From IMG/VR virus record IMGVR_UViG_3300047321_000298, positions 64,001 through 128,000 of that record: a stretch of 64,000 nucleotides of DNA; one strand, 5' to 3'. The position numbers and the translations under genes are program-made. This DNA is from a virus. Taxonomy: Duplodnaviria > Caudoviricetes. The notes below the pieces were generated by a model. The model did not search any database. It was given only the letters and a program-made list of their open reading frames with translations, and was not told the origin of the DNA. Of the stretch, positions 1 to 64,000 are shown piece after piece (within the stretch, counting starts at the first letter, position 1; each line of letters starts with the position of its first letter).

Positions 1-123
1 TCGCCCCGTTACCCATTTCTTTTCAGGAAGCTTGAGTAGGTTGACCAGGTCAGTTACCTTGACCTTTTCTGAGCGCGAGTTTGTCTTAGCGTCGTCAAAA
101 GAGACGCTTCGTTGTTTAGCCAT
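1..123 (-). CDS. hypothetical protein, 5' part only (runs off window start)
   Basis: ATG at 123 with AAGGA-type RBS; open frame MLNNEASLLTTLRQ... to position 1; AGTAAATA motif upstream at 158-165. Confidence 0.55.
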   Translation of the reverse strand, partial: MAKQRSVSFDDAKTNSRSEKVKVTDLVNLLKLPEKKWVTGR

Positions 124-160
124 CTGGAAAGTCCTTTGAGGGGAGGGTTACACTATTTAT

Positions 161-526
161 TTACTGCGGAGCAACCGGTTTCATGTGCTCAACACAACTC
201 GTTAAATCTCGCAACATGTCCAATAAAATCCGCCGTTGTTCAGCAGCGTCCTGCGTTTGAAGCACAGCGTTGAGAGAGACAACCGTTGCTTGAAGCACTG
301 CCTGCTGCTGAACGGAGCGCTCATATGCCTTAAGCTTGATTTGCTCAGTGATCAGCGAAACGACGGCGGCCATTTGCTGGTCGTTCAGTTTGTCCATGAG
401 CAGGCGACCCGCTAGCTCTTCAGCTTGCTTCGCCCGCATCGCATAGTTGGAGACGAGGCTCTTCATCGCGGCTAGCGACAGTTCAAGTGAGGCTTCGCGG
501 CTGTTGTTGCGTGACTGGAATGTCAT
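161..526 (-). CDS. hypothetical helical protein
   Basis: 121 aa ORF, ATGA-coupled to the upstream sigma-like gene. Confidence 0.7.
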   Translation of the reverse strand: MTFQSRNNSREASLELSLAAMKSLVSNYAMRAKQAEELAGRLLMDKLNDQQMAAVVSLITEQIKLKAYERSVQQQAVLQATVVSLNAVLQTQDAAEQRRILLDMLRDLTSCVEHMKPVAPQ

Positions 527-1497
527 GCATCCTCCAGAACAAACATTCGGAGTATTTCGCGATGCTCAGGACTGACGGTCTCAGGTATGCCCATGGACGC
601 GCGGAGTATCCCCAGAGGGTCGAGCGGCTTCGTGATGTGCGCAACGTGCTCGATCAACTCTGAGGAAGTGTCTTGCTCGCAGTAGCCGATTACGTCTGAG
701 ACGGAATCTCCAAGCTCTTCAACCAGAGACTCATACGACTGATCGTTCTGTGTCTTGGCTAACTCAGCTACTTCGGATCGGCCGCTCTTAAACCAGTTCT
801 GAATGAACGTCGTGAGAACACCCTGACGCGCGTCGCACCGGTCAATCGCCCGCGATGTCACCATGAGATAAATCTGCACAATGTCATCGAGCTTGATGTA
901 GTGGTTGTAGTCCTTGTACGTGGCTTGGGCGGAGTTCAGCGCTAACCGGTAATACTTCTCGGTGATCATCTCCTTCCACTTTTGCGCCTTCTCGTACCAG
1001 TACTTGACCTGGAGAATGCAGTTGTAGAGTGAGCCGCCCGTGCGCAGACCAACGGCGCGTTCCATCTGCCACATTTTCGATTTGCGGATCGTCGTGTCCA
1101 TCTCGATAAACGGCGAATGCAGCTTCTCGTAGCCTGCCAGGCAGCGGAGGAAGACCAGGATCAATCCGAATGACAGACCACGGTTCAGGAACATCTTCTT
1201 CGCGTGCTCGCGCGCCTTAACCGTGTCCTGCGTTGTCACCAGATTGAAGAGATGGATGGGTAGCTTGGCGCGGTCGTCGCTGGAAAACTTGGTGCTCGAT
1301 TTCAGCGTCTGGTTGGAGACAACCTTAGCGATGTAGTTATTGAAGAACGCTGGACACTCATCGTGTATCGGGGATAGGGCGTTCCATAGGAACATGTCCA
1401 GCGTCTGCAAATATTCCAAGCTGAGAAGATTCTTTTCGATCTTCTCCCGTATGTTCTTCAGCTTGGAAAATGATTCTGAATGTTCATAGTCCTTCAT
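523..1497 (-). CDS. phage sigma70 region-2-like transcription factor
   Basis: YYRLALNSAQATY..IKLDDIVQIYLMVTSRAIDRCDARQG-VLTTFIQNWFKS aligns by eye to sigma70 region 2 ([45 protein letters not shown]). Confidence 0.7.
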   Translation of the reverse strand: MKDYEHSESFSKLKNIREKIEKNLLSLEYLQTLDMFLWNALSPIHDECPAFFNNYIAKVVSNQTLKSSTKFSSDDRAKLPIHLFNLVTTQDTVKAREHAKKMFLNRGLSFGLILVFLRCLAGYEKLHSPFIEMDTTIRKSKMWQMERAVGLRTGGSLYNCILQVKYWYEKAQKWKEMITEKYYRLALNSAQATYKDYNHYIKLDDIVQIYLMVTSRAIDRCDARQGVLTTFIQNWFKSGRSEVAELAKTQNDQSYESLVEELGDSVSDVIGYCEQDTSSELIEHVAHITKPLDPLGILRASMGIPETVSPEHREILRMFVLEDA

Positions 1498-2324
1498 TTT
1501 CTACCTTTCGATGCCGGACCACGGTTCGCGCGTCCCGGTGCGGCCTTCGAGCTTGGCGCTCGCATTGCTGCCGGTGGCGGTTTCACGGCTACGGGCTTCG
1601 GTGCTGTTCTGGGGGCAGTCATCATCGCAGGGGGTGCTGAGCGCGGAGGCTGCGACTTAACGGCTGGTGATTTCTTCGCTGGCGGGTTCTGCATTGACTT
1701 CGGAAGCGTGGATTGTTTCTTGCCCGGTTTCACTGAACGCTGAACATTCTTCGGCGTGTTGATCTTCACGGGCTTGATCAGTTGCTCCTTGCGTTTGCGT
1801 TCTTCCTCTTCCTTCCGGCGCTTCAACTCGGAAGGCGGAACCTGAATCTCAGGCACACCGATAGGCGACTGGCCTTTCTTGGGGGGCTTCGGTCTTGGCA
1901 ACTGATCTTTGATCTTGTTGTACAGAGCAACAAGGTGCTTGCACTGAGCGGGCCGCATTTGCGGGTTGCGGATCACTGGGAGTTCGCCGTTCGAATATTC
2001 GATGTCGGCCGCCTGCTTGTGATTCAACGCGACTTCCCAACGGTATTTGAAGTCAGCACACGAGCACGAAACAATCACGTGTAGATACGTGTCGAGAAAG
2101 ATGATGACGGTCACGTACCGGTTTGGCTTTCCGTTCTTGCCTGTCTTGTTCTTTACGAACTTCTGCTTGTAGTGATCCCAGACCTTTGTTGAGTAGGATG
2201 CTGAGGCAACATAGCCACGTCCCAGCGAATCCCATCCCTTTTTCTGGTGCACGATCTTTACGTACTTTGCAGACTCGTGGCGACGTTTGTTAACTCTTTT
2301 GACAATCTGGGGCAGCGTTAGCAT
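1494..2324 (-). CDS. SWIM zinc-finger protein with Pro/Lys-rich tail
   Basis: VSCSCADF...PAQCKHLVAL fits the CxC-x(n)-CxH SWIM pattern; low-complexity P/K/A C-terminus. Confidence 0.7.
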   Translation of the reverse strand: MLTLPQIVKRVNKRRHESAKYVKIVHQKKGWDSLGRGYVASASYSTKVWDHYKQKFVKNKTGKNGKPNRYVTVIIFLDTYLHVIVSCSCADFKYRWEVALNHKQAADIEYSNGELPVIRNPQMRPAQCKHLVALYNKIKDQLPRPKPPKKGQSPIGVPEIQVPPSELKRRKEEEERKRKEQLIKPVKINTPKNVQRSVKPGKKQSTLPKSMQNPPAKKSPAVKSQPPRSAPPAMMTAPRTAPKPVAVKPPPAAMRAPSSKAAPGRANRGPASKGRK

Positions 2325-2379
2325 AGTTACCTCTAATGCCTTATGTAGAACATCAAATTACGCTGCCCCGTGCTTCGCT

Positions 2380-3441
2380 CTATGCTTCGTACAAGAAGGT
2401 TGTGCCTCCGACAAGTTTGCGATTCGCAGACGTTGACTGAACAAAAACCGTGTACTTGCTTGTATCAAAACCTGCATCCCGTGGATTCAGATTAATAGAT
2501 GCACCATGGGGCAGACCCAACACCTCACGGGCAGCCGCACCCTCGAACAGGTCACCGGTCTCGCGGTCGAGAATCAGGACTTCCTTCGATGCCTGAATCG
2601 TTTCGCGCTTGGTGAATTCGTAGAAGCCACGACCGATCTTGAAAACAAGGCCGTTATCGAGCACGAACTCCTTGATAGCTCGGTCTGTCGTGACTGGAAT
2701 GCGTTGGAATCGCGATGGGTCTGTAGCACGGGCATCGACCGAAGCGAACGTGCCGGTTGCCGGATCACGCTTCATCACCTTGTCGAAGATCGCGGACAGC
2801 GAACGGGTCATGCGCTTTTCGGCTACGACTTCGGCCTCGTACGTCTGTACCGCTTCCGGACTCACCTGGCTGTAGGCAAGCGCAACCAGCATTTCGGTCG
2901 CTTCGCTAAACTGCGAGAGACGCAGGTGGGCACCACCAGTTGTCGCTGCAATCGTCTGGTAGAAAGATTCGGCGTACCGGTTGTTGAGAGCCTGCACGCC
3001 GTGGATCACGACACCCAGATCGAGCAGCGCTTTCGCTTCGGCTCTCCAGTCGATATGTCCAGGGTTATGCGCAAGCATGTGCGGCACATCGTCCCCGATC
3101 ATGATCAACAGACGACGCGAGTCGGGCGTCCACTGCATTTTCGTGCGGGCCTCTTGAAGCACCAGTTCGTAGCATTCGGGCGCGTCACCGCCGTGCGTAG
3201 CTTCGACGTTCTTGACGAAATATGAAACGGCGTTCGGATCGTTCGTCAGTTGCAGGTGCTTCGTCACGTAGGTCCGACCCGCGTCGCAGTAGTCACCGTG
3301 CGCGATGATGCCAACGCGCAGACTTGGAACTTCCTTGAACAGCCGGGTAGCAGTCGCGTCCACACGACGGCGCACCTCAGACAGGCACGGATACATCGAA
3401 CCCGTTGTATCGAAGCTCAGAACAATGTCAATCGGTTGCAT
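2380..3441 (-). CDS. von Willebrand factor A (vWA) domain protein with C-terminal extra domain
   Basis: MIDAS-like DTTGSM, GGDAPECYE, IMIGDDVPH. Confidence 0.85.
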   Translation of the reverse strand: MQPIDIVLSFDTTGSMYPCLSEVRRRVDATATRLFKEVPSLRVGIIAHGDYCDAGRTYVTKHLQLTNDPNAVSYFVKNVEATHGGDAPECYELVLQEARTKMQWTPDSRRLLIMIGDDVPHMLAHNPGHIDWRAEAKALLDLGVVIHGVQALNNRYAESFYQTIAATTGGAHLRLSQFSEATEMLVALAYSQVSPEAVQTYEAEVVAEKRMTRSLSAIFDKVMKRDPATGTFASVDARATDPSRFQRIPVTTDRAIKEFVLDNGLVFKIGRGFYEFTKRETIQASKEVLILDRETGDLFEGAAAREVLGLPHGASINLNPRDAGFDTSKYTVFVQSTSANRKLVGGTTFLYEA

Positions 3442-3466
3442 TTATTCTCCAGGGAAGGGAGTTCGA

Positions 3467-3523
3467 TCAGAACAGGCGGAAGAACACGCCGAACCACAGC
3501 ATGCAAATTGTGTAGAAGCTCAT
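3467..3523 (-). CDS. 18-aa hydrophobic peptide MSFYTICMLWFGVFFRLF
   Basis: TGATG overlap with the stop of the upstream small ORF; fills the gap before the vWA gene. Confidence 0.45.
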   Translation of the reverse strand: MSFYTICMLWFGVFFRLF

Positions 3524-3654
3524 CAGATGACCCTCACATGTTTGTAGATAAACGCGCAGGCCGCGCCTATCTGCTGCCCACACGACCAGATACCGCTGAT
3601 CCCGGACCATAAGATCACGGCGAGGATCAGCCACCGCTGAATATGGCGCTTCAT
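3523..3654 (-). CDS. 43-aa membrane peptide MKRHIQRWLILAVILWSGISGIWSCGQQIGAACAFIYKHVRVI
   Basis: ATGA overlap with the thyX stop; one hydrophobic segment. Confidence 0.55.
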   Translation of the reverse strand: MKRHIQRWLILAVILWSGISGIWSCGQQIGAACAFIYKHVRVI

Positions 3655-4592
3655 TTCGCTGTCCCGTAGAGAGCCACTGTCTTGCCGTACACTTGGCGCA
3701 TCGCCTGGATCGAGCCCAGACGCTCCAAGATGTCGCGGTGCTGGAACCAACCACCTGTGAAGTTGCGGCAGGAGCCGTTTACCTCAGCGCCATAGGCTTG
3801 GTGCTCGGTCGGTGAGGCGTGAAGTGGCTTGGACTCAACGAGCCGCTCATAGAGCGCAATATCTGACTCGCGCGAGGGATTTTTCTTGTCGTGAGTCAGA
3901 TACGAAACGCGTGCGCAGCGTGCGGCCGACATCGCCAAAAGGTCACAGACGGGAACATGCATACGCTCTTCGAGCGAGATGTATGGCAGGTGCCAGTTGC
4001 GTGCGTCGGAGCCGTTTGATGCGTATTTCACGACGCGCGGCTTTGACGCTTCGTAGGCCGTGATCATCGTGTGTGCCAGGTCTTGAATGTCCGGCTGCGC
4101 GTCTTCGTGGTCACGCAGTTCGTACCAGTTCTCCCATTCCGTAGCGGTAGCTACGACAGAGATTCGGGAATACGGCTCCAAATGTCGATTCACGATCTGT
4201 TTGTGGTAACCGGCTTCAGAGAACGCTTCAGCCCAATTGGCAGAGTGCGCGGCTGCACGGTCCCACGCTTCCTCGCGGGTCAGGAGTTCGCCTGTCATCG
4301 GATCGGCCACGAGGTTAGTGCACTCTTCGTGTGCTTGCATGCCCGGTTGGTTCTTCCCCCAGTGCACGGGCTTTGCTGCGTCCGTGCGTACTTCTTCGAG
4401 CAGCTTCGCAGTCGGGATGGCGCGCGACGAGGAAGCATTGCGCGAGAAAACTCGGTGAGTCAAGAACTCGGCATGGACGGCACGCCAGTAGCGTAGCTGG
4501 AACGTGAGCAGTTCCTTGCCGGTGTGTCCGTTAATCGAGTGTTCGATGACGGATACGAGTGCGGCTTTGCCTTGGAAGGTTTGATAGTTCAT
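3651..4592 (-). CDS. thyX: FAD-dependent thymidylate synthase ThyX
   Basis: LTHRVFSRNASSSRAIP (RHRxxSxxxxSxR-like motif), EDAQPDIQDLA, CARVSY, HASPTEH. Confidence 0.92.
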   Translation of the reverse strand: MNYQTFQGKAALVSVIEHSINGHTGKELLTFQLRYWRAVHAEFLTHRVFSRNASSSRAIPTAKLLEEVRTDAAKPVHWGKNQPGMQAHEECTNLVADPMTGELLTREEAWDRAAAHSANWAEAFSEAGYHKQIVNRHLEPYSRISVVATATEWENWYELRDHEDAQPDIQDLAHTMITAYEASKPRVVKYASNGSDARNWHLPYISLEERMHVPVCDLLAMSAARCARVSYLTHDKKNPSRESDIALYERLVESKPLHASPTEHQAYGAEVNGSCRNFTGGWFQHRDILERLGSIQAMRQVYGKTVALYGTAK

Positions 4593-5935
4593 TTCTTCTC
4601 TTTGTTGAACAAGTTTTGAGTTTTGGGTTCAGCCGTTTTTCGAGCGTGCTTGATCCGGGCCCGTGAAATCTCGACGTACTCTGGCGTCATGTCGATACCC
4701 GCGAATTTGAAACCTTCGAGCATGCAGGCTTTGCCCGTCGAACCTGAGCCCATGAAGGGGTCAAGCACAATTCCGTTGGGTGGAGTTACGAGTCGGACCA
4801 GATATCGCATCAAGTCTGTAGGCTTGACTGTGGGGTGAATATTGGCTCTTGGAAGATTCGGATTTTTAGCCGCATCTTTTGACCACCCACCGCCCCCGCC
4901 GTCCTTACTAGCTATGTGTGCCTTGGACTTCTTTTCAAAACTTTCCAGTCCGTCGTCACGATCTTTCTTTGATGCCTTGGCGCAGTAGAAGAAACGAGCG
5001 GCTGACCCCTTGTCGAGATATTGATTCGCACTATTGTCGTGTGGGTTCTTAAACTCCCCGTAACTCACGACATTATTTTTCAGGCCGCCCTTCTGGCGAC
5101 CGCCACCTCCCGAGGACCTCGCATCGGGGAATGCGGCTAGTACCTCATCCGAACCATCGTGGGTCACGTTCGCAGGCCAGCGGCCTAGGTCGCTTCCGTT
5201 AAAGCCCTCTTTCGGCGTCCACCCATCGTCGTTCATTCGCCCTAGTGAGCCAGGTGGGCGCTTTACGCGAGTTGATTCCGTTCCGACACGGCAACCATCA
5301 ATGTTGATAGCGCCTGTTCTGTGAGCCAGCACATTGTTAGCTACTGTTCCCTTGAAAGGTTTACGCGCAACACAGATGGGCTCGTGTGCCGGTTTAAGTG
5401 CAGTGCCCCAGCCATCCCACTCTTTTGCCGCGTCTGTTGCAGGTGCGGTAATAGCAGATAGATCAATGGTTTTTGTTTGTTCACCCGCGTGTAGCCTTCC
5501 ACCGCGCACATCTTGTTTGGGAGTTGCTTTTCTGCCAGCAGTATGATGGCCAATCACTTGGCGTTCTGCGCCTGCTGCCTTATCCAGAGCCTTTCCAACA
5601 TTTTGGGATTTTGGAAATCCCGAACCGTATAACCACATAATCTGGTCACGAATTTCGAAGCCCGCATCTTCGATTGCGCACACCATCCGATGGTAGGTAC
5701 GCGATCCGCTGAACGCTAGAAGATGTCCACCCGGTTTCAGAACTCGCAGTGCTTCTTTCCACAGATCGACGTTGTTGGCTATTCCCGATTTGTCCCAACC
5801 TTTTCCCATGAATCCGAGTTCGTACGGCGGATCACAAACTATCGAATGCACGGAGTTAGAGGGTATGGTTTTTAGAACTTGTTCGGACTTCCCCAGGAAC
5901 AACTGATATCTTGAACACTTATACTTTGGTTTCAT
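4589..5935 (-). CDS. orphan N6-adenine/N4-cytosine DNA methyltransferase (beta class)
   Basis: CDPPY catalytic motif N-terminal, HPTVKP and DPFMGSGSTG SAM-binding motif C-terminal; start moved to MKPKYK (5935). Confidence 0.9.
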   Translation of the reverse strand: MKPKYKCSRYQLFLGKSEQVLKTIPSNSVHSIVCDPPYELGFMGKGWDKSGIANNVDLWKEALRVLKPGGHLLAFSGSRTYHRMVCAIEDAGFEIRDQIMWLYGSGFPKSQNVGKALDKAAGAERQVIGHHTAGRKATPKQDVRGGRLHAGEQTKTIDLSAITAPATDAAKEWDGWGTALKPAHEPICVARKPFKGTVANNVLAHRTGAINIDGCRVGTESTRVKRPPGSLGRMNDDGWTPKEGFNGSDLGRWPANVTHDGSDEVLAAFPDARSSGGGGRQKGGLKNNVVSYGEFKNPHDNSANQYLDKGSAARFFYCAKASKKDRDDGLESFEKKSKAHIASKDGGGGGWSKDAAKNPNLPRANIHPTVKPTDLMRYLVRLVTPPNGIVLDPFMGSGSTGKACMLEGFKFAGIDMTPEYVEISRARIKHARKTAEPKTQNLFNKEKK

Positions 5936-6293
5936 ATTCGAACGGCTGAAGTAGGTCTGGTTGGACCACGATGAACTGCGCACGCGACGAGTCAGAGCCC
6001 GGGTTCTCATTCACCCACTGCATGTTTCTGTCCAGTGCCATATCCGTGAAGATCAGGCGACCGCGAACCTCCAGGATCAGGCCAACCTTCTTGAACTGAG
6101 CGGGAAGGACAATCGCGTCCTTTTGGAACGTCTCGAAGTCATCGCTCAAAAGCTGTGCTGTGTTCGAGTCCACAACGACGTGCTGCACGTCCGGCATCAG
6201 AATTCGAGCAATGAAATCCCCGGTCGTCGTGAATTCGAGGCGCTTCACATCAGCCGGGAAATGTTTTGAGCGGTAGTGCTGCCGTTGACCCAT
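5919..6293 (-). CDS. hypothetical protein
   Basis: 124 aa ORF in the co-oriented run. Confidence 0.6.
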   Translation of the reverse strand: MGQRQHYRSKHFPADVKRLEFTTTGDFIARILMPDVQHVVVDSNTAQLLSDDFETFQKDAIVLPAQFKKVGLILEVRGRLIFTDMALDRNMQWVNENPGSDSSRAQFIVVQPDLLQPFEYETKV

Positions 6294-6639
6294 AGGGAAC
6301 CTGTTGTGGATGTTTGATAACGCAGTCCATGAACTTCTGACGGAACGACTCAGGGATATCCGGATGCTGGATAACGAACTGCAGAAGTAGGTTCTTCACC
6401 TGGAGTGCAATGGCTCTTGGATCAGAGCCGTCCCAGACAAACGCATCAGTGAACTTGAGGTGGTGACCTCTGCGCGTTGACTCGAAGGCGAACTTGCAGG
6501 AGGCTTGAGGTCGTCCAACTGTTCCGTGGATGTTGAGGAAAGCGCGACCCGAATTCATGTTCATTGAGTAACTGAAAGACGTTACGTCAACGGTCATCGC
6601 ACCCTGCTTCTCATCTTTGAACGTAAATTTTGTTCCCAT
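6250..6639 (-). CDS. hypothetical protein
   Basis: 129 aa ORF in the co-oriented run. Confidence 0.6.
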   Translation of the reverse strand: MGTKFTFKDEKQGAMTVDVTSFSYSMNMNSGRAFLNIHGTVGRPQASCKFAFESTRRGHHLKFTDAFVWDGSDPRAIALQVKNLLLQFVIQHPDIPESFRQKFMDCVIKHPQQVPYGSTAALPLKTFPG

Positions 6640-6851
6640 TGTTTGTAGTATTTCCGTTCGATTCGTTTTTGTATGTGAGCACCTCGATTGTCGTCAGGTG
6701 GATCAAACAATGGTTGGCACTGCTCAGCCTCAAAGACTTTCGCTTGTTCGACAAGAATTTTTGCGATGTTCTCTGACAAAGGGGTGGGCCCAACAACGAG
6801 GATTGGCGTTCGATCACGTTGTGGTGAATCTTTCGGCTTCTGGTCCATCAC
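6594..6851 (-). CDS. hypothetical protein
   Basis: 85 aa ORF bridging neighbours. Confidence 0.45.
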   Translation of the reverse strand: MMDQKPKDSPQRDRTPILVVGPTPLSENIAKILVEQAKVFEAEQCQPLFDPPDDNRGAHIQKRIERKYYKQWEQNLRSKMRSRVR

Positions 6852-7137
6852 TATCTCCGTTCGTCCACTGGCTAAGCCACTCCCGCTCCTGCTCTACCCA
6901 CCAGTCAGGCGGTCGCACATCTATGTTCAAAAATCCAGTTTGTAGGGACTCAGGCGGGTTATTCGATTCGTCGCAGACCACGATGTATTGAAGCGGTTCG
7001 ATTGAACCCTCGTTCTTCCACTTCTCCAGCAACTGATGCGCACGGTTGGTGATTTCACGCAGCAGCATTGGACTGATGGGTTCAGAGAGGAATTCATCAA
7101 CTAGCAAGTCGCGCAGATACTGAGCGTTGACTGACAT
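6814..7137 (-). CDS. stand-alone tail-sheath C-terminal-domain-like protein
   Basis: LLEKWKNEGSIEPLQYIVVCDESNNPPESLQTGFLNIDVRP resembles the sheath C-terminal motif (f.V.cDetNNtp..id.g.l.vdi.i.P). Confidence 0.55.
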   Translation of the reverse strand: MSVNAQYLRDLLVDEFLSEPISPMLLREITNRAHQLLEKWKNEGSIEPLQYIVVCDESNNPPESLQTGFLNIDVRPPDWWVEQEREWLSQWTNGDSDGPEAERFTTT

Positions 7138-7383
7138 CTAGCGCCTCCCAGTCCGAGCACGTGCTCGCTTCTTGTCTCGATGGAGGGCTTTACGAAGCGC
7201 TCGATTTTTACGTCGAGCTTCTTCGGGGCGCTCCCAGCTATTGCCGTGGTACACGATCCATCCAGAAGCGCCATCCGGTGGTGCGGGAAGTGTTAGCGTA
7301 AGAGTGTTCGACTCCGAGTCTGTGCAATCGGGAAGCTCTCTCCAACCGTTGCCGAAGGCCACATGCGTTGTCCTGAATTCCAC
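7138..7383 (-). CDS. small protein ending KKRARARTGRR
   Basis: GTG start with GGGAG RBS, 81 aa. Confidence 0.65.
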   Translation of the reverse strand: MEFRTTHVAFGNGWRELPDCTDSESNTLTLTLPAPPDGASGWIVYHGNSWERPEEARRKNRALRKALHRDKKRARARTGRR

Positions 7384-7598
7384 TAGCGTCTCCCAGTGCG
7401 TGCACGCGCCTGCTTCTTACGGAGGTTCGCGCGCAACCTGCTGCTGCGAATAACCTGACGCCATATTTCACCAAACTGCACGTCCTGAACTTGCGTAACC
7501 TGCGCTGCAGCGGATTCCCATGACGGGCCGTCGTCAAGCGTGAAGATCGGGAGGTTCACCCCGCGAAGAGCGGGCTGGCGTTCTTCACTTACTTTCAT
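7383..7598 (-). CDS. small protein ending KKQARARTGRR
   Basis: ATG with GAGG RBS, 71 aa. Confidence 0.65.
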   Translation of the reverse strand: MKVSEERQPALRGVNLPIFTLDDGPSWESAAAQVTQVQDVQFGEIWRQVIRSSRLRANLRKKQARARTGRR

Positions 7599-8607
7599 TT
7601 TGTGTCCTCACGTGAGACAGCGATTTCTCCACGAGAGAGACGACAGACTTCGGAAGCTTCACGCCGGTTAGGTGCAGAGATACGGACTCAGCAAATAGCT
7701 CAGCGACGCTCTTTGTGGCGTACTCGGTGACCAGCGGCTTCAGGTCGTTCATCGAGACGCCTGACACGGGCCACACCTCGCGAATGTCGTCTTTGAACCC
7801 GGCTTCGAACAGAACGTCCAGTTCCTTGATCGAGAGCTTGTGCTGCTGCTTGATGTGCTTCAGTATCCACTTCAGGGCCAGTGAATTTTCTTCGTCCAGT
7901 TGACCCTTGAAATCAGAGGGGAGGTCCTCTTGAGACAGAAACTGGTCCAGCAACTCAGTGCACACCTTCTTGTCGATGTCTTCGACCAGGATCGTTGAGT
8001 TGTACAGTTGGACCCACTGACCACGCAGCGACTTCGAGTGCAGAAACTCGCGGTCCATGTGGTGTGCGTGCTCGTGCAGGATGACCCACAGATAGTCTTT
8101 CGGCTCAACCATTTCCGGCCGGAAGATGAAGCGGTGCGGATTCTTTTCGGGATCGCGCGAACGCTTGTACATACCGCAATACTTCTCGCCGTTGTAGCGC
8201 TGGATTTCCCAGATGCTTGATTCCGGCTGAATCGTAAAGTCCAGACGTTGTTGCTTGAGAACGCGTGCGGCTTTATCGAAGGACTTGAAGATGCGTTCAG
8301 CAACTTCCTGTTCTGGTTTATAGAACCAGTAAAGGGTGCCAAACTGATCATGCGTCTTGCGACCCTTGTACAGCGTCGTCAGATCGCAGTCGTACGCTTT
8401 GCCCGGTCGTGGGCTGCGCCCAAGATTTATGATGATGTCTTTGGTCGGAACCTCAACGGTTTTACGCAGGGCGCGCACATGAGAATCCTTTTCGAGGGCC
8501 CCCACGACAATCCCTTGATCAACACCGGACACCTTGAAAAGAAAATTCTTGCCGCTATCGCCAGTACTGGCAATGACGTAGTCACCACTTTCGAATTTGG
8601 ACATCAC
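7585..8607 (-). CDS. zinc metallopeptidase-like protein (HExxH)
   Basis: ILHEHAHHMD plus distal EYATKSVAELFAE, the pattern seen in anthrax-LF-like zincins. Confidence 0.6.
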   Translation of the reverse strand: MMSKFESGDYVIASTGDSGKNFLFKVSGVDQGIVVGALEKDSHVRALRKTVEVPTKDIIINLGRSPRPGKAYDCDLTTLYKGRKTHDQFGTLYWFYKPEQEVAERIFKSFDKAARVLKQQRLDFTIQPESSIWEIQRYNGEKYCGMYKRSRDPEKNPHRFIFRPEMVEPKDYLWVILHEHAHHMDREFLHSKSLRGQWVQLYNSTILVEDIDKKVCTELLDQFLSQEDLPSDFKGQLDEENSLALKWILKHIKQQHKLSIKELDVLFEAGFKDDIREVWPVSGVSMNDLKPLVTEYATKSVAELFAESVSLHLTGVKLPKSVVSLVEKSLSHVRTQNESK

Positions 8608-8619
8608 ACAGACCTATAG

Positions 8620-8653
8620 AAAAAGGCCCGAACCTTGTTTCAGGATCGGGCCT
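8620..8653 (-). terminator. intrinsic terminator
   Basis: AGGCCCGA...TCGGGCCT stem followed by a T run on the minus strand. Confidence 0.75.
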
Positions 8654-8675
8654 CGTACACGGAGCAGACGGGCAC

Positions 8676-9776
8676 TTATTGGGCCATCACCTGGACAACG
8701 GGAGCTTGCGGAACGACAGGGATCACAATCGGTTGCGGAACCGGCTGCGGCTGAATCGTGATCGGCGTCTCGACCACTTCCGGGGCGGGTGTGGGCGCTG
8801 CGACTTCGGCAGGGATCAGAGCTTCAGTGACCACTGCGGGAGCCTCCACGGCTGCTTCCGGTGCTCCTGCGACCGTTTCTTGCGCGGCTAGGATCGTAGC
8901 CGGATCGAACTCGCTTTCTGCGGAGCTAACAACGGGCTGCGTTGCTACGGGGCCAAGCTCCACAGCTTCCACGCCCGGGGTCGGTGCCGTATCGAGCGTC
9001 TTGTTCGCCGTGCCCACCAGAACCGCAGCGTACAGGCCGTTCACCGAGTATTCAGGAACGATGCCGATCCATGCGTCCCACACGATTTCGTCACGGCGGA
9101 ACTTCGTCAGGACCGTGAAGTAATCGACCGTGTTGACTTCTGTTGACGGGTGGAACACTTCGCGCAGCGACTCTTCCGTGATGTTGCCTTCGAGCGGGAA
9201 GAGCAGCTTGTGTTCGGTCAGGTCGTATTGTTCGTTGGGCGAGTTCGAGTACAGAACGACTGCCTGCGACAAGTCTTCAGCCGTCAGCTTCGGCATGCGA
9301 AGGTCCGGATTCTGAGAGATTGCGAACGACACGCTCAGATGCGTCGGCTCTTCGTTGCTCGCGGTCAATTCGCGCAGCATCTGCTCCGCAAGCGTCTCGT
9401 CGGAGTTTGTCGTGGCCGGTGCGCGAACAATCAACGAATCTTCGTCTTCGCCGTCGTCCGTGATTTGGATTACCGCGTCGTCTTCGTCTTCAAGGGTGCT
9501 GTAATCAGCCGGGTTGAAGACGATCAGGCGATTCAGGCGCTGTTCAAGCTCGCCATCGACGTTGTAGAACTGGTAGACCTTCAGAAACTTGTCCACGTCA
9601 CGGTTGTACACGTTGCCTTCAACGTCCGTGTAGATGACCTGTGGCGGATGGTCTTCCTGTGTTTTCGGGCTCAGGGTCAGGTTCGTCAGGAACAGGAATT
9701 TGACCTGGCTACCGTCCTTGCGCATCCATACACTGCCTTTTGACAGTTGCAAATCGAGGTTTTCGTTAGACGACAT
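8676..9776 (-). CDS. hypothetical protein, DUF1653-like N-terminus, Pro/Ala/Val/Glu-rich tail
   Basis: GSVWMRKDGSQV...PPQVIYTDVEGNVYNRDVDKFLKVY. Confidence 0.7.
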   Translation of the reverse strand: MSSNENLDLQLSKGSVWMRKDGSQVKFLFLTNLTLSPKTQEDHPPQVIYTDVEGNVYNRDVDKFLKVYQFYNVDGELEQRLNRLIVFNPADYSTLEDEDDAVIQITDDGEDEDSLIVRAPATTNSDETLAEQMLRELTASNEEPTHLSVSFAISQNPDLRMPKLTAEDLSQAVVLYSNSPNEQYDLTEHKLLFPLEGNITEESLREVFHPSTEVNTVDYFTVLTKFRRDEIVWDAWIGIVPEYSVNGLYAAVLVGTANKTLDTAPTPGVEAVELGPVATQPVVSSAESEFDPATILAAQETVAGAPEAAVEAPAVVTEALIPAEVAAPTPAPEVVETPITIQPQPVPQPIVIPVVPQAPVVQVMAQ

Positions 9777-9818
9777 TCTAAAAATCCTTTAGGGAAGGGG
9801 TTACGCCTGCTTCATTAG

Positions 9819-10193
9819 TTATTTACTCGTCGCAGGTGCATCTTTCGCAGGTATTTGTGCACCCGCTTTCACGTTTATATTCAACAACTTAGAGGTCAGT
9901 TGCACGTATCTGGCAAAGCGTCCGGAGCAGTCGGTATAAGCGTTTGCCCATGCAGAAATGGGGTCCAACGTGTCGCTTTCTGAGTACGGCCGGGTGTCAA
10001 GCGAAGCCATCGGCGTGCAGGGTGCGATTAGCTGCTCGTCAATCGTTACGGACTGCTTGGCAGCAACGGTAGCCGGTAGGTCAGGGGCCACAGGTTTAGG
10101 CGGGGCCATTGAGCAGCCGCTAACAAGCACGGACACGCCGACAACAAAAAGTGCAAGTGCCACCAGCACTAGATCGCTCTTCTGTAGCTTCAT
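9819..10193 (-). CDS. o-spanin (outer-membrane lipoprotein)
   Basis: hydrophobic signal plus lipobox VSGC, Pro-rich mature part, overlaps the end of the i-spanin. Confidence 0.75.
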   Translation of the reverse strand: MKLQKSDLVLVALALFVVGVSVLVSGCSMAPPKPVAPDLPATVAAKQSVTIDEQLIAPCTPMASLDTRPYSESDTLDPISAWANAYTDCSGRFARYVQLTSKLLNINVKAGAQIPAKDAPATSK

Positions 10194-10600
10194 TGAGATG
10201 CCCCGATAGGTGCTGAGGCAGGCGACTCAGCTTTCAGTATGTTGTTGATCGCTTGGACCGTTGGCAGAGACCAGCCGCACGATTTCGCTGTTTGCGGATT
10301 GGCTTCGCGATACTGCGTGACAACGCGCGACCGGGTAGTCATGGCCGCGAACGTAGCTGAGGCTGCGTCGGCGCGTGCGGCCTGCGCGTCACTCTCGAAC
10401 TGCTCCAGCTTGCCGTTGTTTGCTGCAACCTGGAGATTGTTCGCATCGACCATCTTGTTGATTGTGGTTTGCTGCGTGTCCCATGCCACTTGATAGCCCT
10501 TGCTGTAGCCGTGACTCGAACCGGCCTCAAACGCACCGAGTAGAATCGCTAGGACTGCCACAAGGGGTAGCACGTACTTCAAAAGTAACGTTCCAATCAT
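10190..10600 (-). CDS. i-spanin (Rz-like)
   Basis: N-terminal TM (MIGTLLLKYVLPLVAVLAILLG) then helical periplasmic domain; start moved to 10600 (ATGA overlap with primase). Confidence 0.7.
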   Translation of the reverse strand: MIGTLLLKYVLPLVAVLAILLGAFEAGSSHGYSKGYQVAWDTQQTTINKMVDANNLQVAANNGKLEQFESDAQAARADAASATFAAMTTRSRVVTQYREANPQTAKSCGWSLPTVQAINNILKAESPASAPIGASQ

Positions 10601-11640
10601 TCCTGCACCTCGCACGAGAAGTATTTCGATTTGATACGGTCGATAATCCACGCGGGACAGTTGCCGGGATCAAACAAATCAACCCCGTCCTCTTTCGCGC
10701 GTTTCGACGGCTCCGGATAATGCGCATATAGCTGGTAGGGCGAACCCTTCACGGCCCACAACCTGATGGCCACAACGTCGAAGAAATTCCTTAGCTGGGG
10801 TTTCAATTTGTCGGTTGCGTCGATGCCCGCATCGTCACCGTCCATCATCAAAATGATGCGTTCGACTCCTGAGATTTCCAGCAGACGGGACTTTTTGTCG
10901 GACCAGGACTGGGTGCCGAAAATACACACAGCAGGAATGCCGGACATAATCAAACGCAAGGCATCTCGCTGACCTTCGACCAGCACCAGCGTGTTCAATC
11001 CCATGTCCTTCATCATCTGCAACGACAGATCGAATGGCCACAATCCGCGCGATTTTGACCAGCCGTCGTGATCGATGGCAGCGGCCAGCAGGTAGGAGGG
11101 TTTGTCCTTTTTCTTCTTCAGACGTGCGAGAAAGAAGCCTTCGGTTTCACCCTTGACGACGACCGGGAAATGAATGAATTTTTCTGTTCCCCATTTTTCA
11201 TATTCTTCGAACCACCGATAACAAAAACGAGCGCCAAGCTCGATCAGGAGATTCGTGGGTATCTGACGCCAGAATTTGTTTCGGGGAAGCTTCGAGAACT
11301 TGAATTTGTCCTTGCGATATTTCTCTTGGACAGTGAGCATCGATAGACCTTTGCTCATTAACAGGTCCATCGCTTCCTCATCCTTGGGCGGCCCCTTGGT
11401 GTAGGGCTGCAGTCCCAAGCGAGGTGCAACTTCGTCCCACGTAGCACGAGCAGGGCACGCAAAGCATTTGAAACGGCCTAGCCCACGTTCCCCTAACCAG
11501 ATGCTGCCTGAGGGCGTCCGCTCGCTGTGGTAGGGGCACAGGATCATCACCCGGTTACCTGCGTCTTTCTTCTGCCCCGCGTACCGTGCTAGCTGATCAC
11601 GGATGAAGTTGTATTTATTCTGCCGATCAATCGCGTCCAT
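10597..11640 (-). CDS. DNA primase (CHC2 Zn finger + TOPRIM)
   Basis: CPYHSERTPS...CFAC; LVEGQRDAL; MMDGDDAG. Confidence 0.9.
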   Translation of the reverse strand: MDAIDRQNKYNFIRDQLARYAGQKKDAGNRVMILCPYHSERTPSGSIWLGERGLGRFKCFACPARATWDEVAPRLGLQPYTKGPPKDEEAMDLLMSKGLSMLTVQEKYRKDKFKFSKLPRNKFWRQIPTNLLIELGARFCYRWFEEYEKWGTEKFIHFPVVVKGETEGFFLARLKKKKDKPSYLLAAAIDHDGWSKSRGLWPFDLSLQMMKDMGLNTLVLVEGQRDALRLIMSGIPAVCIFGTQSWSDKKSRLLEISGVERIILMMDGDDAGIDATDKLKPQLRNFFDVVAIRLWAVKGSPYQLYAHYPEPSKRAKEDGVDLFDPGNCPAWIIDRIKSKYFSCEVQE

Positions 11641-12364
11641 TTTCCGTTTTCCGTCTAGGCGGAAGCACATCTAGATTCGGGTTCTTGTACAGCACCGCTT
11701 CGAGCGCGTTAAACGCTTTCAGCAAGCCATCGGTTTCCGTGAACGTGTTGCCCCACGAGTACCAGCGTGAGCACAGACTTTGCGTGTGGATGAACAACGG
11801 CCGGTTGTAGATCGCGGGGTACCGATAGAACACGTACCGCGTTGGCTCCTGATCGCGGATTTCCGGAATCCAGGAGTCGTCCGTCGAAAACAGCAGCCTC
11901 ACAGACTTATTTACTACGTCGTAGCAGCCCGTGAGGTGTAGCGGAACTTTTTCGGCCAGGACAATGAAGTACGAGTGATCCGACTGGTTGTTGATGATCG
12001 CTAGATACGGATCGTCTAACAGCAACCGAACATCCGACATCATCTGGTTGAGCTTGTACAGATTGCGTGCGCCTTCGAATCTCGAATCTATTTCCGTCAG
12101 CAACTCTTTGAGTTTGGTTGTGATGGTCGCAGATGCCGGACCGGATTCAGATATCACCGATACAGTGAGATACTTGTTGCGCTGGGGGATCGCAACAACG
12201 TCCTCTGTCTTGTTCAGACTGGATATGAGCAGGGAATAGATACCGCGAAATCGGGATTCGGTGTGAGCCCCGTGTTTCGTCTGTTCGTCCCTGAAAACGG
12301 GGAACGGTTTTACTGGCGTTGTTGCAGCCAGCATCACCGAGCCATAGACAGATGACTCTTGCAT
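11627..12364 (-). CDS. hypothetical protein
   Basis: 245 aa ORF in the replication cluster. Confidence 0.7.
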   Translation of the reverse strand: MQESSVYGSVMLAATTPVKPFPVFRDEQTKHGAHTESRFRGIYSLLISSLNKTEDVVAIPQRNKYLTVSVISESGPASATITTKLKELLTEIDSRFEGARNLYKLNQMMSDVRLLLDDPYLAIINNQSDHSYFIVLAEKVPLHLTGCYDVVNKSVRLLFSTDDSWIPEIRDQEPTRYVFYRYPAIYNRPLFIHTQSLCSRWYSWGNTFTETDGLLKAFNALEAVLYKNPNLDVLPPRRKTENGRD

Positions 12365-12385
12365 AGGGGAACCTCTGAGGGCTGG

Positions 12386-12757
12386 TTAATTCGTGGCGAG
12401 CATCTGGGGGACGGTGATCGCGCGGTTGCGGACCGTTCCACCAAAGAGGTGCGCGAGTTCGACGGGATTCTCAATCTCTGAATCCATGAGCACGTCAATT
12501 ACGTCGAATATCAGTAGCTCGCGCTGATCGGCCGTAGAGGCAAAAAACATCGTTGAGTACAGTTCCTGCTCAAAGACGTAAGTGCCTCTAGGCTCAGATG
12601 CGTCGTATGACGTGATGGTGAGTTGCATGTCGAACACGCCGCTAACCTTCGTCACAAACAGCAGATACGTGATGGGCGTGTCCTGCTTCTCCGCATCAAA
12701 TATCTGCCATTCATCATCACCAACCCGATCTACTGTGTATCGGGCCTGTGCTGTCAT
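12386..12757 (-). CDS. hypothetical protein
   Basis: 123 aa ORF, ATGA-coupled to the polymerase. Confidence 0.7.
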   Translation of the reverse strand: MTAQARYTVDRVGDDEWQIFDAEKQDTPITYLLFVTKVSGVFDMQLTITSYDASEPRGTYVFEQELYSTMFFASTADQRELLIFDVIDVLMDSEIENPVELAHLFGGTVRNRAITVPQMLATN

Positions 12758-15700
12758 GCTTCTACTTCCTCCTTAATTGCGTCCCTGATCTGTGCGTCAA
12801 GATCGGGAACGTTCAGCAGCGGGAAATTCTTCTGGAGCCAACGGCGCGTATCCTTCATCGTCCACGGCTTGAGAATCTTCTCTAAAACTTCGGACTGTGA
12901 GCCTTCGAGCACGCCCAGTTCCTCCGAGTCCTTCAGGGTTGATTTCAGGCCGGAAATGAGGTTAGGCAACGACCAGTCCCACTTGTAGGTCTGTGCGTCG
13001 TGTGCCCCGATTTCGATTTCGATTTCGGGCTCGACCGTGAACTCGATGTTGAAGTCTTCGAGGTACGCTTGAGTCACGCCATACGTCGCCTGGTATTGCA
13101 GAATGTGGATGAACGGAATCACCATTTCGTAGGGGACGCTGTAGTAATTTGCGTCGTGCACAGTTCGATTGAACAGAACACGCCAGTCCCAGTTGGTCCC
13201 ATCGAGGCTTAGCCACTCCTTGAAGCGTCGCAGGTGCATGTAGTAAGCCTTCATGATTTCCCGCCCAGCCTTCACCCCAATCTCCGATGCCATACCCTGC
13301 ACTGGAGCGTTAGAACCACGCCGCACCTGTTCCGCAACGATTGCCCGGTTCTCTGTCATGGCCGCAGGCAGAAAGCGACGACGGCCGTTAGGCGCGTAGA
13401 CGTAATACTCGTTTTCTGCCATCTCCTGCATCTTCTTGGTCCAACGCGCGCCAGCTTTGAATTCCTTGAACATCTTGTCGATGATGTCCTGCGCGTAGCC
13501 CGTGCGATCTTCTTCGAGCAGGGCGGTCAGCTTCAGGTCAAGCTCTTCGAGCATCTTGTTGATTTCGATCAGACGCTTGCTGTCCTTCGTGACCAGCGAT
13601 TCTTCGTAGAGCGCGGAAATCTTGCCCTTCAACGAATCCATGTCACCCTTCTTCGTGTCGATACCCAAGGTCTTTGCTCCCTTGCCGTACAGCACGCCGA
13701 ACACAACCGCCTTCACGGCGTCACGGAGCGGGTGATCCTTGTCCACCAACTGACCGAAGAACCGGAGCACGTTCAAGATGTGGATGTCGCCTTTCTCCTT
13801 GATCGCCTTCTTGTTCTCGTCTGTCGGGTTCTTGATGAAGTCTTGGCGCAGCTTCTGGCCAGCACGGAACGCTTCGGCCAACACCTTGTCTCCAGCGATA
13901 ATCGACCACACGCGAACTTCGTGAGCAGAGTAGTCGTACCGGATCATCAGGTACCCTTTCTTCGCCACGAACATGCGCTTGATGATCTTCGCGAGCTTCC
14001 CGCGCGATGGAATCTGCTGAAGGTTCGGACCCATCGAAGCTAGACGGCCGGTGACCACGGCCCAGATCGAGTAGTCGGGTCTCAGGTGATTGTCGAACGC
14101 CGCGTCGATGTTCACGGTGAGCCGCTTGTACCACCCCTTGACGTAGGTGGACATCAACTTGTGCAACGCTTGAAATTCACCGTACAGCGAGATGATCTTG
14201 TTCGTGTCCTTGTAGTGAGCAACGAACGCTTTGTCGATGGCCGGTGCGCCCGTAGCAGTCTGAGATAGCGGCTCTAGCCCCAGGATATCGAGAAAGAGCT
14301 TCCGCTTGTGGAGCGGCTTCGTCAGCTTGAACATCCAGGTTGCTGCGACATTCTTGAACCCTAGTCCCGCAGACTTGAATCCCGACTCGTTCAGCAGTTC
14401 CTTGTTTGCCTGCTTTACTTCCCGGTGGACCTTGAACTCGCCTTCCGCCCGTGTCAGTTCCTTCTGGAGTGGCGACTCCGCACCGAGCAGGTGCTTCAGG
14501 TACGATTTCTGGATCAGAGACCCGTCCTGCTTCAAATGCGATAGCTGGTGAGCGGTGTCGCCCATCTGGCAGAGCATGTGCCGCAGGTAATACGGCTTGT
14601 AGTTCTGCCCAGCAATCTCCATGAACGACGAGCGACGTATCTGCTCTTTACGTATGTGGAAAATCGACACAACGTCAGTCGCAGCGTACGCCAGAAAGTC
14701 TTTGGATGACGGATCGGTCGAACCGGTGTTCGAACGTTCCTCTTTCGAGAATGCGGCCTTGAAATAGAAGTCGTTGCCGTACGAGCAGTAGATCGGCCGC
14801 AGACCACCGAACTTCGAACTGTCGTTTGCTGCTTCATCGCGGATCGACGTGACGTGATTAAGCGCCGAAATGTTTTCGTCTAGCTCGTGCTCGCCAAACG
14901 TCACTTCCCAAACGTCGTGCCAGATGATCGGAATCTTCAGGCATTGTCTGATCACACGCAAATCAAACATGCCGTTCATCGTTATGAGAAGCTTGCGATC
15001 CTCGTAGTCCTTCGAGAACCGTTTTTTCAACTCACGTTTTATGTACAGACGCTCGTCGTCCGTCCAGTGCACCAGCGGGTGATCAACAGGAATCACGTAG
15101 CCGGTTTCTGGCGCGTGGTCCATACAGAACTGGATCGTATATATTCGATTGAACAGGACCGACAGGTTACGTGTTTCCGTGTCTACCGCGATGATCCGCG
15201 CTTCATCGAAACGGCGCATCACCTGGTTGAATTTCTCAATCGTATCTACATACTTTGGCTTTGCCTGTATGTGCGAGAGATTGTGCGGCATCCTTCCGAT
15301 AAACAGATTCATCAGATGCCGACACCAGAACCCTAAGAGGTTTGCGTACTCGCCGTCCTTCTCCATGAGTTTGAAGAAGTCCAGGGTCGATACCACTTTC
15401 AGATCGAGCCCCTGGACCTTCAGTTCGTGGACCCACCCACGTTTGTATTGTGGGTGTTCGATCATCGGAAATAGCGCACGCATCGCCTGATCGCCGGACA
15501 CCAGGATGTGTGTCGGCTTGATTTTCTGAATCAGCTTGTGGATGCGTTCGGCAAACAGGCCCTCAGCCTCACGGCGATGGCCCGGACTCAAATGCAGATG
15601 TCGGAACGCGTTGAAGTTGGCAACCGTGTAAGCCGCTTCAGGTAGCCCCTTCTTCTGGTAGGGAACCGACAGCTTCCGTGCGTATTTGATAGCGTTCTTC

Positions 15701-15897
15701 ACCGGGGTCATCGTGTCCTGATGACCAAGCATCTCGCCTTCTTTCAGGTCCCGGATGTCTACCGTCTGCATCACGACCAGGACGCGGGTCTTTGAGTCAC
15801 CCCACGTCCTACACTGCTTGATGCCTAGCCCGTAAGGCTCGCGTTTGGCGAACGCTTCGGTTTGTATGTCAAATGCAAATGCCCGCTCAAGCAACAT
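12754..15897 (-). CDS. polA: family A DNA polymerase with 3'-5' exonuclease and N-terminal UDG-like domain
   Basis: ExoI DTET, ExoII NGMFDL, ExoIII YAATD; TGRLAS..PNLQQIP; motif A DYSAHEVR, motif B KAVVFGVLYG, motif C VHDA. Confidence 0.95.
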   Translation of the reverse strand: MLLERAFAFDIQTEAFAKREPYGLGIKQCRTWGDSKTRVLVVMQTVDIRDLKEGEMLGHQDTMTPVKNAIKYARKLSVPYQKKGLPEAAYTVANFNAFRHLHLSPGHRREAEGLFAERIHKLIQKIKPTHILVSGDQAMRALFPMIEHPQYKRGWVHELKVQGLDLKVVSTLDFFKLMEKDGEYANLLGFWCRHLMNLFIGRMPHNLSHIQAKPKYVDTIEKFNQVMRRFDEARIIAVDTETRNLSVLFNRIYTIQFCMDHAPETGYVIPVDHPLVHWTDDERLYIKRELKKRFSKDYEDRKLLITMNGMFDLRVIRQCLKIPIIWHDVWEVTFGEHELDENISALNHVTSIRDEAANDSSKFGGLRPIYCSYGNDFYFKAAFSKEERSNTGSTDPSSKDFLAYAATDVVSIFHIRKEQIRRSSFMEIAGQNYKPYYLRHMLCQMGDTAHQLSHLKQDGSLIQKSYLKHLLGAESPLQKELTRAEGEFKVHREVKQANKELLNESGFKSAGLGFKNVAATWMFKLTKPLHKRKLFLDILGLEPLSQTATGAPAIDKAFVAHYKDTNKIISLYGEFQALHKLMSTYVKGWYKRLTVNIDAAFDNHLRPDYSIWAVVTGRLASMGPNLQQIPSRGKLAKIIKRMFVAKKGYLMIRYDYSAHEVRVWSIIAGDKVLAEAFRAGQKLRQDFIKNPTDENKKAIKEKGDIHILNVLRFFGQLVDKDHPLRDAVKAVVFGVLYGKGAKTLGIDTKKGDMDSLKGKISALYEESLVTKDSKRLIEINKMLEELDLKLTALLEEDRTGYAQDIIDKMFKEFKAGARWTKKMQEMAENEYYVYAPNGRRRFLPAAMTENRAIVAEQVRRGSNAPVQGMASEIGVKAGREIMKAYYMHLRRFKEWLSLDGTNWDWRVLFNRTVHDANYYSVPYEMVIPFIHILQYQATYGVTQAYLEDFNIEFTVEPEIEIEIGAHDAQTYKWDWSLPNLISGLKSTLKDSEELGVLEGSQSEVLEKILKPWTMKDTRRWLQKNFPLLNVPDLDAQIRDAIKEEVEA

Positions 15898-15932
15898 GGG
15901 TTGATCCTTAGTTCGAACTCTCTACTTGCTAT

Positions 15933-16652
15933 TTACTGCGGGCAAAGCGCTTCATTGCGGTGTTGAGCGATGTCGTCCCCTAACGCCAGCAGACAGTCGT
16001 TGAGGAAAGTTGACTGCATGTACTGCCCATGCTCGGTGTACATACGGGCACCAGTCAGGAACTTGCTAGTCTGTTCGATGAACCGATCATGATCAGACAT
16101 GAAGTTGAAACCCATCTCCAAGCCCAGACCGATTGTCAGTTGACGACCTTCGGCTGAATAAATCATCATCAGATCGGCGTCACGCATGCACTGATGCATG
16201 AGCGAAGCGGGTTCGCGGGGAAAGGTCCCGTTGGAGAACTCCGTGCAGCGGATGGTGTCGATCACCTTCGCGAGCGTTGAACTGGAGACCACGTCGTGTA
16301 GCCGGTACTGCGCGAAGCGGGTCGCGCGGCCGATGTTCTCGCGGTCGGACGTGCGGCCTCCGCTGTGATTGTGGTCATGGAACAGCGCAGCGAGGACGAG
16401 CGCGGGGATGCTGGTATCTAGCAGGGGGCCTGGGCTGTTCATGGCGCACGAGTGGGCCCAGTAAACACAACTCAACTCGTGATGCAGATTGTGGTATGGG
16501 TTCTGCGTGTGCGTGCCCGATTGCGCGAGAAGCATGAGGGTACTGAAATCATCGGGGAAGTAATGCGAGAGAATATTCAAACCCTCAACTGAGGGTTCGA
16601 GTGCCACCTCGTCCGAGATTAGCGGGATGATCCGGGTGTTTTCGTTAGTCAT
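15933..16652 (-). CDS. HD-domain phosphohydrolase (class I PDE-like motif spacing)
   Basis: NPYHNLHH...AALFHDHNHSG...RDADL. Confidence 0.8.
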   Translation of the reverse strand: MTNENTRIIPLISDEVALEPSVEGLNILSHYFPDDFSTLMLLAQSGTHTQNPYHNLHHELSCVYWAHSCAMNSPGPLLDTSIPALVLAALFHDHNHSGGRTSDRENIGRATRFAQYRLHDVVSSSTLAKVIDTIRCTEFSNGTFPREPASLMHQCMRDADLMMIYSAEGRQLTIGLGLEMGFNFMSDHDRFIEQTSKFLTGARMYTEHGQYMQSTFLNDCLLALGDDIAQHRNEALCPQ

Positions 16653-17649
16653 TTTTGAGTTTGAGCAGGTGAGGGAGGATCATTGATGCGACGTGTTGCA
16701 TCAGAGGAACAACCACTGAATTACCGAACTGCTTGTAGGCACGTGTGTCGGAGACTGGGATTACGAATGAATCGGGGAATCCCATCAGGCGCGCGCACTC
16801 GCGGGGTGTCAGCTTGCGTGGGTTCATCGAACCACGGCTAACGAGAATTTCGGAGCCGTCCTTGTAGTAGCGGGCACTCAGCGTACGCGCGACATCTGAC
16901 GGTCCGACGACCGAGCAGCCGAACCCGTTACCCGCGTCCTTGTGCTTCTGTGCGTAGCCCTGAAGGAACGCCCACAGTTTGTCGCTCAGGACGTAGCGCG
17001 GATTAATGCCACCCGGAACGATGAAACGGTCGTCCACTGGCTCGGACCGTCTGTGTAGTACCTGAGCCATAGTGACGCCATCCGTAGTCGGTAACGGCTT
17101 CTGATCGAAGGAGAAGGGCACGGGCCTACGGAACCCAACGATCACAATGCGCAGCCGCTTCTGCGGTGTGAAGTGCTGGCCGTTCAGCACGCGATAGTGC
17201 ACGTCGTAACCAAGATCGGTCAGCGTCTGGTAGATCACGCGGAACGTGTTGCCGCCGTCGTGGGACAAAAGATTGCGGACGTTTTCAAGCATGAAGGCGT
17301 GAGGCTGCTTGTGCTTGATGATGCGTGCAACATCGAAGAAGAGGGTGCCGCGCGTCTCGTCTTCGAACCCGTGCTTGCGGCCCATCGAATTGTTTTTCGA
17401 TACGCCTGCAATTGAGAACGGCTGACACGGAAACCCTGCAACCAGCACGTCGTGGTCTGGAATAGATGACGCTTTGATGTTCGTGATGTCCCCATGGATC
17501 GGATCGTCACCGAAGTTAGCGCGGTACGTCTGCTGTGCGTAAGAGTCGAACTCAGAGGTGAACACGCATTCGCCACCCACGTTTTCAAACGCAGTGCGGA
17601 GCCCGCCGATCCCTGCAAACAGGTCAATGAACGTAAATTTTCTCTTCAT
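16645..17649 (-). CDS. dcm: orphan C5-cytosine DNA methyltransferase, Dcm/EcoRII-like
   Basis: FAGIGG, GFPCQPFS, ENV, QKRLRI, TLSARYYKDGSEIL and AYKQFGNSVVVP as in E. coli Dcm; start moved to MKRKF (17649). Confidence 0.92.
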   Translation of the reverse strand: MKRKFTFIDLFAGIGGLRTAFENVGGECVFTSEFDSYAQQTYRANFGDDPIHGDITNIKASSIPDHDVLVAGFPCQPFSIAGVSKNNSMGRKHGFEDETRGTLFFDVARIIKHKQPHAFMLENVRNLLSHDGGNTFRVIYQTLTDLGYDVHYRVLNGQHFTPQKRLRIVIVGFRRPVPFSFDQKPLPTTDGVTMAQVLHRRSEPVDDRFIVPGGINPRYVLSDKLWAFLQGYAQKHKDAGNGFGCSVVGPSDVARTLSARYYKDGSEILVSRGSMNPRKLTPRECARLMGFPDSFVIPVSDTRAYKQFGNSVVVPLMQHVASMILPHLLKLKND

Positions 17650-17852
17650 GCTCTTTTGTTCCACAGTTCGACTGCCTCTCTCTCGCGTTCCCCAACCGGT
17701 CCCGATGCTTCGGGCCCCAGAGCCCCGCATTTTGAGCAACGGACGCACCAGAACGAGAACCCGAAGCCAACTTCATAATTTTCAATTTCGTTGAGGCTAC
17801 CTTTACCGTTATCGAATGGGCACGGAAGGATGGAAGGGAGCTTAGACTTCAC
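17646..17852 (-). CDS. Lar-family (restriction alleviation) Zn-ribbon protein
   Basis: LPCPF...VRCSKCGALGP...AVELWNKRA. Confidence 0.7.
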   Translation of the reverse strand: MKSKLPSILPCPFDNGKGSLNEIENYEVGFGFSFWCVRCSKCGALGPEASGPVGEREREAVELWNKRA

Positions 17853-18048
17853 GAACGATCCTCAGGGCCTCAACACGCTGGATATCCAGGCGACCCTCCG
17901 GAGTGTTTACGTTCATTAGCAAGCGCCACGACCCGTCGGGCAGTTTGTCTAGATGGATGAATTCCTTTTCAACGGCGGGCGTCGCGAACTTCGACAGGTC
18001 TAGCAACAGGTGAAGGTCAGGACCTTCAATCTTGATCGAGCGTTTCAT
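17842..18048 (-). CDS. hypothetical protein
   Basis: 68 aa coupled ORF. Confidence 0.6.
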   Translation of the reverse strand: MKRSIKIEGPDLHLLLDLSKFATPAVEKEFIHLDKLPDGSWRLLMNVNTPEGRLDIQRVEALRIVREV

Positions 18049-18647
18049 TTCGCGGGTGCCCTCTTGATGCGCGACAGGAAATCGGGATACTTCGAAAGAA
18101 GCTTCAGGTGGACTAGAGCCTGATTCTCTGCATCGTTGAGCGCTGTGTGTTGAGCTTCAGACGTGGGCCATTCGAGTTCATCGATATAGAGAATGCCTAG
18201 CGTCCGGAAGTCGATCTTCTTCTTGTAATGCCATGGCGCAGAGCCCCACATCGATTCCAGAACGGGTAGATCAAAGTCGTTGCCGTTGGCAGACATGTAG
18301 AGTTCGGTCGGGTCGTCCAGTTCTAGCGAGCACTGGACATCTGCATAGAACCTGCAGAACTCAGCCAGAGATTCGGCCACTGTCATTCGGTCGCGGGAGG
18401 CAACGTCGCGACGTGCGCTTTCTGACTGTTGGAGCCACCAGAAGAACGCGTCTTGTTCCGGCTTCCGACCGGAGTCGAACTGCTCCTGTAGCTCGATGAA
18501 CGCCTCGAAGCGCTTGAACACCCCGAACGTGAGGTTGTAGGCAACGGCACCAATACTCAGGACCGGGGCGCTCGACTTTAGCCCCATAGTTTCGCAATCG
18601 ATCATGATGAACGAGCGGTCACCAGCGCCTTTATTTCCGTTTGTCAT
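18045..18647 (-). CDS. DEDDh 3'-5' exonuclease/exoribonuclease (DUF5051/Rv2179c-like)
   Basis: IDCETMG..SAPVLSIGAV, ANGNDFD, HTALNDA; start uncertain (18647 or 18668). Confidence 0.8.
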   Translation of the reverse strand: MTNGNKGAGDRSFIMIDCETMGLKSSAPVLSIGAVAYNLTFGVFKRFEAFIELQEQFDSGRKPEQDAFFWWLQQSESARRDVASRDRMTVAESLAEFCRFYADVQCSLELDDPTELYMSANGNDFDLPVLESMWGSAPWHYKKKIDFRTLGILYIDELEWPTSEAQHTALNDAENQALVHLKLLSKYPDFLSRIKRAPAK

Positions 18648-18717
18648 TATCTGTTCTTTTATGAGCATGACGATTCGCCGGTCTTCTTCCGGATCGTCGT
18701 AAATGGTTGTTTGCAAC

Positions 18718-19059
18718 TCAGTCACCCAGCAGTCGATCTGCTGCACGCACGATGACTTTCACGGCCTTGTCGTCGTACAGCTTTTCCATATGTGGGTCTT
18801 TGATGCAGGTGACTTCCAGCCGCTGACCAATGTGCTTTTCGGTCCAGTCCTGGATAATCTTGGTTTTCTCTTCAACCGTCAGTTCGTCGTCTTCAGCGAC
18901 ACGTGCTGTGAATATCTTGACGGTCTTGCCCTGCGCGAGATAGCGCTTGATCAACGCCACGATCTTCGGTACGGGCTCACCAATGTGTTCCGAGCCTTTC
19001 CATCCATCGTAGTAGGCCGTCGTGTTGTCCAAATCGAAACCGATCCAGCCGTCACTCAT
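18718..19059 (-). CDS. small HAD-superfamily phosphatase (phage PNKP-phosphatase-like)
   Basis: FDLDNT motif I, FTAR motif II, LYDDK motif IV. Confidence 0.75.
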   Translation of the reverse strand: MSDGWIGFDLDNTTAYYDGWKGSEHIGEPVPKIVALIKRYLAQGKTVKIFTARVAEDDELTVEEKTKIIQDWTEKHIGQRLEVTCIKDPHMEKLYDDKAVKVIVRAADRLLGD

Positions 19060-19570
19060 GTCCCGCTCCGATATAAACAGGTATTGTCTGTTCAGCTAGC
19101 TTCATCCCTTCGGGGGAGATAGCGACGCTTGCGTTGTGCCGAAGTACATTCAATTCTTCGGGGCTGATCCAGGCATCAGGCTGACTTGCCCTGGGCCATT
19201 TGATCAGCACCTCGTCTTCAATTGCACGCGCGAATTGACGCCATCCCCAAAGCTTCGCGAAGCTATCCAGGCCACCGGGCATCGACTGCGCAACGGTGTC
19301 GATATCTGGATCGGAGAGTCGCGGCGGGTCTGCTTGGGGAGCAAGTTCCGGTTTGCTTTCAGAGGGCTTCCTGATGTTCCAGGCTTCACCAATGTTGAAT
19401 GTCATATTGCGTGCGTACGAGAATTTCGGGCCCGTAGCTCCGCACCCGGTACACACGCAAAACAGATTGACGGCAGGTTGACCCTCGTAGCCCACTGTTA
19501 CGCCCTGCGAACCGCAGAAAGGGCATGGGTCAAAGACCGTTTGTGGTTGTTCCATCGATAGTGTTTCCAT
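19052..19570 (-). CDS. Lar-family Zn-ribbon domain fused to an unknown domain
   Basis: DPCPFCGS...CVCTGCGATGP...AWNIR. Confidence 0.7.
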   Translation of the reverse strand: METLSMEQPQTVFDPCPFCGSQGVTVGYEGQPAVNLFCVCTGCGATGPKFSYARNMTFNIGEAWNIRKPSESKPELAPQADPPRLSDPDIDTVAQSMPGGLDSFAKLWGWRQFARAIEDEVLIKWPRASQPDAWISPEELNVLRHNASVAISPEGMKLAEQTIPVYIGAGHE

Positions 19571-21175
19571 TTAATCCTCCGCTAGAACGAGAGCCATCGA
19601 TTCAGAGGCTCTGGTTGCTGCTGTATATAGATGATTCCAACGCTGATCAGCGAACACCTGTGATTCGTCAATGACCAGCGTCTTTCCGAATTGCGAGCCC
19701 TGCAACTTGTGCACGGTCCCCGCGTATGCGAACGTGAACGCGTCGGTTCCTGCAATGTCCTTCCAGTAGGGTTCGGGCAGGCTCTCATCGAAGTGATGAG
19801 TCGAACACACTGTGTCGATAATCACGGGTGAGCCATTCGCATCGAACAGGTCAAGAGCACGGACCTTGAAGTGCAGACCCTCAACGCGCGTCGCTTCGAA
19901 TCCAAGTTCGGGTCTGCGGTGGTCGATGAGCTTCATCATCGGCTTGATTTCAGGCGTCGAGCACGTCCACTGCGTACCGTTCAGGAAGCCGTTCTGCTTG
20001 TTGTTCTTCGTGCACATCAGCTTGTCGCCGCGCACAGGGAACTGCGTATCAACGTCGAATTTCCCGCTCAGGATTCGGTGGCGTCGATTTAGGGTGTGGC
20101 GCGTGCGGTTGAGTCCAACGATGATCTGATCGCTGCCAATGATCAGTTCATCGGTGACCTTGAAGCCGGGGCGGTACACGCGAGATTCGCCGTATCTACC
20201 GGGCTTTGGTAATCGCCCGTTGCGAATCTCTGTCGCTAGCCAGATCAACGGATTTTCGGCCGCTACCCGCTCCACCTCTGTTAGGGTGATGTCTGCGTCG
20301 CCACGCGTGAAGAATCCTTCGCCCTTGATAGGCTTCACCTGACCGGGGTCTCCCAGCACGAGAATCGGGATACCGAACGAAAGTAGATCAGCCCCTAGCT
20401 CGTCATTGACCATAGACATTTCGTCACAGATCAGCAGCTTCGCCTCGCACAGCGGAGACTCAGGGTTTAGGGTGAATCCCTTCGCCTTGCCCGTTACGTA
20501 ATCTATAACTGGCTTGTAGATCAGCGAGTGCAGGGTAGATGCACCTGCACAGCCTTTTGACGCTAGGACAGACGCAGCTTTGCCGGTGTATGCAGCGAAC
20601 AGGACTTGCCCGCGTTCGCCACCGGATTCGCCGTTCTCGATACACCACGCAATCTCTTTGGCTAGTGTCGTCTTGCCGGTGCCCGCGAAACCGAACAGCC
20701 TGAAAACCTGCTTGCGACCATTTGACTTGTACCACTTGAATACAGAGCGCAGCGCTTTCGACTGCTGCCCGTTCCACTTCAGATTGGGTCTATCGGCTAC
20801 AACGTGTGAGCCGACTGCCGCGATCCCGCCGAACAGTTCGTCTAACGTTGGGTCGGGTACCGGTTGCGGTGGTTCGTCGTGCTTCGAAGGTTCCCAAAAA
20901 TCCGCAGGATCATTGAGAACAAACGCGGTGATCAGGTCGTGCAAAAGAAGATAGCGCGAGTCCTCTTTCAACACAGGAGGATCGCGCTTCTCAAGTACAG
21001 ATCGTCTTCGAAAAATGTTGTGTGGATCAGCTTCAAGGTGGACCATGCAGGAAGAAAATACGATACGTGTAGTTTGCTTCTGCAGGTCCAACACTTGGTC
21101 AGTCGTCAGAGTCGTTCTGAGTGCCGCATCTTGGATGAGCGAACGAGTAACGCTTTTTGTTTTGTTCCGTAACAC
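19571..21175 (-). CDS. RecD/Dda-like SF1B helicase
   Basis: GFAGTGKTT, DEMSMV, LGDPGQV, TVHKLQGSQF, LYTAATRA. Confidence 0.9.
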   Translation of the reverse strand: MLRNKTKSVTRSLIQDAALRTTLTTDQVLDLQKQTTRIVFSSCMVHLEADPHNIFRRRSVLEKRDPPVLKEDSRYLLLHDLITAFVLNDPADFWEPSKHDEPPQPVPDPTLDELFGGIAAVGSHVVADRPNLKWNGQQSKALRSVFKWYKSNGRKQVFRLFGFAGTGKTTLAKEIAWCIENGESGGERGQVLFAAYTGKAASVLASKGCAGASTLHSLIYKPVIDYVTGKAKGFTLNPESPLCEAKLLICDEMSMVNDELGADLLSFGIPILVLGDPGQVKPIKGEGFFTRGDADITLTEVERVAAENPLIWLATEIRNGRLPKPGRYGESRVYRPGFKVTDELIIGSDQIIVGLNRTRHTLNRRHRILSGKFDVDTQFPVRGDKLMCTKNNKQNGFLNGTQWTCSTPEIKPMMKLIDHRRPELGFEATRVEGLHFKVRALDLFDANGSPVIIDTVCSTHHFDESLPEPYWKDIAGTDAFTFAYAGTVHKLQGSQFGKTLVIDESQVFADQRWNHLYTAATRASESMALVLAED

Positions 21176-21202
21176 AGGCGGTCCTCACTGTGGCCTTTCG
21201 GT

Positions 21203-21706
21203 TTAATGTAGGTATGCGGGCACCTCATCGTCGGACTCTTCATCCATGCCCAGGACCGTGTCCGCGTCAGAATCCAGACCGACAGTGCGCTGAGTCGGGA
21301 CCTTGGACATCGAGCGCATTTCGTAGATCAGATGGCGCTGAACAAACTCTTCAAGCGCCTCTTCGGGCAGATCGTCAGGCAAGTCATCTGCATCCGGGAT
21401 AAACGCAAGCGCCTGCCGGAAGATCAGAGCGCGCTGCCACTCTGGATGAGGAAGTACCGTGTACACAAAATCAATGAACCGATCTGTGTATATCTCCATA
21501 GCAAACTTTCCGTGCATGTAGGAAGCCGATGGAATCTGCTTGGCCTTCGCTATGTTTTCTTCGGTGAATTGAGGGCACTCCTTGATAAAGCCGCCGTAGT
21601 GCACGGCCCCAAGGAAATCAGCATCGGCTAGCGCTGGGTCATCTACGTCAACCAAGACCAGCAACTTGTCTACATCCGCATGGCTCATCGTCATAACTAA
21701 CCTCAA
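21203..21706 (-). CDS. hypothetical protein
   Basis: 167 aa ORF. Confidence 0.7.
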   Translation of the reverse strand: MRLVMTMSHADVDKLLVLVDVDDPALADADFLGAVHYGGFIKECPQFTEENIAKAKQIPSASYMHGKFAMEIYTDRFIDFVYTVLPHPEWQRALIFRQALAFIPDADDLPDDLPEEALEEFVQRHLIYEMRSMSKVPTQRTVGLDSDADTVLGMDEESDDEVPAYLH

Positions 21707-21751
21707 CTGAAAGTGGTACCTCTAAATGGGCACTACCATCAAATTCGGAGG

Positions 21752-22141
21752 CTAGTCTTTGCTCAGGAGCTTCATGTCTACGTCGATTACGTCCGGGTCC
21801 GATTCAATCAGGCGCGGTGCATACCGATGATGTGACGGCCCACTCAGCGCGGGCGTTCGCTCTACGCTAGGAGCGGCCTGCATGACCACACACCCGCCGA
21901 TGTTGAACGTTGGATTAGCCCGCTCACCGTCCCAAGACATGTACGATTTTCGAATCGGAACAGTGCACTGAAACCACATCGAAGGGCGGTCCAGTGTATG
22001 AAAGCAGTCGCCCACCGTCACCTGCGATAGGTACGCCTCGAAAATCTGGTTGCCCCGGAATATCTCTACGAGCTTATCGTTGTAGCCTTGTCTGTGATGC
22101 CCAACTGCGTGCTCTTGCTTCTTCTGGATATCCTGGCCCAT
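21752..22141 (-). CDS. hypothetical protein
   Basis: start moved to MGQDIQ (22141) to avoid overlap. Confidence 0.6.
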   Translation of the reverse strand: MGQDIQKKQEHAVGHHRQGYNDKLVEIFRGNQIFEAYLSQVTVGDCFHTLDRPSMWFQCTVPIRKSYMSWDGERANPTFNIGGCVVMQAAPSVERTPALSGPSHHRYAPRLIESDPDVIDVDMKLLSKD

Positions 22142-22151
22142 GATTTGCCCT

Positions 22152-22529
22152 TTAGTGGCGCGTCTGCGGTTCGAAATCTCCGAGTGAAGACTCGACCTTC
22201 GAACCAACCGTGTCCGCTACTTGCTGAAGTTCTTCGTGCAAACTCAGCGGCCCGACGTTTGGATGTTGCTCGCGAATACCCTTGAGGATGCCTGCGACGA
22301 CATCTGGAGCGTTCGATAGTGCGCTGCTCTTGAGCAGAGAATCGGCGTAGTTTGCGGCCCAGATCGTGAGGATTCGCAGTTCGTGACGAGTGATCTTGAG
22401 GTCCAGCATTTCGCGGAGGTCGGCGGGAATTCCTGCAGAACCGCAGTGAGGACAAGACGTGGCTGTCGCTGTCTCTTCGGCCGTGAAGGTGGTTCTGCAT
22501 TCCACGCACAGAATGTATTTCTCTGACAT
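22152..22529 (-). CDS. Zn-ribbon hypothetical protein
   Basis: CVEC...CPHC; promoter-motif variant upstream at 22571. Confidence 0.7.
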   Translation of the reverse strand: MSEKYILCVECRTTFTAEETATATSCPHCGSAGIPADLREMLDLKITRHELRILTIWAANYADSLLKSSALSNAPDVVAGILKGIREQHPNVGPLSLHEELQQVADTVGSKVESSLGDFEPQTRH

Positions 22530-22629
22530 TGTGTTCTCCGTTTTAACGGGGGCAAATACCCCTCACTTCTTATTTACGACAGTGGAGCAAGAAAGGGAGC
22601 GTGGTTGGAAATATGGGACCGACAGACGC

Positions 22630-22666
22630 AAAAAAGGGGAGTCGGATTTTAGTTTCCGCTCCCCTT
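22630..22666 (-). terminator. intrinsic terminator closing the ncRNA locus
   Basis: AAGGGGAG-CGGA...TCCG-A-CTCCCCTT followed by a T run. Confidence 0.85.
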
Positions 22667-22810
22667 GCTATTTTCTTTCTTCTGGACACTTCATAGTCAA
22701 ATGTGCAGGAGAAAGAGCGAATGCAGAAATCGTAGCTGAATCTGCATCCGCACTTCGGACGTTAATCCCAATCACATAGAGCAAGTCATCAAGGCTAGTT
22801 ACGATAACAA

Positions 22811-22919
22811 GAAAAGCCGACCCTCTACCGCTGAGGTACTCACCTCCCAAGATCACTTCAGCCGACAAATGATCTAGGGCAGGTGAGACGGGATTCGAAC
22901 CCGCGTCTTTCGACTTGAA
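22811..22919 (-). ncRNA. permuted tRNA-like domain B (YrlA/Y RNA-like topology)
   Basis: GTCGA-AAGAC-GCGGG TTCGAAT CCCGT-CTCACCT [hairpin] AGGTGAG-TA-CCTC AGCGGTA GAGG-G-TCGGC. Confidence 0.7.
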
Positions 22920-23022
22920 CCAGTGCTCTCATCCATTGGGTGCACTGGCAACCTTCCGCCTGCTTTAAACTGCGATTGCTTAATACAATGAGATTTGGGT
23001 AATACGATCAATGAAAGTTGCC

Positions 23023-23243
23023 GCTCGCTGCCGCACGTCTACCAATTCCGTCACCTCTGCACCAAACACGCTGCCATACTCAAAACCGGGTTATCGGGAA
23101 CCGGCTCTGATTAGAGCAGACGACCCAAACTTTTCCCAAGAAAAGATCGCTACCGTGGGAATCCACCCCCGTCGAGAAAGGTGGCACGACTACATACAGC
23201 AGTGTGTTTGGTGCAGAGGGGTGGAGTCGAACCACCACTGAGC
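23023..23243 (-). ncRNA. permuted tRNA-like domain A (Leu-type D loop, encoded ACCA)
   Basis: GGTGG TTCGACT CCACC-CCTCTGC-ACCA upstream of GCAGAGG-TG-ACG GAATTGGTAGA CGT; 20-bp inverted repeat 23054-23073/23200-23219. Confidence 0.65.
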
Positions 23244-23289
23244 TTCTACTATCAACGATAACTATAACGATTTCCCATTTATCTCAACT

Positions 23290-23937
23290 CTATAATTCAA
23301 TACTTTTTGAAGCGTACCGTCGTTTAGCCGCGAGTGACATATTAAGCCGCGCCTGTTCGCTGTGAACTCTTCCTCGGTTCCCCTTCCCGGTCATGCCGCG
23401 TCGTTGACCTTCCGACATGTTCATGCGGGACTGTTCAGTGTGGACACGCCCAAGGTTCAGCCTGCCTCCCATGCTAGGAGCCTTACGGCCCGCCGCCATG
23501 TTTCTCTTAGACTGTTCCGTGTGTTTATATCCACGTTCACGATGCTGCCAAGCCTCAGCCATTTTCCGTCGCGCTTCTGCGTCGTGCATATCGCCGCTGC
23601 GTCCCTCACCGCCGTCTGTCATATTCGCTAAACACCCGGTGCCGTTGTTGCGCCGACCGTAGAAAGCTATCGTGTTGATTTCACAGCCAAACGCCTGTTT
23701 CTCCGTTAGCTCCGTGGCCTCATACTCAATGTGAATTCGCTTACCTTCGCGAATCGCCTTGCGTATGATGTGGTTCTTGTAACTTGGTTTGGCTAACAAC
23801 TCAGGCTTCAAATGATTTCTAGCACGATTTGCCTTTCCTTTTCCGACGTAGAAGGGTAGCTCTTCATCATCCACTCTGAATTTATAAACGTAATATATTC
23901 GGTGTCTATCAAAGGGCTTCCCGTTCTTTCTCGGCAT
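23290..23937 (-). CDS. free-standing GIY-YIG homing endonuclease with NUMOD3 repeats
   Basis: YYVY...FYVGKG..NRA..H, NMTDGGEG, four H[ST]E..R.[NK]M repeats; AT-richer than flanks. Confidence 0.85.
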   Translation of the reverse strand: MPRKNGKPFDRHRIYYVYKFRVDDEELPFYVGKGKANRARNHLKPELLAKPSYKNHIIRKAIREGKRIHIEYEATELTEKQAFGCEINTIAFYGRRNNGTGCLANMTDGGEGRSGDMHDAEARRKMAEAWQHRERGYKHTEQSKRNMAAGRKAPSMGGRLNLGRVHTEQSRMNMSEGQRRGMTGKGNRGRVHSEQARLNMSLAAKRRYASKSIEL

Positions 23938-23947
23938 GGCATAGGTC

Positions 23948-23955
23948 TATTTACT
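23948..23955 (-). promoter_or_regulatory. AGTAAATA phage promoter motif
   Basis: exact motif about 10 nt upstream of the GIY-YIG ATG. Confidence 0.65.
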
Positions 23956-24014
23956 GTTGACTCTTCGAAATGAAATTGAATTCTATCGGAACGTCATCAG
24001 AACGCAACAGACGG

Positions 24015-24206
24015 TTACTGCTGTTTCTTCAAATCGAAAAAGAAGGTTAGGCGAATCTCACCGATGCCGGATGTCTCGTTGTCGGTCAGATCGTCTGAGT
24101 TCGAAATCGGATAGCAGTCCGTGAAGGTGAGATGTCTATCGTCATCGGTAACCACCCTGAGATTCGAACCTTCCCACCACAGACTTTTGATCCGGTGTTC
24201 GGACAT
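24015..24206 (-). CDS. hypothetical protein
   Basis: 63 aa ORF 2 nt after the upstream stop. Confidence 0.6.
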   Translation of the reverse strand: MSEHRIKSLWWEGSNLRVVTDDDRHLTFTDCYPISNSDDLTDNETSGIGEIRLTFFFDLKKQQ

Positions 24207-24208
24207 GT

Positions 24209-25003
24209 TTAAACCTGGTTGCTGGCTGGCGGATTACGCAGCGGCTCAAGGATCACTGCAATCAGGTCGCGGCCGATGTTCTGCGTCATCACAGGCACCG
24301 AGTTCGCGCGGGTCCGAGCCTGCTTAACAGCCGTGATCAGTTCGTCCAGAGTCGCGATAACCTGCGCCTTCTGGATTGCGGTCGTCGCGCCCGACACGTT
24401 TTCCTGCGTGAACGTGCCGATGATCTTGTCGCTGGTCACTTCCTTGACCTGTGCCGGGTGCTTGTCCGAGTGCGGGTACAGGACCACGGGCACAGTCTGC
24501 TTTTCGGTCTTGGTCGTGATCGACGGATGTGCTGCCTTCCACGTACCGGCTTGTGCCGCGTTGGGGTCGATGCGCCAATCCTTCGATGCGTCCAGCGTCG
24601 GGATTTGCATCGCGAGCTTGCGCAGTTCGCCCAGACGCACTTCCAGACCCATCAACTCATCGACCGGCACATTCTCTGCGAATGTTTGTCCACGGAATTC
24701 GATGTTGGCGAGAGCGGTCGTGTTGGTCAGGTTCTTCGACGCCAGAACGTCTTCGGCCTTCGCCCAGTAGCTCAGGAAGTAGTCCAGAGTCGTGAGCACC
24801 GTTGTCGGCAGCGTCTTATCCTGGCGCGCGGCCTTTTCGAGGTCTTCGTTGTTCGGATCGTCACCGAGCAGCTTCAGGGTCTTCGTGAAGCCCGTGAAGT
24901 AGTTGTCACCCTTTTCAAATTTCGTCAGGGTGTCCTTAGCCATCGCGTCGCGCGAATTTGTTGCCGTCTTTTCAGCGGCCAACAGTTCATGAAGTTGAGC
25001 CAT
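24209..25003 (-). CDS. hypothetical phage protein
   Basis: start at MAQLHELL (25003); AGTAAATA promoter motif at 25045. Confidence 0.75.
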   Translation of the reverse strand: MAQLHELLAAEKTATNSRDAMAKDTLTKFEKGDNYFTGFTKTLKLLGDDPNNEDLEKAARQDKTLPTTVLTTLDYFLSYWAKAEDVLASKNLTNTTALANIEFRGQTFAENVPVDELMGLEVRLGELRKLAMQIPTLDASKDWRIDPNAAQAGTWKAAHPSITTKTEKQTVPVVLYPHSDKHPAQVKEVTSDKIIGTFTQENVSGATTAIQKAQVIATLDELITAVKQARTRANSVPVMTQNIGRDLIAVILEPLRNPPASNQV

Positions 25004-25044
25004 GTGTGTTTGTATGAGCAAGAGTTATGGGGCCTTACACTTCT

Positions 25045-25052
25045 TATTTACT
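25045..25052 (-). promoter_or_regulatory. AGTAAATA phage promoter motif
   Basis: AGTAAATA-AGA-AGTG. Confidence 0.7.
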
Positions 25053-25084
25053 GGAGCGTCCACGTTTCCGCTCGATTATTTTAG

Positions 25085-25112
25085 TTGACGGTCTGTGCAA
25101 TCAGTGTATAAT
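25085..25112 (+). promoter_or_regulatory. sigma70-type promoter with YTGTGC spacer box
   Basis: TTGACG-gtCTGTGCAAtcagtg-TATAAT (16-nt spacer). Confidence 0.75.
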
Positions 25113-25149
25113 CGTTTCTGTGGTGATGACGAGCGAACTGGGGAACGAA

Positions 25150-25344
25150 ATGGCTACGAAGAAGAGACTGACAACGGCACAAAAGGCGGCGTTGAAGGCG
25201 TACGAATACGCTTTGAGGCAGGAAGATCGTTACCTTGGTTCTGTGTTCGTTACGCCGCAAGGTCAGCGCGATGTCGAAGCGAAGACCAGGGCAGCATACG
25301 ACCACTGCAAGTCGTTGGGCATGACGCACGAGCATGGCCTTTAA
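25150..25344 (+). CDS. hypothetical protein
   Basis: start at MATKKRL (25150), downstream of the sigma70 promoter. Confidence 0.7.
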   Translation: MATKKRLTTAQKAALKAYEYALRQEDRYLGSVFVTPQGQRDVEAKTRAAYDHCKSLGMTHEHGL

Positions 25345-25374
25345 AAGCAGCATCGCAAACTTAAAGAGAACAGA

Positions 25375-25602
25375 ATGAATTCTGCCTACTACGCTCCGCT
25401 GGTTCTTCTCCCCGCTATCGTCACTGAGCCAGGGAGTTACCTGACCCGTTGCGGCGAAACCGTGACTGTCACCGCCGTTTCGATTCGGCATGATCACGGA
25501 TGCAAAGGCACCTACTCGAACGGCGTCAGTGAAGGCTGGCACAAGAGCGGTCGTATTTTCGCGGGGCAAGAAACCGCGAACGACATTGTCAAAGCGGTTT
25601 AA
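25375..25602 (+). CDS. hypothetical protein
   Basis: 75 aa, AGAGA-type RBS. Confidence 0.65.
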   Translation: MNSAYYAPLVLLPAIVTEPGSYLTRCGETVTVTAVSIRHDHGCKGTYSNGVSEGWHKSGRIFAGQETANDIVKAV

Positions 25603-25641
25603 CGCGAGCGTGGCGGTTCGGGAACCCTTCTAGGAGCAGTT

Positions 25642-25827
25642 ATGACTTTCGAAGAATGGATGCAGCGGCCGGTGTACGTTGCTCAGTGTAAGACTGCGAC
25701 GCTGGCCGGGGAGTTGGGAATCAGCGGCTACTATTTCCGCAAGCTCCCGGCGTACCGAAGCGAACAGGACAAGGCTGACCGAAAACTGATAGCGGACGCG
25801 ATGCGCAAGATTCGGAACAACCGGTAA
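25642..25827 (+). CDS. hypothetical protein
   Basis: 61 aa, AGGAG RBS. Confidence 0.65.
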   Translation: MTFEEWMQRPVYVAQCKTATLAGELGISGYYFRKLPAYRSEQDKADRKLIADAMRKIRNNR

Positions 25828-25843
25828 GTCGAGCAGATAAAAG

Positions 25844-25879
25844 AAAAGCCCCGTCAAATCTCACTTTGACGGGGCTTTT
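25844..25879. terminator. bidirectional intrinsic terminator
   Basis: perfect 15-bp inverted repeat AAAAGCCCCGTCAAA/TTTGACGGGGCTTTT at a convergent junction. Confidence 0.85.
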
Positions 25880-25883
25880 GTTT

Positions 25884-25961
25884 TGGCAGGGGGTACAGGA
25901 TTCGAACCTGTGCATGCTGGGATCAAAACCCAGTGCCTTAACCGGACTTGGCGAACCCCCA
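25884..25961 (-). tRNA. trnQ: tRNA-Gln(UUG)
   Basis: full cloverleaf, CTGGG TT TTG AT CCCAG, CCA encoded; U1.U72 mismatch. Confidence 0.9.
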
Positions 25962-25976
25962 ACTGAAACAAACTAC

Positions 25977-26107
25977 TGGTCGGAACAGCAGGAATCGAAC
26001 GCTGCGTCATCCTCTCCCTACCGGGCTTCAAGACACATGCGGTGTGCTGAGTGCATGCTGAATTGTGGGTCCCGGCGAGGATTACTCTACCTTTGAGCTA
26101 TGCTCCG
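25977..26107 (-). ncRNA. tRNA-Pro-like RNA with a 55-nt insertion in the anticodon loop
   Basis: CGGAGCA/TGTTCCG-A-CCA, normal D arm, TTCGATT T loop; CCGGG...CCCGG insert at 26021-26075. Confidence 0.7.
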
Positions 26108-33394: not shown

Positions 33395-33829
33395 CTACCT
33401 GTCGTAGTATTGTTCTAGCGTCAGCCCGAAATATTTGCTATCTGATTCGAACCGCGAACCAACGATCACGTAGCTACCGCAAGTTTCGTCCACCGTATCA
33501 GACGAGTCGTCAAGAATCGCATCGGTCTGGAACGCGCGTAGCTTTTCAACGAACGCGCGCCAGTAGGTTTCGTGCGGATAGCCGTCGCTCGAACGCAATA
33601 TCTCGTCGCTGAGGTTGAGCACGCGGTTGCCATCGTTATCAGTATCGAGAACAAGAGACCATTTATTCAGGAACACGATTTCTTTGCGGGTATGACTCAC
33701 CGCGTAGTAGAGAACACCCATGAATTTCTCCGGTTGAGTCGGGAGAGTGCAGGAATCGAACGCTGCATCTTTTGCCCAGGCGTAGGCAACTGTAAAGGCC
33801 ACTCCACTACCTCTCCCCAAGTCAGGCAA
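33395..33829 (-). CDS. hypothetical protein
   Basis: ORF; true start probably internal (MGVLYY). Confidence 0.55.
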   Translation of the reverse strand: MPDLGRGSGVAFTVAYAWAKDAAFDSCTLPTQPEKFMGVLYYAVSHTRKEIVFLNKWSLVLDTDNDGNRVLNLSDEILRSSDGYPHETYWRAFVEKLRAFQTDAILDDSSDTVDETCGSYVIVGSRFESDSKYFGLTLEQYYDR

Positions 33830-33944
33830 CGCACCGCTTTGAATCCATGGTAGCGAACGGCTTGCGCCGCACGATATGCGACCCGTGGTTTATCAAAAAG
33901 GTTAAGAAAGTAACGGTGCGCTGTTCATTCCTGACAATTCGTAT

Positions 33945-34334
33945 TTACTGGAGCCCAGCGGATTTCTCTGAAACTATTTGCAGATTGGCGTCGCTTGCCC
34001 CCGCAAGATACCGGCGAGAGACGAGGCTGACCGGGTTGGTAAGTGACGGCGTAATGATCACCACCCAAAATGATTTCGTGAGTTTCAGCGTGTCCAATAA
34101 CTCGAAATTGCCCTTGCCGTCATATTTGCGATCACGCTCGTAGGAGGCGATCATCCCGGTACTAAGGTTGTGGATTTTCAAATCGGGATGTTTCTCCTGA
34201 TAAGCAGCACACAGTGCGCCAATCTCGGAGTCAGCGCGTTCCGCCGATTCCCTATCCACAGCGCGCAGAACAATCGCTTCGAACCCTTCCTTGAACTCCA
34301 GGTGTCCTAGCATAAACTCACGGTTCGCTGACAT
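33945..34334 (-). CDS. hypothetical protein
   Basis: 129 aa, coupled to upstream gene. Confidence 0.65.
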   Translation of the reverse strand: MSANREFMLGHLEFKEGFEAIVLRAVDRESAERADSEIGALCAAYQEKHPDLKIHNLSTGMIASYERDRKYDGKGNFELLDTLKLTKSFWVVIITPSLTNPVSLVSRRYLAGASDANLQIVSEKSAGLQ

Positions 34335-34870
34335 CAGATCGTGCCCTCGGATTCGACGGCCGATGCGCGACGCGATTTCACGTCTGCCTCGAACTCAGCG
34401 AGTTGCAGATAGTTCTGCGGACCGCGCACGGGGAACCGGCCGATTTCGATTCCGTTGTCGGACATGTACAGCACGTCCTCTGTCCGGTTGTGCCACCACT
34501 GGTAGAGGTGCGTTTCGCGCGGAATTACCCCACCGTCTGCTGACTTGCCTTCTTCGTCCTGTGCGAACGAAAGTTGGTAGCGAAGAGCCACGTCTACGCC
34601 ACGAAGGTCGTAGCCCTGCTGGAACCCTTCCAGCAAAACCAGATCGCGCATATGCTCTTCGATCCAGTGAATCGGGTTCGAGCCCTTGAAGTGAAGCGAG
34701 CGCGCTTCGAGTTCGGACAGCGGGTAATGACGGAAGACTTTGAACTGCGCATCCTGTGCGCTCGGTGCCTCGCCGTGGAACGGCAGGCGGAAGCATGTGC
34801 CTTTTGCGTACACGTTCAGGCGGTTGTTCTCGAAGCTGAGGGAGAGGTTGATGGTGAGGCTGTTGTTCAT
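34334..34870 (-). CDS. hypothetical protein
   Basis: 178 aa, ATGA-coupled. Confidence 0.65.
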   Translation of the reverse strand: MNNSLTINLSLSFENNRLNVYAKGTCFRLPFHGEAPSAQDAQFKVFRHYPLSELEARSLHFKGSNPIHWIEEHMRDLVLLEGFQQGYDLRGVDVALRYQLSFAQDEEGKSADGGVIPRETHLYQWWHNRTEDVLYMSDNGIEIGRFPVRGPQNYLQLAEFEADVKSRRASAVESEGTI

Positions 34871-35232
34871 TTCTTTTCCTTCGGTGGTGGTAACTGGATA
34901 CCTTTACTTTCGACCTGGTTGAATTCCGTCTTGCCTAGCACACCCGCATAATCCTCAACGTCTTCAACCTGCTGATGTGTGAACGCCAAAATCTCCACGT
35001 GACGCCAAGCGCTCTGTATCTGATGGATGGGTGCCGTCTCCATCAGCGAAAATGACATTTGCAGGAAATTCCGGAGCTTCGCTAGGTCCTCAATCGAGAC
35101 CGTGCCCTTTTCGATGTCGCGCATCACGCGCATCACGTTGGTCCGGTAAGTCTTGATGTAGGTGGCGTGATTGACGATCTGGCCGTTCTCGGCTTGACTC
35201 AACTTCTTTTGTGACTTCTTCGCTGCTGTCAT
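34867..35232 (-). CDS. hypothetical protein
   Basis: start moved to MTAAKK (35232). Confidence 0.65.
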   Translation of the reverse strand: MTAAKKSQKKLSQAENGQIVNHATYIKTYRTNVMRVMRDIEKGTVSIEDLAKLRNFLQMSFSLMETAPIHQIQSAWRHVEILAFTHQQVEDVEDYAGVLGKTEFNQVESKGIQLPPPKEKK

Positions 35233-35242
35233 TGTCAGGCTC

Positions 35243-35542
35243 TTAGCTCGTGCTCTTAAACGGCGTAACGACAGCGGCATAGCCCGACACGAACTCACCG
35301 TACTGTTCGTACGTCATGGGCAGTCGGGTCTGGACTCGCGACGCGGTGTTTTCGATCACGACAATCACACCTCTGGCAATCGGATCGACCCCGGCGTCAG
35401 CGTCTTCTCGCCAGATTTTCAGACGCGCTGGCTTCGAAGGCTCCACGTGCTTCGGTTTAACCTTCTTGCCTGTTTGCAATTTTTCGTTGGTTTGTTCCCG
35501 GATGATCGCGGGAAGCAGGGGAGACTTCGAGCCCGTTCTCAT
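35243..35542 (-). CDS. hypothetical protein
   Basis: TAATG-coupled, 99 aa. Confidence 0.65.
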   Translation of the reverse strand: MRTGSKSPLLPAIIREQTNEKLQTGKKVKPKHVEPSKPARLKIWREDADAGVDPIARGVIVVIENTASRVQTRLPMTYEQYGEFVSGYAAVVTPFKSTS

Positions 35543-36336
35543 TACTGACCTTCGACTTGCGGTGCGTTCTCTACGGCGGTCTCTTCAGGCTGCACGTACT
35601 CTTCGACATCAACCGTGTGGACAGGCGGCACCGACAGGTAGTTGACGTACACATCTGACAGTGCGCGCCAGACTTTGCCGTCCGTCGAATCAACGAAATG
35701 GAACACATCGCCCTCGTTGAGTTCGGTGAAGATCACTGGTTCACGCGGCGCACCGTCTTCGACGTGCTTAATGATCCACTGGACCGGATCAGACACGGCA
35801 GGGAGCTTCGAGCGCAGCGATTTAACCAGACTCAGGAAGAGGGCGCTCTTCGTTTGCTGATCGGCGGGCAAATCTGCGAAGGGCACCAAATCCGGATGCT
35901 CCTTCAGTTCGGCGTTTTCTTCAGGGCCGTATTTCCAACCGTCCTTGATGAGAGCCTCCAGCCAGGTCTGGTGATTTTGCTCCGGAGTCGGATCGTAGCG
36001 GAGCGCCGAAATCACAGCGCGGATCACGTCGCTGCGGACTTCAATCGATGATCCATGCCAGTGTGCCGAGTGCTCGCCAAGGGCGTTGCTGTAGTCGGCA
36101 GTCGTGTCGAAGGCGATGCGCGCGATGTCTTCCACGCTGAACAGCGGGTAGACGTAGACACCCGAAATTTGTGCCGCGTCTTCGATCTGAATGTTGTGAA
36201 TCGTCACGTCCGAAGGCGTCACGAAAATCGAATCTTTCTGATCGTTGTGGACCAGTGCCGCGATCTGCTCACCGACCTTTTGTTGTTGAGCAGGGGCCAT
36301 CGACGCGGGCACCTGGATGTGGATGATACGTTTCAT
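35542..36336 (-). CDS. RyR-domain-containing protein
   Basis: HQTW....DGWKYG....LKEHPDLVPFADLP..QQTK matches the ryanodine-receptor repeat motif. Confidence 0.75.
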   Translation of the reverse strand: MKRIIHIQVPASMAPAQQQKVGEQIAALVHNDQKDSIFVTPSDVTIHNIQIEDAAQISGVYVYPLFSVEDIARIAFDTTADYSNALGEHSAHWHGSSIEVRSDVIRAVISALRYDPTPEQNHQTWLEALIKDGWKYGPEENAELKEHPDLVPFADLPADQQTKSALFLSLVKSLRSKLPAVSDPVQWIIKHVEDGAPREPVIFTELNEGDVFHFVDSTDGKVWRALSDVYVNYLSVPPVHTVDVEEYVQPEETAVENAPQVEGQ

Positions 36337-36369
36337 TCAATTCTCCAATAGATAAGTGTGTTCCACTTT

Positions 36370-38544
36370 TTATTTACTAGAGGTGTTGTAGTACGCCTGA
36401 AAGTGCGCGTCGAGTGTTGAGCGTTCAACCTTCCATTGCGTCTTGATCGCTTCGAAGTCTGCTTCGAGTTTTGGCACCCGTTCAGAGTTTTCGCGGCGTG
36501 CCCGGGCAAGTGCTGCGCTCAGGGATTTGTACTTGCGATAGATTTCCGAGTGCTGCTTGTAATACGCGTCGCGCGCCATATTGCGGGCGCGCACATCTAC
36601 GCGATCCTTGTACGCGCGTTCCTTGATTCGAACTGACGGCCGCTCTCTACGTTTGCGCTGTCGAGCCTTCGCATCTTCATCAACCAGGTGGTACGTCACG
36701 TCCTTCAGCGGAATTCCGAAGTGTGAGGGTGGGACTAATTTCGGTAGCATCCCAAGCTGTGCACGCACCTTCATCGCGAGCTTCTTCTCTGTCACGATCA
36801 ACAGAGGTTCGACCGTTGACCGCGTATCCCGAATTGCGCAACGCGTGAGCGACTGTATGCACTGATCGAGCGTGTGATCTAGGTCCGCGTTATATAGCGG
36901 GCAGAGTTGCGCGAACAATTCCTTCACTTCAGGTGCCGCGTTCAGCGTCGCAAGAAATGCGATTGTCGGATGCCTCAGAAATCTGTTGAGCCCGTGGCTT
37001 TGCATCGGAAGCTCACGAACCTTCGCTCCGAACATCGGTTTAATCTCTGTCGCGAAATATCGCATCTCACGATTCTGGATGCCGCGATCACCAACGTTCA
37101 CGGTGACCGGTACAGGCAGAATCTCGTAGCCCTTTTCGCGCTGCCATTTGCGACTCATGTAGGAAGCGCATCGCACGTACCACTGGAGCGGAGTGTTGTC
37201 GCCCACGAGCCCGGGAAGCTTGCGCAGATGCTTTACGATCTGTTTGTCGATTGGCTGCGGGTCGGGAAATCCGGATTCAACGTAGCGCGATGCGACGCGC
37301 AGGGGCAGAAGCTTTCCGCCAGTCTCGGTCTTGCGTTCGAGCACCAACTGACGATACGTAGAGAAGAAATCGGACAGATCGAAATCAGACTTCGGGCTGA
37401 ACACAGAACTGTCGATCATCACGCCGGACTTCAAATGGTTCTGCGCAAACTCAGAATACGTACTCACGTAGGTAATCGAAGTCTTCGCGTAGCGGGCCAT
37501 CACTTTCTGTACACGCTTCGGGTTGACGATTTCGTCCGTCGCGTTCTTCAGCATGATGTACGAGTGATCACCCTCGAACGTGGCACGCGCTAAACGTTGA
37601 CGAAATTCCTTCGCGCTTTCGTCTGAGCTTCTGCTCGATACATCGCGCGTGCGTAGAAGGTGATACATCTGCGAGTTCTCGAAGAACGCAGAGAGCAGCG
37701 TGCACTCTTTCCAACCGAAGAAAATCTGGTACGGGACCAACAGCACCTGCATGCGTATGGTCATCAACTCGTCGTCATCCTCTTCATCGTCACGAATCGA
37801 AATTTTTCCGTACAGGTGAACCGACTCGTCGTCCACTGTCTGAAGAAGGTTGAGCAGACGTTCGCGCAGTTTCCGCAAACCCTTGTTGTCACCGAACAGA
37901 GCATCGAATTCTGCGGTGTCCAGTTTCTTGCGCGGCCGAAGTCTTGAATACGATTCGGGGGTTGAGGGAGTGAAGTCCAGGAAGCGTGTGTTGATCGCGT
38001 TCGCCAGAGAGAAGGGCATCTTGAAATCGTACTTCGACACGTTGCACTTGCGCGCCTCATCAAAGATCACGGAAATTTCGGCACGTCTCTCGAATTTCGG
38101 ATTGCCGTCCTGATCGTAACCATGGGGCAGGTTCGATACGAACGTAGCGTGCGTGATCAGGAACACTGAACCGCTCTTCATCTGCTGTGTTGGCAATCCG
38201 TACTGATCCGATGTTCCGTCGAGAGCCGTCCGAATCTGATTTCCTGTTCGATCACCCGTTCCCGACAGGATCAGCTTCACCTGATTTTTCATCTGCTGAG
38301 GTGTTAGCTCGCGTTCGAGGACCGTATGAACTTCGCGCAATAACTGGTGAGTGGGTGCAACGTAAAACGTGATTCCTGATTTTCCTTGTACGCGTTGAAT
38401 CAGTTGTTTGATCGCCCAGAGAGTCTTGCCTGTGCCTGGGAGGACGGATGCGTACCGGACAACGGACGCCCGCTGTTGCAAAAGTTTGAGGTCGGAAGCC
38501 ATGAATCGAGGTGCCTGATAGAAGCGTAAATACGGCGTTAGCAT
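36370..38544 (-). CDS. SF2-like helicase / putative origin-binding protein
   Basis: PGTGKT Walker A, YVAPTHQL, LITHATF, IFDEA Walker B, QSHGLN, QSLTRCAIRD; basic C-terminus. Confidence 0.7.
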   Translation of the reverse strand: MLTPYLRFYQAPRFMASDLKLLQQRASVVRYASVLPGTGKTLWAIKQLIQRVQGKSGITFYVAPTHQLLREVHTVLERELTPQQMKNQVKLILSGTGDRTGNQIRTALDGTSDQYGLPTQQMKSGSVFLITHATFVSNLPHGYDQDGNPKFERRAEISVIFDEARKCNVSKYDFKMPFSLANAINTRFLDFTPSTPESYSRLRPRKKLDTAEFDALFGDNKGLRKLRERLLNLLQTVDDESVHLYGKISIRDDEEDDDELMTIRMQVLLVPYQIFFGWKECTLLSAFFENSQMYHLLRTRDVSSRSSDESAKEFRQRLARATFEGDHSYIMLKNATDEIVNPKRVQKVMARYAKTSITYVSTYSEFAQNHLKSGVMIDSSVFSPKSDFDLSDFFSTYRQLVLERKTETGGKLLPLRVASRYVESGFPDPQPIDKQIVKHLRKLPGLVGDNTPLQWYVRCASYMSRKWQREKGYEILPVPVTVNVGDRGIQNREMRYFATEIKPMFGAKVRELPMQSHGLNRFLRHPTIAFLATLNAAPEVKELFAQLCPLYNADLDHTLDQCIQSLTRCAIRDTRSTVEPLLIVTEKKLAMKVRAQLGMLPKLVPPSHFGIPLKDVTYHLVDEDAKARQRKRRERPSVRIKERAYKDRVDVRARNMARDAYYKQHSEIYRKYKSLSAALARARRENSERVPKLEADFEAIKTQWKVERSTLDAHFQAYYNTSSK

Positions 38545-38559
38545 GATGCCTACACTTTC

Positions 38560-38567
38560 TATTTACT
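38560..38567 (-). promoter_or_regulatory. AGTAAATA phage promoter motif
   Basis: AGTAAATA-GAA-AGTG, 15 nt before the helicase ATG. Confidence 0.7.
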
Positions 38568-38569
38568 GC

Positions 38570-39010
38570 TCGAATGTTAGAAGCGTCACGGTGGACTTTA
38601 TATATACAAACGAATCTAACATCGTGCTACGCACAACCTTCAGAAAGTGTTTGAGGTCATGAACGCGTGATAGTCCCTAGATCGAGCAAAGAGCAAAGAG
38701 AATTCGAACCGCAGGAGCGAAGCGACGCGGAATGAGGTGGAGCGGAGCGAACACCTCTCATCGAGGAAGCAGGGACCTTTCTTGCTTTCTGGATTCGATG
38801 AGAAAGTGTGCAACTGAGCACTTCGGCGCATGCGCGCCTTCGCGCTCTATTCCGTGCACAGAGTCAACGCTCCGCGTTTGTGAATTCCTCTTTCCCTTTT
38901 CTCTCCGATCCCCTGTTGACCCACGACGCGTCAGGAATCGAAGGGCACGTCAGGAGCTTCGCTAACGCCGTTTTCACGCTTCTACCCGCGCTCTCGTATA
39001 TGTATTACGC
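38570..39010. other. non-coding strand-switch region, candidate replication origin
   Basis: no credible ORF; divergent promoter motifs at both ends; GAGCAAA x2, GAGCGAAGCGA, GGAGCGGAGCGA and purine/pyrimidine tracts. Confidence 0.4.
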
Positions 39011-39013
39011 GCG

Positions 39014-39021
39014 AGTAAATA
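39014..39021 (+). promoter_or_regulatory. AGTAAATA phage promoter motif
   Basis: first plus-strand copy, upstream of 39070. Confidence 0.65.
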
Positions 39022-39069
39022 AAAGGATGAGAAGGTCCGTCTTCATCATTCATCTTTATAGGTACGCAA

Positions 39070-39900
39070 ATGAATCACGTATTGAAATACATACACGGCG
39101 TTGACACGCTGGAGTACGAAATCCCCTGTCCCGGTATGTACTGGGCGGATCGCACTACTCACCTGATGGTCAGGGTCGTGAAGTTCGAGGAAGCATCGCA
39201 AGATATGTTTCCGAAGTCTGCCGTTCACCTCGAAATTGTTCGTTCTCGCGTTCCGTTTTCGCTCACGGTTGAGGAATTGCGGAAGAATTACGTCCGTATT
39301 TCGACGCCCCCGTCAGAGAAGCCCTTTGCGTGGCTCCGGAAATTCTTCGAAAAGCGCCGGACCCTTTCCATCCGTGACCTCGAACGGACCCCGCAAGACA
39401 AGTTGGAGCATCTGTACGTAATGAACGGGTTGACTGTTGAATCGTTTATGAAGCATCGCACGTTCACCAAGATTCCGTTCCCGATTCCGAAACAGATCAT
39501 TCCGATACGGAAGCCCGAAGCTGGAGCCCGCTTCCTGTCGCTCTCAGTGTGGGAGTCATGGGCACCAGTTGATCTGCTAGAGCAGTACGACCCATCCACA
39601 ATTCTCGCCTCGAAAGAATTCCGGGATGCTGTCGCGGTCGGTAGCTTGTACGTACTTTCCGAGAAATACGCGAAGCGCTTGCTATCTAAGCAAGAGACGC
39701 AGGCAGAGATTGAGCGCCTGGCCCAAATGCAGCAATTCATCGCGAACTTCCAGCCGTCCTTTCGCGCCGTGGCTAACGGCCCGACCGACAACCAACCGGC
39801 GCACTATGCGGACCTCGAAGCGGACCACAACACCTCCGGTCCCAACACTTTGTCGAAGAACGTCGAAATCATGGGCGATTTCGGCCGTCATCTGTCCTGA
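39070..39900 (+). CDS. hypothetical protein, C-terminal domain paralogous to 42461-43168
   Basis: SWAPVDL...ASKEFRDAVAVGSLYVLSEKYAKRL. Confidence 0.7.
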   Translation: MNHVLKYIHGVDTLEYEIPCPGMYWADRTTHLMVRVVKFEEASQDMFPKSAVHLEIVRSRVPFSLTVEELRKNYVRISTPPSEKPFAWLRKFFEKRRTLSIRDLERTPQDKLEHLYVMNGLTVESFMKHRTFTKIPFPIPKQIIPIRKPEAGARFLSLSVWESWAPVDLLEQYDPSTILASKEFRDAVAVGSLYVLSEKYAKRLLSKQETQAEIERLAQMQQFIANFQPSFRAVANGPTDNQPAHYADLEADHNTSGPNTLSKNVEIMGDFGRHLS

Positions 39901-39921
39901 CGCAGCAAGTAAATAAAAGTC

Positions 39922-40998
39922 GTGGGACGCGCGGCGCGTCCTTTGACTGATACAAGGGTGAAACAGATGCAGGCAATCGGGATCGGGGATTTGCACTTAA
40001 CGGATATTGCGGGCACCGGAGGTCTGGCGAAATACATCGAGCAGCCAGACCTGATGGTTTGCAACGAAGTGCGGAACGTTTTGAAGTATGCAGAGAATCA
40101 TGGGATCACGGAAATCTTTCAGTACGGCGATGTTTGCCAGAATCCGCGCATGTCGTACGAAGCGATGCTCTCCCTGTTTGATCTGCTCACAGAGAACACG
40201 CAGTTCAACTTCCACATCATCGTAGGCAATCACGACATGTACGGGGAGACACCGCAAACCGGTCACTCTCTCCAGGTCCTGCAAAAGATGTTGATGGGCT
40301 ATGACCACGTACGAATCTACACCAAGCCTCGCACAATCAAATACGGGAAGGGTAGGGACGTTGGGGTTCGGTTTCTTCCGTATCCGTCCGAAGACTTCGA
40401 CACGTCTGCGCTCAACATCTTCCACAAGGAAGTGTACGGCTGCTCGAACGATGCGGGGCGCGTCCATAAGGATGACGGCCTTTCGAAGTCGAAAGCAGTC
40501 ACGTGTGCCGGACACATCCACACTGCGCACCGGGTGCGAAATACATATTACTCAGGCACGTTGTACCAGACGAACTTCGGTGAGCGTCTGCCCAAGTATT
40601 TTCACCACATCGAATTTAACAGCGCCAAGGATTACGAAATCCAGTTGATCGAGCACGCGCCGAAATTCAAGCTCCACAACGTCGTGTTGCAGACGCGCGA
40701 TGACCTTGCGCTGATCCCGAAATCGGAATTCGATCTGGTGAAGCTGGTGATCCAGGATGGCTGCGATGTGTCCGGCTCCGACTATGCGCACATGCAAAAC
40801 GTCGTTGAGCACAAGAACTTCAAGACGAAAGATGAACTGAAGGCCGTCCTTCTCGAAGACCTGACCGAAGGCAAGGAACTGAAGATCAAGACCGAAGAGT
40901 TCTTTCAGTCATGGGTGGAGTCTCTGGACGTTGAACCAGCAATGCGCGAGCGCGTTGTATCTGTGCGTGAACGTGTTCTTACCAAGGTGAAGTCATGA
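39922..40998 (+). CDS. Mre11/SbcD-like recombination nuclease (metallophosphoesterase)
   Basis: GDLH, GDV, GNHD, GHIH motifs; start probably 39958 or 39967. Confidence 0.88.
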   Translation: MGRAARPLTDTRVKQMQAIGIGDLHLTDIAGTGGLAKYIEQPDLMVCNEVRNVLKYAENHGITEIFQYGDVCQNPRMSYEAMLSLFDLLTENTQFNFHIIVGNHDMYGETPQTGHSLQVLQKMLMGYDHVRIYTKPRTIKYGKGRDVGVRFLPYPSEDFDTSALNIFHKEVYGCSNDAGRVHKDDGLSKSKAVTCAGHIHTAHRVRNTYYSGTLYQTNFGERLPKYFHHIEFNSAKDYEIQLIEHAPKFKLHNVVLQTRDDLALIPKSEFDLVKLVIQDGCDVSGSDYAHMQNVVEHKNFKTKDELKAVLLEDLTEGKELKIKTEEFFQSWVESLDVEPAMRERVVSVRERVLTKVKS

Positions 40999-41405
40999 GT
41001 CCGCTTCCGAAATCCCTTATGTTCCAGCAGCGGTCGCAATCATTCCTGTTACTCCACACCAACCCGGCTGACGCGCAGCCGCTAGCGGTTTCTTCTGTGC
41101 AGCACGCGCATGACCTGAATGTGTTCGGGGGGTTGAATGCGAAGGCCAATGAGTTCGCTTTTCTCTATCACTATCTCTTCGAATACATGGGTCCGATGAT
41201 TGTATGTGGTGTGGACAACGTAGGTCTGGCGCTCGATAGGTTCGGAGACACGATCAACGATTTCATCGCCATCAGCCAGTTGAGTGACGACCAGATTATC
41301 AATTGCGTTGCAGCGCTGGATAAAAGAAGAACAGGTGTTTTGCACCTGCTTCACCAGAAGCCCCCGGCCGCACCGCTCGTTGAATACCGGGAACTTAATC
41401 TATGA
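40995..41405 (+). CDS. hypothetical protein
   Basis: ATGA-coupled, 136 aa. Confidence 0.65.
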   Translation: MSPLPKSLMFQQRSQSFLLLHTNPADAQPLAVSSVQHAHDLNVFGGLNAKANEFAFLYHYLFEYMGPMIVCGVDNVGLALDRFGDTINDFIAISQLSDDQIINCVAALDKRRTGVLHLLHQKPPAAPLVEYRELNL

Positions 41406-42049
41406 GACAGGATGAAGTGCAACTAGACGTGCTGCAGATGAACTTGCGTCTGCGGCACTCGTATTACTGGTACCTGGGCCAGCACATAGGTCTGACCGCA
41501 GGGGGTCCTGATCACATGCCTCCGAACCTGGACAGGGCAGATCAGGATAGCTGGATCGGGGGCTACCGGGAAGGACTGAAACAACGTGAAGATCAAAAGA
41601 ACGGGAACCGAGCAAAGATGAAACACATGATTGGCGTAGCCGCCGTGCTCTTTGACGACAAGGGCTCGATACTGCTGGAGCACCGTGCCAAAGACCCCGG
41701 GTCTGGGCTGTTCGTTCTTGCGGGTGGAAAGCTGGATGAGCCCGACCCTCGCGATGGTGTATCGCGTGAAGTGAAAGAAGAGCTAGGGCTTGAGATTCAT
41801 CCATCGCGCTTCACTCCCGTGTATTCGGGATTCGACACAATGGGCGATGGAACGCCCTTGATCATGCTGTATTTCGCTGCCCGCATCGAGCGGGGAACAG
41901 AGCGGAATATGGAGCCCAACAAGTGTCACGGACTGCGTTGGTTCCGTCCTTATCTGCTGCCTACCGAAGAAATGTGGACCAATGATCGAAGCGCGATTTC
42001 CTACGCTGACACGATCTTCGATTTCCGACGCATGGGGATGTATCGATGA
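41402..42049 (+). CDS. Nudix hydrolase with N-terminal extension
   Basis: GGKLD......GVSREVKEELGL Nudix box. Confidence 0.85.
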   Translation: MRQDEVQLDVLQMNLRLRHSYYWYLGQHIGLTAGGPDHMPPNLDRADQDSWIGGYREGLKQREDQKNGNRAKMKHMIGVAAVLFDDKGSILLEHRAKDPGSGLFVLAGGKLDEPDPRDGVSREVKEELGLEIHPSRFTPVYSGFDTMGDGTPLIMLYFAARIERGTERNMEPNKCHGLRWFRPYLLPTEEMWTNDRSAISYADTIFDFRRMGMYR

Positions 42050-42324
42050 AACCTGAGCGCGGTACATGGTGTGTCGTGATTGAACAGCAGTTGATGACTG
42101 CGACATGTCCACTACCAAAAAACGGCTGCATGTGGAAACACGCAGTCAACGGACGCTGCACCTACGACCAAGAATTTGCCGAATCTCTCACTGATCCAAA
42201 GCTTGTGAAGAATCCGGTTGGAGAATTCGCGAATCACGTCGGTTTGGGTGCGCTAGACCCCGATATCGTGAAAATCATCAAGCGCTCGCTGGTTTCTGCG
42301 GTGAAAAAAGAGATCAGTACGTAA
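42046..42324 (+). CDS. Cys-rich hypothetical protein
   Basis: 92 aa, ATGA-coupled. Confidence 0.6.
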   Translation: MKPERGTWCVVIEQQLMTATCPLPKNGCMWKHAVNGRCTYDQEFAESLTDPKLVKNPVGEFANHVGLGALDPDIVKIIKRSLVSAVKKEIST

Positions 42325-42460
42325 TTACATATGCGCGAGTAAATAATAAGTAGAGGATAAGTATTCAACTCTATGAGTACGCACCACAAGATGTGCGGCT
42401 CCTTGCTCTGTCACACCCCTTCCCGAATACACAAATCCCTGGTTATTTTTGGAGTTAGCA

Positions 42461-43168
42461 ATGAAATCAATCCCACTGTCAGAACTGGACGTAAAGGACA
42501 CACGCGGCCCCATCTGGATCGTGAACACTGCAGCGCAATCAAAGTATCGCGTTACCGGCCAACTGATCATCAGCATTCCGTCGCTGAATGGCGGCAAGGA
42601 AGAAGCGCTGACTGTTCCGTATACGTGGTTGCCGATGGACGCAGCAGCGCACTTCCCGCGTGATCGCCTGCTCGTGTCCACGGAATTCCGCAAGTCAGTG
42701 ATCAACGGCTTGGTCACGATCATTTCCGCGAATGATGCAAAACGTCTGGAAGAAACGGAAGGCGCGGATGAAGAACGCGAGCGTCTGAGCGAACTGGATG
42801 AAATCGTCCGTCAGCAATCGTCAGCCCGTTCGATCAGCGACGCGAATGTGGAAATCAACGGTCAGCAGCAAGGCAAGGGCGAGGACTCGGAAACGGTTTC
42901 GATGTTCGGTTTCGATGAGACACCGTCGATTGCCAAGCAACTGGCAGGCAAGAAGAAACCGTCTGTGGACGATTCCGGCTTCACGAACCAGTTCCTGATG
43001 TTCGCGAACAAGGTCAAGGAAGACACGGACATGGGCGCGCTCAATCAAATCCGTGCGCGCTCGAAATTCACGCGCAAGGAAATCCGCTATCTGGCGGATC
43101 ACCTGAGCAACCACCCGAAGACGCAGAAGCAACTTCAGGCGCGCATCGCTGCGTTCGAAAAGGCGTAA
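42461..43168 (+). CDS. hypothetical protein, N-terminal domain paralogous to 39070-39900
   Basis: TWLPMDA...VSTEFRKSVINGLVTIISANDAKRL; GGAG RBS; AGTAAATA at 42338. Confidence 0.75.
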   Translation: MKSIPLSELDVKDTRGPIWIVNTAAQSKYRVTGQLIISIPSLNGGKEEALTVPYTWLPMDAAAHFPRDRLLVSTEFRKSVINGLVTIISANDAKRLEETEGADEERERLSELDEIVRQQSSARSISDANVEINGQQQGKGEDSETVSMFGFDETPSIAKQLAGKKKPSVDDSGFTNQFLMFANKVKEDTDMGALNQIRARSKFTRKEIRYLADHLSNHPKTQKQLQARIAAFEKA

Positions 43169-43233
43169 GCCTCCTGTTTTCTCCCAGAGGTTCATAAATA
43201 CCCAGCGGAGACTTTAACCAATGGGAGCAACCC

Positions 43234-43734
43234 GTGTCCGAGAGTCCCCAGTACGACATCATCAACAAGTCCAAGCACTACAACCAGCATCCGTCAGGTG
43301 TCGAGTGTATCGAACTGGCTGAGCGTCTGTCTTTCTGCGCTGGCAACGCGTTCAAGTATGTATTCCGGCGTGGTGAAAAGGACGACACTGTCCAAGACCT
43401 GAAAAAAGCAATTTACTACCTGAATCGCGAGCGCTATCAGATGGAGAATCTGATCCGCTGGCGGAGCAAGCAGAACGCTGACGCCATGTTCGTCAACGAC
43501 CACTTCACCCGCACTGATTATGCGAACATCGCGACGCTGCTCGAAACAGAGCCGAACAAGCTGGCGTGCGCTGTCTACTCACGAATCTTCCTGGGCGGTG
43601 TGAAGATCGACTACTACATCGAGTCGCTCGGCTACGCGGTTGGGTACGTACAGACCATGATCGAGCAAATCGAGAACGGTCTCCCCGTGATCGAGCAGCC
43701 GGAATTCGGTGAAGCCACTGCAACAGAAATCTAA
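43234..43734 (+). CDS. DUF3310-like protein
   Basis: INKSKHYNQHPSGVECIE...GNAFKY..R.GEK....DLKKAIYYL. Confidence 0.8.
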   Translation: MSESPQYDIINKSKHYNQHPSGVECIELAERLSFCAGNAFKYVFRRGEKDDTVQDLKKAIYYLNRERYQMENLIRWRSKQNADAMFVNDHFTRTDYANIATLLETEPNKLACAVYSRIFLGGVKIDYYIESLGYAVGYVQTMIEQIENGLPVIEQPEFGEATATEI

Positions 43735-43739
43735 ATGTG

Positions 43740-43788
43740 TTGCACAATACGTCAGTGGCTGATAGTATGGCTTTGCACAATACGTCAG
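43740..43788 (+). repeat. 16-bp direct repeat TTGCACAATACGTCAG x2 overlapping a sigma70-like promoter
   Basis: copies at 43740-43755 and 43773-43788; TTGCAC-17-TAGTAT. Confidence 0.75.
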
Positions 43789-43869
43789 CTACTGGCTGTA
43801 TGTAATGGATGGTCTGGTTTCTATACTTGACCTCCTTGATATCTACCTCCCTATGAAACGGAGCGCACA

Positions 43870-44217
43870 TTGAAGCAAATCAGCAACCAAACGGTTATCC
43901 AGCAGGCTGACCGCTACCACGACCTCCAACGCAAACACCGCGATCTGATGGCACAGGCACGTGAAGCCGAAGCCGAAATGCGAAAAATTTACCCGGCTCT
44001 GATCAAGGCCGCACAAGGCCAGGATTTCAGCTTTCCCTCCGCCGACGAGTACATGAAAGTGTGTGAAATCAATCAGGTAGAGGGACCTGAGGACGTTCCG
44101 AAGATGCGCGAGATGCTGCTGAAGCTGCGCCGGAAAATCCCGATGACAACAAAAACTTCGGTCGTTGTTCGATATTTAACGGACGACGAGGTGCAAGAAT
44201 CGGATTCGGAGCAGTAA
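43870..44217 (+). CDS. hypothetical protein
   Basis: TTG start with GGAG RBS. Confidence 0.65.
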   Translation: MKQISNQTVIQQADRYHDLQRKHRDLMAQAREAEAEMRKIYPALIKAAQGQDFSFPSADEYMKVCEINQVEGPEDVPKMREMLLKLRRKIPMTTKTSVVVRYLTDDEVQESDSEQ

Positions 44218-44304
44218 ATGGGTATATGGGGACTGCTGTCGCTGTGCGTGGCTTTCCTCTGGGCCGTGTTCGGCATCGTCTATTTCATGGTGCCGAACAG
44301 ATAA
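44218..44304 (+). CDS. 28-aa single-TM peptide MGIWGLLSLCVAFLWAVFGIVYFMVPNR
   Basis: ATG directly after the upstream TAA; translated by hand. Confidence 0.55.
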   Translation: MGIWGLLSLCVAFLWAVFGIVYFMVPNR

Positions 44305-44324
44305 ATTGATCACGGGGGTGGTAA

Positions 44325-44525
44325 ATGCAAGTTGGTCTCCTGTTGCTGATCCTGCTGTCTGATTCATTTGCCTTCGGGCTACGCGCAAGCTGGGGCTACC
44401 CAACAGACCTAGCGGTCGCGTGGGTGCTTGGCTCGCTGCTTCTCATGTCTCTGCCTTACTTCAGAAAACCAAAATGGACGGACGACTCAAAGTGGTTAAG
44501 CTCAGGTCAAGACCTCTGGTCGTGA
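44325..44525 (+). CDS. small two-TM membrane protein
   Basis: two hydrophobic segments, GGGGG RBS. Confidence 0.55.
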   Translation: MQVGLLLLILLSDSFAFGLRASWGYPTDLAVAWVLGSLLLMSLPYFRKPKWTDDSKWLSSGQDLWS

Positions 44526-44692
44526 CTGCACATCGCGTATCTGATTTCAAAATAGAAATACGCGTGCTCCACTCACGGAGCAACAAGCTTCTGAAGTCTG
44601 TACCGTACTTTACGAACTCGAATCGTAATGCGCGGGATATCTGCACGCGTTACATACACAAGCACTATCCACAAACGGGGTCTGCAAAATGA
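44474..44692 (+). CDS. hypothetical basic protein
   Basis: start MDGRLK; ends with ATGA overlap. Confidence 0.45.
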   Translation: MDGRLKVVKLRSRPLVVTAHRVSDFKIEIRVLHSRSNKLLKSVPYFTNSNRNARDICTRYIHKHYPQTGSAK

Positions 44693-45027
44693 ATGTTCGG
44701 CGCTTCAAGAATTCCTTTCTTACTTTTTTCTTCGCTGCGGCCTTATTCGTTGCGTGGCTCGCGGAGCAGTCTTCGAGCCTTTATCAGCAACGAATGACGC
44801 TGCTGATCAGCGTCCTGATGCTGATGTTGTGCATTGCCCTGGCGCTGGCTATTTCAATGCCCGAACAGCCGAAACGGCCCAAAGCGGCGCGCTCGTCCCT
44901 GACACCGGAGCAGCAACGCAATGCCGCGATGTTCCGCCATCAACCGGCCAGCGCTCAGTTTAAGGTCCGCATGTTTTACAACGAGCAACTGCAGCGCACA
45001 GGCAGCAGGGTCCACCGTCAAGCTTAA
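44689..45027 (+). CDS. two-TM membrane protein
   Basis: FLTFFFAAALFVAWL and LLISVLMLMLCIALALAISM. Confidence 0.65.
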   Translation: MNVRRFKNSFLTFFFAAALFVAWLAEQSSSLYQQRMTLLISVLMLMLCIALALAISMPEQPKRPKAARSSLTPEQQRNAAMFRHQPASAQFKVRMFYNEQLQRTGSRVHRQA

Positions 45028-45048
45028 TCAACCGTATTGGGTAGTGAA

Positions 45049-45498
45049 ATGAGTGAAGAAATGCAGCAGCCGCCCGAATTGCAGTTCCTGGAGCTAATCC
45101 GACAGTTGAACGCAGAACTGCCACAGCATCTGAAAGATTATCAAGCGGACGCCTATAGAAGGCCCTCATTTGGAGAGCAGCCTAATCACACCGACCAAGC
45201 GCTTGCCATCTTCTTTCACCACATCGCGTTCGAAACATTCAGTGCGTTTGAGCGCGTGCGGCTAGAAGCCGATGGTGCAGAGGGTGGTGACTTCCCCGAA
45301 ATCAAGTCGCCTGTCGTTCGTAACTTCTGGAGTCGCGTTGTAGAGCAGCGCACAGCGTCTCGTGACCGGCGCGCAGCGGAGATTCTGAACGCGCTGACTG
45401 AGGAAGACCGTCGCGCACTCATTCAAGCTGGTGTCCGCTTTCCATCTCCAGCAAAGCCTGTATCCACTAAGCACAGATCGACACGAAATATGTATTGA
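45049..45498 (+). CDS. hypothetical protein
   Basis: start MSEEMQ. Confidence 0.65.
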   Translation: MSEEMQQPPELQFLELIRQLNAELPQHLKDYQADAYRRPSFGEQPNHTDQALAIFFHHIAFETFSAFERVRLEADGAEGGDFPEIKSPVVRNFWSRVVEQRTASRDRRAAEILNALTEEDRRALIQAGVRFPSPAKPVSTKHRSTRNMY

Positions 45499-45523
45499 CA
45501 CTCTGTGCAAGGCTGTTTAAAGT
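45495..45523 (+). promoter_or_regulatory. sigma70-type promoter with YTGTGC spacer box
   Basis: TTGACA-ctCTGTGCAAggctgtt-TAAAGT (17-nt spacer). Confidence 0.7.
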
Positions 45524-45602
45524 GAAGTCAACGGTGAGCGAAACAGAAAAGCGAACCGATAAGAAAATCCCAAACCACTCCTTATGAAACGGAGAAGAAC
45601 AA

Positions 45603-45992
45603 ATGCAAATCTTCAAAAGCAAGCTGGCTAAAACCGAAACCGCAACCGTTCAACTGAACGCTGACGAAATCGCGAAGTTGAAAAATGCGCTCGGCACTGC
45701 ACCGGAAGCAACGAAGATTAACCTGCTCAACGGCGTATCGATGCGCCAACTGCCGAACCGCTGGTTCACGGTCGAAGCAGACAGCGCTCCCGTGTCGAAG
45801 GTCGAACGCATCGAAGCTGCGCTGCAACTGATCGAAAAGTGCGTGGTGCACAACTATTCACTGAACGTGGAAGCGCCGGACGCCGACGAAGCAGAAAAGC
45901 CGGTTCAAGAGGTCGTACACGGCGGTGGTCGTTCGCACAAAACCCCGCCGTCGCAACTGCTGATCCAGATGTTTAGTCGCCTGTCGTTCTGA
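45603..45992 (+). CDS. hypothetical protein
   Basis: GGAG RBS, 129 aa. Confidence 0.7.
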   Translation: MQIFKSKLAKTETATVQLNADEIAKLKNALGTAPEATKINLLNGVSMRQLPNRWFTVEADSAPVSKVERIEAALQLIEKCVVHNYSLNVEAPDADEAEKPVQEVVHGGGRSHKTPPSQLLIQMFSRLSF

Positions 45993-46069
45993 TCGACTCA
46001 CAGCATTACTTCTAACGACGGCTCTGAAACACGGGCCGCCTGTGTAAAACCTCACTGGAGAAGTACCTC

Positions 46070-46417
46070 ATGTTCAATATCCTCGGTTCCTTCGCGAACG
46101 CAAAGAAGCCCAAGACCGTCGAAGCCTGCGCCGAATACGTCAAAGGTCACTGGGTTGTGTTGGTCCGCAATGCTGGTCACAAGAACTGGGTGCCGGTTCT
46201 GGATCACCAGAAGCAGATTTCCGACCACGATGCTTTTGGCGAAGTGATCCATACGCGTGCGTCAATCATGACGTTCGGAACTAAGGCCCAAGCTGACGAC
46301 TATATCCGCGTTTCGATTCCGGAAGCGGCCGAACACCGCGCGCAGCGCAGGCCGTCCAAGGAACTGGTGAATTTTTCGATTCCTTCGGGATCACGGGATT
46401 CCATGATCGCTGCCTGA
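46070..46417 (+). CDS. hypothetical protein
   Basis: GGAG RBS, 115 aa. Confidence 0.7.
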   Translation: MFNILGSFANAKKPKTVEACAEYVKGHWVVLVRNAGHKNWVPVLDHQKQISDHDAFGEVIHTRASIMTFGTKAQADDYIRVSIPEAAEHRAQRRPSKELVNFSIPSGSRDSMIAA

Positions 46418-46505
46418 CTCGTGAACTGTGTGGAGCGGGTGGGCGATTTGCCCACCTTCAGTAAATAAGATAGTAGAACCCTCCACATTTCACTGTAGGT
46501 AGCCT

Positions 46506-46787
46506 ATGCAGAATTCAGTTCCTGCGGTCGGGACCGAAATCCCGATTGTCGAAGGATCACTGGTCTTGAGCCGTGATCAACGCACGCAAGTGTGCCGTAT
46601 CAAATACCAAAAAGATTCGGAAGATTGGGTTATGGTCCCCGCCCGCCTGAATCGACACGGATCGCTCATCAATCACGGACTGCTCGTGTTTCTGAACAGC
46701 CAAGCGACAGCGTCCAACACCCACATCCGAATCACTGCGATCCAACCAACCGGGAAAGGTGCTTATGCCAGTCCCGCTACGGTTTGA
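46506..46787 (+). CDS. hypothetical protein
   Basis: downstream of AGTAAATA at 46460. Confidence 0.65.
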   Translation: MQNSVPAVGTEIPIVEGSLVLSRDQRTQVCRIKYQKDSEDWVMVPARLNRHGSLINHGLLVFLNSQATASNTHIRITAIQPTGKGAYASPATV

Positions 46788-47454
46788 CCTCGTAGCTGCC
46801 GACAGATCAAAGCTTAGTCTAGGTGCCCTGGCGGAATACCGCAAACTCAGGGCGCTAATCCCCCGGGAACGTGAGAAGTATTATCGGGTACACCAGCAAA
46901 CGCTGCGTGTAGCGAACCTCTATTACGACCAACACGACCAGCGTGACTACGTGGTGCGGCTGCGCTTAAGCGTGCGCAACGCAACGCGGGGCTCTGTGCC
47001 GTCCTCAGGCATGAGCACACCCACAGTCGCGGGCTACGTCACGAGCGGCACAGAGCAGCTATACAACGCAGAGCAGCACCTACTTTCTGCGGCCTATCGC
47101 AAAGTTCGTTCTCTGGTTCATCCCGACTCCAGTAAATTAAAGAATAGCCAAGAGCTATTTCAGTTAGTGAACGCAGCGTATCACCTGCGTGACCTGACGT
47201 TTTTACAGGAGACGTACTTTACGCTGGCTAAAGCGCACGATCTGTTCTGGCAGCAGACGGACGGTCTCGAATACGTAAAGCAGGAACTGGAGCGACCGAA
47301 GGCTAGCCTTCGCATCCTTCAGGCGTCTCCTGAATTCCGTATCTCGCAATTACATATGACTCGCAAGTTCGATGATGCGGCAAAGCTCGCTGATCTTCGT
47401 ATCAAGCAGCTAATTGTCGAACTGACTGCCGAGTTTCATTCGCTGCTCACGTAG
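46759..47454 (+). CDS. protein with internal J-domain-like motif (HPD)
   Basis: LSAAYRKVRSLVHPD....QELFQLVNAAY. Confidence 0.65.
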   Translation: MLMPVPLRFDLVAADRSKLSLGALAEYRKLRALIPREREKYYRVHQQTLRVANLYYDQHDQRDYVVRLRLSVRNATRGSVPSSGMSTPTVAGYVTSGTEQLYNAEQHLLSAAYRKVRSLVHPDSSKLKNSQELFQLVNAAYHLRDLTFLQETYFTLAKAHDLFWQQTDGLEYVKQELERPKASLRILQASPEFRISQLHMTRKFDDAAKLADLRIKQLIVELTAEFHSLLT

Positions 47455-47480
47455 TTCACCCATCTATTCAGAGGTATCAA

Positions 47481-48137
47481 TTGAAATCCACTACCAAGGT
47501 GAGTGGCGGGAATCTCACGCCCCTCGAAAAAGCACGTCTCGCGCGTGCTGCCAACAAGGCAAACGGCACAACGTCTACAGCTACACGTTCGGCGCTGCCC
47601 ATCTACGAAGCGCCCGCAGATTTCACCCCGCACTTCCTGGAAGTGGTGGTGCGCACTGAGAAAGACGGTCTGTTCGCCACGGGCATCCGTGCGACTCGCT
47701 TCAAGGGTCGCTATGACCCGAACGCGGAAGACAAGAAAAAGTTCGATATGGCTGCGTACGACCAGACAACGATCATGGGCATCATGGCTCGCCTGTCGGC
47801 CGTCACGTTCAAGCCGACCAACGAGAACAAGTATCCCAAGTCGCCTAAAGAGCGCATTGGTCTCAAGGGTTCCTTCCGACTCCCGGCATCAACGAGCTTC
47901 AAGCTGATCATGCGCGTTGGACGCCGCTCCGCCGATCAAGCACTGATGGTCGGCATCAAACAGATCAAGCAGGGCATCAAGAAAAACGGCGTGATGACTG
48001 CCATCACGTTGCAGAACGACGACCCTGTGTATCGGTTGCTTCGTCGCGCTACGCGGTTCCTGCCCGCTGCATTCGCGAATGTTCAGCAACCGCCTGCAAA
48101 GCGCCGCACGAAGAAAACCACAGACTCCGACGAGTGA
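47481..48137 (+). CDS. hypothetical basic protein
   Basis: TTG start, GAGG RBS, 218 aa. Confidence 0.7.
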   Translation: MKSTTKVSGGNLTPLEKARLARAANKANGTTSTATRSALPIYEAPADFTPHFLEVVVRTEKDGLFATGIRATRFKGRYDPNAEDKKKFDMAAYDQTTIMGIMARLSAVTFKPTNENKYPKSPKERIGLKGSFRLPASTSFKLIMRVGRRSADQALMVGIKQIKQGIKKNGVMTAITLQNDDPVYRLLRRATRFLPAAFANVQQPPAKRRTKKTTDSDE

Positions 48138-48260
48138 AATTCGAAGTCTCTAGTAAATAAGCTTGTGAAGGCCCTTCGAGGTTCCCCGCATTCAGGACGG
48201 ATGCAAGGGTTGCCGGTCCCCACTCCGCAGACCGGTACTGCCTATCTTTGAGGAAATCAA

Positions 48261-49031
48261 ATGGCAAAGAAGAACGCTGCAACTGCCGCTGCACCGAAAG
48301 CATCGGCTATCGGTTTGGCTGTCTACGCTCAGGTCACAGCCAAGGTTCTGGCTGATGGCGCACCGAAGGACGGTGCCTACTTCGGTGAAGGCGGTCTGGT
48401 GATCCCGCGCACGAATGTTATCACGGTCGTGGGCAAGACGATTTACTACCGCAAGCTCGAACTGATCGGCAGCATCAAGGAAGTCACGATCAAGAACGAC
48501 GTTGTGATCTACATCACGGACGCGGGTCCTGTGATCGCGCTCAACCCGGCTGATCTTCACATCGGTGAAACTCTGAGCGCGCCGGTCGCTGCTGTTGCTG
48601 CTGAATCGGACAGCGACGAAGAGGAAGACGACCAAGACGACGAACCGGCACCGGCTCCGAAGAAGCGCGGCGCTAAGAAGCCCGCTGTCGCTGCTGACGA
48701 AGACGAAGACGACGAAGACGAAGATTCGGACAACGACGACGAAGACGACGAACCCGCTCCGAAAAAGCGCGGTAAGAAAGTCGTAGACGAAGACGACGAA
48801 GACGACGAACCGGCTCCGAAAAAGCGCGGTAAGAAAGTCGTAGACGAAGACGACGAAGACGAAGATTCGGACAACGACGACGAAGACGAGGACGACGAAC
48901 CGGCACCGAAGAAGCGTGGCGGCCGTAAGCCCGCTCGTGACGAAGATGAAGATGAAGACGACGAACCCGCTCCGAAAAAGCGTGGCAAGCCGTCGCGCGA
49001 TGAAGACGAAGACGAAGAAGAGATGTTCTAA
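48261..49031 (+). CDS. protein with alternating acidic/basic repeats (DEDDEPAPKKRG) ending EEEMF
   Basis: five EPAP(AP)KKRG units separated by D/E tracts; GAGG RBS; AGTAAATA at 48152. Confidence 0.8.
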   Translation: MAKKNAATAAAPKASAIGLAVYAQVTAKVLADGAPKDGAYFGEGGLVIPRTNVITVVGKTIYYRKLELIGSIKEVTIKNDVVIYITDAGPVIALNPADLHIGETLSAPVAAVAAESDSDEEEDDQDDEPAPAPKKRGAKKPAVAADEDEDDEDEDSDNDDEDDEPAPKKRGKKVVDEDDEDDEPAPKKRGKKVVDEDDEDEDSDNDDEDEDDEPAPKKRGGRKPARDEDEDEDDEPAPKKRGKPSRDEDEDEEEMF

Positions 49032-49046
49032 GTAGCCGTCTGCGTT

Positions 49047-49090
49047 GGGGTAGGGAGCACCTGTATTGCAGGAGGTTCCCTGCCCCTTTT
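49047..49090 (+). terminator. intrinsic terminator
   Basis: GGGGTAGGGAGC...GTTCCCTGCCCC + TTTT. Confidence 0.65.
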
Positions 49091-49105
49091 GCGTTCGAAA
49101 CATAC

Positions 49106-49453
49106 ATGGTGGTGGCCGTGGTTGATAGTAAAAAGCCCAACAGCAAGAAACGCGATGAGCGCGAACATCTGGCGTTATTCAGTCAAGACTGCAAGCGATG
49201 TAAGCACCTGGACCCTGCCGAAAAGACTGCGTACACGCAATGTCACTTTTCGAAAGGGAACGAATACTGTCCGGCTTCGGAGATTCAGATCGTTGTTGTG
49301 GGTGCGGCCTACCGCTTAGCGAAGCAGTTGAGAGCAGCACGAGACCAGCGGGACGCGGTTACAGAGGCCAGATTGATGGCCAAGGTTGCAAAGGAAACTG
49401 AGGCGTTCCAGGAACGTTTCTATCAAGCGATTGAGACCGGAGAACAAGAGTGA
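49106..49453 (+). CDS. Cys-rich hypothetical protein
   Basis: CKRC...C...C. Confidence 0.6.
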   Translation: MVVAVVDSKKPNSKKRDEREHLALFSQDCKRCKHLDPAEKTAYTQCHFSKGNEYCPASEIQIVVVGAAYRLAKQLRAARDQRDAVTEARLMAKVAKETEAFQERFYQAIETGEQE

Positions 49454-50274
49454 ACACGGAAGAGATTATGAAAGTCTCTAAATCAGATGAGCCGACGATC
49501 ATCCATCTGACGCGGATCAAGCAGTGGTACATCGTAGCCGACGCAGAGTCCTATCTGACGCTACGTAAAGCGGGCGTCGCTCTGACCCGGTTCCATCAGG
49601 ATTTCCTGCCCACGCTCAGGATGCTGACGCGCGGCAAAAACATTCGCGGCAAGGAGATTGATTTTCGCAAGGAAATCATGGCTCCATACTTTGACAAGAT
49701 CGGCGCGACGTGGAATCGAAAGCCTCATTGCGATTGCACGATTGGATCGAAGACCATGGTTTTCGAAACGTTGAAGGCTGAGAGCCTGCCGATTGCCAAG
49801 GCATCGATCCCGAAGCTTCAGGACATCCTGACCAAATTCTTCCAGCGCTGGGGCTACCGTTCGACTTTCGAGTACTCGGAGCTTCGCGGCAAGTGCAAGC
49901 TCAACGTTGAGTACTGGTTCGATCCTGAGCGTCAGCCTGTCGTGATTCTTGAAGACGAGCCAGAGGACCTGAACAAGAAAGTTCAGTTCAAGCTGGGGAA
50001 TCTGCGCCTCACTTTCACGTTCGACAATTTTGAATCGAGAACGGTAATTAGCAGGGGTGTCAGGCGCGCATCTAACGATGACGAGCGCCCACCGAAGGAC
50101 TACCAGATTGGCTACGTGCACACCTTGGTCGAAATCTCGCAGGGCGGCAAGTTCGTGCCTGTCCAGAGTTCGCGATGCACCTGGTCGGAACTGTCCACTG
50201 TTAAACCGCTGATCGCTGCACTGATGGATGTGCCTAACCGTCAGCCAAATAACTTTAACGAAGCTCCCGATTAA
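49450..50274 (+). CDS. hypothetical protein
   Basis: GTGA-coupled; abuts the gyrB-like gene. Confidence 0.7.
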   Translation: MNTEEIMKVSKSDEPTIIHLTRIKQWYIVADAESYLTLRKAGVALTRFHQDFLPTLRMLTRGKNIRGKEIDFRKEIMAPYFDKIGATWNRKPHCDCTIGSKTMVFETLKAESLPIAKASIPKLQDILTKFFQRWGYRSTFEYSELRGKCKLNVEYWFDPERQPVVILEDEPEDLNKKVQFKLGNLRLTFTFDNFESRTVISRGVRRASNDDERPPKDYQIGYVHTLVEISQGGKFVPVQSSRCTWSELSTVKPLIAALMDVPNRQPNNFNEAPD

Positions 50275-52818
50275 ATGGCAAAGACTTCTACGACTCAAGC
50301 CTACGATAGTTCCTCGATTCAAACGCTGCGGTTCCCCGATGACATCCGTTCGTCGCCTGGTATGTTCATCGGATCAACAGACGGCTACGGCCTGTGGGTT
50401 TTGATTCGTGAGATGCTGGACAACGCGATTGACGAATTCCTGGCGGGCCGTGGCTCTTCCGTCCGGCTCCATGTTCAAGATGGCGAATACTGGGTACTGG
50501 ACGACGCGAACGGTATCCCGCAAGGTATTCAGAAACACGTCCAGCACATCAACGGCAAGGACGTGACGATCAAGACACCGACGATGCAAGCGGTGTTTGG
50601 TGAGTTGCACACGTCGGGCAAATTCCATTCTGAAGCCTACAAGATTTCGCGCGGTACTCATGGTATCGGCGTGAAGGCAACGAACGCACTGTCGAAGTTT
50701 CTGAATATCTTCACCTTCTACGAAGGCCAGTGGTATTCGATTGCGTTCAAGAAAGGCAAAATCGTTCAGGCAGTCGAGAAGTGCAAAGCCCCAAAGCTGT
50801 GGGATGGCTCGACCGCGACGCGCGGCACGCTCCTGCACATGGCTCCAGACCTCACGGTCTTCAGTGCGAAGTCGTTCCCCTCATCTCTGACTATCGAATG
50901 GGCAGAGATTGCGGCGCTTCTGAGCCCCGGTTTCAAGGTCGTCGTTTCCTCGCCAAAAGGCAAGAAAGAATTCTTCTCGGACAAGGGGCCATCAGAGTTT
51001 GTCACCCGGTTCATCGAGAAGCACAATCTGATGGGCGAGCGTCAGATGTTCGAGTACAAGTCAGAACTCGCAGACGTAATTATCGGATTCACGAACCACG
51101 ATGGCTGTAGCGTTCGCGGGTTCGTCAACGGCCTGAGTCAGGCGCAGGGTGGTAAGCACGTTGAATCTGTAACCGGCGCGCTCTATGCGGGCCTGAAGCC
51201 GTTTATCAAGACGAAGAAGGTCAAGGAAGACGGCAAGGTCAAGGAAGTCCCAAGCTTCAAGGAAGCGGACCTGAAAGAAGGGCTCGTGGGCATGGTCAAC
51301 ATGTACCTGCACAAAGCCACTTATTCATCGCAGGACAAAGCGCGCCTTTCTGATGATCGAGCAGGCGAGCCGTTCGAGCAGCTACTCGAAGTAGCGACGA
51401 AGAAATTCTTCCAGGACAACAAGGCGCTGGCTAATCGCCTGTGCGAACGCGCTGCGCAGATGAACGCGCTCAAGCAAAAGTTCACGCTGTCGAAGGCTGC
51501 GGCTAAGGCGCTCAACGGACTGCGCCGAAATGGTCTCCCCGCGAAGTTTGCATCGTGGGACCTGAAGACGAAGGCGCAAGACCGCGAACTGTACATCGTG
51601 GAAGGCGACTCCGCAGGCGGTACCGTCAAGAAAGCGCGTTTTTCGTATCAAGGCATTCTGCCGCTGAAGGGCAAAATCTTCAACGCGCTGAAGGACGCTA
51701 CAGGCAAGACGCTGGAGTCAGAGGAAATTCTGAACATCCTTGCGGCTATCGGCTACGACGTGAACGCGGCCGATCCGTATGCGAAGTTGCAAGTCGGCAA
51801 GATCGTCTGTCTGGCTGACCCGGACTCCGATGGCCCGTTCGTTGGTGAGACGAAGATTCGCGTTCGACGCGCAGATGACGGTGATCTGGGTGCTCAGCCT
51901 CACGAGGTCGAGATTCAGACGCTTGTAGGCGTCACGGGCGCTATCCAGTTCGAAGTTCCGGTCTGGACCGGCACGAAGGAAATCTGGGCATCGGCTACGG
52001 CCGAACTCGTGCGTCACGTTGACACGCTGGTAGCGCTCGAAATCGCGGGCACGAAATACAAGGTGTCTGAGGATCACAAATTCCTGGTGCATGCCAACAC
52101 ACCGGCTATGCGCGGTCGTCCCCAGGCAGCATCCAAGTTCGAAAATCTGGTGTTTGTGCGCGCGGCCGATCTGCATATAGGTGACCGTGTGTTCATGCCT
52201 TCGAACAACGGATCGCGCCAGCCGAACGAAGCCGACAAGTTCACGAAGCTTGGGTTTGCGCCAGTCTCGAAGCTGCGAATCCAGAAACTGTCAGAGCCGA
52301 TCCCGGTGTACTGCCTGCAGGTTCCGAACCATCACCAGTTCATTCTGCCGTCCGGAATCGTATCGAGCAACTGCCACATCAATTCGCTGCTGCTCGCGCT
52401 GTTCTACCGGTACCTGCCCGATCTGTTTGAGCGCGGAATGGTCTACATCGCTGACGCTCCGGAATTCTATTCTCTGTACAAGGGGCAACTCGTGTACGGC
52501 GATTCGCTGTCTGAAGTCCAGAACCTGCTGAAGAAGAAATGCAAGGCTCCGGATAGCACGGCGATTCGCCACGTCAAGGGGTACGGCGAACTGGATGAAG
52601 ACCTGGTGAAGATCATGGTCATGGACCCGAAGACGCGCAAGCTCATCCGGATCAAGGCAATCGAAACGGAGGACAAGGTGGAGTTCGCGTCACTTATGAA
52701 CGAAGACGTAGCGTATCGACGCAGCCTGTTGGGTTTGCCTGAAGACGCAGAAAGCGAAGAAAAAGTTTCGGCAAAGGCGAAGACAGCAGTAAATACGAAA
52801 GTGAAGGAGGCTGCGTAA
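50275..52818 (+). CDS. gyrB: type IIA topoisomerase subunit B (GyrB/ParE-like) with intein
   Basis: EMLDNAIDE, GTHGIG, EGDSAGG, PLKGK, DPDSDG-[insert]-CHI. Confidence 0.93.
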   Translation: MAKTSTTQAYDSSSIQTLRFPDDIRSSPGMFIGSTDGYGLWVLIREMLDNAIDEFLAGRGSSVRLHVQDGEYWVLDDANGIPQGIQKHVQHINGKDVTIKTPTMQAVFGELHTSGKFHSEAYKISRGTHGIGVKATNALSKFLNIFTFYEGQWYSIAFKKGKIVQAVEKCKAPKLWDGSTATRGTLLHMAPDLTVFSAKSFPSSLTIEWAEIAALLSPGFKVVVSSPKGKKEFFSDKGPSEFVTRFIEKHNLMGERQMFEYKSELADVIIGFTNHDGCSVRGFVNGLSQAQGGKHVESVTGALYAGLKPFIKTKKVKEDGKVKEVPSFKEADLKEGLVGMVNMYLHKATYSSQDKARLSDDRAGEPFEQLLEVATKKFFQDNKALANRLCERAAQMNALKQKFTLSKAAAKALNGLRRNGLPAKFASWDLKTKAQDRELYIVEGDSAGGTVKKARFSYQGILPLKGKIFNALKDATGKTLESEEILNILAAIGYDVNAADPYAKLQVGKIVCLADPDSDGPFVGETKIRVRRADDGDLGAQPHEVEIQTLVGVTGAIQFEVPVWTGTKEIWASATAELVRHVDTLVALEIAGTKYKVSEDHKFLVHANTPAMRGRPQAASKFENLVFVRAADLHIGDRVFMPSNNGSRQPNEADKFTKLGFAPVSKLRIQKLSEPIPVYCLQVPNHHQFILPSGIVSSNCHINSLLLALFYRYLPDLFERGMVYIADAPEFYSLYKGQLVYGDSLSEVQNLLKKKCKAPDSTAIRHVKGYGELDEDLVKIMVMDPKTRKLIRIKAIETEDKVEFASLMNEDVAYRRSLLGLPEDAESEEKVSAKAKTAVNTKVKEAA
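51835..52371 (+). mobile_element. 179-aa mini-intein, Pro1, class-3-like
   Basis: block A PFVGETKI, block B SEDHKF, block F VYCLQV, block G IVSSN followed by Cys+1; no endonuclease motif. Confidence 0.8.
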
Positions 52819-52819
52819 C

Positions 52820-54286
52820 ATGGAACACATTCGCGATGAAACGCTGCGCGACTTCGGACGGCGCAACATGACTGTCTACGGTCTGGAACTGAACCTGAAG
52901 CGCTCGGTTCCGGACATCTACGATGGGTGGAAGCCTGTCCAGAAGCGAATCCTGTTCGCCGCCTCACAGCAGGAAAAGAAGTTCATCAAGGCCGCGCGTA
53001 TCGTGGGCGACACACTGGGCCGCTATCACCCCCACGGTGACCTGGCGATTTCGGATTCACTGGTTACGCTCGTGAACTCGTCAACGCCACCTGTGAAGGG
53101 TTCGGGTAACTGGGGCTCGCTGACGGATAACGCAGCGGCTCCGCGTTACATCGAGTGCAAGCTTTCGAATTACGGGCTGTCGTTCTTCGAGCCGAACTAC
53201 ATCCACAAGGAAGTAACGGACTTCGTGCCGAACTACGACGGCTCGGAACTGGAGCCGGTGACGCTTCCGGCGCGGTTGCCGAACGTGCTGCTGCAGAACG
53301 TGTTCGGTATCGGATACGGCATCACCACGGAGCTTCCTGCGTTCACGCACGAGTCGATGATCGGCGTTCTGAAACGGATGCTGACAGGTGAAAAGCTGGA
53401 AGCAAAGGATTTCGCAAAGTCCCTCAAACTCGCGTCGGGTTTCCATGAAATGATCATGCGGACCGACGAGAACAAGAAGGGCTGGCTCCAGATGTTCACG
53501 AGCCCGAAGGGGAAGCTGAAGTTCGAATCACCGCTGGATATTGATCGCGACCGCAAGACGATCCGGATTTCGGACTGGGGTCCGGACGTTGACGGGAAGT
53601 TCATCCTGACGTTCGTGGACAAGATTCGTTCGATGCCCGAATGTCAGCGTTGCTACAACTCGAAGGGCACCACCACGTACACGATTGAATGCCGCACGCA
53701 GTACAACTACGCGCAGTTCGATAAGTTCGTGGAGAAGGTCAAGGCGGCAACCCGCAACTCGAAGTCGTACAAGCTGAACGTGACGCGGCGCACCGCTGAA
53801 ATCGTGGACGGCAAGACGAACTTCAAGGTTGACTTCCTGGCGCTGTCGGTCCCCGACATGCTGAAGGAGTGGTTGAAGCTGCGGATCGAACTGGAACTGA
53901 AGAGCCTCCAGTATCAGATTCGAAAGATCGAGAAGGCTATCGCGTACTCGGAGCTTTTGATTTACGCAGCGGATCACGTGGACAACGGTGCCAAGGCTTT
54001 GAAGTCAGCCGACCCGAAGGCCACGCTGATGAAGCTGATGAAGATCAACGAGGCTGACGCGCAGACGCTGCTCAATCTGCGGTTTGTTCAGTGGTCAAAG
54101 CTGGATCAGTCCGCGATCAAGGAAACGCTCAAGGAGCAGCAGGCGCACCTCAAGCAGTTGACTCGTTGGTTGAAAAACCCGAAGTCAAAGGTGCTGCTGG
54201 ACCTTGATGAGATGACGCAGGTTTTGGCGGCCGACGCCAAGACTGAAGAGACCAAGAAGAAACAGAAATTGGTCGTCGTTGTTTGA
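52820..54286 (+). CDS. gyrA: type IIA topoisomerase subunit A (GyrA/ParC-like, no C-terminal pinwheel)
   Basis: DGWKPVQKRIL, YHPHGD, AAPRY catalytic Tyr; 488 aa. Confidence 0.93.
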   Translation: MEHIRDETLRDFGRRNMTVYGLELNLKRSVPDIYDGWKPVQKRILFAASQQEKKFIKAARIVGDTLGRYHPHGDLAISDSLVTLVNSSTPPVKGSGNWGSLTDNAAAPRYIECKLSNYGLSFFEPNYIHKEVTDFVPNYDGSELEPVTLPARLPNVLLQNVFGIGYGITTELPAFTHESMIGVLKRMLTGEKLEAKDFAKSLKLASGFHEMIMRTDENKKGWLQMFTSPKGKLKFESPLDIDRDRKTIRISDWGPDVDGKFILTFVDKIRSMPECQRCYNSKGTTTYTIECRTQYNYAQFDKFVEKVKAATRNSKSYKLNVTRRTAEIVDGKTNFKVDFLALSVPDMLKEWLKLRIELELKSLQYQIRKIEKAIAYSELLIYAADHVDNGAKALKSADPKATLMKLMKINEADAQTLLNLRFVQWSKLDQSAIKETLKEQQAHLKQLTRWLKNPKSKVLLDLDEMTQVLAADAKTEETKKKQKLVVVV

Positions 54287-54373
54287 TTTCGTGAATAGTG
54301 CGCGGCTCTAAGCGGCGCATCACAGGGCTAGTGGGGTTCCCAAAATATCCCACACATCTGATTGGAGTTTGAA

Positions 54374-54883
54374 ATGGGTAAGGCTGTTGCAATCGGTATC
54401 AAGAAGAAGCGCGCTGCGCAAGCTGCACTGAACGAAGAAATCCTGATGCACGCAGAACACGGCGCGGTTCGTGCGCTGTCTCTGGAAGTGGTCACGAATC
54501 TCAGCAACGTCAAAGAGACGCGTGTGCGCGCGATGATTCTGAACAACGGTGAGTCCGCTCTGCTAGCACTGACCGATCTGGAGCTACTGACCAAGCGCCA
54601 GTGGAAAGCGATCAAGGGCAAGGACGGGATCGAAGCAAGCGTTGCGCTGGACCAGCATCTATCGGCTGAAGCTATGAGGCTGCGGTTTTCTGACCTCGGC
54701 TTGCTGCAACCGTTCAAGATTGACGATTCGGGTGATGAGTTCATCAAGGTGGGTAACACCTCCGCGATTCTTGCACCCATCGTTCGGGGCACCTCGCTGT
54801 TCGTGCGTCTTGACCGTGACGACGCCCAAATCGGAAAAGTCCGTTTCTCGAAGTCGCAGGGCGTTTCTCTGATTACGCTGTAG
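54374..54883 (+). CDS. hypothetical protein
   Basis: GGAG RBS before MGKAV. Confidence 0.7.
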   Translation: MGKAVAIGIKKKRAAQAALNEEILMHAEHGAVRALSLEVVTNLSNVKETRVRAMILNNGESALLALTDLELLTKRQWKAIKGKDGIEASVALDQHLSAEAMRLRFSDLGLLQPFKIDDSGDEFIKVGNTSAILAPIVRGTSLFVRLDRDDAQIGKVRFSKSQGVSLITL

Positions 54884-54906
54884 CCAGCAGCCGTAACGAA
54901 TGCAAG

Positions 54907-54933
54907 AACGGGAGCCTTCGGGTTCCCGTTTTT
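54907..54933 (+). terminator. intrinsic terminator
   Basis: AACGGGAGCC TTCG GGTTCCCGTT TTT. Confidence 0.85.
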
Positions 54934-54998
54934 CCATCGGCCCAGATTCACCCACTCCAATTTAAAAGTTCGGGGCCTGAAGAAATCTTCTGCGCTCT

Positions 54999-55006
54999 AG
55001 TAAATA
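54999..55006 (+). promoter_or_regulatory. AGTAAATA phage promoter motif
   Basis: AGTAAATA-GAGA-AGTG, just after a terminator. Confidence 0.7.
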
Positions 55007-55073
55007 GAGAAGTGTAGGGGACAAAAAACCTACACGCTCAACCTAAACCCCTTCCTTATTGGATTGAAACAAA

Positions 55074-55547
55074 ATGGCAACTACCAAAGCAGCAGCACCG
55101 ACCGTGGACGTGGCAAAGCAACTGAAGACCGCCGCTGGCGTGTTCGCTTCGTCGCAAAAGGAACTCGCCCGCAAGGACAAGACGATCCTGAAGCTGCAAG
55201 CGCAAGTCGCGAAGCTCGAAGCAAAGAAGGCAGGCGCAGCGGCACCGGCAGCTAAGGGCGGCCGTAAGGCAGCATCGGCAGCCGACGCAGACGCACCGGT
55301 CGCAAAGCGCGTGAAGGCAGCCGCCGCACCGGCAGCAGCGCCGACCAAGCGTGGCCCGAAGGCAGCAGTTGCAGCACCGGTTGCGGCTGAGCCGAAGAAG
55401 CGCGGTCCGAAGCCGAAGGCAGCAGTTGCAGCAGCACCTGCAGCAGCCCCGGCAAAGCGTGGCCCGAAGGCTAAGGCAGTGGTCGAAGCCGCTCCGGTCG
55501 CGAAGAAGGGCAAGAAGTCGTCGGGTGATGACGATTTCCTGGTGTAA
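55074..55547 (+). CDS. histone H1-like Ala/Lys/Pro-rich DNA-binding protein
   Basis: N-terminal coiled coil, repeated AAP.KRGPK, C-terminus DDDFLV. Confidence 0.75.
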   Translation: MATTKAAAPTVDVAKQLKTAAGVFASSQKELARKDKTILKLQAQVAKLEAKKAGAAAPAAKGGRKAASAADADAPVAKRVKAAAAPAAAPTKRGPKAAVAAPVAAEPKKRGPKPKAAVAAAPAAAPAKRGPKAKAVVEAAPVAKKGKKSSGDDDFLV

Positions 55548-55596
55548 CTCTCTGTCCGCATCCCAGCCGACACAGTAGAGATTGGAAGGGGATTAG

Positions 55597-56637
55597 TTGA
55601 CGATTGCTCATCTAATCCCCTTTCGTGCGTTTAACCCTGAAAAGTTTTCGACCGTGAAGAAAAACGAAGTCCGGATTGCAGATTCCAACTTTGATCGGCT
55701 CCAGGCGTATCGCGGCCTGACCATGAAGAATCAGTCGCAGATGTCGAAGCTGATTCCGATGCTCCAGGTCGGCGCTAAGAAGTCGCAGAGCGACGAAGAG
55801 ATTCAAGAGACGCTCAGCGCGCGGTTGGAGAAGCTGATGGATGCTCAGCTTGAGTTTCGCGAGAACACGCGGAAGCTCCGGACGATGGCGCGTGTCGATA
55901 CTCCACGGCAAATGAAGCGGCTGACTGATGGTCTGGAGTTCATACGGGAGTTGAAGTCCCGGAAGATCAACGGGTTGTCGAAAAGCCTGCGAATCCTGAT
56001 CAACGAGCTAACGAGCTTGCGGGAAGCGGTGTATCACCGTGAGATTGAGGGCGAAGAGGTCAGCCTGTCTCAACTGGATTTTGTTGAGGAAGAGTTCCAG
56101 CGCCTCATCAAGTCCACCCACACGCGGATCAGCGATCACGCAGCGGAGGTAGCTGGCACCTCTGTAAATGACCGTCTATTCTCCGATTCGATTGTTCAGG
56201 TCATCGCTGAGAATACGAACCTTGAAGCCCCTACGCTCGAAGGCAAGCCGTTCACGATTGGCCGCATGCCTGTAATTCCTGTGCCCGTGGCGTCGCTCTC
56301 GATTGCAACGCTCCAGTCGAAGGGATTCGATGTGACCCTCCTGGGTGACTACCCGATCATGAAATCGCAGTTGGTTCTGGGCATCGCCAAGGAACAGCTA
56401 GGTTTGACGGATAAGGAGAAGCTGCAGCCGGTGCCGCGCTCCCGGTTCGTGGCCGCCGCTCAGGAGATTCTGGTAACCCTGAAACGCGAAACGAAGCAGA
56501 AGCTGACGCTCGTCACGGACAAGCCCCACGGTCACAAGGGCGGCACGTGGTTCTGGTTGATGACGGACTCTGAACTCCAGAGTTTTATGGAAGCGTTCCC
56601 CGGCCGTAGCCTACAGCTACGCACGTGGGGTTTCTAA
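55597..56637 (+). CDS. hypothetical protein
   Basis: 346 aa, TTG start with GGAAGGG RBS. Confidence 0.7.
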   Translation: MTIAHLIPFRAFNPEKFSTVKKNEVRIADSNFDRLQAYRGLTMKNQSQMSKLIPMLQVGAKKSQSDEEIQETLSARLEKLMDAQLEFRENTRKLRTMARVDTPRQMKRLTDGLEFIRELKSRKINGLSKSLRILINELTSLREAVYHREIEGEEVSLSQLDFVEEEFQRLIKSTHTRISDHAAEVAGTSVNDRLFSDSIVQVIAENTNLEAPTLEGKPFTIGRMPVIPVPVASLSIATLQSKGFDVTLLGDYPIMKSQLVLGIAKEQLGLTDKEKLQPVPRSRFVAAAQEILVTLKRETKQKLTLVTDKPHGHKGGTWFWLMTDSELQSFMEAFPGRSLQLRTWGF

Positions 56638-56656
56638 TTCCCATCTGGAGTTTCAC

Positions 56657-57166
56657 ATGCAAGTAAACGAACTGCTGGTCATCCCGACCCAAGAGACGCT
56701 GGAATATCTGGCGCAGACGATGAGCGCGTGCCCGTTCGATATGGACCTGACCAAGGCACACGTCACGTTGAACATGTCGCAGTCTCCGATGGAGCCTGAC
56801 GCAGATCGACTGTATAAGGCCACGGCGGGCTCCCTGGGAATCTGGTACGACCAGTCAACCGGTTATTCCTCGTTGATCCTGCCGCTAGTGTCCGAGTCGA
56901 TGAACGCGCGTGTAGCGGAGCTTCGAGCCGACGCACCGTGCCCCTTCTACGGTGATCACTGGTTCGCCTTCATGGTTCTGGTCGCAGACTTCCCGCCGAG
57001 CAGCCGTAGATATTCGCGATTCATCAACTCCGTTAGCGACAGCCTGGCGATGGCGCAAAACGCACCGCTGTTCTTTGATGCCGAACTGGTGCGGACGACT
57101 GAGGTGCACGCCGTTCCATTCGCGGATTATTACGCTGCACAGCGGGCGCGGCAAGCGGGCGTCTGA
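56657..57166 (+). CDS. 2H-phosphoesterase-like (Acb1/T4 57B-like) protein with degenerate second motif
   Basis: AHVTLNMS...LGIW....SLILPLVSESMNARV...; the second HxT position reads FMV. Confidence 0.5.
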   Translation: MQVNELLVIPTQETLEYLAQTMSACPFDMDLTKAHVTLNMSQSPMEPDADRLYKATAGSLGIWYDQSTGYSSLILPLVSESMNARVAELRADAPCPFYGDHWFAFMVLVADFPPSSRRYSRFINSVSDSLAMAQNAPLFFDAELVRTTEVHAVPFADYYAAQRARQAGV

Positions 57167-57168
57167 TC

Positions 57169-57621
57169 GTGGAGTCGATTTATCTGCCGCATTGCTGGGT
57201 GTGCAATGTCCGATTTACGGATGCTCGTCCACCGGGCCCCGCAAACCGAGAAGAGCACCATATCGTTCCACGGCAAGCAGGCGGCACTGATGGCCCCACA
57301 GTTTCTCTTTGTGACGGTCATCATGCCTGCCTGCATAAAATCGCGCTTCGTATTAAATCAAAGCGCCCGTATTTCGATTTAGTAACAGAAGAGCCTGACG
57401 AATCTAAGAGAAAGCTATATTGGCTCGCGACCGTGGTTTTTAATTCATTTGAAGCCACGCGCGACGATCCAAACAAAATCGTTATGTCGATGATGGCCTT
57501 AGACCGCAGGCAGCAATTGATGATCGAGAGGCTACGCCAGGTATATCCAAAGATACGTAGCCGCGAGGCTCTGCTCAACCTGGCGCTCGAATCCCTTTAC
57601 AAAAAACACTTCACGGAGTGA
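57169..57621 (+). CDS. HNH endonuclease
   Basis: CWVC...EEHHIVP..GG......LCDGHHACLH. Confidence 0.8.
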   Translation: MESIYLPHCWVCNVRFTDARPPGPANREEHHIVPRQAGGTDGPTVSLCDGHHACLHKIALRIKSKRPYFDLVTEEPDESKRKLYWLATVVFNSFEATRDDPNKIVMSMMALDRRQQLMIERLRQVYPKIRSREALLNLALESLYKKHFTE

Positions 57622-57624
57622 CCC

Positions 57625-57957
57625 ATGTTTCAAAACGGAGACATTCTTGTCGTGCACCTGGTTTCCGGCCAGGAAATTGTTACTCGGTTGCTGGAGCAAG
57701 AAGAAGGCGGGCTGCTTATTGAGGCACCTACATACCTGATGACCAGGGATGACCCTAAAGGGGGCGGGATCAGCGTAGGCTTCTCTCACTATCTTACTTG
57801 CGGAGATGTTCTGCCCCCGTTGAAACGTTTGCTACTTCCGTACCACGCAATCGTCCTTCCGCGCAAGGCTCCGGAAAAAATCGCTGAAGGGTACGTCAGA
57901 GCCACTTCCGGCATCGAAATCGCCCGGACAATGCCTTCTATCGTGCAACGGGCCTGA
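57625..57957 (+). CDS. small beta-rich phage protein (possible Sm-like fold)
   Basis: VVHLVSGQEIVTRL....GLLIEAP pattern. Confidence 0.55.
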   Translation: MFQNGDILVVHLVSGQEIVTRLLEQEEGGLLIEAPTYLMTRDDPKGGGISVGFSHYLTCGDVLPPLKRLLLPYHAIVLPRKAPEKIAEGYVRATSGIEIARTMPSIVQRA

Positions 57958-58156
57958 CCCTAAAAACTCAGAGCGCATGAAATAGTTGTTTCGAGATGTT
58001 GCAGAGTTGAAACAAATTGTGTTGTCACTTTTTTGCTGTTATATTGACGCCTTGTGTTGAACACAAGTAGGGAATTCTTACCGAACACGGCGTACCCTGT
58101 CCCTGGCGTAGAGACCGCGCCAGGCATATCGAACTAACAACAAGCTTCGAAAAGAA

Positions 58157-58843
58157 ATGCAAAAACGTGATACGCTCGCGGGCGCTCCCCCGGCTGCATC
58201 GCTAACTGAAGGCTTCAAGTGCCGTGAATGCCTTCACTTCCAAAAATTCCCGCACTCGAAATATGAGCGGCCTTGCGAATTAGAAGGAATTTTGGGGACC
58301 GCTGTTGCTCCCCGCTGTTTTACTCCCGATGTCACGCTATTGACCGGCAATTCGGATCAATTCGTGCAGCTTGCGTCATTGTTTCAGAGTTACGACCATA
58401 AACAGCGTCGTGTGCTTCTGGCTTTGCTGCGGGAGAAAAAGAAAAGTTTTGTATTAGGCACGAAACTTTACTTTTATATCGGAGACGATTTTCTTTCGAA
58501 TTACCTTTCAGCATACGTCGCTGGTTACACCAGTGATGGTCGCCTGCTGCTGATCGGCAGTCCGGACCAGAAGAGCCGTGGCTCTTCCTTCGTGACGTTC
58601 ACCGACGACAAGTCGGATGGGCTGCTCACACACTCCCAGTGGAAACAGAAAAAAGCTTCGCTGCTCGAAGCTGGGCGCATCTACGACCCCTTGAACAAGC
58701 GCATCAAGAAAGGGTCTGTGCTTGACGACTACGAAGCACCGACCATCGATACGGTACCCGACTACGTCTACAACAAGGGCGAGCCTGGTGACCAGCCACG
58801 CCGACGAAAGTCCACTGACGAAATCTCGTTCCAAGTGTCCTGA
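58157..58843 (+). CDS. Cys-containing hypothetical protein
   Basis: CREC...C...C; follows a 200-nt intergenic region. Confidence 0.7.
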   Translation: MQKRDTLAGAPPAASLTEGFKCRECLHFQKFPHSKYERPCELEGILGTAVAPRCFTPDVTLLTGNSDQFVQLASLFQSYDHKQRRVLLALLREKKKSFVLGTKLYFYIGDDFLSNYLSAYVAGYTSDGRLLLIGSPDQKSRGSSFVTFTDDKSDGLLTHSQWKQKKASLLEAGRIYDPLNKRIKKGSVLDDYEAPTIDTVPDYVYNKGEPGDQPRRRKSTDEISFQVS

Positions 58844-58871
58844 TTGATTCGCTAGCCGAAGGTTAAACAAA

Positions 58872-59825
58872 ATGTTGATGCGCAAATTTGGACTACCCGA
58901 GCACTTGATGGCACGGGTAGGCGGGGCGGTGTTTGCCTACCTTTTTTCGAGAATCGATCAGAAGCGACTGGTCGAGATAATCCGTGAGGACTGCCCGGAT
59001 GCAGAAGAACGAATCCTGGACGCTGTTCGTAAGTCCGGGTACCTGCTGATCAACTGCAAGTTGTACGCGTGGGCGTTCTATAAAGCACGCATGGGCAAAG
59101 GTGTAAAACCGGCTCCCGAAGCGTACGAAATCCGTCCGGTCGATGTCGCGTTTCTGTCGCGTATCAATCTGGCTCACGTCTCTCTGGACTTCCCGTCGTA
59201 CTCGCTGTCTGAATACCGCACGTTGGTCGCGGACGCGACGACGAGCAAGCCGATTCAGGAGTACATCGGCCGCTTCATCTCGAAGCGCATGACGTTCCTG
59301 ATCCGGAACTACGGTGTCAAGCGCGACGACCTGGAGCACGACATGATGCTGAGCGCGTGCCGCGCTATCCATATGGGCTATCCGCACTTCGAGTCGGAAC
59401 TGCACCTGCGGAACACAGCGAAGACCGCGATACACAACGAGGGTGAATCGAAGGTCACGTATTACACGGCACCGACCCGTCAGCGACTGGAGCGGAATGA
59501 CGATGGCGAATACACGTCCATCGAAGTGTCTACAGAGGAACTCGCTGAAGTCGAAGCGCAGACGAACTACCTGGATCACATCCGGGATCGGCTCGAAGGT
59601 CTCGTGCGCCTCTCGGAGCGGCTGGCACCTCAGGTGCAGCGCTTCCTGCTGGCATGCGCCGGACAGTATGACAAGGGGTTCTCGGACTTCCTGAAAACGA
59701 ACAATGCAGAAGCAGTAGAAGACATGGCGTATTCGCGCTACCTAGGTCAGGCGCGCGCCTACTTCGGCTACAGCCCGAACGACGTAAAGAAGCTGTTTAA
59801 CTCGCTTAGGACACAACTCGAATAA
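58872..59825 (+). CDS. second sigma-factor-like protein (region-2-like)
   Basis: ISKRMTFL..YGVKRDDLEHDMMLSACRAI..Y..F.S..HL.N.AK.AIHN. Confidence 0.45.
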   Translation: MLMRKFGLPEHLMARVGGAVFAYLFSRIDQKRLVEIIREDCPDAEERILDAVRKSGYLLINCKLYAWAFYKARMGKGVKPAPEAYEIRPVDVAFLSRINLAHVSLDFPSYSLSEYRTLVADATTSKPIQEYIGRFISKRMTFLIRNYGVKRDDLEHDMMLSACRAIHMGYPHFESELHLRNTAKTAIHNEGESKVTYYTAPTRQRLERNDDGEYTSIEVSTEELAEVEAQTNYLDHIRDRLEGLVRLSERLAPQVQRFLLACAGQYDKGFSDFLKTNNAEAVEDMAYSRYLGQARAYFGYSPNDVKKLFNSLRTQLE

Positions 59826-59838
59826 AAGGGGGTGGGCC

Positions 59839-60123
59839 GTGGAATTAGTGCAACGTCAGGCTGAATTTGCGGTCCGCTTCAACCTGTCGCTCGATGAGTA
59901 TCAGCGTATCGTGCGTGCATGCAACACACAGGAAATCATTGCAATACTTGAACTGTTCAAGGTCCGGAGCCATCGTTCTCCCGCTCGCAGGTTTGCGCAC
60001 GAGCAGGTTAAGCGCTGGCTCATGCTGAACTTGCCAGGCAAGCCACTTCGGGATTCGCAGTTCAGGGCTTTGATCCCGAAGTGGCCTGTTCTCTATCAAC
60101 TGCCAACTAACGCACACGTATGA
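59839..60123 (+). CDS. hypothetical protein
   Basis: GTG start, GGGGG RBS. Confidence 0.55.
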   Translation: MELVQRQAEFAVRFNLSLDEYQRIVRACNTQEIIAILELFKVRSHRSPARRFAHEQVKRWLMLNLPGKPLRDSQFRALIPKWPVLYQLPTNAHV

Positions 60124-60479
60124 ACTTAATTCACGAATTCGACGCTCACGGATGGAAGACCTTTCATCGCCTCGTATGGATCAGTCCGGAGGGCAAGCGT
60201 GTAGAGGGTACGTGGGCGCTCTTCGAGCATCCTGCATTCATCAGCGCGAAAGAACTGTCGGGCGATCAGGAAAGCAGCATGACACCGGCCGCAGGCTATT
60301 TTGCTCTGACCGACTACTACACGGCTGAAGGTTCTATGGTTGCGGGCTACAGCAGCAGTTCGCTCGGTTCTTCGGAACCCATCACGGTCACTTCCTACGA
60401 ACTGACGCAGGCAGAGCACGAAGCGGCTCAAGCCGCTGACGGAGAAGCCAATGATGACGAGTTCGCGCTGAAAGCGTAG
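60120..60479 (+). CDS. hypothetical protein
   Basis: ATGA-coupled, 119 aa. Confidence 0.65.
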   Translation: MNLIHEFDAHGWKTFHRLVWISPEGKRVEGTWALFEHPAFISAKELSGDQESSMTPAAGYFALTDYYTAEGSMVAGYSSSSLGSSEPITVTSYELTQAEHEAAQAADGEANDDEFALKA

Positions 60480-60521
60480 TTGACACGCAGTTGACGTTTA
60501 GTGCATAGTTGAAACGTCAAC
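60480..60521 (+). promoter_or_regulatory. promoter/operator upstream of the tRNA-like RNA
   Basis: TTGACA...CATAGT and a 10-bp inverted repeat GTTGACGTTT/AAACGTCAAC. Confidence 0.55.
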
Positions 60522-60530
60522 AAGATCACC

Positions 60531-60683
60531 GGAGCGGTGGCGAAATTGGTAGACGCAGGCGGCTAAGGTTGTCCCCGCAAGGGGTTGGGAAACGGGACGC
60601 CAAAACCCGGAACTGGAAAACCTGAAACTGCCGGTAGGGATAGGCTGTCCCGCTTGAGGGTTCGACTCCCTCCCGCTCCGCCA
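60531..60683 (+). ncRNA. class II tRNA (Ser/Leu-like) with a 58-nt insertion in the anticodon loop
   Basis: GGAGCGG/CCGCTCC-G-CCA; D arm GCG AAATTGGTAGA CGC; GGCGG/CTGCC stem; insert AGGTT...AACCT 60566-60623; long variable arm; GAGGG TTCGACT CCCTC. Confidence 0.75.
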
Positions 60684-60690
60684 AACCCGG

Positions 60691-60716
60691 AGGCTGCTTT
60701 CGTAAAGCAGCCTTTT
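60691..60716 (+). terminator. intrinsic terminator after the tRNA-like RNA
   Basis: AGGCTGCTTT CGT AAAGCAGCCT TTT. Confidence 0.75.
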
Positions 60717-60731
60717 CACCAGGACACTCAG

Positions 60732-60914
60732 ATGACAAACGTATGGTTGATCCATCTACTCGCGTACGTGGCTGTCGCGATGATCGCTCTGGCAGTCATC
60801 AGGACGGTGCTCTACGTTTGTCTGATTCTGGTGGTCTCCATGATCCTGTCCACGGTTATACCGCATCAGCAGGCTCAACCCCAACCCGCAGTCCCCTATG
60901 AACACTCTGACTGA
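60732..60914 (+). CDS. small membrane protein
   Basis: AGGA RBS; long hydrophobic segment. Confidence 0.55.
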   Translation: MTNVWLIHLLAYVAVAMIALAVIRTVLYVCLILVVSMILSTVIPHQQAQPQPAVPYEHSD

Positions 60915-61284
60915 AAACGAACTGCAGCTAATCGAGCACGCGGCACTAGCTCTTGGTTATGCGCCGTCTCGCTATACCGTGCGCGATTCAACCGTGATCT
61001 ACGTAAGCCGCAGAGGTTCGAGCGCACACTACTGGAACCCGCTGGACCCCGGCCGCCATGACTTTTTCGACGTTCTGACCTTTCTGTCGAGCCATCACAG
61101 CTTGGAGGTCGTGGCGGAGGGCCACGGCTCTATTCCCGGTGTATACGCAGCAGTCCACCACGACGCCCTAAGGGCTCCCGTGGCTGCGGTCGCTGCGTCA
61201 GCACAGTACTCCATTCCTAAAGCTTTCTGCATGGCTTTGACGCGGGCCGCGCAGAAATTCCATAAAGAGGTAACTCCGCGATGA
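60898..61284 (+). CDS. hypothetical protein
   Basis: 128 aa. Confidence 0.6.
   Translation: MNTLTENELQLIEHAALALGYAPSRYTVRDSTVIYVSRRGSSAHYWNPLDPGRHDFFDVLTFLSSHHSLEVVAEGHGSIPGVYAAVHHDALRAPVAAVAASAQYSIPKAFCMALTRAAQKFHKEVTPR

Positions 61285-64000: not shown

What the first reader, a model, noticed from the sequence alone, without database searches (positions are those of the whole stretch)
22796..23264. One long-range helix encloses two permuted tRNA folds in a ~470-nt RNA
Seen (minus strand): TAGTTA-(TCGTT)-GATAGTAGAAG at 23264-23243 pairs with TTTTCTTGTTATC-G-TAACTA at 22815-22796. Between domains A and B lie helices GGCAACTTTC/GAAGGTTGCC and CCAGTGC/GCACTGG. Further hairpins and a strong terminator (22630-22666) follow. 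The order is 3'A-5'A-3'B-5'B, so a naive scan would pair the wrong halves. Known: large ornate phage RNAs (GOLLD, ROOL) occur near tRNA clusters. Inference: a large ncRNA presenting two tRNA elbows, possibly a new class.
Basis: partly seen in the sequence, partly recalled or inferred. Interest (0 to 1): 0.88.

Follow-up and report, generated by a model that had tools for sequence, protein, structure and literature searches.

The report
Two-headed tRNA-mimic RNA beside DUF7873
This giant soil phage encodes a roughly 650-base folded RNA carrying two "inside-out" tRNA look-alikes, and the same RNA travels with one unknown protein gene (DUF7873) in over a hundred phage, metagenome and cyanobacterial loci, so it probably marks an undescribed RNA-protein particle built on tRNA mimicry.

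Summary
The two circularly permuted tRNA folds are real. Module A is Leu-like, at 23236-23035. Module B is class-I-like, at 22914-22816. Both keep the T-loop, D-loop and 7-bp acceptor stems, which are capped by hairpins.

The claimed single enclosing helix is not supported. At homologous positions it pairs 16/17 here but only 12/17, 4/17 and 5/17 in three relatives. Covariation instead supports two tandem domains, each closed by its own stem (P1a/P3a for A, P1b plus the anticodon-like stem for B).

A covariance model finds module B beside the DUF7873 gene in every locus with enough sequence: 38 of 39 viral, phage and other loci, about 62 of 80 metagenome contigs, and 16 of 17 cyanobacterial chromosomes. 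No Ro60/TROVE gene occurs in 11 phage genomes carrying the RNA.

The closest known family is YrlA (30 bits against a gathering score of 69). The RNA matches no Rfam 15 family at gathering score, and I found no paper on it.

This scan has flagged the same RNA-DUF7873 pair before, in at least 40 other genomes.

Function is inferred, not shown: a Ro-independent particle with a predicted DUF7873 dimer. I could find no transcript data.

The parts
22629..23289 (-). Proposed full RNA: leader, tRNA-like domain A, linker, tRNA-like domain B, 3' hairpins P4 and P5, terminator
   Evidence: Boundaries are inferred. The 5'-most covarying helix P1a starts at 23286, directly after the GIY-YIG stop codon. The terminator-like hairpin plus T6 ends at 22629. 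No transcript data.
23274..23286 (-). P1a 5' strand (TGAGAT..TGGG), the distal closing helix of domain A
   Evidence: Pairs with 22999-22989. It covaries: phiRSL1 TAGAGG/CCTCTA, L007 CATACAGG/CCTGTATG, L047 GTATGGG/CCCATAC. The helix is flanked by conserved motifs in all four sequences.
22989..22999 (-). P1a 3' strand (CCCA..ATCTCA)
23252..23271 (-). Leader copies of the repeated motif ATCGTTA / TTATCGT
   Evidence: TATCGT, TTATCG and ATCGTT are the most enriched 6-mers in the linkers, at 6-8 fold. They occur as direct repeats in leader, mid region and tail.
23240..23243 (-). P3a 5' strand (GCTC), the proximal closing helix of domain A; pairs with GAGC 23026-23023
   Evidence: Covaries: phiRSL1 GAACTC/GAGTTC, L007 GCCT-AC/GTAGGC, L047 GCCTA/TAGGC. 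Only 4 bp in the window.
23213..23236 (-). Module A T arm (23236-23220) and acceptor 3' strand CCTCTGC (23219-23213), followed by ACCA (23212-23209)
23061..23212 (-). Acceptor-arm extension of module A: helix ACCAAACACACTGC (23212-23199) / GCAGCGTGTTTGGT (23074-23061) enclosing a roughly 125-nt structured insert
   Evidence: A homologous insert is present in L007 (147 nt) and L047 (141 nt) but not in phiRSL1 (30-nt hairpin).
23035..23060 (-). Module A acceptor 5' strand GCAGAGG (23060-23054), U8-G9, and a Leu-like D arm (ACG-GAATTGGTAGA-CGT)
22974..23009 (-). Conserved linker motifs GATCGTATTACC (23009-22998) and TAAGCAATC (22982-22974)
   Evidence: Conserved between the window and phiRSL1, and GTATTACC also in L007.
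22949..22955 (-). P1b 5' strand AAGGTTG, the outer closing helix of domain B; pairs with CTAGCCTT 22798-22791
   Evidence: 7 bp in all four phiRSL1-like sequences, with changes on both sides at 5 of 7 positions (CACCCTG/CTAGGGTG, CGAGTTG/CTAACTCG, CAAGCTG/CTAGCTTG). An analogous 6-bp mid:tail helix with compensatory changes is found in 14 cyanobacterial RNAs.
22920..22948 (-). P2b hairpin CCAGTGC...GCACTGG
   Evidence: Covaries: CCATGGC/GCCATGG, GGCAC/GTGCC, TCAACGC/GCGTTGA.
22816..22914 (-). Module B: anticodon-like stem GTCGA/TCGGC, 5-nt variable loop, T arm 22904-22888, acceptor 22887-22881 / 22845-22839 capped by a 35-nt hairpin, D arm 22836-22822
   Evidence: Rfam YrlA 30.1 bits, E 3.9e-4. 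Model R1 77.5 bits (this sequence is in the training set). Covariation across 15 sequences.
22799..22815 (-). Single-stranded tail linker TTTTCTTGTTATCGTAA carrying the conserved TTATCGTAA motif
Evidence: TTATCGTAA is identical in the window, phiRSL1 and L007 (TCTTCGTCA in L047).
22791..22798 (-). P1b 3' strand CTAGCCTT
22757..22769 (-). P4 small hairpin (GGGAT-TAAC-GTCC)
   Evidence: Counterparts in phiRSL1, L007 and L047.
22717..22751 (-). P5 hairpin GCGGATGCAGA / TTCTGCATTCGC with the conserved loop TTCAGCTACGAT
   Evidence: Terminal hairpins with loops of the type (C/T)AG(G/C)(A/T)TA(C/T) recur in phage and cyanobacterial members, as read.
22629..22664 (-). Terminator-like hairpin GGGGAGCGGA...TCCGACTCCCC followed by TTTTTT
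   Evidence: Read directly. The consensus scan did not list it.
24209..25021 (-). DUF7873 gene (270 aa), the constant genomic partner of the RNA
   Evidence: Pfam PF25283, E 5.5e-65. The RNA lies beside its homologues in all loci with room.
23290..23937 (-). GIY-YIG/NUMOD3 homing-endonuclease gene inserted between the DUF7873 gene and the RNA
   Evidence: Pfam. Absent from contig L005, whose DUF7873 protein is 99% identical.

Best explanation
The locus encodes one long structured non-coding RNA, about 650 nt on the minus strand, from about 23289 to 22629. It belongs to a widespread family not in Rfam 15 and in no paper I could find, which is genetically coupled to the protein DUF7873.

SHOWN
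- The RNA holds two tRNA mimics in circularly permuted order: T arm, acceptor 3' strand, capping hairpin, acceptor 5' strand, D arm.
- All elbow-forming nucleotides are kept: U8, A14, G18-G19, G53, T54-T55-C56, A58, C61.
- Each mimic is closed by its own stem. P1a and P3a join leader to linker for A. P1b and an anticodon-like stem join linker to tail for B. The two mimics therefore form tandem YrlA-like domains, not one enclosed pair.
- Two conserved 3' hairpins follow.
- The RNA lies directly beside a DUF7873 gene in phages of unrelated types, in metagenome contigs and in cyanobacterial chromosomes, and does so without any Ro60/TROVE gene.

INFERRED
- The RNA and a DUF7873 homodimer form a Ro-independent ribonucleoprotein.
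- The conserved single-stranded UUAUCGU-type repeats, stem internal loops and the P5 loop are the likely protein sites.
- The two anticodon-less tRNA elbows and acceptor arms serve as handles for tRNA-recognising host factors such as RNase P, the CCA-adding enzyme, modification enzymes or acceptor-end-directed toxins.
- The frequent encoded NCCA and U(-1) suggest that some members are cut by RNase P at the capped acceptor, as shown for M. smegmatis YrlA.
For: Modules read directly and found by a descriptor scan next to the gene in nearly all of 33 viral loci.

Pair counts on 15 module-B sequences: 86% of cells paired against 59% in shuffles, 20 of 21 pairs changed on both sides, covariation score 0.80 against 0.25, and 0 of 500 shuffles reaching it. 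Sliding the partner drops pairing to 35-47%. The T arm and acceptor pairs were required by my selection, so their pairing is partly by construction. The D arm was not required to pair.

Invariant T-loop and D-loop nucleotides.

Model R1 hits with E below 1e-8 beside DUF7873:
- 35 of 36 viral and phage loci. The one miss, L007, has an HNH gene inserted in B's acceptor loop.
- L041 to L043.
- About 62 of 80 metagenome loci, the rest mostly truncated.
- 16 of 17 cyanobacterial loci.

The backgrounds differ: T5-like, jumbo phage, actinophage, and a non-phage chromosomal neighbourhood in Calothrix.

Tandem closure: positional covariation in P1a, P3a, P1b and P2b in four phiRSL1-like sequences; the constrained ensemble; RNAalifold on 14 cyanobacterial RNAs.

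Ro-independence: no TROVE in 11 phage genomes or in 4 of 5 cyanobacterial genomes carrying the system.

CCA follows the discriminator in 48 of 110 detected modules, against 1.6% by chance.

DUF7873: 2,644 clusters at 50% identity; confident fold, pLDDT 90.9, with no clear known relative. Homodimer model ipSAE 0.70 against a best control of 0.00. That mark was reached by 20 of 30 solved homo-pairs and 1 of 23 monomers. Runs agree in at least 40% of contacts and pLDDT is at least 67.

[quoted passage not shown] 2014, PMC4201824.
Against: No transcript, end-mapping, binding or processing datum exists for any member that I could reach.

Protein-RNA binding is inferred from gene adjacency alone, and adjacency could reflect shared regulation. 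A later check recorded in the scan's notes priced the binding reading of a sister finding at only about 22/100.

In the window the gene and the RNA are separated by about 920 nt holding a small ORF and a homing-endonuclease gene.

The UUAUCGU motif is found in only about 10 of 25 non-redundant two-module RNAs.

Module A of the window lacks the anticodon hairpin seen in phiRSL1 and L007. Its proximal closing helix is only 4 bp, and R1 scores it at only 16 bits because of the 152-nt insert.

Covariation for the closing helices rests on four phiRSL1-like sequences and 14 related cyanobacterial ones.
Confidence: 0.7

Rival explanations
1. One reading: one long-range helix (23264-23243 with 22815-22796) encloses both permuted folds, with the internal helix GGCAACTTTC/GAAGGTTGCC between them.
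For: The complementarity exists in this sequence (16 of 17 pairs). The leader:tail duplex scores z -2.4 against shuffles. Some distant members (L025, L032) show 19-20 expected leader:tail pairs in the constrained ensemble.
Against: At homologous positions the pairing falls to 12/17, 4/17 and 5/17 in phiRSL1, L007 and L047. The tail strand is a conserved motif and the leader strand drifts without compensation. The ensemble gives 0.1 expected pairs in the window. The second helix overlaps covarying P1b. The leader and tail share the same motif as direct repeats, and its partial palindromy accounts for the apparent match.
Confidence: 0.08
2. True permuted tRNA genes, as in Cyanidioschyzon merolae. 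The transcript would be cut and religated, for example by phage RtcB, into two decoding tRNAs.
For: The 3'-half then 5'-half order. Encoded ACCA after module A. RtcB is encoded elsewhere in this phage. Module A of phiRSL1 and L007 has a 5-bp stem with a 7-nt loop.
Against: Module B has no anticodon loop at all: its anticodon-like stem continues into linker and P1b. Module A of the window has no anticodon hairpin. The loops in relatives share CTAATC rather than a conserved anticodon. RtcB is absent from 7 of 11 phage genomes carrying the RNA. No bulge-helix-bulge motifs were seen on reading, and bacteria have no known splicing endonuclease (established knowledge).
Confidence: 0.03
3. Processed split RNA. 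RNase P and 3' trimming would remove the acceptor caps, leaving a three-piece base-paired complex with two free CCA ends that can be aminoacylated (module A by LeuRS), analogous to two-piece tmRNA. This is compatible with the particle reading.
For: CCA in 44% of modules against 1.6% by chance. The discriminator of module A is almost always A. T is frequent at -1 before the acceptor 5' strand. Weak local hits to permuted beta_tmRNA over T arm, acceptor, spacer and acceptor. M. smegmatis YrlA is cut by RNase P and receives CCA in vivo (PMC4201824).
Against: In the phiRSL1-like group the caps are length-conserved extended helices of 25-31 nt in which CCA pairs with UGG. This argues for a functional closed arm rather than a discarded spacer. 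Module B of the window has GCCC, not NCCA. There is no G3:U70 and no tag frame, and ARAGORN finds no tmRNA. No end-mapping data.
Confidence: 0.15
4. A canonical Y RNA that works with the host's Ro60/Rsr, so that DUF7873 adjacency is incidental.
For: The architecture and the weak Rfam match to YrlA. Phage YrlA RNAs are known (PMC4201824).
Against: The score is far below the gathering score (30 against 69). No TROVE in 11 phage genomes, nor in 4 of 5 cyanobacterial genomes that carry the RNA. The GNCGAAN0-1G motif is not conserved at the stem position. DUF7873 adjacency is near-universal.
Confidence: 0.07
5. Non-functional debris: rearranged tRNA pseudogenes or scars of homing-endonuclease traffic in a tRNA cluster.
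For: Homing endonuclease genes sit at and inside the locus. The locus lies beside a tRNA cluster.
Against: Conservation of the same architecture, with compensatory changes, across phages whose DUF7873 proteins share only 28-35% identity with the window's, and across bacterial chromosomes.
Confidence: 0.02

Closest known systems
YrlA (Y RNA-like A, Rfam RF02553), the bacterial and mycobacteriophage Y RNA partner of Ro60/Rsr (Chen et al. 2014, PMC4201824)
   Same: A tRNA-like domain in the same permuted order, with T arm, loop-capped acceptor stem and D arm sitting on a long stem. Elbow nucleotides are conserved. Members with a 7-bp acceptor resemble the RNase P-cleavable M. smegmatis YrlA. The family occurs in phages.
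   Different: There are usually two such domains in one RNA, plus conserved 3' hairpins. The score is 30 bits against a gathering score of 69. There is no Ro60/TROVE gene nearby or in the genome. The constant neighbour is DUF7873. The GNCGAAN0-1G motif is not conserved. Module A is a class-II (Leu-like) mimic whose exit helix in phiRSL1, L007 and L047 sits at the variable-arm position.
Circularly permuted (two-piece) tmRNA genes of alpha- and beta-proteobacteria (for example Rfam RF01850)
   Same: The gene order is T arm, acceptor 3' strand with CCA, spacer, acceptor 5' strand. There are weak local CM hits over exactly that part.
   Different: No G3:U70, no tag reading frame, no pseudoknot series, and ARAGORN finds no tmRNA. 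The spacer is a conserved hairpin.
Permuted tRNA genes of Cyanidioschyzon merolae and other algae (from established knowledge)
   Same: The 3' half is encoded upstream of the 5' half.
   Different: Those genes mature into normal decoding tRNAs through a circular intermediate and splicing enzymes. Here module B has no anticodon loop and no bulge-helix-bulge motif was seen.
   Same: Large structured RNAs found in phages near tRNA genes.
   Different: No sequence or structure match, and neither family is hit at gathering score. The building plan is different, being tRNA mimics.
A 'novel tRNA-like molecule' associated with SPFH/Band-7 scaffolds in RNA-repair systems (Burroughs and Aravind 2016, recalled from memory; the paper is not held in the library)
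   Same: The idea of a Ro-independent tRNA-like RNA with another protein partner.
   Different: DUF7873 gives no Band_7 Pfam match and no SPFH structure among the fold matches. RtcB is not linked in 7 of 11 phage genomes. I could not check what that RNA looks like.

Membership tests
YrlA / bacterial Y RNA | tRNA-like domain (T arm, loop-capped acceptor, D arm) in permuted order on a stem | tested here: met
   Both modules meet it.
YrlA / bacterial Y RNA | Reaches the Rfam RF02553 gathering score | tested here: not met
   30.1 bits in the window and 32 bits in phiRSL1, against 69. Nothing at gathering threshold.
YrlA / bacterial Y RNA | Encoded next to, or in a genome with, Ro60/Rsr (TROVE domain) | tested here: not met
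   No PF05731 in the window's own genome or in 10 other phage genomes carrying the RNA. Absent from 4 of 5 cyanobacterial genomes carrying it. The host genome of this phage is unknown.
YrlA / bacterial Y RNA | Conserved GNCGAAN0-1G motif on the 5' strand of the Ro-binding stem (PMC4201824) | tested here: not met
   Read. The window has GTCGAAAG at 22914-22907, but this lies in B's anticodon-like stem and variable loop. It is absent at that place in phiRSL1 (CCTGAAAG), L007 (ATCAGAAG) and L047. The outer stems carry (A/T)CGTTA-type motifs instead.
YrlA / bacterial Y RNA | Bound by Ro60 in vivo | not testable with these tools
   Needs immunoprecipitation.
Decoding tRNA (including permuted tRNA genes) | 7-nt anticodon loop on a 5-bp stem, giving a cloverleaf after maturation | tested here: not met
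   Module B's stem runs on into linkers. Module A of the window has no anticodon hairpin. ARAGORN's 'tRNA-Asp(atc)' at 23209-23293 is a false call built on A's T arm. Rfam tRNA gives no hit here.
tmRNA (one- or two-piece) | G3:U70 alanine identity, tag reading frame, pseudoknots | tested here: not met
   The acceptors GCAGAGG and AGGTGAG have no G3:U70. ARAGORN finds no tmRNA. beta_tmRNA gives only 24 bits against 84, over the tRNA-like part.
GOLLD / ROOL | Match to the Rfam covariance models | tested here: not met
   No match at gathering score in the window, and none listed at E up to 10 in 22300-23700.
DUF7873-associated double tRNA-mimic RNA (unpublished family, seen repeatedly by this scan) | One or two permuted, loop-capped tRNA-like modules immediately beside a DUF7873 gene on the same strand | tested here: met
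   Window: gene 24209-25021 and RNA 23289-22629 on the same strand. Family.
DUF7873-associated double tRNA-mimic RNA | Each module closed by its own stem (tandem domains), plus a terminal hairpin with a conserved loop | tested here: met

The most novel reading that the evidence does not exclude
DUF7873 (as a dimer) and this RNA form a Ro-independent ribonucleoprotein, conserved from cyanobacterial chromosomes to jumbo phages. Its two anticodon-less tRNA mimics are cut by RNase P to expose CCA ends, giving a multi-piece, possibly leucylatable tRNA-like particle. That particle would engage or decoy the host's tRNA-handling machinery or acceptor-end-directed toxins. This would be a new class of tRNA-mimic RNP alongside tmRNA-SmpB and Ro-Y RNA.
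Probability: 0.2. Interest if true: 0.9.

Novelty: new variant of a known kind. Interest (0 to 1): 0.7.

Why it matters
Few classes of non-decoding tRNA mimics are known in bacteria and their viruses, chiefly tmRNA and the YrlA-type Y RNAs, each tied to a dedicated protein. Here is a third, very widespread design. DUF7873 alone has about 2,600 clusters at 50% identity. The design has two tRNA heads, a different and wholly uncharacterised protein partner, and presence in both cellular chromosomes and many cultured phages: phiRSL1, Klebsiella FBKp24, and Gordonia and cyanobacterial phages. This makes it directly testable in the laboratory. It could reveal how phages and cells use tRNA shape, without decoding, to recruit, regulate or distract tRNA-binding enzymes. 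It also explains recurrent mis-annotations in phage tRNA clusters, such as spurious tRNA calls and 'hypothetical ORFs' lying over the RNA.

Tried and rejected
- Unconstrained MFE folding of the window RNA broke module A's T arm in favour of a long helix and was not used.
- RNAduplex z-scores for leader:mid, mid:tail and leader:tail were too noisy to decide the topology.
- A longest-contiguous-helix test had no power: shuffles give about 8 bp when G-U pairs are allowed.
- MAFFT and RNAalifold on the 125-150-nt insert of module A gave only the basal helix.
- DUF7873 function: PHROGs and NCBIfam gave nothing useful. A PDB sequence search gave nothing. Foldseek against the PDB had no hit at E 0.001 or better. 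AlphaFold DB clusters and the ESM Atlas returned only uncharacterised relatives. VIA-align's best was Z 8.9 to 3kdq, a protein of unknown function, within the range the tool calls common.
- Expression: no RNA holder was listed for the window stretch in either search.
- The promoter scan gave one weak sigma-70-like site at 23366-23339, no more than chance.
- Literature: no paper holds 'DUF7873' or 'PF25283'. 'Permuted tRNA' with 'bacteriophage' gave nothing relevant. The jumbo-phage survey PMC7824862 mentions only Ro/TROVE with a tRNA-like partner. Burroughs and Aravind 2016 could not be opened.
- A link to RtcB was rejected as a rule: it is present in 4 of 11 phage genomes.
- The genome-contig scan by peptide pattern found only one locus, because a single strict pattern was used. 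It was replaced by a Pfam search of 301 cyanobacteria.
Full report
WHAT IS IN THE SEQUENCE

The window is bases 64001-128000 of a complete 245.5-kb jumbo-phage record with terminal repeats. Its nearest named relative is Ralstonia phage phiRSL1. Its DNA recurs in rhizosphere and soil metagenome assemblies.

On the minus strand, just downstream of a tRNA cluster, the flagged stretch holds two tRNA-like folds whose halves are in permuted order.
- Module A has a perfect T arm (23236-23220, loop TTCGACT) and a 7-bp acceptor stem (CCTCTGC 23219-23213 with GCAGAGG 23060-23054). The D arm has the sequence type of bacterial tRNA-Leu (TG-ACG-GAATTGGTAGA-CGT); that resemblance is from memory.
- Module B has a T arm at 22904-22888, an acceptor at 22887-22881 / 22845-22839, a class-I D arm at 22836-22822, a 5-nt variable loop, and its own 5-bp anticodon-like stem (GTCGA 22914-22910 / TCGGC 22820-22816).
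- In both modules the acceptor stem is closed by a hairpin rather than open. In module A the stem continues as a 14-bp helix (23212-23199 / 23074-23061) that swallows the encoded ACCA and carries a roughly 125-nt insert.

ARAGORN's 'tRNA-Asp(atc)' at 23209-23293 is a false call built on A's T arm. Rfam gives no hit here at gathering score. At a relaxed threshold module B matches YrlA at 30.1 bits, E 3.9e-4. Both modules weakly match the tRNA-like part of permuted beta-proteobacterial tmRNA.

THE FAMILY

phiRSL1 has the homologous element, unannotated and partly under 'hypothetical' ORF269.

The gene upstream in phiRSL1, and upstream of a homing-endonuclease insertion in the window, is a 270-aa protein of Pfam family DUF7873. 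Fetching loci around its homologues gave 33 viral contigs whose proteins are 28-99% identical to the window's. A simple descriptor found such modules directly downstream of the gene in nearly all of them, with different acceptor sequences in each. The descriptor was a T arm, 7 nt, a spacer, then the complementary 7 nt.

On an alignment of 15 module-B sequences:
- The named structure is 86% paired, against 59% in shuffles.
- 20 of 21 pairs change on both sides.
- Sliding the 3' partner by one to three columns drops pairing to 35-47%.
- The T-arm and acceptor pairs were required by my selection, so their 100% is partly by construction. The D arm (88%) and the location next to the gene were not.
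- U8, A14, G18-G19, G53, T54-T55-C56, A58 and C61 are invariant. The tRNA elbow is therefore under selection.

A covariance model of module B (R1) hits with E below 1e-8 beside the gene in the following sets.
- 35 of 36 viral and cultured-phage loci.
- Three loci reached by exact-protein or pattern look-up: a T5-like contig, a second short metagenome contig, and the Calothrix chromosome.
- About 62 of 80 metagenome contigs, the rest being mostly cut off at the gene.
- 16 of 17 cyanobacterial chromosomal loci, with two hits each in 15 of them.

The only viral miss, L007, has an HNH endonuclease gene of about 480 nt inserted in B's acceptor cap. The 5' half follows at L007:5873. In a few contigs the RNA lies upstream of the gene rather than downstream.

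Cultured phages with the gene include Klebsiella FBKp24, Vibrio D505-like phages, Rhizobium, Gordonia, Arthrobacter and Pseudanabaena phages. The gene is annotated 'hypothetical' in all of them. The RNA itself was checked in FBKp24, Gordonia phage Fryberger and Vibrio D505.

In the whole genome of this phage there is one strong copy only.

The complementarity 23264-23243 with 22815-22796 exists, at 16 of 17 pairs with four G-U. At the homologous positions it pairs only 12/17 in phiRSL1, 4/17 in L007 and 5/17 in L047. The tail strand is a conserved motif (TTATCGTAA) and the leader strand drifts without compensation.

Leader, linker and tail carry the same motif (ATCGTTA / TTATCGT) as direct repeats. 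These are the most enriched 6-mers of the linkers, at 6-8 fold in about 10 of 25 RNAs. The motif's partial palindromy explains the apparent helix.

Four helices of a different topology covary at positions fixed by flanking conserved motifs.
- P1a: TGAGAT..TGGG / CCCA..ATCTCA here; TAGAGG/CCTCTA, CATACAGG/CCTGTATG and GTATGGG/CCCATAC in relatives.
- P3a closes domain A between leader and linker.
- P1b: AAGGTTG/CTAGCCTT here; CACCCTG/CTAGGGTG, CGAGTTG/CTAACTCG and CAAGCTG/CTAGCTTG in relatives. All 28 cells are paired, with changes on both sides at five of seven positions.

With the tRNA-like arms fixed, the partition function gives 0.1 expected leader:tail pairs in the window, against 29 leader:linker and 25 linker:tail. 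The same pattern holds in most relatives. RNAalifold on 14 cyanobacterial members independently recovers both modules and a 6-bp linker:tail helix closing module B, with compensatory changes.

The RNA is therefore two tandem YrlA-like domains, not one enclosed pair.

It also extends beyond 22796. A small hairpin P4 (22769-22757) and a hairpin P5 (22751-22717) have counterparts in relatives. P5's loop TTCAGCTACGAT belongs to a loop type, (C/T)AG(G/C)(A/T)TA(C/T), seen from cyanobacteria to phages. A terminator-like hairpin with T6 ends at 22629.

THE PARTNER PROTEIN, AND WHAT THE RNA IS NOT

DUF7873 is a large family: 2,644 clusters at 50% identity and 1,786 at E below 1e-30. It has an invariant DKHPAQ motif.
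- It folds confidently (pLDDT 90.9) into long helices with a long beta-hairpin.
- It has no informative structural relative.
- A homodimer is predicted. The score is 0.70 against a best control of 0.00. That mark was reached by 20 of 30 solved homo-pairs and 1 of 23 monomers. Runs agree in at least 40% of contacts and pLDDT is at least 67.
- The conserved DKHPAQ tip is not among the interface residues. A dimer facing a two-domain RNA is an attractive inference, but it is untested.

No TROVE/Ro60 gene is present in this phage or in ten other complete or near-complete phage genomes with the RNA. It is also absent from four of five cyanobacterial genomes with it. The Ro-binding motif of YrlA is not conserved. 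The RNA is therefore not a canonical Ro/Y RNA system.

RtcB is present in only 4 of 11 phage genomes. In Calothrix the gene-RNA pair sits alone among ordinary chromosomal genes. The unit is thus a two-component module that moves between very different backgrounds.

HOW IT MIGHT WORK

What is shown is the structure and the linkage. What is inferred is a particle in which DUF7873 binds the stems, motif repeats or P5 loop, while the two anticodon-less tRNA mimics are recognised by factors that read the tRNA elbow and acceptor arm.

CCA follows the discriminator in 48 of 110 detected modules, against 1.6% by chance. Module A almost always has discriminator A. T is common at position -1. M. smegmatis YrlA, with a 7-bp acceptor, is cut by RNase P and receives CCA in vivo (PMC4201824). 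Processing at the caps is therefore plausible for some members.

In the phiRSL1-like group, however, the caps are length-conserved helices of 25-31 nt in which CCA pairs with UGG, which argues for a closed arm. I could obtain no transcript data.

RELATION TO EARLIER WORK

I found no paper on DUF7873 or on such an RNA. Rfam 15 has no family for it.

The scan's own notebook shows that the same RNA-DUF7873 pairing was reported by other agents in at least 40 other genomes. A later check there upheld the observation (90/100) but priced the protein-binding reading low (22/100). My analysis was done before reading those notes and agrees with them.

New here are the explicit test and rejection of an enclosing helix, the positional covariation for tandem closure, and the homing-endonuclease insertions at and inside the RNA gene.

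VERDICT

This is a real, conserved, structured RNA: a new variant of the Y-RNA-like tRNA-mimic kind, with an unknown protein partner.

Noticed in passing
window 23290-23937 (-), compared with L005:4810-5060: A GIY-YIG/NUMOD3 homing-endonuclease gene sits exactly at the 5' edge of the RNA in the window. It is absent from contig L005, whose DUF7873 protein is 99% identical. The RNA leader differs next to the insertion, as expected for co-conversion.
   Followed up: partly
L007:5353-5880: An HNH homing-endonuclease ORF of about 480 nt is inserted in the acceptor-capping loop of module B. It splits the tRNA-like module into a 3' half (T arm 5353-5369) and a 5' half (GGCGGAG at 5873).
   Followed up: partly
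L002:4472-4595 (phiRSL1, NC_010811 about 188.8 kb): A tRNA-shaped gene (Rfam tRNA 41.3 bits) with a 62-nt insertion in place of the anticodon loop, about 350 nt downstream of the double tRNA-mimic RNA. It is not annotated as a tRNA.
   Followed up: no
window 25977-26107, 26939-27097, 27510-27626 (-): Other first-stage notes on this genome describe further tRNA-shaped, apparently non-decoding RNAs inside the tRNA cluster. R1 gives a weak 30-bit hit at 26887-26971 that spans a T arm and the next tRNA's 5' part, and looks like a dimeric-tRNA artefact.
   Followed up: no
L038:3518-3597 (Klebsiella phage vB_KpM_FBKp24): The record's 'tRNA-OTHER / tRNA-Sup-TTA' lies over the linker and module B's T arm and acceptor 3' strand of the double tRNA-mimic RNA, so it is probably a mis-call. 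The record also annotates a promoter (3302-3333) between the DUF7873 stop codon and the RNA.
   Followed up: partly
L040:3457-3680 (Vibrio phage D505): Here one permuted module is followed by an ordinary-order tRNA with anticodon loop ATTTTAA (anticodon TTT) instead of a second permuted module.
   Followed up: no
G000:C1:143003-144133 (outside the window; L001): The phage encodes an RtcB RNA ligase (407.6 bits), about 56 kb from the RNA locus. RtcB lies about 5 kb from the RNA locus in the genome of L011.
   Followed up: partly
window 24015-24206 (-): A 63-aa ORF lies between the DUF7873 gene and the RNA and is conserved in L005. L007 has a different, hydrophobic 39-aa ORF at the same place.
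   Followed up: no
L142 (Calothrix brevissima NIES-22, AP018207.1:7245402-7246124): DUF7873 and the two-module RNA stand alone in a non-phage chromosomal neighbourhood of lipase, mechanosensitive channel and kinase genes. 17 of 301 sampled cyanobacterial genomes carry the gene.
   Followed up: partly

What the first reader, a model, noticed from the sequence alone, without database searches (positions are those of the whole stretch)
23023..23243. Domain A: permuted Leu-type tRNA halves with encoded CCA and a 126-nt branched linker
Seen: the 3' half (T arm, CCTCTGC, ACCA) lies upstream of the 5' half (GCAGAGG, TG, Leu-style D loop GAATTGGTAGA). The acceptor helix extends as a 20-bp inverted repeat with one mismatch, enclosing several hairpins (CCACCTTT/GGGGGTGG, CTTTTC/GAAAAG, GCTCT/AGAGC). 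There is no anticodon arm. Known: two-piece tmRNA genes use this permuted layout and are cut by RNase P and 3' nucleases. Inference: processing could give a chargeable (A73) two-piece tRNA mimic.
Basis: partly seen in the sequence, partly recalled or inferred. Interest (0 to 1): 0.8.

Follow-up and report, generated by a model that had tools for sequence, protein, structure and literature searches.

The report
Phage tRNA-Leu-shaped mimic RNA module
The flagged stretch is a real, conserved phage RNA module folded like a leucine tRNA with its two halves swapped and its acceptor end closed by a long hairpin. It is the first of two such modules that follow a gene of unknown function (DUF7873) in over a hundred phage sequences, so it is a tRNA mimic related in design to bacterial Y RNAs, not a working tRNA or a tmRNA.

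Summary
On the minus strand, 23243-23023 holds a T arm, a 7-bp acceptor helix, ACCA, a 13-bp helix extension, a 126-nt insert, U8-G9 and a leucine-type D arm, in permuted order.

It is not chance or gene decay. Every one of 33 viral loci and one cyanobacterial locus with a DUF7873 gene has one or two such modules just downstream, as do 45 of 55 usable metagenome loci. All 7 acceptor pairs covary (99% of cells paired in 26 modules; 0 of 500 shuffles reach this). The tRNA tertiary nucleotides are invariant or nearly so.

The closest known class is YrlA, the tRNA-like bacterial Y RNA. Membership fails, though: there is no Ro60 gene, no conserved Ro60-binding motif, and the Rfam score is below threshold.

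It is weakly supported here. CCA is present in only 4 of 18 sister modules, it is base-paired, and phiRSL1 keeps the pairing through a compensatory change. Many homologs close the acceptor with a 5-9-nt loop. The insert interior is not conserved and folds no better than shuffled sequence.

The most likely role is an uncut tRNA-shaped scaffold or decoy working with DUF7873. The same locus was already flagged in this scan (Domain B).

The parts
23240..23243 (-). 5' strand (GCUC) of a short closing helix, in the position of a tRNA variable arm
   Evidence: It pairs with GAGC at 23026-23023. phiRSL1 has GAACUC/GAGUUC at the homologous place, with one G-C to A-U compensatory change. L005 has GGGGC/GCCCC, L052 GCCUA/UAGGC and L031 GCUCUC/GAGAGC.
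23220..23237 (-). U48 equivalent (23237) and the T arm (5-bp stem, loop UUCGACU)
   Evidence: Read directly. In 26 sister modules the T stem is 99% paired with 4 covarying pairs, and U48, U54, U55, C56 and A58 are invariant.
23213..23219 (-). Acceptor 3' strand CCUCUGC
   Evidence: It pairs 7 of 7 with 23060-23054. All 7 pairs covary across the family.
23200..23212 (-). A73-C74-C75-A76 and the rest of the 13-nt 5' strand of the acceptor extension helix
   Evidence: It pairs with 23073-23061, with one A-C mismatch that is a G-C pair in L002. phiRSL1 has ATCA/TGAT. A73 is kept in 22 of 26 modules and C74 in 20 of 26.
23074..23199 (-). 126-nt insert at the tip of the acceptor hairpin
   Evidence: It is absent in phiRSL1, which has a roughly 30-nt hairpin. 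The base motifs CUGCUGUAUGU and GAGU..GGCA are shared with L002, L004 and L052. The interior is not alike between the window and L004 (z -0.96). Its fold gives z -0.9. It is unique in the genome.
23061..23073 (-). 3' strand of the acceptor extension helix (CAGCGUGUUUGGU)
   Evidence: It is nearly identical in phiRSL1 (CAGCGTGTTTGAT).
23052..23060 (-). Acceptor 5' strand GCAGAGG, then U8 and G9
   Evidence: U8 is kept in 25 of 26 modules.
23035..23051 (-). Leucine-type (class II) D arm: 3-bp stem and 11-nt loop GAAUUGGUAGA
   Evidence: The D stem covaries at 3 of 3 pairs. A14 and one G of the G18-G19 pair are invariant; A15, the other G and A21 are kept in 24-25 of 26 modules. The pattern matches the authentic tRNA-Leu(UAA) in L004.
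23023..23034 (-). 8 nt (GCGGCAGC) where homologs carry an anticodon-arm-like hairpin, then the 3' strand (GAGC) of the closing helix
   Evidence: The homolog hairpins are shown.
22818..22912 (-). Domain B, the second permuted tRNA-like module (class I D arm)
   Evidence: Rfam YrlA scores 30.1 bits, E 0.0004, below the threshold of 69. It is 74.5% identical to phiRSL1 over 194 nt.
22626..22668 (-). Terminator-like hairpin followed by a U run; the likely 3' end of the RNA
   Evidence: Fold -22.8 kcal/mol, z -4.3. It was not flagged by the simple terminator scan because its loop is long.
23290..23937 (-). GIY-YIG/NUMOD3 homing endonuclease gene inserted between the promoter-like motif and the RNA
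   Evidence: Pfam and PHROGs matches. It is absent from L002, whose DUF7873 is 99% identical.
23948..23956 (-). CAGTAAATA, a recurrent phage promoter-like motif upstream of the unit
   Evidence: There are 8 copies in the window against 0.16 expected. The shared core AGTAAATA lies some 50-110 nt upstream of module A's T arm in L002, phiRSL1, L004 and L052.
24209..25021 (-). DUF7873 gene, the only conserved neighbour of the RNA
   Evidence: Pfam PF25283, E 5.5e-65. It is the only window ORF in this neighbourhood conserved across the 33 viral loci.

Best explanation
Domain A is the first of two tandem modules of a roughly 600-nt phage non-coding RNA (about 1.3 kb in this phage, whose transcript probably also carries the inserted endonuclease gene). 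The RNA is probably transcribed from a CAGTAAATA promoter-like motif and ends at a terminator near 22630.

The module folds as a class II (leucine-type) tRNA body. The chain enters and leaves through the variable-arm position, and the acceptor ends are joined by a hairpin. It keeps the T arm, the 7-bp acceptor, U8, A14, A15-U48, G18-G19 and A73, so it should form the tRNA L-shape. It has no anticodon, so it cannot decode.

I infer that it works uncut, as a tRNA-shaped protein-binding scaffold or decoy. Its partner would be the adjacent DUF7873 protein, a host enzyme specific for tRNA-Leu, or both. This is analogous to YrlA Y RNAs with Ro60, but without Ro60.

The 126-nt insert is a lineage-specific expansion at the hairpin tip. 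That site also accepts a homing endonuclease gene in a relative.

Shown: the structure, its conservation, and the linkage to DUF7873. Inferred: transcription, the partner, and the function.
For: - The sequence anatomy is as described.
- A homolog lies in an intergenic gap of Ralstonia phage phiRSL1, with compensatory changes in the acceptor, D stem, extension and closing helix.
- All 33 viral DUF7873 loci carry one or two such modules shortly after the gene, about 35-190 nt after the stop where measured. So does a copy in the Calothrix brevissima genome (62 bits). So do 45 of 55 usable metagenome loci under strict criteria.
- DUF7873 is the only conserved neighbour.
- Covariation on a MAFFT alignment of 10 modules: acceptor 98.6% paired, 7 of 7 pairs changed on both sides, 0 of 500 shuffles as high, slid controls about 41% paired.
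- Covariation on 26 model-aligned modules: 99% paired, covariation score 0.83 against 0.24.
- The tertiary nucleotides are invariant or nearly so.
- A 1-nt indel between the window and L002, inside the insert, argues against coding.
- Rfam's nearest family is YrlA. Published work describes most YrlA RNAs as circularly permuted tRNAs with closed acceptor stems (10.1101/312249).
- Many sister modules close the acceptor with 5-9-nt loops and lack CCA.
Against: - There are no expression or end-mapping data.
- Nothing shows that DUF7873 binds RNA. Its confident model (pLDDT 89.6) matches no known fold.
- A73 and C74 are conserved in this module type, and NCCA is common in the second type. This hints that the acceptor end itself is under selection, which an uncut scaffold does not obviously need.
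- This copy has a 20-29-bp duplex that looks like an RNase III substrate.
Confidence: 0.6

Rival explanations
1. The long acceptor-extension duplex is opened, perhaps by RNase III in the 20-29-bp helix. RNase P then cuts 5' of G1 (23060) and exonucleases trim back to A76 (23209). The result is a nicked, two-piece tRNA-like RNA with a free ACCA end that LeuRS might charge.
For: - M. smegmatis YrlA has a 7-bp acceptor, is cut by RNase P in vitro and in vivo, and gains CCA (PMC4201824).
- This copy has a 7-bp acceptor, A73 and an encoded CCA.
- All 10 tRNA genes of the phage encode CCA.
- A73 is kept in 22 of 26 modules. NCCA occurs in 16 of 29 second-type modules, tallied by eye.
- From established knowledge, E. 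coli LeuRS identity rests on A73 and D/T-loop tertiary features, not on the anticodon.
Against: - CCA is present in only 4 of 18 modules of this type.
- In this copy A73 to A76 are all paired, and phiRSL1 keeps the pairing through ATCA/TGAT.
- From established knowledge, a paired -1/73 position and a continuous duplex are poor for RNase P.
- Many homologs leave no room for a free end (loops of 5-9 nt).
- The phage has no CCA-adding enzyme.
Confidence: 0.2
2. The modules are cis-acting transcript elements. They would be tRNA-shaped processing or stability signals at the 3' side of the DUF7873 (and endonuclease) message. They would be cut by tRNA-processing enzymes or would block exonucleases, with no role of their own in trans.
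For: - They always lie just 3' of DUF7873 on the same strand.
- In L004 a homing endonuclease ORF sits inside the acceptor loop of module B and so must be translated from the same RNA.
- The published suggestion for YrlA is that the stable tRNA fold protects the RNA from nucleases (PMC4201824).
Against: - A promoter-like motif (core AGTAAATA) lies between DUF7873 and the modules in L002, phiRSL1, L004 and L052. This suggests separate transcription.
- A simple stabiliser would not need a conserved leucine-type D arm, A73, and two different module types.
Confidence: 0.13
3. The stretch is a decaying remnant of two tandem tRNA-Leu genes: the 3' half of one and the 5' half of the next. It would have no function.
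For: Tandem tRNAs can mimic this layout and score as false hits (noted in PMC4201824; weak tandem-tRNA hits appear). A dimeric pre-tRNA is the proposed evolutionary origin of YrlA (10.1101/312249).
Against: All 7 acceptor pairs between the two 'halves' show compensatory changes across dozens of phages. The tertiary nucleotides are invariant or nearly so. The linkage to DUF7873 holds down to 28% protein identity.
Confidence: 0.02
4. The stretch is a two-piece (permuted) tmRNA gene.
For: The gene order is permuted, with a T arm and acceptor. There is a weak Rfam beta_tmRNA hit over the T arm and acceptor only (11.6 bits).
Against: - The score is far below the threshold of 84 bits.
- Position 3-70 is A-U, not G-U.
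- A full D arm is present.
- No tag reading frame or pseudoknots were seen, and ARAGORN calls no tmRNA.
Confidence: 0.01

Closest known systems
YrlA (Y RNA-like A, Rfam RF02553), the tRNA-like domain of bacterial and mycobacteriophage Y RNAs
   Same: The order is the same: T arm, closed acceptor-like stem-loop, D arm. The tRNA tertiary nucleotides are kept and there is no anticodon. The M. smegmatis member has a 7-bp acceptor that is opened by RNase P and gains CCA. The proposed origin is a dimeric tRNA precursor. (PMC4201824; 10.1101/312249)
   Different: - No Ro60/TROVE gene in this phage or in 5 complete relatives.
- The GNCGAA motif is not conserved. It is present by Domain B in the window but absent in phiRSL1 and L004.
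- Rfam gives no hit for Domain A and 30 bits for Domain B against a threshold of 69.
- There are two tandem modules of different types, linked to DUF7873.
- Domain A has a class II leucine-type D arm. Homologs have a closing helix in the variable-arm position plus a separate hairpin in the anticodon-arm position.
- The acceptor extension is long and carries an insert.
Two-piece (circularly permuted) tmRNA genes of alpha-, some beta-proteobacteria and cyanobacteria
   Same: The acceptor piece (T arm, 3' acceptor strand, CCA) is encoded upstream of the piece that starts with the 5' acceptor strand. The intervening segment is removed, probably by RNase P and a 3' nuclease (PMC3985003).
   Different: There is no G3-U70 alanine identity pair. 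No tag frame or pseudoknots were seen. Domain A has a full D arm, and the Rfam score is far below threshold.
Permuted tRNA genes of Cyanidioschyzon merolae, some green algae and an archaeon
   Same: The 3' half lies upstream of the 5' half, and the acceptor is first a closed loop that is later opened (cited in 10.1101/312249 and PMC3985003).
   Different: Those genes yield complete decoding tRNAs through a splicing endonuclease and a circular intermediate. Here no anticodon stem can be formed from the flanks of this copy, and bacteria and phages are not known to have that endonuclease.
Canonical bacterial or phage tRNA-Leu
   Same: The segment from U8-G9 through the D arm is almost the same as in the tRNA-Leu(UAA) of phage L004. 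A73, the A15-U48 pair, the T loop and the 7-bp acceptor are shared.
   Different: The order is permuted, the acceptor is closed, there is no anticodon arm, and there is no variable-arm loop. Rfam's tRNA model does not match it. ARAGORN's 'tRNA-Asp(atc)' call at 23209-23293 is a false call built on the T arm and ACCA.

Membership tests
YrlA (Rfam RF02553) | tRNA-like domain in the order T arm, closed acceptor-like stem-loop, D arm, with the tRNA tertiary nucleotides | tested here: met
YrlA (Rfam RF02553) | Score at or above the Rfam gathering threshold (69 bits) | tested here: not met
   Domain A has no YrlA hit at E up to 10. Domain B scores 30.1 bits and the phiRSL1 module B 32 bits.
YrlA (Rfam RF02553) | Encoded within about 4 kb of a Ro60 (Rsr, TROVE) gene on the same strand | tested here: not met
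   There is no TROVE match in the whole 245.5-kb phage or in 5 complete relatives. The positive controls were found.
YrlA (Rfam RF02553) | GNCGAAN(0-1)G motif near the 5' end (the putative Ro60 contact) | tested here: not met
   Read by eye. There is none beside Domain A. GTCGAAAG lies upstream of Domain B in the window, but the homologous sites in phiRSL1 and L004 lack it.
YrlA (Rfam RF02553) | Bound by Ro60; modified by TruB and DusA | not testable with these tools
   This needs immunoprecipitation and modification mapping.
Two-piece tmRNA | G3-U70 alanine identity pair in the acceptor | tested here: not met
   Position 3-70 is A-U (GCAGAGG with CCTCTGC).
Two-piece tmRNA | Tag reading frame and pseudoknots; detection by ARAGORN or the Rfam tmRNA models | tested here: not met
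   ARAGORN finds no tmRNA. beta_tmRNA scores 11.6 bits against a threshold of 84.
Functional (decoding) tRNA-Leu, including a permuted tRNA gene | Anticodon stem-loop that can be formed locally or from the flanks | tested here: not met
   Only 8 nt lie between the D arm and the closing helix. The flanks give no 5-bp stem with a 7-nt loop. Loops at this position in homologs are not conserved: tetraloops, or 6-, 7- or 9-nt loops.
Functional (decoding) tRNA-Leu, including a permuted tRNA gene | Free 5' G1 and 3' A73-CCA ends after processing | not testable with these tools
   No RNA run was listed, so ends could not be mapped.
DUF7873-linked tandem tRNA-mimic RNA (the family defined here) | Permuted module shortly after (mostly within about 200 nt of) a DUF7873 gene on the same strand, with a covarying 7-bp acceptor | tested here: met
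   Found in 33 of 33 viral loci, 1 of 1 genome locus, and 45 of 55 metagenome loci under strict criteria. In the window the spacing is larger because of a small ORF and an inserted endonuclease gene.

The most novel reading that the evidence does not exclude
DUF7873 and its tandem tRNA-mimic RNA form a previously undescribed, Ro60-independent phage ribonucleoprotein cassette. In lineages like this one, the leucine-type module is opened at the acceptor to give a two-piece, A73-CCA-ended tRNA-Leu look-alike. That RNA would engage LeuRS or a host factor that targets tRNA-Leu, for example as a decoy against a tRNA-directed defence.
Probability: 0.12. Interest if true: 0.85.

Novelty: new variant of a known kind. 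Interest (0 to 1): 0.6.

Why it matters
tRNA mimics with closed acceptor stems are known so far as partners of Ro60. Here the same design recurs in more than a hundred phage sequences and one cyanobacterial genome, without Ro60. It is tied instead to one protein family of unknown fold and function. That gives DUF7873 a candidate RNA partner. It also offers a culturable model, phiRSL1 on Ralstonia solanacearum, for asking what phages gain from non-decoding tRNA shapes.

Sequence conservation is unusual in this module type. A whole leucine-type D arm and A73 are kept while the acceptor sequence drifts freely. This points to a tRNA-Leu-specific interaction that can be tested.

I found no paper describing this cassette.

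Tried and rejected
- **Rfam:** at gathering and at E up to 10, only sub-threshold YrlA and tmRNA hits appeared.
- **DUF7873 function:**
  - The profile search of PDB sequences gave no hit.
  - Foldseek against PDB gave nothing at E up to 0.001.
  - The wide structural search gave only generic helical matches, Z up to 8.4.
  - The ESM Atlas returned only its own family.
  - PHROGs gave no hit.
- **RNA evidence:** no RNA holder was listed for the window stretch or for the phiRSL1 stretch. Only DNA runs from soil, rhizosphere and plant metagenomes were listed.
- **Insert as a mobile-element remnant:**
  - A pattern scan found a third match (L045) inside an HNH endonuclease gene. The interiors are not alike (z 1.4), and a 20-base pattern with a variable gap is expected to hit a collection of that size by chance.
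  - The insert is unique in the genome.
- **Insert consensus fold:** the four-sequence alignment was partly out of register, so no robust covariation could be drawn for the insert interior.
- **Long-range helix enclosing both modules:** it is favourable in the window (-20.6 kcal/mol, z -3.1) and in L014 (z -4.0), but not in most relatives.
- **ARAGORN's tRNA-Asp(atc) at 23209-23293:** rejected as a false call.
- **Coding reading of the overlapping ORFs (23011-23241 plus strand, 23080-23238 minus strand):** rejected because of the 1-nt indel against L002 and the absence of the insert in phiRSL1.

Full report
**1. What is there**

The window is bases 64001-128000 of a 245.5-kb phage record with terminal repeats. 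The finding reads on the minus strand, which is also the strand of the phage's ten tRNA genes.

From 23243 down to 23023 the sequence gives:
- a 4-nt strand GCUC
- three bases ending in U
- a T arm (GGTGG, TTCGACT, CCACC)
- CCTCTGC
- ACCA, continuing as a 13-nt strand
- a 126-nt insert
- the complementary 13-nt strand
- GCAGAGG
- TG
- a D arm with a 3-bp stem and the loop GAATTGGTAGA
- 8 nt, GCGGCAGC
- GAGC

The repeat finder confirms arms of 21 nt, 95% complementary, 124 nt apart.

Rfam's tRNA model does not match this stretch. ARAGORN's 'tRNA-Asp(atc)' at 23209-23293 is a false call built on the T arm and ACCA.

**2. It is a conserved RNA, not chance or decay**

Ralstonia phage phiRSL1 carries the same element in the gap between ORF270 and ORF269. 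There the acceptor is CTCCTGC/GTAGGAG, the D stem is GCG/CGC, and the hairpin above the acceptor is only about 30 nt. ACCA has become ATCA while its partner TGGT has become TGAT.

ORF270 is a DUF7873 protein, as is the window ORF at 25021-24209. I used that protein to fetch relatives:
- All 33 viral loci have one or two permuted modules shortly after the gene.
- A copy in the Calothrix brevissima genome has one module, 62 bits with my covariance model.
- 45 of 55 non-redundant metagenome loci with enough downstream DNA have a module under strict criteria: a 7 of 7 acceptor plus a D arm.

DUF7873 is the only neighbouring gene conserved among the viral loci.

Covariation results:
- On a MAFFT alignment of ten modules, the acceptor is 98.6% paired. 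All seven pairs change on both sides. No shuffle of 500 reaches the observed values. Sliding the partner strand drops pairing to about 41%.
- On 26 model-aligned modules, 99% of cells pair and the covariation score is 0.83 against 0.24 for shuffles.
- U48, U54, U55, C56, A58, A14 and one G of the G18-G19 pair are invariant. U8, A15, the other G and A21 are kept in 24-25 of 26.

This rules out a decaying pair of tRNA genes. A 1-nt indel between the window and its 99% relative L002, and the absence of the insert in phiRSL1, rule out a coding reading.

**3. Anatomy of the module type**

Two module types recur.
- The first, which includes Domain A, has U8-G9 or U8-A9 followed by GCG/GAAYUGGYAGA/CGC. 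This is the D arm of leucine tRNAs. An authentic tRNA-Leu(UAA) in phage L004 shows the same string.
- The second, Domain B, has the common class I D arm GCUC/AGYGGUA/GAGC.

In phiRSL1, L004, L005, L006, L008, L024, L028, L031 and L052, the first module is followed by a hairpin where the anticodon arm would be. Its loop is not conserved: 7 nt in phiRSL1 and L004, 6 nt in L005, tetraloops in L006, L008 and L052. A short helix then pairs with the bases just upstream of the T arm.

The module is therefore a class II tRNA opened at the variable arm and closed at the acceptor. In the window this is reduced to GCUC/GAGC and 8 unpaired or weakly paired bases.

**4. The insert**

The window, L002, L004 and L052 have inserts of 100-150 nt at the tip of the acceptor hairpin. 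They share the base motifs CUGCUGUAUGU and GAGU..GGCA, which extend the helix with G-U pairs. G-U pairs make sense only on this strand as RNA.
- The interiors of the window and L004 inserts are unrelated (z -0.96).
- The window and L052 inserts share a few short strings.
- The window insert alone folds no better than shuffled sequence (z -0.9).
- It is unique in the genome.

In L004 the acceptor loop of the second module holds a complete HNH endonuclease ORF. In the window a GIY-YIG endonuclease gene has been inserted just upstream of Domain A; it is absent in L002. The hairpin tip and its flanks therefore tolerate insertions. I read the 126-nt 'branched linker' as a lineage-specific expansion, not a designed domain.

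**5. Transcription unit**

CAGTAAATA occurs 8 times in the window against 0.16 expected. One copy lies before DUF7873 and one before the endonuclease gene. In L002, phiRSL1, L004 and L052 its core, AGTAAATA, lies some 50-110 nt upstream of the first module's T arm. A strong hairpin with a U run lies at 22668-22626. I infer one transcript that runs from the motif through both modules. No RNA data could be found to test this.

**6. Comparison with known systems**

The nearest Rfam family is YrlA, at 30-32 bits on the second module against a threshold of 69. YrlA RNAs are described as circularly permuted tRNAs with closed acceptor stems that bind Ro60 (PMC4201824; 10.1101/312249).

The design here is the same, but membership fails:
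- There is no TROVE gene in this phage or in five complete relatives.
- There is no conserved GNCGAA motif.
- The score is below threshold.

The phage does encode RtcB far outside the window, as do two of five relatives. It has no CCA-adding enzyme and no match to the Pfam RNA_ligase (PF09414) family.

The tmRNA analogy fails on the A3-U70 pair, the full D arm, the lack of a tag frame seen, and the score.

I found no paper on DUF7873 or on this cassette. A 2026 preprint on other bacterial tRNA mimics describes different families.

**7.

It has a real precedent. M. smegmatis YrlA has a 7-bp acceptor, is cut by RNase P, and gains CCA (PMC4201824).

In favour here:
- the 7-bp acceptor
- A73 kept in 22 of 26 modules
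- NCCA in 16 of 29 second-type modules by my hand tally
- CCA encoded in all the phage's tRNA genes

Against, for Domain A:
- CCA in only 4 of 18 sister modules
- full pairing of A73 to A76, with a compensatory change in phiRSL1
- a continuous 20-29-bp duplex that RNase P should not open by itself
- many homologs with 5-9-nt loops directly on the acceptor

An RNase III cut in the long duplex could come first, but that is inference only. I put processing at about 0.2 and leucine charging at about 0.1.

**8. Verdict**

The best reading is an uncut, non-decoding, leucine-type tRNA mimic. It is module A of a tandem RNA linked to DUF7873, and is a new variant of the YrlA kind that works without Ro60.

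This scan had already flagged the same locus. The follow-up on Domain B reached the same family-level reading, which I re-derived independently here.

Noticed in passing
L004:4350-4905: In a related phage, the acceptor hairpin of the second module carries a complete HNH homing endonuclease ORF (about 4380-4862). It sits between the strands TCACTGTGTA and TATACAGTGA, so a protein gene lies inside a tRNA-mimic loop.
   Followed up: partly
window 23275-23250, 23010-22995, 22812-22795 (minus strand) and the homologous flanks in L003-L013: U-C-G-U-rich strings of the ATCGTTATAGT, GTCGTTGTCGT type flank the modules on both sides. Across 24 loci, TCGT occurs 75 times on the RNA strand, against 37 expected and 24 for its complement. 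This may be a single-strand protein-binding motif.
   Followed up: partly
window 158, 15930, 23948, 25045, 33942, 38560 (minus strand); 46459, 52787 (plus strand): CAGTAAATA occurs 8 times against 0.16 expected. The two copies near the finding lie some 10-25 nt before gene starts. It is probably a phage promoter or another start signal.
   Followed up: partly
window 23209-23293 (minus strand): ARAGORN calls a tRNA-Asp with anticodon ATC here. It is a false call built from Domain A's T arm, acceptor strand and ACCA; Rfam's tRNA model does not match.
   Followed up: yes
L001:3472-3595 (phiRSL1, just after ORF269): A tRNA matches Rfam at 41 bits with a 62-nt insertion in the anticodon region. This may be an intron-bearing or interrupted tRNA gene that is not annotated in the record.
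   Followed up: no
G000:C1:143003-144133 (outside the window): The phage encodes a full RtcB RNA ligase (408 bits), as do phiRSL1 and the phage of L008. In the latter it lies about 4 kb downstream of the RNA on the same strand. In bacteria, RtcB is the operon partner of Ro60 and YrlA.
   Followed up: partly
window 24015-24206 (minus strand): A 63-codon ORF lies between DUF7873 and the CAGTAAATA motif. It is also present in L002 but not in more distant relatives.
   Followed up: no
L048:1501-2123 (Calothrix brevissima NIES-22, AP018207.1): A cyanobacterial chromosome carries a DUF7873 relative (35% identity). About 35 nt later comes a closed module with a 5-nt acceptor loop. This may be a prophage or an acquired cassette.
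   Followed up: partly
whole phage genome (G000): The phage has ten tRNA genes, all with encoded CCA and all on one strand within about 6 kb. None is for leucine, although the mimic is leucine-type.
   Followed up: partly

What the first reader, a model, noticed from the sequence alone, without database searches (positions are those of the whole stretch)
25977..26107. tRNA-Pro body with a 55-nt insert whose removal restores a Pro anticodon
Seen: C1-G72 and A73-CCA (ProRS identity). The insert CCGGG...CCCGG (26075-26021) sits after position 32. Deleting it leaves stem TCCTC/GAGGA and the loop G-U-AGG-G-A: exactly 7 nt, with U33, G37 and a Pro anticodon. Caveats: G32, A34, one extra base before the stem and a T-stem bulge are atypical. 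Known: bacterial tRNA introns are group I or II and much longer. Inference: a novel small intron-like element, or a chargeable non-decoding decoy.
Basis: partly seen in the sequence, partly recalled or inferred. Interest (0 to 1): 0.8.

Follow-up and report, generated by a model that had tools for sequence, protein, structure and literature searches.

The report
Phage tRNA-Pro look-alike with hairpin insert
A giant soil phage carries a real, conserved gene for an RNA built like a proline tRNA, with its anticodon loop split by a conserved 56-base hairpin; it is either a tRNA mimic that does not decode or a tRNA with a kind of intron not yet described in bacteria or their viruses.

Summary
On the minus strand at 26107..25977 lies a 131-nt tRNA-shaped gene. 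It has the acceptor stem C1-G72, A73 and an encoded CCA, canonical D and T loops, and a T stem with one bulged base. A hairpin sits between positions 32 and 33. ARAGORN and Rfam do not call it as it stands. With the hairpin deleted, ARAGORN calls tRNA-Pro(AGG).

It is not a decayed gene. I found it in five phage lineages, always beside GroES and tRNA-Gln. Neutral sites in GroES differ by 35-44%, yet the tRNA body and the hairpin centre differ by only 3-17% within the window's clade. Five base pairs show compensating changes, one of them in the hairpin's top helix.

The anticodon-like bulge reads UUGGA in the two outgroup lineages, which is the Pro UGG anticodon. In the window's clade it drifts at about the neutral rate: UAGGGA, UAGGA, UUGCA.

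The phage encodes RtcB ligase, but I found no splicing endonuclease, BHB motif or ribozyme match. No RNA data exist.

My best reading (about 45%) is an unspliced, non-decoding tRNA-scaffolded hairpin RNA. A new kind of intron (about 25%) stays open. This scan has noted similar tRNA look-alikes in other phages before.

The parts
25977..26107 (-). Whole 131-nt tRNA-shaped gene (called c1 here)
   Evidence: Sequence read. Covariance model R1 scores it 149.5 bits. Homologs lie at L003:164-295, L006:3995-4125, L015:1927-2056, L040:9556-9683 (= L027:780-907) and L029:1-126.
26101..26107 (-). Acceptor stem, 5' strand CGGAGCA (C1)
   Evidence: Pairs with 25981-25987. Pair 7-66 changes A-U to G-C in L029. 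Pair 5-68 is always G.U or A.A.
26084..26098 (-). D arm GCTC-AAAGGTA-GAGT with G18 and G19
   Evidence: Pair 10-25 is seen as G.U, G-C and A-U.
26077..26082 (-). Anticodon stem, 5' strand ATCCTC (6 bp with 26009-26014)
   Evidence: The first pair covaries as A-U, U-A and G-C.
26021..26076 (-).
   Evidence: Unique in the 245-kb genome. Present in all five lineages. Its deletion gives ARAGORN tRNA calls.
26031..26062 (-). Conserved centre of the insert: top helix GCAUGC/GCAUGU (26053-26058 with 26035-26040) and a 12-nt loop at 26041-26052
   Evidence: Differs by 3-12% within the window's clade against 35-42% at neutral sites. One helix pair changes U-A to C-G in L027 and L029. The loop ends in ACC in all lineages.
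26015..26020 (-).
   Evidence: Homologs read UUGGA (L027/L040, L029), UAGGA (L015) and UUGCA (L006).
26009..26014 (-). Anticodon stem, 3' strand GAGGAT
25988..26005 (-). T arm GCAG(C)G-TTCGATT-CCTGC with one bulged base
   Evidence: The bulge (C or U) is kept in all lineages. Pair 49-65 changes G-C to U.G in L027. The same 21-nt T arm recurs at window 33749-33769.
25977..25987 (-). Acceptor stem 3' strand TGTTCCG (G72), A73 and encoded CCA
   Evidence: ACCA is invariant in all homologs.
26197..26484 (-). GroES-like gene directly upstream (context)
   Evidence: PF00166 (Cpn10) homologs. A GroES gene lies within about 420 nt of the element in the window, L003, L006, L015 and L027/L040; the L029 contig starts inside the element, so its upstream side is not seen.
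25884..25961 (-). tRNA-Gln(UUG), 15 nt downstream (context)
   Evidence: ARAGORN and Rfam. tRNA-Gln lies 15-35 nt downstream of the element in the window, L003, L006, L015 and L029. In L027/L040 the GroES gene lies between the two.
25844..25879 (-). Intrinsic terminator closing the GroES - element - tRNA-Gln unit (context)
   Evidence: Stem of 15 pairs followed by a T run.

Best explanation
The element is a selected RNA gene that descends from a tRNA-Pro gene. Its anticodon loop is split between positions 32 and 33 by a conserved hairpin of about 56 nt.

Inferred life cycle: it is transcribed with GroES and tRNA-Gln and released by the ordinary tRNA-trimming enzymes (RNase P at C1, 3' trimming back to the encoded CCA). 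It then persists as a stable 131-nt L-shaped RNA whose anticodon arm continues into a long irregular hairpin.

In this reading the hairpin is not removed and the RNA does not read codons. The tRNA body serves for processing, stability and recognition by tRNA-binding proteins. The conserved hairpin top, a 6-bp helix with a 10-12-nt loop ending in ACC, is the working part and binds an unidentified protein or nucleic acid. The design is the natural counterpart of the engineered 'tRNA scaffold' used to express foreign RNAs in bacteria.

Shown: the fold, its conservation and covariation, the gene context, and the drift of the anticodon bulge. Inferred: transcription, processing, absence of splicing, and the partner.
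For: 1. The gene is real and under selection. Fourfold-degenerate sites of the neighbouring GroES gene differ by 35-42% within the window's clade and by 44% to L040. Within the clade the tRNA body differs by 11-14%, the junction helix by 0-9% and the insert centre by 3-12%.
2. The fold is kept. In my manual alignment 156 of 161 cells in 33 pairs form standard pairs, with changes on both sides at pairs 7-66, 10-25, 27-43, 49-65 and one top-helix pair. The tool count gives 92.8% paired against 38-49% for slid controls, and 1 of 500 shuffles reaches the observed covariation score.
3. The insert is at least as conserved as the body, which suits a functional domain.
4. The anticodon-like bulge is not held fixed in the window's clade. 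It reads UAGGGA, UAGGA or UUGCA: three substitutions and one indel in 5-6 sites, about the neutral expectation. L006 would carry an Ala anticodon on a Pro-type acceptor that lacks G3.U70. The window's loop is one base longer than all the others.
5. Departures from a working tRNA are conserved in all lineages: the bulged T stem, the non-Watson-Crick 5-68 pair, and A rather than G at position 37 in four of five lineages.
6. The same phage has other tRNA-shaped genes that cannot decode, for example at 27626..27510, 27097..26938 and 33817..33737.
7. The phage already has a canonical tRNA-Pro(UGG) at 30329-30405.
8. No ribozyme or intron family matches and no splicing endonuclease is found.
9. A 1-nt indel in the loop of the near-identical relative rules out a conserved overlapping ORF.
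Against: The two outgroup lineages, L027/L040 and L029, differ from each other by 26% in the body and 34% in the insert centre, yet share an identical bulge UUGGA. This is the U33-U34-G35-G36-A37 of a tRNA-Pro(UGG) loop. Four of five lineages keep NGG. The bulge is therefore constrained in part of the family, as expected if it is read by ProRS or the ribosome.

Deleting exactly the hairpin leaves a 7-nt loop in four lineages.

A second insert-bearing gene of the same genome (60531-60683) also leaves a conserved 7-nt remnant, CUA+GAAA, when its hairpin is removed.

The phage encodes RtcB, the ligase of archaeal and animal tRNA splicing.

No partner for the hairpin is known. The whole family has only five lineages, two of which were found with a pattern that forced 18 bases to match.
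Confidence: 0.45

Rival explanations
1. A tRNA-Pro gene with a new kind of small intron. A protein endonuclease, not yet identified, cuts at both feet of the hairpin (after C32 and before U33), leaving 2',3'-cyclic phosphate and 5'-OH ends. The phage RtcB joins the exons. The product is a decoding tRNA-Pro, with anticodon AGG in this phage and UGG in outgroup phages. The conserved hairpin would be the recognition element for the cutting enzyme.
For: ARAGORN calls tRNA-Pro after the hairpin is deleted in the window and L015. By the same alignment, L027/L040 and L029 would be left with the loop C-UUGGA-G, anticodon UGG. U33, G35 and A37 are invariant and G36 is kept in four of five lineages. The acceptor identity set C1-G72/A73 and the CCA are invariant. 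The phage has RtcB at G000:143003-144133, 407.6 bits. Lak megaphage tRNAs have unexplained conserved introns (PMC6784885). A second gene in the window (60531-60683) behaves alike.
Against: There is no bulge-helix-bulge motif: the 5' strand has no unpaired base at the junction. The phage has no tRNA-intron endonuclease domain. No ribozyme or group I match appears at E<=10. ARAGORN's intron mode does not call it. L006 would give UGC on a Pro-type acceptor. The window's loop is one base longer than the others, and a change of anticodon-loop length is known to disturb reading-frame maintenance. Four of five lineages have A37 where tRNA-Pro normally has G37 (general knowledge). The bulged T stem and the 5-68 mismatch are conserved. 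The phage already has tRNA-Pro(UGG). RtcB is common in jumbo phages as a tRNA repair enzyme (PMC7824862), so its presence is weak evidence.
Confidence: 0.25
2. An unspliced RNA that proline-specific factors still recognise. The bulge shows G35 and G36, and the acceptor end shows G72 and A73, so ProRS charges or at least binds it. Alternatively a host nuclease aimed at tRNA-Pro is soaked up by it. The RNA never enters the ribosome.
For: The identity elements known for E. coli ProRS (A73, G72, G35, G36; general knowledge) are kept in four of five lineages, while position 34, which is not an identity element, varies between U and A. The CCA end and tRNA elbow are intact. The hairpin leaves the 3' half of the loop single-stranded as a 4-6-nt bulge.
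Against: L006 has lost G36 and has an A4.A69 mismatch, yet keeps the hairpin centre 97% identical to the window's. The bulge drifts at about the neutral rate in the window's clade. Nothing shows that ProRS tolerates a helix leaving the loop at 32/33. This reading does not explain why the hairpin top is conserved.
Confidence: 0.15
3. A dead tRNA-Pro gene hit by an insertion, drifting without function.
For: Standard tRNA finders do not call it. Its MFE is not exceptional against shuffled sequences, z = -1.3. Its features are atypical: the T-stem bulge, G.U or A.A at 5-68, and A34.
Against: It differs by only 3-17% where neutral sites differ by 35-44%, across five lineages. Compensatory changes occur in five pairs. 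The insert is unique in the genome and is not a repeat or mobile element. CCA and position beside tRNA-Gln and GroES are kept.
Confidence: 0.04

Closest known systems
'Enigmatic' conserved introns in tRNA genes of Lak megaphages (Devoto et al. 2019, PMC6784885)
   Same: Both are tRNA genes of a very large phage interrupted in the anticodon region by a short sequence. The sequence is highly conserved between genomes and matches no known intron class, and no splicing mechanism is known.
   Different: The Lak cases were called by tRNAscan in eukaryote mode, and one insert itself looks like a tRNA. Here the insert is a plain hairpin at 32/33, ARAGORN's intron mode misses it, and the anticodon is not fixed among homologs. 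I did not compare the sequences.
Engineered tRNA scaffold for recombinant RNA (Ponchon and Dardel; PMC3753655, PMC3401473)
   Same: Same architecture: an intact acceptor, D and T arms, with the anticodon stem prolonged into a foreign hairpin. That design is processed and stabilised in bacteria like a tRNA.
   Different: That is a laboratory construct whose anticodon loop is fully replaced. Here the element is natural, and the 3' half of the anticodon loop survives as a bulge.
Group I introns in bacterial and phage tRNA anticodon loops (e.g. tRNA-Leu(UAA))
   Same: An insertion inside the anticodon loop of a bacterial-type tRNA gene.
   Different: Group I introns are about 200 nt or more with a P1-P9 catalytic core. 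This insert is 56 nt and has no Rfam Intron_gpI match.
Archaeal and eukaryal protein-spliced tRNA introns (BHB motif, EndA endonuclease, RtcB ligase)
   Same: Short structured introns, sometimes at non-canonical positions such as 32/33. RtcB is the ligase, and the phage has an RtcB.
   Different: There is no bulge-helix-bulge motif at the junctions and no EndA-family domain in the phage. Bacterial hosts are not known to have one.
T4 RNA C and RNA D, small stable RNAs of the T4 tRNA cluster (PMC3014915)
   Same: Small non-tRNA RNAs encoded inside a phage tRNA cluster, with unknown function.
   Different: No sequence relation was tested. The T4 RNAs are not described as tRNA-Pro derivatives with a hairpin in the anticodon loop.
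tRNA-like modules of tmRNA and of YrlA-type Y RNAs (Rfam RF02553)
   Same: A tRNA elbow and acceptor are used as a handle on a larger non-decoding RNA. A YrlA-like module lies 3 kb away in the same cluster.
   Different: tmRNA has alanine identity and a tag reading frame, and ARAGORN finds none here. YrlA is circularly permuted with a closed acceptor. This element has an open CCA end and a full D arm.

Membership tests
Canonical decoding tRNA (Rfam RF00005) | Cloverleaf with a 5-bp anticodon stem and a closed 7-nt anticodon loop, scoring above the model threshold | tested here: not met
   No RF00005 match at 25977-26107, even at E<=10. ARAGORN gives no call. It is called only after the hairpin is deleted in silico.
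Canonical decoding tRNA (Rfam RF00005) | Acceptor stem, D arm with G18 G19, T loop TTCRANY, and a CCA end | tested here: met
   except for a conserved 1-nt bulge in the T stem and a non-Watson-Crick 5-68 pair.
tRNA-Pro | C1-G72 and A73 with anticodon NGG (G35, G36), conserved among orthologs | tested here: inconclusive
   C1-G72 and A73 are invariant wherever the 5' end is present (the L029 contig lacks positions 1-4). NGG is kept in four of five lineages and is UGC in L006. Position 37 is A in four lineages. The best-scoring ordinary tRNAs under model R1 are mostly tRNA-Pro genes.
Group I intron | Catalytic core P3-P9 of about 200 nt or more, matching Rfam Intron_gpI | tested here: not met
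   The insert is 56 nt and nothing matches at E<=10.
BHB (archaeal-type) tRNA intron | Two 3-nt bulges separated by a 4-bp helix at the exon-intron junctions | tested here: not met
   The 5' strand runs from the anticodon stem into the insert helix with no unpaired base. There is a single 4-6-nt bulge, on the 3' strand.
BHB (archaeal-type) tRNA intron | A splicing endonuclease of the EndA family is available | tested here: not met
   PF01974 is absent from the complete 245.5-kb phage genome, while the control genomes rang. The host is unknown.
BHB (archaeal-type) tRNA intron | An RtcB-type ligase is available | tested here: met
   PF01139 matches at 407.6 bits at G000:143003-144133.
tmRNA | G3.U70 alanine identity, a tag reading frame and pseudoknots | tested here: not met
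   The pair is G3-C70. ARAGORN tmRNA mode finds nothing. No tmRNA family matches at this site.
Lak-type 'enigmatic' phage tRNA introns | A phage tRNA gene that becomes a normal tRNA when a short conserved insert is removed, with the same insert conserved across genomes | tested here: inconclusive
   Removal gives a tRNA call in every lineage, but the anticodon and loop length differ between lineages. Whether removal happens in RNA could not be tested.
Mobile or repeated insertion (MITE/REP-like) | Further copies elsewhere in the genome or in other contexts | tested here: not met
   There is one copy in the genome. The hairpin motif was not found in other contexts in viral contigs.

The most novel reading that the evidence does not exclude
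The hairpin is a true intron of a class unknown in bacteria and their viruses. A protein endonuclease of phage or host recognises the conserved hairpin and cuts at positions 32/33. The phage RtcB reseals the tRNA. Phage-infected bacteria would then carry out enzyme-dependent tRNA splicing without a BHB motif or an EndA enzyme.
Probability: 0.2. Interest if true: 0.9.

Novelty: new variant of a known kind. Interest (0 to 1): 0.6.

Why it matters
Bacteria and their viruses are thought to have only self-splicing introns in tRNA genes, and phage tRNA clusters are usually read as simple codon-supply kits. This element shows selection keeping a tRNA body whose anticodon loop is permanently occupied by a conserved hairpin.

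If the hairpin stays in, phages build dedicated non-decoding RNAs on tRNA frames, with tRNA processing and stability for free. The partner of the hairpin would then point to a new phage-host interaction, possibly around tRNA-targeting defences or aminoacyl-tRNA synthetases.

If the hairpin is cut out, this is enzyme-dependent tRNA splicing in the bacterial world, and it gives the common phage RtcB a job beyond repair.

The element is small, self-contained and sits in a defined operon, so either answer can be reached with a plasmid clone and a Northern blot.

Tried and rejected
- RNA evidence: no RNA holder was listed for the window stretch or for L040:9540-9700. Splicing and expression could not be examined.
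- DNA contigs of three other rhizosphere runs laid on 25860-26260 carry the L003-type variant with the insert. No contig skips it.
- Exact-pattern scans that found no further members: a 22-mer and a 25-mer of the body in viral contigs; the T-arm/acceptor pattern in metagenome contigs; the hairpin-centre patterns in viral contigs (one chance hit in a coding region); and the junction pattern in genome contigs (14 chance hits in coding DNA).
- The looser T-arm/acceptor pattern in viral contigs gave ordinary or otherwise odd tRNA-Pro genes of unrelated phages, not this family.
- The 'spliced' 76-nt form has no blastn match among 50,697 phage records.
- The cultured relative Burkholderia phage BcepSauron has the GroES/tRNA-Gln region but no homolog of the element.
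- GroES relatives at 67-76% identity (L008, L009, L017, L019, L021) have a different structured element at the site before tRNA-Gln. P0010 and P0011 turned out to be bacterial groES-groEL loci.
- Target search: the complement of the 12-nt loop has only one 11-nt match elsewhere in the genome, within chance. The hairpin centre is not a repeated motif such as a promoter.
- The Rnl1 family search (PF09511) rang in no control genome, so it is uninformative. PF09414 (RNA ligase), TROVE/Ro60 and the CCA-adding enzyme family were not found.
- MAFFT and the covariance-model alignment both misplace the 1-nt gap of the bulge. The tool count for the anticodon stem (72% paired) therefore understates it, and I relied on a manual alignment.
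- The 10-nt identity CCGGTAGGGA between this element and the gene at 60531-60683 falls in different structural places. I treat it as unexplained, not as homology.

Full report
**Setting.** The window is bases 64001-128000 of a complete 245,517-bp virus record with direct terminal repeats, a jumbo phage from a rhizosphere metagenome. It encodes a DNA polymerase, a Dda-like helicase, topoisomerase II and methyltransferases. By protein similarity it is a distant relative of Burkholderia phages BcepSaruman and BcepSauron. On the minus strand between 31155 and 25884 lies a cluster of ten ordinary tRNA genes interspersed with small ORFs. All ten encode their CCA end.

**The observation.** Read on the minus strand, 26107..25977 has these features:
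- a 7-bp acceptor stem, CGGAGCA/TGTTCCG, with C1-G72 and G5.U68;
- A73 and CCA;
- U8 and A14;
- a D arm with G18 and G19;
- a canonical T loop, TTCGATT, on a 5-bp T stem with one bulged C;
- a 6-bp anticodon stem, ATCCTC/GAGGAT.

The 5' strand of that stem runs straight into a hairpin, GCCGGG...CCCGG. The 3' strand returns through a six-base bulge, UAGGGA.

ARAGORN, with or without its intron mode, does not call the element. Nor does the Rfam tRNA model, even at E<=10.

The minimum free energy of the whole RNA is not exceptional against shuffled sequences (z = -1.3). The centroid fold shows the acceptor stem, the D arm and the long anticodon-arm hairpin.

The insert is unique in the genome. 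No ribozyme or intron family matches.

**Relatives.** Direct pattern scans first found only a near-identical phage, L003, whose copy has a 1-nt insertion in the hairpin loop. That indel also excludes a conserved overlapping reading frame.

Working from the GroES gene just upstream, I collected graded homologs and their contigs. Two Logan contigs with GroES 85-87% identical carry the element directly before tRNA-Gln: L006:3995-4125 and L015:1927-2056.

A junction pattern then found two more distant lineages in peat and soil metagenomes:
- L027/L040, where the order is element, GroES, tRNA-Gln and GroES is only 53% identical;
- L029, cut at its 5' end, with tRNA-Gln 35 nt downstream.

That pattern forced GGTAGAG and TCCTCGCCGGG to match, so conservation of those 18 bases in the two new lineages is not evidence.

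Phages with GroES at 67-76% identity, and BcepSauron, lack the element.

A covariance model built from the six sequences scores family members at 122-150 bits. After a gap of about 75 bits come ordinary tRNAs. The best-scoring of these are mostly tRNA-Pro genes, including the window's own tRNA-Pro(UGG) at 37.4 bits. The body is therefore tRNA-Pro-derived.

**Selection.** Fourfold-degenerate sites of GroES differ by 35-42% among the window, L006 and L015, and by 44% between the window and L040. Against that background, divergence within the clade is as follows:

| Part of the element | Divergence within the window's clade |
|---|---|
| tRNA body | 11-14% |
| Junction helix | 0-9% |
| 32-nt centre of the hairpin | 3-12% |
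| Hairpin flanks | 21-85% |
| Anticodon-like bulge | 33-50% |

In a manual five-lineage alignment, 156 of 161 cells in 33 pairs are standard pairs. Changes on both sides occur at:
- pair 7-66 (A-U to G-C);
- pair 10-25;
- pair 27-43 (A-U, U-A, G-C);
- pair 49-65 (G-C to U.G);
- one pair of the hairpin's top helix (U-A to C-G in two lineages).

The tool count on the model alignment gives 92.8% paired against 38-49% for slid partners. One of 500 shuffles reaches the observed covariation score. That alignment misplaces one gap and so understates the anticodon stem.

The decayed-pseudogene reading is thus excluded for practical purposes. The hairpin is a selected part of the RNA.

**The anticodon question.** Across lineages the bulge reads UUGGA (L027/L040 and L029), UAGGA (L015), UAGGGA (window and L003) and UUGCA (L006).

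The two outgroup lineages are well diverged from each other, by 26% in the body and 34% in the hairpin centre, yet share UUGGA. With C32 and G38 this is a regular tRNA-Pro(UGG) loop once the hairpin is taken out. U33, G35 and A37 never change.

Systematic in-silico deletions give ARAGORN tRNA-Pro(AGG) for the window and L015 but tRNA-Ala(UGC) for L006. The L006 acceptor is Pro-type, lacks G3.U70, and has an A4.A69 mismatch.

Whatever register is used, the window's loop is one base longer than all the others. Within the window's clade the bulge has taken three substitutions and one indel in 5-6 sites. This is what the neutral divergence predicts, while the hairpin centre next to it stayed 88-97% identical.

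I read this as follows. The family began as a tRNA-Pro(UGG) with a hairpin in its loop. The Pro-like bulge is still held in some lineages. In the window's clade, selection acts on the body and the hairpin and no longer on the anticodon.

**Can it be an intron?** The phage encodes a full-length RtcB (407.6 bits). RtcB joins 2',3'-cyclic phosphate and 5'-OH ends and is the tRNA splicing ligase of archaea and animals. It is also a common repair enzyme of jumbo phages (PMC7824862).

Several things are missing:
- I found no EndA-type endonuclease.
- There is no bulge-helix-bulge motif, because the 5' strand has no unpaired base at the junction.
- No self-cleaving or group I motif matches.
- No ATP-dependent RNA ligase of family PF09414 was found. 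The Rnl1 search was uninformative.

Lak megaphage tRNAs have conserved introns of unknown mechanism (PMC6784885), so a precedent exists for unexplained inserts.

A second gene in the window (60531-60683, plus strand) has a type-II tRNA body with a 58-nt structured hairpin in the anticodon loop. It leaves the 7-nt remnant CUA+GAAA. Its homolog in L085 keeps the remnant and the anticodon stem, while one inner hairpin covaries completely. This parallel keeps the intron reading alive.

**Why I lean to a non-decoding RNA.** Six points favour it:
- The hairpin top is conserved like a functional domain.
- The anticodon drifts in the very clade that holds the window.
- Loop length is not fixed.
- The bulged T stem, the non-Watson-Crick 5-68 pair and A37 are conserved departures from a working tRNA-Pro.
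- The phage already has a normal tRNA-Pro(UGG).
- The same cluster holds tRNA-shaped genes that plainly cannot decode (27626..27510, 27097..26938, 33817..33737, and the YrlA-like modules at 22796-23264).

The architecture equals the engineered tRNA scaffold, in which a foreign hairpin replaces the anticodon loop and the chimera is trimmed and stabilised like a tRNA (PMC3753655).

The transcription unit is inferred. The element lies about 90 nt after the GroES stop codon and 15 nt before tRNA-Gln, which is followed by a strong intrinsic terminator.

**What remains open.** No RNA data could be found, and no cultured phage with the element was found either. The choice between mimic (about 45%), intron (about 25%) and Pro-specific decoy (about 15%) therefore rests on comparative evidence from five lineages.

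Earlier notes of this scan describe similar extended-anticodon-arm tRNA look-alikes, and tRNA genes with short inserts, in other phages. I used them as leads only. I found no published description of this family.

Noticed in passing
window 60531-60683 (+): A second insert-bearing tRNA-like gene. It has a type-II body, G73 and CCA, the anticodon stem GGCGG/CUGCC, and a 58-nt structured hairpin in the loop that leaves CUA+GAAA (anticodon AGA if removed). The homolog at L085:6099-6258 keeps the remnant and stem, has A73, and one inner hairpin covaries fully.
   Followed up: partly
window 26938-27097 (-): A 160-nt type-II tRNA-like gene with a domain of about 66 nt in place of the anticodon loop, ending in CGA instead of CCA. 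The homolog at L008:2627-2802 has an 85-nt domain and ends in CCA. ARAGORN's intron mode gives inconsistent anticodons for the two.
   Followed up: partly
window 27510-27626 (-): A tRNA-like element with T arm UGAGG-UUCGAGU-CCUCC and an anticodon arm capped by a UUCG tetraloop (CGGAC-UUCG-GUCCG). It cannot decode. An earlier first-stage note of this scan also flags it.
   Followed up: no
window 33737-33817 (-): Another uncalled tRNA-like gene that shares the same 21-nt bulged T arm (GCAGCG-TTCGATT-CCTGC) with the studied element. It has an odd anticodon arm and no CCA. Model R1 scores it 21.3 bits, and it is conserved in L003:7929-8009.
   Followed up: partly
window 22796-23293 (-): Permuted tRNA-like modules. 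A T arm plus CCUCUGC-ACCA at 23250..23209 precedes its complementary Leu-like 5' half at about 23060. A sub-threshold YrlA match (30.1 bits) lies at 22818-22912. The DUF7873 gene at 24209-25021 is upstream. Other reports of this scan cover these.
   Followed up: partly
window 23290-23937 (-): A homing-endonuclease-like ORF (phrog_314) lies directly upstream of the orphan tRNA 3' half that ARAGORN calls 'tRNA-Asp(auc)'.
   Followed up: no
G000:C1:143003-144133 (+), outside the window (L024): A full-length RtcB RNA ligase gene. Its neighbours have no Pfam match.
   Followed up: partly
L008:3746-3869, L014:331-454, L019:431-558 and relatives: A different insert-bearing tRNA-like family sits just before tRNA-Asn in related phages. 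Its insert holds a T-arm-like hairpin and a second hairpin, both with full covariation between L008 and L014. It ends in ACCU, with no CCA.
   Followed up: partly
L006:3747-3828, L008:4680-4757, L015:1810-1888: tRNA-Met-like genes with an enlarged 9-nt anticodon loop (AAUCAUGGA or AACCAUGCA) in related phages.
   Followed up: no
window 26120-26188 (-): A long-range 10-bp helix (UGAGCGUGCG with CGCACGCUCA) lies between the GroES stop and the element. A similar helix follows GroES in L006 and L008, where a tRNA-Glu comes next.
   Followed up: no
L055:357-515 (-): An unrelated phage contig holds a 159-nt tRNA-Pro-like gene with an intact UGG anticodon loop and a large insert elsewhere in the body.
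   Followed up: no
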